Source: a virus (lineage: Duplodnaviria; Heunggongvirae; Uroviricota; Caudoviricetes). From it: 9,044 bases of DNA. Location: the IMG/VR virus record IMGVR_UViG_2648501110_000020, one strand, 5' to 3'. Each line of letters starts with the position of its first letter. Within the stretch, counting starts at the first letter, position 1. This document shows, in pieces, positions 1 through 9,044 of this stretch. The notes under the pieces are model-generated. The model saw only the letters and a program-made list of their open reading frames with translations, made no database searches and had not been told where the DNA came from. The position numbers and the translations under genes were made by a program.

Positions 1-2
1 GT

Positions 3-89
3 TGGGTAGTCATGTGGGATGGCTGGTTCAGACTTCAGGATATGGTTGAGGGTTACCTGGTGATGAAGTCTCTTGATCAGGAGATCTGA
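3..89 (+). mobile_element. 3' end of an IS50-family (IS4 family) transposase gene, partial; the 5' part lies outside the window
   Basis: Frame 3 is open from the window edge to TGA at 87-89 and translates WVVMWDGWFRLQDMVEGYLVMKSLDQEI. This aligns with my recollection of the Tn5 transposase C-terminus (...WEGWEALQSKLDGFLAAKDLMAQGIKI) at roughly half the positions. The stop codon lies inside the terminal repeat, as in IS50. Confidence 0.55.
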
Positions 90-100
90 TCAAGAGACAG
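82..100 (-). mobile_element. 19-bp terminal inverted repeat of an IS50-type element (Tn5 inside-end sequence); element terminus at position 100
   Basis: The reverse complement of 82-100 is CTGTCTCTTGATCAGATCT, which matches 19/19 the Tn5 inside end as I remember it, including its two GATC Dam sites. It overlaps the stop codon of the upstream transposase-like frame. Confidence 0.65.
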
Positions 101-516
101 GTGTAGATCAGGGGGATGAGCAATTAACACCAGAAGAGCGAAAATCCCGAAAAGACGCTCTTGCGAATGCCTTCCCGGCTATTAACTTTGACAATGGACG
201 TTCCGATTCACCTGATTTTTGTGAATTATGGCCAATACATAGCGACCTGAACAAAACTCGCCTGAAAAATACTGTTCTGCCCTCTGGTTTACTGTTTGTA
301 GCACACAAATACGACCCAACAACGCCCTGGATTAATGCCCGTAAGATGGCAGAGAAATTTTCCAGCCCGTTACTAACAATAAATGGTGATGGGCATACAT
401 TAGCTCTCACCGGAGTTAATTTATGTGTAGATAAAGCAGTTGTACATTACCTGATCACTCCACAAAAAATAGAAAATATATACTGCCCAGGAAATTCTGA
501 AGCAGAAATACAATAA
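101..516 (+). pseudogene. 5'-truncated alpha/beta hydrolase gene (C-terminal catalytic region only); the ORF-track start at 73 is a TTG inside the IS end
   Basis: The translation contains ...LLFVAHKYDPTTPWINARKMAEKFSSPLLTINGDGHTLAL..., the arrangement of the catalytic Asp and His at the C-terminus of alpha/beta-hydrolase (TAP-like / S33-type) enzymes. There is no in-frame ATG near the 5' end, and the frame is closed by stops at 61-66. The coding sequence begins exactly at the IS terminus. Confidence 0.55.
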
Positions 517-536
517 TTTCAAAATATTCCGCTATT

Positions 537-572
537 TGCTCCCAATGCAAAACATATATTGCATTGGGAGCA
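537..572 (+). terminator. Hairpin downstream of the hydrolase fragment: 13-bp perfect inverted repeat with a 10-nt spacer, T-rich tract a few nt further on
   Basis: 537-549 tgctcccaatgca and 560-572 tgcattgggagca are exact reverse complements. The sequence tattcatatttttg follows. The T-run is not immediately adjacent, so the terminator call is tentative; it could instead be a protein-binding palindrome. Confidence 0.35.
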
Positions 573-699
573 TATTCATATTTTTGTTATTATTGTATGA
601 AATCGTCTCATGTACACGGTCCTTTTTTCGCCGAAAACTGATATTACTTTAATCAAAAGTTGACGTGCCAGATTCGAAGTAAATTTATAAAATATCAAA

Positions 700-1005
700 T
701 CAATATACATTTTGCACCTTCGAGATAGTAATGACTGTTACTGTAACATGAGTTACAAACAGCTTCATACCCAGAGCTACTGATGTATCAACTCGATTCA
801 ACAATACCCGATATTTATTCCATGCCTCCAGCAACGATCTTTCTTCCTCCGTTGCGATTTCCAGATCTACAGCATCCTGCAGTGGCGCAATATACTCACT
901 GAATTCCTGGATGTAGAACTGTGTGGTGACGGTCTTCCAGCCATTCAGCTCCTGCTGTATCGAAGCATACCAGGCTATTTCAATATCGCTATGCTGCGGC
1001 AGCAT
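700..1005 (-). CDS. Orphan protein with a tail-fiber-assembly (Tfa) C-terminal domain, 101 aa, lacking the Tfa N-terminal domain
   Basis: Residues ...[39 protein letters not shown] are near-identical to the C-terminal region of the tfa gene at 3517-3750 and of lambda Tfa. The start ATG (1005-1003) is preceded by an AAGGGG Shine-Dalgarno (complement of 1011-1016) with 5-nt spacing. The C-terminal tail ([26 protein letters not shown]) is unrelated to Tfa and is encoded by repetitive gttac/gtaac DNA. Confidence 0.55.
782..902. repeat. Direct repeat copy A of tfa 3' coding sequence (partner 3553-3673)
   Basis: Hand alignment of 782-902 against 3553-3673 gives about 105/121 identical positions with no gaps, including a 19-bp perfect block tttcttcctccgttgcgat. 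Both copies are in the same orientation. Confidence 0.8.
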
Positions 1006-1061
1006 TTAACCCCTTGTAATTCATCGCCATAATTGATTTAATTCACAAATAAAACTATAAC

Positions 1062-1730
1062 ATGGTGAAATTAATGAAAAAAAACACAGATGATGGGGCT
1101 AAAATTTACACACCACTTACCCTAAAGCTTTATGACTGGTGGGTTTTGGGAGTATCAAATCGGCTTGCATGGGGATGTCCTACAAAGGAACACCTTCTTC
1201 CACACTTTCTGGAACATTTAGGTAACAACCATCTGGATATTGGTGTTGGAACTGGGTTTTACCTTACTCACGTACCTGAGAGTAGTCTGATATCTTTAAT
1301 GGATTTGAACGAAGCTAGCCTGAACGCGGCATCTACAAGGGCTGGGGAATCAAAAATTAAACATAAAATTAACCATGATGTTTTTGAACCTTATCCCGCG
1401 GCGTTACATGGTCAATTTGATTCCATTTCCATGTTTTACCTTCTTCACTGCCTGCCTGGAAATATATCTACAAAAAGCTGTGTAATACGCAATGCGGCGC
1501 AGGCCTTAACTGACGATGGAACTCTATACGGAGCCACAATTCTTGGCGATGGAGTTGTGCACAATAGCTTCGGTCAAAAACTGATGCGCATTTACAATCA
1601 GAAAGGCATCTTTTCAAACACAAAAGATTCCGAAGAAGGCTTAACACATATACTCTCAGAGCATTTCGAGAATGTTAAAACCAAGGTTCAAGGTACTGTA
1701 GTAATGTTTTCCGCTTCAGGGAAAAAATAG
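1062..1730 (+). CDS. Class I SAM-dependent methyltransferase (Rossmann fold), probably small-molecule or protein rather than DNA methyltransferase; alternative start ATG 1074
   Basis: Motif I (hLDIGVGTGFY) and a post-II acidic/hydrophobic motif (FDSISMFYLLHCLPG) are present. No DPPY/NPPY or PCQ/ENV motif of DNA methyltransferases is seen. GGTGA precedes the ATG at 1074 by 6 nt, so the true start may be MKKNTDD. An intrinsic terminator follows. Confidence 0.7.
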   Translation: MVKLMKKNTDDGAKIYTPLTLKLYDWWVLGVSNRLAWGCPTKEHLLPHFLEHLGNNHLDIGVGTGFYLTHVPESSLISLMDLNEASLNAASTRAGESKIKHKINHDVFEPYPAALHGQFDSISMFYLLHCLPGNISTKSCVIRNAAQALTDDGTLYGATILGDGVVHNSFGQKLMRIYNQKGIFSNTKDSEEGLTHILSEHFENVKTKVQGTVVMFSASGKK

Positions 1731-1737
1731 CATCCAA

Positions 1738-1776
1738 CCGCAGCACGTTCTTGCATAAGGCGTGTCTGCGGTTTTT
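1738..1776 (+). terminator. Rho-independent terminator after the methyltransferase gene
   Basis: Stem ccgcagcacg (1738-1747) pairs with cgtgtctgcgg (1761-1771) with one bulge, followed by TTTTT (1772-1776). Confidence 0.55.
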
Positions 1777-2094
1777 CAACTATTCAGATACATCACTCCC
1801 ATCACATTCATTCCTCCGCATCATAGGCATATAGGCTATATCACCTTGATATTTTCTTCTTCAGATAAAAACTGTTATCTATGTATACTTTTAAACCCAA
1901 TCCGTGTAGAGTCTCTGCATAAGATAGTTTGCAGTTGCCACTTCAGCTTGCGCCATAAACCGCCTGATTTTTGCCGCCACCTGTTAGCATTCCTGTATAC
2001 CTGAAACGACAATGTTTATCTACGAACTTTAAGAACACCCAGGATAAAAATTGTCAACTATATCATATATAACACATTACTAATTCGAGGCTAT

Positions 2095-2208
2095 ATGAAC
2101 AGCATACTGATAATCACTTCGCTCCTTATCATATTCAGCATTTTTAGTCATGCTCTAATAAAATTAGGGATTGGCATATCCAATAACCCAGACAAAACCG
2201 ATGTATAA
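2095..2208 (+). CDS. Putative 37-aa hydrophobic peptide ([37 protein letters not shown]), not in the ORF track
   Basis: ATG at 2095 is preceded by GAGG (2086-2089) at 5-nt spacing. The translation has one predicted transmembrane helix followed by a short polar tail. Nothing is known to be homologous; the call rests only on RBS and hydropathy. Confidence 0.3.
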
Positions 2209-2277
2209 GTCAACATATCCTGAATCAGACATACAATATCGCAATGAAAATCAATAATATTTTAAGGAATATCTTCA

Positions 2278-2510
2278 TGAAATCAAAAGACACCCTAAAG
2301 TGGTTCCCTGCGCAGCTTCCTGAAGTAAGAATTATCCTAGGGGATGCTGTAGTGGAAGTAGCAAAACAGGGAAGACCTATCAATACCAGAACATTGCTTG
2401 ATTTCATTGAAGGAAACATAAAGAAAAAGTCATGGCTGGATAACAAAGAATTATTACAAACAGCGATATCAGTTCTTAAAGACAACAAAAATTTAAATGG
2501 TAAAATGTAA
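2278..2510 (+). CDS. Hypothetical 77-aa protein (ORF-track frame 2244-2510; start at 2278 preferred)
   Basis: AAGGAA (2264-2269) lies 8 nt upstream of the ATG at 2278. The translation (MKSKDTLKWFPAQLPEVRIILGDAVVEVAKQGRPINTRTLLDFIEG...) has protein-like composition, unlike the overlapping antisense ORF 2225-2653. I recognise no family. Confidence 0.4.
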
Positions 2511-2737
2511 TATAATAAACTTACTTTTTTATCATTTTTCCACTTTAACAACATTTTGCTCCACTTTTCCACGACCAAACAACTTGAAATCTGGTTAAAA
2601 TAACACGCAACACTATTCTTCTTCCTTGAGTCCGCCCGGAACTCGAAAAACAAACCGAGTTAAGGCCATTTTTCACAAAATCGATTTTGGGTCTCACCAA
2701 AATTACGGGGTTGCATACGCATTCGTTTATTTTCGAA

Positions 2738-2803
2738 CGTGTACATACAAATATGTACAAAAATAATCAAAATTATTTTCTGAGATGCATTATGATATGT
2801 ACA
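2738..2803 (+). promoter_or_regulatory. Cluster of TGTACA palindromic hexamers and ATATGTACA repeats upstream of the recombinase gene; candidate operator or recombinase-binding sites
   Basis: TGTACA occurs at 2740-2745, 2754-2759 and 2798-2803. ATATGTACA occurs twice (2751-2759 and 2795-2803). All lie within 90 bp of the recombinase start at 2829. No convincing sigma70 -35/-10 pair was identified by eye. Confidence 0.3.
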
Positions 2804-2828
2804 CCAATTTCGTATAGAAGATCTCACT

Positions 2829-3419
2829 ATGTCTCGAATTTATGCTTACTGTCGGGTATCAACTCTGGAACAGACAACCAAAAATCAACGTCGGGAAATC
2901 GAAAGTGCAGGTTTTAACATCAAATCTCAGCAAATAATTGAAGAACACATTAGCGGCTCAGCAGCAACCAGTGAGCGTCCTGGTTTTAACCAGTTGCTTG
3001 ATCGACTGAAAAGAGGTGATGCATTGATTGTCACAAAACTGGATCGCCTCGGTTGTAATCCAATGGATATCAGTAAAACGGTGGAACAACTGACCAAAGC
3101 AGGTATCAAAGTGCATTGCTTAGCATTGGGGGGCGTTGACCTGACCAGTCCACCTGGAAAAATGATGATGCAAGTAATTTCAGCAGTCGCTGAATTTGAG
3201 CGAGACCTTTTACTTGAGCGTACTCATTCAGGGATATTAAGAGCACGGGGCGCAGGAAAGCGATTTGGTCGCCCACCTGTGTTAAATGATGAACAAATAC
3301 AGAGGGTACTAGAGCAAATTAAGTCAGGTATAAATATAAGTGACATTGCCCAAGAATTCAAAACCTCGCGGCAAACCATTTTAAGAGCTAAAGCAAAAAA
3401 TCAGACACCTGATATATAA
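2829..3419 (+). CDS. Small serine recombinase of the resolvase/invertase family (196 aa), in the pin position convergent on tfa
   Basis: The N-terminal catalytic motif YCRVST (serine nucleophile) is present, with [30 protein letters not shown] and GRPPVL blocks in the order seen in Tn3 resolvase and Gin/Pin/Hin, plus a C-terminal helix-turn-helix region ([18 protein letters not shown]). It is clearly diverged from PinR/PinE/Gin (not MLIGYVRVSTNDQ...). Confidence 0.85.
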
Positions 3420-3516
3420 AAATAATCTCGGTGTGAGATTCCTTACGTTTTCCAAGCCCCCCTTCCTAGCCTTAAATGGAAAGATACTTCTAATTATAGA
3501 ATTTATATATCTTACC

Positions 3517-4091
3517 CTACGGTAGGGCTGGCCATTCAATATCCGGTGCAGTTGATGTATCAACACGGTTCAGCAACACCCGATACTTTTTCCAGGCTTC
3601 CAGCAACAAGGTTTCTTCCTCCGTTGCGATCTCCAGATCCACAGCATCCTGAAGCGGCGCAATATGCTCACTGGCTACCTGCATCAGGCTGTTTTTTGTT
3701 TCTTCCGCCTCCCGGATCCGGAACAGTTTTTCTGCTTCCGTATCCTTCACCCAGGCTGTGCCGTTCCACTTCTGATATCCCCTCCCGGCGATAACCAGGT
3801 AACATTTTCCGGTAACGGACCGAGTTCAGAAATAAATAACGCGTCGCCGGAAGCCACGTCATAAACCGTTTTACCCCGATGATCTTCAACGAGATGCCAC
3901 GATGCCTCATCACTGTTGAAAACAGCCACGAAGCCTGCCGGAATATCTGGCGGTGCAATATCGATACTGTTTGCTGGCAGACCTGTATGAGGCGGAATAT
4001 ATGCGTCACCTTCACCAATAAATTCATTAGTTCCTGCCAGCAGATTATAAATTTTTATGGTCCGTGGTTGTTCACTCATTCTGAATGCCAT
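3517..4091 (-). pseudogene. tfa: tfa (tail fiber assembly protein) interrupted by a frameshift near 3771-3785; ORF-track pieces 3747-4091 and 3517-3750
   Basis: The upstream piece ([41 protein letters not shown]...TWLSPGG) matches the lambda Tfa N-terminus. The downstream piece, in a different frame, continues ...[26 protein letters not shown]...[17 protein letters not shown]...[13 protein letters not shown]. The frame change occurs at GGGGATATCAG (minus-strand sense) just after a G4 run. The start ATG overlaps the stf stop as TAATG. Confidence 0.8.
3553..3673. repeat. Direct repeat copy B of tfa 3' coding sequence (partner 782-902)
   Basis: See copy A. Confidence 0.8.
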
Positions 4092-7006
4092 TATGCAAGC
4101 CTCACAATGTAGTTAAATGCGATGTTTTTGACAGTGTTTTCCGCGTTACCAGCAGCGTTAACGGTGATGGTGTGTCCATGTGAGCCAATCGCAACAGAGT
4201 GCGTATGAGCACCAATACCGACAGTATGTGCGTGAGCACCTGCAGATGCAGCTGTGCCGCTGACACTATGAGTGTGCGCTCCTGCAGCACTTGTATTCAC
4301 ACTGGCCGCAGACACTACCTTATGTACTGACCCATTTTGTGACCACTGGCTGACTGCTGATGCGCCTGTGACACTATGAGTATGGTTTCCGGCACTTGCG
4401 GCTGTACCGCTCACACTGTGCGTATGCGCCCCGGTGTTATTCGTGGATTTAGTGCCGTAATCAAACGACGATGTGGTTTTCGTCCCCAAATCCGTACTGG
4501 ATGCACTGGCGCTGTGGGTGTGCGATTTAATGCCGTCCTGTTCCTGAGACAATACGGCCCGACCACTGGCAGGTTTGCCCTTAATCGTCCAGCCACGCAT
4601 ATCAGGGATCACGCCTGACGGATAAGCGGTTGCAAGTTTCGGGTAAGCGGATTTGTCAAAAGTCTGCCCCTGCATCAGGGCATAACCAGACGGAACGGTA
4701 TCTGATGGCCACGGGATTGGTGCGCCAGGCGGATAAAACTGCTCTGATGGTGTATAGAGTGAATAAACTGTACCGTCCGTTAACCCTTCCGGCTTATTAG
4801 CAGAATATGCTGGTGACGTATGAATAGTCACGCTGGCATTACTGGTATAATCCCATTGAATATTTACACCAGTCGCATAATTTCCGATTGCAACGTAAAT
4901 ATCGTAAGTATCACCAGATGTATTGACCCAGGCAAAATTTGTAAACCCTGTCGATGTGCGCTGCCATAAAGCACCAGTAATCCCCTTCGGATTACCATTA
5001 CCTGCACGCAAAACAAGTTCAGATATACCTGCCTGTTGAGGTGACCCCACGTTAAATCCCGCGCCACCAATCAACGTAATTGAAACAACAGAACTCGCCT
5101 GTGGCATGGTTACCGTTGCTAATTTGAACCAACCAGCACCACCGCTGAATGACATTGTTGTTGAGTTAAGCGTACCAATATCTTTCGGCGTCAGTGTTAT
5201 ATCCGCTGAAAGCGCCTTACCATTCACCTTACGGGCAGAAGGTACCCGACCATTCGCATTATCATTAGCTGCTTTCACTGCTTTCGGTGTCGCGGCAAGC
5301 GTTTCAGATGCGCTGTTGGTTGCACTACTGAGCTGGACAATTCCTTTTTGTGCTGTCGTAGCGTCCTGAGCAGTATATTTCCCGTTAGCAAGGTCATAGG
5401 CTGCCTTTACCGACTTTGGCGTTGCCGCCAGCATTTCAGATGTGCTGTTGGTCGCGCTGCTGAGCTGAACTATCCCTTTCTGTGCTGTCGTTGCATCCTG
5501 TGCGGTGTATTTCCCGTTAGCCAGCTCATACGCGGCCTTAACGGCTTTTGGCGTTGCCGCCAGTGACTCGGAAGTGCTGTTAGTCGCACTGCTGAGCTGT
5601 ACTATCCCCTTTTTCGTCGTGCTCGCATCCTCAAGCGCCACGGCGGATGCAATATCCTCTGCCCGTTTTGCCGCTGTCTCGGCGCGCGTTGCCGCGGATT
5701 CCGCCGTACTTTTGCTCTGAGCTGCCGCCGTCGCACTGCCAGCTGCCTCTGTCGCCTTCGTGGATGCCGTCGTGGCGCTGCCCTTTGCTGCTGACGCCTG
5801 TCTGGTCGCCTCATCTTTTGAAGCAGACGCAGATGATGCCGATGACGCCGCCGAACTGGCGGACGATGCGGCAGCCGTTTTTGAGGATTCTGCGCTGGTT
5901 TCCGACGCTTTCGCGTTCGTCTCGGATGTCTTCGCTGCGGAAGCAGACCTCGCTGCTGCGCTGGCCTGTTCAGTGGCTTCGCCAGCCTTCGTTGTGGCTG
6001 TTGAAGCGGACGATGCGGCGCTTTCTGCCGATTTTCCGGCAGCGGTGGCACTGGCTGAGGCCTGCCCGGCACTTGTTGACGCGGCACTGGCAGACGACGC
6101 AGCCGCTGTTTTTGAGCCTGCCGCAGCTGAGGCGCTCTGTCCCGCTGCCGTCTCAGAAGACCTGGCGTTCGTCTCGGACGTTTTTGCCGCCTTCGCGGAA
6201 TTTGCTGCCGCCGTTGCCGAGGAAGCTGCGCTACTGGCGCTCGAGGATGCGTTCGTTTCTGATGATTTTGCCGCCTCTTTTGAAGCCGACGCATCCCGGG
6301 CTGAGGTGGCAGCTTCTGACGCTTTCGTGGTCGCGGTGGATGCAGAAGTGGCGGCTGATTGTTGTGACGCTGCAGCATTCGTTTCTGACGTTTTCGCGGC
6401 AGCGGCACTGGTAGCTGCCGCGCTTTTTGAGGACTCTGCAGCGGCAGCACTTTTTTCCGCTTCAGTGGCCTTTGTTGATGCCGTTCCTGCGCTGGAAGAC
6501 GCTGACTGAGCCGACGAAGCGGCCTGTCCGGCTGACGTGCTGGCTGCACGTGCTGAATCTGCAGCATCAGTCGCATGGGTTGCCGCCTCACGGGCAGATG
6601 TGCCGGCATCACTGGCTGACTTCTTCGCGGCTGCCGTGTTCTGTGCCACCACGGACGCGTTACGCGCCACCTCTTCCACCATCTGTTCAAAACGGCGCAG
6701 TGCCTCCGGACGGGCATCATCCTCCGTCATGGCACCGAGAAAATCATTCAGCGTACCGGGTTGAGAATCTTCATACACGGTGATGGTCCCGGCATGTGAC
6801 GGCGGGAAGCCCTCCACCAACAGAATAACGCTGTACTGCCCGTACTCAACGTCCATGCTGTAACGCCCGGCTTCATCCGGATTTTCTGAGGCCAGCGTGT
6901 TCACCACCACCGTGGTGCTGTTACGTTTTGCTTTCAGCTGGATTGTGCAGTTCTGTACCGGTTTTCCTGTGCCGTCTTTCAGTACACCTGAAATCTTTAC
7001 TGCCAT
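4091..7006 (-). CDS. stf: Side tail fiber protein Stf, 971 aa; the ORF-track start at 7012 is an upstream GTG
   Basis: The N-terminus [26 protein letters not shown]... is as in lambda Stf. GGGGTG precedes the ATG at 7006-7004. There is a long Ala/Ser/Thr-rich low-complexity region, three tandem ~44-aa phage-fiber repeats ([24 protein letters not shown]), and a C-terminal tip rich in HxH motifs (HTHS x4, HAH, HGH). Confidence 0.9.
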
Positions 7007-7015
7007 ATTCACCCC

Positions 7016-7044
7016 ACAAAAAAGCCCGCCTGAACCGGCGGGCT
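7016..7044 (-). terminator. Rho-independent terminator downstream of lom, immediately upstream of the stf start
   Basis: On the minus strand, stem agcccgcc (complement of 7037-7044) pairs with ggcgggct (complement of 7023-7030) around a 6-nt loop, followed by a run of six T (complement of 7017-7022). Confidence 0.6.
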
Positions 7045-7070
7045 GTCATAACACTGTGTTACCTGGCTAA

Positions 7071-7670
7071 TCAGAATTTATAACCGACACCCACGATGAA
7101 ACCGTCAGTGCGCCAGTCACCACTGCCGGAACCTTCATAAGCAATATCAATGGCCACGGATTCGGTCGGGTTAAACTGCACGCCAGCCCCCCACGCCAGA
7201 GACGTGTTGCTGTGGCGACCGTCATCACTTCCGGTCAGCACGTCGTGCGTTTTCCCCTTGTTGTCAGTTACGCGGAGATAATCCCCGGAGAAAGTCGACA
7301 CACGGCTGTAAGCCACACCCGCCATCGCATACGCGCTGAACCATTCATTCACGCGCACAGACGGCCCCGCCATCACGCTGAACCAGCGGTTACGCACGGA
7401 ATCTTCATGCCAGCGGGTATCGCTGTAACGGGTAAGCTGGCGATTCTTGTCTCCTGCATAGCTGAATGACGTCACCAGCCCCAGTGTGTCCGTAAACTCA
7501 TAACGGTATTTCACGTTAATCCCGTTCAGATCATCACTGCCGGGAACGTTCGTCCGGGCATGAAGATACCCCGCGCTCAGCGTGGACTGATGTTCAGACG
7601 CCCATGCAGGCGCACCGGATACGGCCAGACAAATGGCTGCGGACAAAATGGCGGCATAAAGTTTACGCAT
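7071..7670 (-). CDS. lom: Lom outer-membrane protein (Ail/Lom family beta-barrel), 199 aa
   Basis: The translation [38 protein letters not shown]...[10 protein letters not shown] is essentially lambda Lom, with a signal peptide and a C-terminal aromatic residue. GAGGT Shine-Dalgarno lies 7 nt upstream (complement of 7677-7681). Confidence 0.92.
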
Positions 7671-7693
7671 AATTACCTCTCGCTTTTCTGCAA

Positions 7694-7718
7694 TAAAAAA
7701 GGCGTCATTTCTGACGCC
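7694..7718 (-). terminator. Rho-independent terminator between J and lom
   Basis: On the minus strand, stem ggcgtca / tgacgcc (7701-7718) around a 4-nt loop is followed by a T-run (complement of A-run 7694-7700). Confidence 0.55.
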
Positions 7719-7736
7719 CGTTCTGGGTTATAAAAT

Positions 7737-9044
<1,308 letters not shown>

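Follow-up and report, generated by a model that had tools for sequence, protein, structure and literature searches.

Tn5 generates a fixed 9-bp duplication at its target and shows a weak target consensus. The IS50 subgroup of the IS4 family is characterized by a single-ORF DDE transposase with a Y-(2)-R-(3)-E-(6)-K motif (PMC2266710) and by direct repeats of 8–9 bp (PMC2266710, Table 1). Several insertion sequences target palindromes or REP sequences (IS1397, ISKpn1, IS621, ISRm22), and for ISRm22, an IS4-family member, REP targeting has been described (PMC1525189). The literature that names ISEc13 mentions it in mobilome listings and goes no further than the listing.

Here we analyse a window of 9044 nucleotides, the whole stretch of DNA under study, which carries one end of ISEc13 at its left border. 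An exact look-up of the open reading frame at 73–516 identifies the window as the complete 9044-bp draft contig JHSP01000113.1 of the Escherichia coli assembly GCA_001266025.1. Because the window is the complete contig, its base 1 is an assembly break within a multi-copy repeat. The record holds no sequence leftward of base 1, and the far end of the contig falls in the prophage gpJ gene, likewise a repeat. We conclude, with a probability of about 0.93, that positions 1–100 are the right end of an ISEc13 copy that entered codon 357 of a hydrolase gene by simple insertion, with a 9-bp duplication and a null allele as the result. The features of the locus are as follows.

1–100, plus strand: 3'-terminal 100 bp of ISEc13 (IS4 family, IS50 subgroup), 100/100 against annotated E. 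coli loci and against the reference copy L002 2501–2600
3–89, plus strand: last 28 codons of the ISEc13 transposase and TGA stop (87–89), from translation; part of the Tn5-type dimerisation region
68–98, no strand: perfect 13-bp inverted repeat (arms 68–80 and 86–98, 5-nt spacer), made of the core of the right terminal repeat and an inward-facing copy
73–516, plus strand: chimeric open reading frame of 147 codons, with a TTG start within the IS and 9 IS-derived codons fused to the hydrolase tail
82–100, minus strand: right terminal inverted repeat (IRR) of ISEc13, 19/19 identical to the IS50/Tn5 inside end
101–109, no strand: right-hand copy of the target-site duplication GTGTAGATC; the left-hand copy lies on the partner contig (L065 2197–2205), followed by the ISEc13 left end (2206–2324)
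101–516, plus strand: 3' fragment of a 494-codon gene for a secreted Hip1/CaeA-like (TAP-type) hydrolase, from two thirds of codon 357 to the stop codon at 514–516
110–114, no strand: AGGGG, right target arm (RGRGR); its left counterpart, CCTCT, is found on the partner contig

The ISEc13 end in the window

The reverse complement of 82–100 is CTGTCTCTTGATCAGATCT. Even with 3 mismatches allowed, the window matches it nowhere else, and 200 dinucleotide-preserving shuffles yielded no match. The first-pass annotation had recognised the repeat as the Tn5/IS50 inside end, and a check against the Tn5 of NZ_CP027411 bears this out at 19/19 positions. The repeat holds two GATC (Dam) sites, at 83–86 and 88–91. 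The translation of 3–89, WVVMWDGWFRLQDMVEGYLVMKSLDQEI followed by the stop, agrees with the C-terminus of the ISEc13 transposase, and the TGA stop lies within the repeat, as in IS50. The perfect 13-bp inverted repeat overlaps this stop codon and contributes a third GATC site (75–78); the same arrangement is present in the 25-nt IRR strings of enterobacterial relatives.

The database search of 1–100 that had been proposed as a check returns ISEc13 at 100% identity in more than 1000 E. coli records. In total, 2761 records match the query, 2008 of them at a coverage of at least 80% and 1036 at 99% or more. For the E. coli loci that are 100% identical to 1–100, the PGAP annotation is 'IS4-like element ISEc13 family transposase', and enteropathogenic E. 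coli (EPEC) E2348/69 holds about 30 copies of ISEc13. A second end of the IS50 type (IE, OE) or of the ISEc13 type (IRL) was not found in the window at up to 3 mismatches. Judged by its identity at the nucleotide level, the element at 1–100 is ISEc13, a catalogued element that is common in E. coli.

Relation of ISEc13 to IS50 and Tn5

A full copy of ISEc13 (L002 1051–2600, from E2348/69) is 1550 bp long. Its left end (IRL), CTGTCTCTTATACACAAAT, agrees with the Tn5 outside end at 17/19 positions and includes the TTATACACA DnaA-box core; its right end and the Tn5 inside end agree at 19/19, both Dam GATC sites included. Both ends begin with CTGTCTCTT..., which gives the 5'-CT termini of the IS50 subgroup, and the duplication of 9 bp falls within the subgroup's 8–9 bp. 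The transposase of 457 aa (L002 1216–2589) matches Tn5 transposase structures in the PDB with E=7e-83. It passes the Pfam cut-offs for Tnp_DNA_bind and DDE_Tnp_1 and reaches 24.1 bits against Dimer_Tnp_Tn5, under that family's cut-off of 26.7 bits. The YREK motif reads YERRWLIEEYHKAWK, at residue 316. Judged on this reference copy, the window itself holding the last 28 residues, the transposase has the properties of the IS50 subgroup. Identity to ISEc13 is complete on both sides of the insertion, with 100/100 for window 1–100 and 119/119 for the partner contig against L002. Over these stretches the window's copy shows no difference as an element from what ISfinder names ISEc13; its insertion site alone, inside this hydrolase gene, is absent from 5,426 complete E. 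coli genomes.

As a benchmark we used the genuine Tn5 of plasmid NZ_CP027411 (L003), so that the identity of the 19-mer rests on sequence. Two IS50 copies of 1534 bp each flank aph(3')-IIa/ble/aph(6)-Ic, and each has the outer end CTGACTCTTATACACAAGT and the inner end CTGTCTCTTGATCAGATCT. IS50 and ISEc13 are 52.5% identical at the DNA level over non-gap columns, and their transposases are 38.75% identical. When the two elements are aligned, no 19-bp window other than the inside end is identical at 19/19, no exact run is longer, and identity ends at position 20. With a protein identity of 38.75% and a DNA identity of about 52%, the part shared exactly with IS50 is the 19-bp inside end only. The earlier view of a natural IS50 relative, distinct from Tn5, is thereby upheld, the relative being ISEc13 with a transposase 39% identical to that of Tn5.

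ISEc13 resembles IS50/Tn5 further in the position of the transposase stop codon within the right repeat, in the same Pfam domains, in the YREK motif and in the 9-bp duplication of the window's copy. In contrast to IS50, ISEc13 is 1550 bp rather than 1534 bp long with a longer leader, its duplication varies from 8 to 10 bp among copies, its target flanks are strongly constrained (YCYCY...RGRGR), and the copy in the window belongs to no composite transposon.

Two side observations concern sequences used in this comparison. The first 16 bases of the ISEc13 IRL (L002 1051–1069) equal the engineered Tn5 'mosaic end'/Nextera adaptor CTGTCTCTTATACACATCT, and some relatives' left ends (L089/L090) match the mosaic end at 18/19 positions with CTGTCTCTTATACACATTT. 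Given this likeness, adaptor trimmers could cut real IS junction reads. In the NZ_CP027411 transposon, the two IS50 copies (L003 3514–5047 and 7800–9333) do not differ from each other, and the IS50L-type ochre codon (...GALW, then stop) is present in each; therefore no full-length transposase gene is present in the record as sequenced. The 12 bases flanking this transposon show no 9-bp duplication.

The interrupted hydrolase gene and the second junction

From position 101 the window is 100% identical to the 3' part of a 494-codon alpha/beta-hydrolase gene that is intact in many E. coli genomes, where it has ompT on one side and, on the other, a lambdoid prophage with its tail-fibre end. Window position 101 corresponds to position 6001 of the intact reference L001, and the insertion lies in codon 357. 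The intact protein of 494 aa has a signal peptide and matches Abhydrolase_1 with 115.9 bits and Abhydrolase_4 (TAP-like) with 58.9 bits, above the gathering score. Its residues 21–475 align with Mycobacterium tuberculosis Hip1/carboxylesterase A (Rv2224c; PDB 7sfm, 5ugq) with E=8e-52. The intact E. coli protein shares with Hip1/CaeA the GxSxG-type nucleophile motif, the conserved Asp and His and the domains Abhydrolase_1 and Abhydrolase_4. It differs in that its gene is found at a prophage border and encodes a predicted hydrolase, of which the last 138 codons remain in the window.

The insertion falls downstream of the nucleophile motif AYSYG (Ser202), which the window does not contain. The equivalents of Asp428 (313–315) and His455 (394–396) are kept in the window downstream of the insertion, and the fragment (100–513) still scores 61.5 bits for Abhydrolase_4. 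The proposal that the insertion split a hydrolase gene stands, as the gene is interrupted here and intact elsewhere. Its description of the remainder as the catalytic portion needs a correction, since the window encodes Asp428 and His455 without Ser202 and the full Ser-Asp-His triad is not present in one polypeptide. The open reading frame 73–516, which gene callers report and which lacks the nucleophile and the signal peptide, is very probably non-functional as a gene. Since the insertion separates the residues of the triad and leaves the 3' fragment without a signal peptide, we infer that the hydrolase is a null allele.

For the other junction, we predicted proteins that run from the hydrolase 5' part into the ISEc13 left end, assuming a duplication of 0, 7, 8, 9, 10 or 11 bp, and looked them up by exact sequence. 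The prediction for 9 bp (hydrolase 1–359 followed by PVSYTQIPTRGFVMSVSLL) is present exactly as CTZ98957.1, 'putative protease [Escherichia coli]', on two contigs. The chimeras predicted for 0, 7, 8, 10 and 11 bp are absent from the protein collection. The partner contig CYGG01000203.1 (2324 bp, GCA_001284325.1) carries ompT and then the hydrolase, up to ...cctctGTGTAGATC, which directly abuts the ISEc13 left end with the IRL CTGTCTCTTATACACAAAT; from the junction on, the contig reads CTGTCTCTTATACACAAATCCCC..., and its final 119 bases are the ISEc13 left end at 119/119. The host part of this contig stops at L001 6009 and the window starts at L001 6001, an overlap of 9 bp. On the window side the junction reads ...AAGAGACAG followed by GTGTAGATCaggggg, with ISEc13 oriented as the hydrolase. 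The duplication of GTGTAGATC and the hydrolase 5' half beyond it, both predicted from the window, are thus found, on a contig of another assembly accession. Read together at the sequence level, partner contig and window are a simple insertion with the 9-bp duplication GTGTAGATC, a length within the range of 8–10 bp of other ISEc13 copies. The two junctions come from different accessions (GCA_001284325.1 for CYGG01000203.1, GCA_001266025.1 for the window), and we infer that both sit in one genome. An exact search for the IS/hydrolase junction gave 0 matches in 5,426 complete E. coli genomes, GTDB species representatives and JGI metagenome contigs, so no closed genome displays the whole insertion. 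Among the relatives in metagenome and viral contigs, 0 have the window's junction.

With the element identified, the intact allele seen elsewhere and both junctions read, the course of events can be proposed as follows. ISEc13 transposed into codon 357 of the 494-codon gene for the secreted Hip1/CaeA-like hydrolase. By homology with Tn5, this would proceed by DDE cut-and-paste, with attack of the 3'-OH ends on the two target strands 9 bp apart. In the process GTGTAGATC was duplicated, and the signal peptide and Ser202 were parted from Asp428 and His455. The site, CCTCT-N9-AGGGG, matches the ISEc13 target consensus well. The window ends 100 bp into the IS solely through the break of the short-read assembly at the repeat; the insertion accounts for the position of the contig's end.

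The host locus and alternative explanations

The segment 101–9044 is collinear with IS-free E. coli chromosomes at 99.8–99.9% identity (n=173 complete genomes). Examples are O103:H2 12009, O111:H2 12A and FDAARGOS_1059, each without an IS at the window's insertion point. In the IS-free chromosomes this block extends to the left into the intact hydrolase, ompT and envY. The order in 12009 is nfrA, ybcH, envY, ompT, the alpha/beta hydrolase (494 aa, WP_001226378.1), a tail-fibre-assembly remnant, a methyltransferase, ynaM, ydfK, a Pin-like recombinase, tfa, the tail fibre, lom and gpJ. The segment 101–9044 belongs to a resident lambdoid prophage, whose tail-fibre end it forms beside ompT, and not to transposon cargo.

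The first-pass annotation had taken the IS end for the left boundary of a cargo region, and such a reading, in which the end belongs to a composite transposon or to IS-captured cargo that carries the downstream genes, would fit the accessory genes adjoining it (methyltransferase, Pin-like recombinase, tail-fibre genes). The same genes stand in the same order and without IS in the 173 complete genomes, however, and a second ISEc13 or IS50 end is missing from the window, so that a composite transposon is rejected for this segment. The partner junction, moreover, is a simple 9-bp duplication. We regard the cargo reading as extremely unlikely, and the boundary claim is withdrawn in favour of resident prophage DNA that is collinear in IS-free chromosomes. 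An IS-mediated rearrangement, in which recombination between two ISEc13 copies deletes or inverts DNA, or a chimeric assembly comes into view because the window by itself displays a single junction, and relatives with unmatched flanks do exist (the swapped pair L026/L038 described below, and 11/32 unique sites without direct repeat). Against this, the exact complementary junction with its 9-bp duplication occurs in public E. coli assemblies, and the 9-bp overlap between L001 6001 and 6009 is what a simple insertion predicts. A rearrangement or chimera is very unlikely here.

Tn5/IS50 itself, a laboratory mini-Tn5 or a Tn5-derived library adaptor at the contig end comes into view because the Tn5 inside end is matched at 19/19 right at the end of a contig, and because the left end of ISEc13 equals the Nextera mosaic end CTGTCTCTTATACACATCT over its first 16 bases. 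The repeat in the window is of the inside-end type, however, whereas kits use the mosaic end. The 81 bases upstream of it code for the C-terminus of ISEc13 and not for that of Tn5; the elements are 52% (DNA) and 39% (protein) identical, positions 1–100 are 100% ISEc13, and the partner contig runs 119 bp into ISEc13. With window 1–81 being ISEc13 coding sequence, an origin from Tn5, mini-Tn5 or adaptor is refuted, and the probability that we would assign to it is negligible. What we retain is an ordinary insertion of a known IS.

Further observations concern the prophage segment itself. Two single bases of O103:H2 12009 are missing from the window, one near 1851, which is intergenic, and one near 3777; the base near 1851 is likewise missing compared with FDAARGOS_1059. 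The deletion at about 3777 divides the tail-fibre-assembly gene (3517–4091, minus strand) into ORFs of 77 and 114 codons. FDAARGOS_1059 annotates the same gene as frameshifted, and therefore prophage decay is indicated. A Pin/Gin-type serine recombinase (Resolvase and HTH_7; 2829–3419) adjoins the tail-fibre and tail-fibre-assembly genes (3517–7012, minus strand), with a tfa remnant on the opposite side (700–1005). From the order of the genes, this arrangement appears to be the layout of an invertible host-range segment.

Conservation of the ends across the clade

The identity of the inside end alongside a diverged transposase had been called unexpected. The contrast is real, with the inside end as the longest exact run in an alignment of 52% identity, but it is the norm for the clade, as seen from 53 relatives of ISEc13 collected from GTDB genomes. 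Elements of Alishewanella, Alteromonas and Colwellia, whose transposases are about 49–50% identical to that of ISEc13, have a left end identical to the ISEc13 left end at 19/19, and their right end is CTGTCTCTTGATCACAAGT, which retains CTGTCTCTTGATCA. Among the enterobacterial relatives (70–99% identity), all recovered right ends equal the Tn5 inside end at 19/19 positions. The CTGTCTCTT core persists, with at most 2 substitutions, down to relatives at 40–45% identity. The published consensus for the ends of the IS50 subgroup, CW------Y---CA-A--W- (PMC2266710), is far looser because its members include more distant ones. Near-identical ends are, as far as the aligned elements tell, a property of the whole clade, kept even by relatives whose transposases are just 40–50% identical. 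Coding constraint is ruled out as the cause, since the repeat overlaps two codons and the stop only. By analogy with Tn5, the ends are likely conserved as transposase binding sites and as host-factor signals, with the Dam GATC sites in the inside end and the DnaA box TTATACACA in the outside end; both the GATC sites and the DnaA box are kept in the ends of ISEc13.

Among the relatives, two Alishewanella jeotgali loci, L026 and L038, have exchanged flanks: the sequence to the left of one copy matches that to the right of the other, which indicates an inversion or another rearrangement via recombination between IS copies.

Target choice of the ISEc13 group

To describe the target, we pooled copies from E. 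coli, metagenomes and viral contigs, which gave 17 unique enterobacterial ISEc13-group sites with a direct repeat (L002, L005, L007, L010, L066–L152, and window 101–114 with L065 2192–2205). With positions counted from the duplication, C occupies -4 and -2, and G occupies +2 and +4, at every one of the 17 sites. The left five bases are 100% pyrimidine and the right five are 98% purine. The duplication is 8 bp long at seven sites, 9 bp at eight and 10 bp at two, and the resulting consensus is YCYCY-N8-10-RGRGR. The site in the window, cctct GTGTAGATC agggg, agrees with the consensus from the 16 other unique sites. It is also the sole match to CCYCT-N8/9-AGRGG in the 13-kb intact reference, compared with a mean of 0.078 in shuffled sequences. 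The hydrolase was hit because the gene happens to hold a preferred ISEc13 target.

A second set of 21 unique sites combines four E. coli ISEc13 copies (L002, L005, L007, L010) with 17 copies of relatives from Alishewanella, Alteromonas, Colwellia and others (L020–L054), most with transposases of about 40–50% identity. A perfect palindrome (stem of at least 6 bp) underlies the duplication at 17/21 of these sites, compared with 1.1% of control positions. For stems of at least 5 bp the numbers are 17/21 and 4.1% (binomial p ~1e-20). All but two of the 17 palindrome-borne duplications are centred exactly on the dyad, and the length of the duplication and the loop share parity. These palindromes are GC-rich, and many resemble intrinsic terminators (A-run, hairpin, T-run). 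By the perfect-stem test, the site in the window made a poor palindrome with a stem of 3, a view that was revised after the flank consensus had been derived. A direct repeat is missing at 11 of 32 unique sites.

ISEc13 and its relatives are similar to the palindrome- and REP-targeting insertion sequences IS1397, ISKpn1, IS621 and ISRm22 in that their insertions fall at the centre of palindromes, which are often terminator-like. In contrast to those elements, the targets of the ISEc13 clade are diverse rather than drawn from one REP family and have just short flank motifs in common, and the length of the duplication varies with the spacing of the arms. In the literature we found no published account of the flank rule or of palindrome targeting specific to ISEc13; ISfinder or other literature may hold one. 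We suggest tentatively, and would not yet wager on it, that ISEc13 and its relatives could be a Tn5-like clade whose target rule is unusually strict and two-fold symmetric and whose duplication length ranges from 8 to 10 bp. If true, each transposase protomer would read its own target flank and the stagger of strand transfer would be flexible, unlike the fixed 9 bp of Tn5.

Conclusion

The earlier observation of an inside end at the left of the window is confirmed and its interpretation is partly supported. The locus records a strain-specific hit by a catalogued IS that knocks out an accessory hydrolase at a prophage border, and it matters little in itself. For annotation, the open reading frame 73–516 is a chimera of IS and hydrolase and is best annotated as a pseudogene fragment. 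Given the identical inside end, one may ask whether the transposases of Tn5 and ISEc13 could use each other's ends and whether Dam methylation, which depresses transposition at the IS50 inside end, controls both. The sole part that is maybe worth more work is the target rule of the ISEc13 clade together with its variable duplication length, and the observation on target choice could serve the engineering of the site preference of Tn5-type transposases.

Follow-up and report, generated by a model that had tools for sequence, protein, structure and literature searches.

The interval between the two copies of tail-fibre assembly gene (tfa) sequence in the window, i.e. the whole stretch of 9,044 nucleotides of viral DNA analysed here (IMGVR_UViG_2648501110_000020), is, as judged by genome comparison, composed of two known cargo blocks which assort independently of each other. 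It probably represents an ordinary accessory arm of a lambda-like E. coli prophage, in which these blocks lie beside a tail-fibre scar. The novelty is low: the content is already known, and the interval is neither a self-excising cassette nor a new system. The first-pass annotation had regarded it as an undescribed accessory module; however, each of the four genes carries a K-12 name and belongs to a PHROG family. The features are the following:

73 to 516, plus strand: 3′ end of an alpha/beta hydrolase gene (TAP-like; Pfam Abhydrolase_4)
537 to 572, plus strand: terminator-like hairpin 3′ of the hydrolase gene, the only terminator-like site of the scan and identical to inverted repeat I4
700 to 1005, minus strand: tfa fragment, orthologue of K-12 tfaX, a decaying pseudogene that is Tfa-like only from about 775 to 925
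781 to 901, no strand assigned: copy 1 of the direct repeat (self-BLAST, repeat search)
1062 to 1730, plus strand: class I SAM methyltransferase, orthologue of K-12 ybcY (Pfam Methyltransf_12/23/25/11; PHROG 2132)
1736 to 1778, plus strand: intrinsic terminator of the methyltransferase gene (hairpin and U5), at the joint common to blocks A and B
2095 to 2208, plus strand: ynaM/ynfT, hydrophobic small protein of 37 aa (Pfam YnaM, E = 6.5e-28)
2277 to 2510, plus strand: ydfK/ynaE, annotated cold-shock protein of 77 aa (PHROG 2718)
2740 to 2767, plus strand: promoter-like site for pin (TGTACA-16-AATAAT; promoter scan)
2829 to 3419, plus strand: pin, small serine recombinase, a divergent PinQ/PinR allele (Pfam Resolvase, E = 9e-38; HTH_7, E = 1.8e-11)
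3517 to 4091, minus strand: tfa, assembly gene of the resident tail-fibre module, frameshifted here (ORFs of 114 aa and 77 aa; Caudo_TAP)
3553 to 3673, no strand assigned: copy 2 of the direct repeat, within the 3′ part of tfa (self-BLAST, repeat search)
4091 to 7012, minus strand: stf, side tail-fibre gene (context; ORF of 973 aa, annotated as prophage tail fiber protein)
7071 to 7670, minus strand: lom (context; Pfam Ail_Lom, E = 1.5e-120)

The sequence shares 99.8% identity over 8.9 kb with E. coli O103:H2 12009, where it is located between ompT/hydrolase and stf-lom-J. The isolated phage Turner is 97% identical and shows the order int, ompT, hydrolase, tfa fragment, methyltransferase, ynaM, ydfK, pin, tfa, stf. 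As annotated before, the interval is AT-rich; the GC profile gives 31-45% over about 450-3600 versus 49-64% within the tail-fibre gene. Its assignment to a variable moron region downstream of the tail-fibre genes is likewise supported by its content, which some related prophages and phages have and others lack. With its deviant GC content, own transcription signals (promoter-like sites were detected in the interval by the promoter scan) and variable presence at this position, the interval shows the features of lambdoid moron and accessory DNA. On the other hand, the earlier claim that all non-lambda content sits between the repeats did not hold. The hydrolase, encoded by a gene of 1485 nt adjoining ompT in O103:H2 12009 and in the phages Turner and 2G7b, is phage-borne cargo beyond the repeat bracket, and together with ompT further left it belongs to the same prophage or phage accessory region.

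Block A comprises positions 781-1771 with the tfa fragment and the methyltransferase gene, and block B about 1772-3529 with ynaM-ydfK-pin; Pfam confirmed the four genes between the repeats, coding for a serine recombinase, a 77-aa protein, a 37-aa peptide and a SAM methyltransferase. Block A directly adjoins tfa (tfa-methyltransferase junction) in 2356 of 5426 complete E. coli genomes and block B is found in 2723 of them, while both are contiguous in only 311. All four states of presence and absence of the blocks occur among isolated lambdoid phages. K-12 DLP12 matches 806-1771 (98%) and 3530-3945 (94.5%), with 36 bp (DLP12 locus 8077-8112) replacing 1772-3529. Rac and Qin match from 1734/1721 to 4259 (95%), with no match further left. 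The boundaries of presence and absence are located at 1771/1772 and about 3529 (DLP12 type) and at about 1721-1734 (Rac/Qin type), and not at 903 and 3552, between which a single unit had been proposed.

The direct repeat itself is real. Two segments of about 121 bp with about 87% identity, encoding the Tfa C-terminus, had been described, and self-BLAST of the window aligns 781-901 with 3553-3673 over 121 bp without gaps (86.8% identity, E about 1e-33). By repeat search it stretches to 767-912 versus 3539-3684 at 82%. Both copies encode the C-terminal domain of Caudo_TAP (tail-fibre assembly, Pfam) on the minus strand. Their longest common exact run is 19 bp, and the 16 nucleotide differences comprise 11 synonymous codon changes, the amino acid being altered in only 4 codons. 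Because of the short exact run and the mostly synonymous differences, the copies are regarded as two diverged tfa alleles, which therefore would have been functional genes in separate lineages while they diverged. The repeat results from the presence of two copies of the conserved 3′ part of tfa, one belonging to the resident gene and the other to a fossil fragment. The resident gene is split in the window by a 1-nt deletion near 3777/3778 in comparison to the intact gene of O103:H2 12009, which encodes 191 aa, and it is intact in phage Turner (576 nt). The C-terminal domain of Tfa is also found in gpU of phage P1.

In the fragment ORF, the Caudo_TAP match is limited to aa 30-77 and the first 26 aa give no Tfa match. 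The fragment is annotated as partial, without N-terminus, and is 98% identical to the tfaX region of K-12; a stop codon disrupts its ORF in K-12, and in phage 2G7b a 7-bp deletion does so. Both of its ends border unrelated sequence, its 3′ truncation point varies between loci, and together with the methyltransferase gene it travels beside quite different tfa alleles and even beside non-tfa fibre genes. The left repeat copy is interpreted as a scar that an exchange of tail-fibre modules left behind. Such exchanges probably break repeatedly at the conserved tfa 3′ segment: position 781 is the left edge of block A also in a prophage that occupies another attachment site, phage 2G7b retains only 98 bp of the tfa 3′ end beside unrelated fibre genes, and a divergent patch at 2784-3680 ends within this segment.

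The arrangement probably arose in the following way. The interval is likely to be part of a non-essential accessory arm, equivalent to the b region of lambda, in a prophage located at the DLP12/argU-ompT site. Block A is a truncated tfa pseudogene with a divergently transcribed methyltransferase gene and its own terminator, as in the tfaD-ybcY-tfaX arrangement of K-12 DLP12, and block B corresponds to the right end of Rac and Qin in K-12. A tail-fibre module with its own tfa and downstream cargo would have recombined in upstream of an older tfa, which then would have lost its 5′ part and left the fragment as a scar. This order of events is deduced from undated comparisons, and an alternative is the insertion of block B into a DLP12-type arrangement, or its deletion from one. 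The genes look like separate morons with own promoters, antisense to the late operon and in AT-rich DNA that is bound by H-NS in K-12. In that strain, which is a different one, gSELEX promoters and H-NS binding were reported for the ybcY/tfaX and ydfK/pinQ spacers (PMC3946193).

The methyltransferase gene is 98% identical at the nucleotide level to the ybcY region of K-12, where ybcY is annotated as a pseudogene because its start codon region is destroyed; in the window, the ATG at 1074 probably serves as the conserved start. Its terminator folds with -20.7 kcal/mol (z = -4.6), and none of 200 shuffles folds equally well. The AF2 model (pLDDT 90.6) has PmtA, JHAMT, phosphoethanolamine methyltransferase and NodS as best PDB neighbours, so that the substrate looks like a small molecule or lipid. 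In Salmonella and Enterobacter, homologues with 56-65% identity stand alone on the chromosome, and the gene is probably a captured copy of this enterobacterial family of small-molecule or lipid methyltransferases. The earlier designation as an orphan methyltransferase was not supported, as neither a domain nor a fold of DNA methyltransferases was seen: only the generic Methyltransf_11/12/23/25 were detected, and the sequence and structure neighbours in PDB are small-molecule or lipid enzymes. No restriction partner was found beside the distant homologues. A DNA methyltransferase, either orphan or within a restriction-modification system, was rejected on the grounds of the generic domains, the PDB neighbours and the stand-alone homologues. 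In agreement with the first-pass annotation, which recognised no known defence system, PADLOC detected none among the proteins scanned; the methyltransferase gave only a weak generic mad2 match (E = 6.8e-4, 16.6 bits) and the other four proteins gave no match.

In block B, the 37 residues of YnaM/YnfT are all the same as in K-12 YnaM and YnfT, which are listed among newly identified small proteins (PMC6001520). The 77-aa ORF shares 74-75 of 77 residues with K-12 YnaE and YdfK, and homologues of ydfK are found elsewhere without pin. Pin is identical to PinQ and PinR in 167-168 of 196 aa (86%), and its domains and neighbourhood place it with these proteins; the gene order tfa, pin, ydfK, ynaM is the same as in Rac and Qin. 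The hexamers of its promoter-like site are identical to those listed as a constitutive sigma-70 promoter of pinQ, with H-NS binding, in K-12 (PMC3946193). The RVST motif of Pin aligns with the serine region of Gin, and in the PDB sequence search Pin is about equidistant from Gin invertase (E = 3e-27) and gamma-delta resolvase. PinQ was described as an invertase acting in trans on inverted sites of the e14 P segment, an observation of a single laboratory (Kirigo et al. 2025, PMC12529663). By orthology, Pin would be an invertase as well, whose only possible targets would be inverted pix-type sites in other parts of the genome, reached in trans; however, the allele present here is only 86% identical to the PinQ tested, and the inversion function was reported by one laboratory. 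No pix- or gix-like site was found anywhere in the window, such sites being judged from other enzymes and not from this Pin allele, and neither an enhancer nor a binding site for Pin was identified.

A more far-reaching reading, which we consider unlikely, is that the cargo is selected by the host. The methyltransferase might be a domesticated lysogenic-conversion enzyme for an envelope lipid or metabolite, YdfK a prophage-encoded relative of the stress connectors YmgB/AriR and Pin a switch acting in trans on invertible fibre segments elsewhere in the genome. The domesticated enzyme is proposed because the methyltransferase is intact in the absence of tail genes, sits with ompT and the hydrolase and resembles PmtA-like enzymes in its model; methyltransferase and tfa fossil are intact in prophage remnants without any tail gene (O157:H7, strain MS 200-1). 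For YdfK, the only good fold match of the model (pLDDT 77.6) is 2oxl (YmgB/AriR; target TM 0.81, E = 0.045), comparison with the YcgZ/YmgA/AriR connector family by hhalign gives P = 4.4e-4 at a probability of 33%, and the match to NCBIfam YcgZ (E = 0.0087) is below the cut-off. If this reading were true, the arm would amount to a small island devoted to stress and defence.

Another conceivable origin of the tfa fragment and pin is an ancestral invertible tail-fibre switch of the Mu G, P1 C or e14 P type that has since decayed. As in Mu, P1 and e14, tfa has a small serine recombinase gene as its direct neighbour; gpU of P1 has the Tfa C-terminal domain too, and PinQ is able to invert the e14 P segment. 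This origin is nevertheless very unlikely: the tfa copies are direct, whereas the chaperone genes of such switches are always mutually inverted. In the window, neither a leftover C-terminus of a second fibre nor inverted crossover sites were seen, and pin is not flanked by any significant inverted repeat. Pin itself is only about as near to Gin as to gamma-delta resolvase. In e14, pinE is transcribed away from its segment; here, pin converges on tfa.

Equally improbable is an in-place duplication, by which cargo entered the 3′ part of a single tfa and the two copies drifted thereafter. Direct orientation and cargo between the copies would suit an insertion with duplication, but 11 synonymous codons against 4 amino-acid changes would be surprising had one copy been a pseudogene ever since it was duplicated. 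Moreover, the fragment joins unrelated sequence at both ends and accompanies the methyltransferase gene next to differing tfa alleles and non-tfa fibre genes.

The single cassette at 903-3552, excised or exchanged by the serine recombinase or by homologous recombination with one repeat left behind, deserves hardly any credit, even though the repeat is highly significant, a serine recombinase lies inside the bracket and the cargo varies among relatives. A chimeric query of left flank, repeat and right flank, for which a coverage of at least 80% was required, found the deletion product, an empty site with a single repeat copy, in none of the 5426 complete E. coli genomes; the comparison of relatives across the junction of tfa and cargo hence did not deliver the expected empty site. 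In both of two sampled genomes where the left flank is not contiguous to the methyltransferase gene, an IS insertion was found, with tfa fragment and methyltransferase gene still behind it. The indel boundaries at 1771/1772, about 3529 and about 1721 differ from the repeats, and the copies, at 13% divergence, share at most the 19-bp run. Efficient RecA-dependent exchange is usually cited as needing roughly 23-27 bp, so that this run falls below. A resolvase-type deletion between the direct repeats, as suggested previously, is disfavoured by the lack of pix- or gix-like sites in the window and by the PinQ orthologue, reported to invert between inverted sites; its authors found no Rac or Qin rearrangements in database genomes (PMC12529663). 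The repeat is probably no recombinase site, and as far as genome comparison can tell, there is no excision at a frequency visible in sequenced genomes. Excision may take place rarely within a population, or while the phage grows with Red recombination, which tolerates short homologies. Finally, next to no weight is given to the repeated segment being a small-RNA gene conserved in two copies, since the matches to Rfam IS009 (224 bits at 3551-3749 with a gathering score of 117, and 107.6 bits at 779-982, under the family threshold) both fall within the Caudo_TAP domain on the coding strand of tfa, and the substitutions show the pattern of constraint on a protein-coding sequence.

The accessory arm with two known blocks beside a tail-fibre scar can be compared with several known systems. 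The tfaD-ybcY-tfaX region of K-12 DLP12 occupies the same site beside ompT, and both have tfa, a convergent methyltransferase gene and a truncated direct tfa fragment. It differs by the 36 bp instead of ynaM-ydfK-pin (1772-3529), by appY in the place of the hydrolase gene and by the destroyed start region of ybcY. Rac (tfaR-pinR-ynaE-ynaM) and Qin (tfaQ-pinQ-ydfK-ynfT) have the same order and orientation with about 95% nucleotide identity over 1721/1734-4259, an identical YnaM and a YdfK that is 96-97% identical. However, they possess no methyltransferase gene and no second tfa copy, their block adjoins the prophage end, and their pin shares only 86% amino acid identity with that of the window. 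Phage Turner (PP925837), and also Kati and PhiR68_2, have the whole arrangement at 97% identity, with ompT and hydrolase beside int; Turner differs by its intact tfa and by a K-12-type pin allele.

With regard to recombinases, Pin is an orthologue, in the same gene neighbourhood, of PinQ/PinR, for which recombinase-activated phage inhibition was described (PMC12529663). This inhibition needs, elsewhere in the genome, the e14 P segment with its inverted sites, which are absent from the window, and the allele is 14% divergent. The switches of Mu (Gin/G), P1 (Cin/C) and e14 (PinE/P) also have a serine recombinase adjoining fibre or tfa genes and the Tfa C-terminal domain; unlike these, the window has direct tfa copies and neither inverted crossover sites nor an alternative fibre C-terminus. 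The lambda morons lom and bor and the b region are likewise autonomous, deviant in composition, equipped with own promoter and terminator and variably present. From these there is no difference in kind, and the interval is an instance of the moron phenomenon.

Self-BLAST of the window confirmed the 121-bp direct repeat where the first-pass annotation had placed it: the segments 781-901 and 3553-3673 align without gaps in direct orientation at 86.8% identity (E ~1e-33), and a repeat search lengthens them to 146 bp at 82% identity. Each copy lies on the minus strand and codes for the C-terminal portion of a tail-fibre assembly domain (Caudo_TAP). The sequence between them had been described as AT-rich, which it is (GC 31-45% vs 49-64% in stf), as a variable moron region by the tail-fibre genes, which agrees with its differing content across genomes and isolated phages, and as a repeat-bounded, recombinase-excised, undescribed module, which it is not; the interpretation is thus supported only in part. 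The direct repeat is best read as a consequence of lambdoid mosaicism, centred on a segment of the tail-fibre chaperone gene that is conserved. The gene calls made earlier hold and are included in the following list.

Features of the window
781-901, minus strand: left repeat copy, inside the tfa fragment
1062-1730: class I SAM methyltransferase
1736-1778: intrinsic terminator of the methyltransferase (-20.7 kcal/mol, z = -4.6)
2095-2208: 37-aa hydrophobic peptide
2277-2510, plus strand: 77-aa ORF
2829-3419: small serine recombinase
3553-3673, minus strand: right repeat copy, inside the resident tfa

E. coli O103:H2 12009 is 99.8% identical to the window over 8.9 kb, with ompT and an alpha/beta hydrolase on one side and the lambdoid prophage tail genes stf-lom-J on the other. 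This is the site of the K-12 cryptic prophage DLP12, whose annotated span takes in ompT. The isolated phage Turner keeps the whole arrangement (97% identity) in the order int, ompT, hydrolase, tfa fragment, methyltransferase, ynaM, ydfK, pin, tfa, stf, lom and J. Since the order in Turner and O103 continues past the left repeat, the interval 781-3673 belongs to an accessory arm that is longer than the interval and corresponds to the lambda b region. All non-canonical cargo had been placed between the repeats, but it goes on to the left with hydrolase and ompT. The isolated lambdoid phages Turner and 2G7b carry ompT and a 494-aa alpha/beta hydrolase beside int (comparison loci L005 and L006, the latter from 2G7b; compare window 1-516). 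Because both phages carry these genes, the ompT region in the E. coli strains concerned is phage accessory DNA.

The interval is not gained or lost as one unit, as had been expected of a cassette. It consists of two separately distributed blocks, the tfa fragment with the methyltransferase (781-1771) and ynaM-ydfK-pin (about 1772-3529), and the boundaries in K-12, Rac and Qin lie off the repeats. In DLP12, tfaD is followed after 36 bp by ybcY, and window positions 1772-3529 are missing; window 806-1771 is 98% identical to the K-12 ybcY-tfaX locus. The matches to the cryptic prophages Rac and Qin start at 1734/1721 and run through tfa into stf, with nothing further left.

Occurrence in 5426 complete E. 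coli genomes
methyltransferase immediately next to tfa: 2356
ynaM-ydfK-pin block: 2723
both blocks contiguous, as in the window: 311

Four states were found in isolated phages: both blocks, methyltransferase only, pin block only, or neither (lambda). The methyltransferase terminator sits at the joint of the two blocks and its hairpin is common to all three architectures (window, DLP12, Rac/Qin); terminator-like stems 3' of tfa and of pin were no better than shuffled sequences. The members of the pin block are not obligately linked either: ydfK homologues of Enterobacter and Limnobaculum occupy different moron sites in prophages, and none has a recombinase close by. Between the methyltransferase terminator and ynaM lies a stretch of 323 bp (1772-2094) that is conserved at 97-100% identity in Rac, Qin, Turner and mEp460. 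This segment has no annotated gene and only a weak, non-significant Rfam CssrB match (E = 0.16, minus strand), and may be a long leader for ynaM-ydfK.

For excision, the query was the sequence that recombination between the two copies should leave behind, with the left and right flanks joined through a single repeat. This product, the empty site with one remaining repeat copy that the cassette model predicts, was found in 0 of 5426 complete E. coli genomes at a coverage of at least 80%. The hydrolase flank is present in 1207 genomes and contiguous with tfa fragment and methyltransferase in 883. Two genomes sampled from the non-contiguous remainder each carry an IS element between flank and fragment (ISEc8 in O157:H7, an IS3-family element in the other), and both have kept the fragment and the methyltransferase. 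The longest exact run between the repeat copies is 19 bp. Efficient RecA-dependent exchange is usually quoted as needing ~23-27 bp, and 13% divergence would suppress it further; a run below this range argues against excision by homologous recombination between the copies.

Deletion between the tfa repeats by the serine recombinase, taken as a resolvase, finds no support either in the known behaviour of the enzyme or in any crossover site of the window. The protein combines a resolvase catalytic domain with HTH_7, is 85-86% identical to PinR and PinQ, and is about equidistant by sequence from the Gin invertase (E = 3e-27) and gamma-delta resolvase (E = 1e-22). PinQ was reported to be active and PinR to be equivalent; PinQ inverts the 1797-bp P segment of another prophage, e14, between inverted sites, this inversion blocks T2 adsorption, and database genomes had no rearrangements inside Rac or Qin (Kirigo et al., NAR 2025, PMC12529663). 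In the window, the gix/hix/pix-type core AAACCNNGGTTT gave 2 matches with up to 2 mismatches vs 4.45 expected, and the published e14 crossover site gave 0 matches with up to 3 mismatches. An inverted pair at 2695-2721 and 4419-4445 (27 nt, 74% complementary), which would enclose pin, tfa and the 3' end of stf, was dismissed as chance: it does not stand out from the 34 further pairs reported for the window and is not dyad-symmetric, and the pin-block genome matches included no inverted variant of the segment.

Upstream of pin there is a perfect palindrome TGTACATAcaaaTATGTACA at 2740-2759 and a third ATATGTACA at 2795-2803. Both arise from two substitutions specific to the allele of the window; the corresponding sequences in Rac, Qin, Turner and mEp460 read TATGCACA and TATGAACA. 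In K-12, sigma-70 promoters and H-NS binding were reported by gSELEX in the ybcY/tfaX and ydfK/pinQ spacers (PMC3946193). The reported pinQ promoter hexamers correspond to window 2740-2767, and those of ydfK have no exact match in the window. The elements overlap this pinQ promoter. We rejected them as conserved Pin binding sites, the palindrome being imperfect in the four relatives and falling on the -35 region. With the 3' end of tfa, pin forms a divergent patch (2784-3680) of 86-93% nucleotide identity to the same four relatives. Because this patch is embedded in flanks of 97-100% identity (98-100% for ynaM-ydfK and spacers), the window has a distinct pin allele imported by recombination.

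How the repeat arose is indicated by the copies themselves. The 16 nucleotide differences of the 121-nt core comprise 11 synonymous codon changes and 4 codons with an amino-acid change. Such mostly synonymous differences fit a pair of tfa alleles that each stayed functional during their divergence; they do not fit an in-place duplication in which one copy then drifted as a pseudogene. The Tfa likeness of the fragment is limited to ~775-925, and its first 26 codons gave no Tfa match and no full-length parent among 50,697 phage records. Its ORF is interrupted in two relatives, in K-12 by a stop and in phage 2G7b by a 7-bp deletion, and a role as functional truncated chaperone was rejected on this ground. 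In 2G7b, just 98 bp of the tfa 3' end are left (locus L006, 6201-6298), adjoining the methyltransferase and followed by an unrelated tail-fibre gene set, a clear case of fibre-module replacement with the breakpoint inside the conserved tfa segment. In a prophage that occupies the trp/ompW site, position 781 is again where the first block starts, and the divergent patch of the window stops within the tfa 3' segment. From sequence comparison, this segment appears to have served repeatedly as a mosaic breakpoint. These breakpoints, the synonymous divergence and the broken ORF lead us to read the left copy as a probable scar from replacement of a tail-fibre module.

The same segment is matched by the Rfam model IS009, a candidate E. 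coli small RNA, on the minus (coding) strand at 3551-3749 (224 bits) and 779-982 (107.6 bits; gathering score 117). What the model recognises seems to be conserved Tfa-coding sequence and not an independent RNA gene; all other Rfam matches in the window were far under threshold. In the resident tfa, a single-base deletion in a short T run (3777-3778, minus strand) relative to O103:H2 12009 splits the gene into ORFs of 114 and 77 aa. O103, Rac, Qin, Turner and mEp460 all have the intact gene of 576 nt. The frameshift may be genuine, in which case it inactivates the side-fibre chaperone, or it may stem from a sequencing error. In stf (5250-5645 and 5800-6450), three tandem 132-nt units are 100%, 77% and 62% identical to the reference copy, and several shorter dispersed repeat families occur in the Ala/Ser-rich central part.

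The methyltransferase is the orthologue of K-12 ybcY, and the left tfa copy is K-12 tfaX. The methyltransferase has a confident predicted model (pLDDT 90.6), whose best PDB neighbours include phosphatidylethanolamine N-methyltransferase and juvenile-hormone acid methyltransferase along with phosphoethanolamine methyltransferase and NodS. None of the 50 neighbours listed is a DNA methyltransferase, and sequence-level matches agree. Because homologues in Salmonella and Enterobacter (56-65% identity) are stand-alone chromosomal genes amid housekeeping genes, the phage copy appears to have been captured from a host. Of 8 loci examined, 7 have the gene intact, among them two prophage remnants without any tail gene (L014 and L015). 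In K-12 ybcY, the ATG/start codon region is gone together with 2 nt, beside an A8 run. The gene order is ompT, methyltransferase, tfa fragment, int fragment and argU in strain MS 200-1, and hydrolase, ISEc8, tfa fragment, methyltransferase and then chromosomal yci genes in O157:H7.

The 37-aa peptide is identical to YnaM and YnfT and is listed with newly identified small proteins (PMC6001520), and the 77-aa protein shares 96-97% of its residues with YnaE and YdfK. For the AF2 model of YdfK (pLDDT 77.6), one PDB neighbour was outstanding, E. coli YmgB/AriR (2oxl; target TM 0.81, rmsd 2.0 A, E = 0.045; next matches E > 2). NCBIfam gave a sub-threshold YcgZ match (E = 0.0087), and hhalign against YcgZ/YmgA/AriR found a common LG-AV...G..N...L motif (P = 4.4e-4, probability 33%). 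YdfK/YnaE may be distantly related to these connector proteins; our literature search found no paper linking YdfK with YmgB/AriR.

The main value of these results is a correction, since a conspicuous direct repeat around AT-rich genes and a recombinase looks like a mobile cassette and in this locus is not one. For annotation pipelines, tfa 3' fragments should be treated as recombination scars on which the Rfam IS009 model fires, and a Pin-type recombinase beside tfa need not act on its neighbours. A PADLOC run on the cargo returned a single weak generic methyltransferase match and nothing else. The module had been proposed as undescribed, but all four cargo genes are known, annotated K-12 prophage genes with PHROG families, common to hundreds to thousands of E. 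coli genomes and to isolated phages, and existing annotations of K-12, of hundreds of further genomes and of isolated phages already cover both the arrangement and its components.
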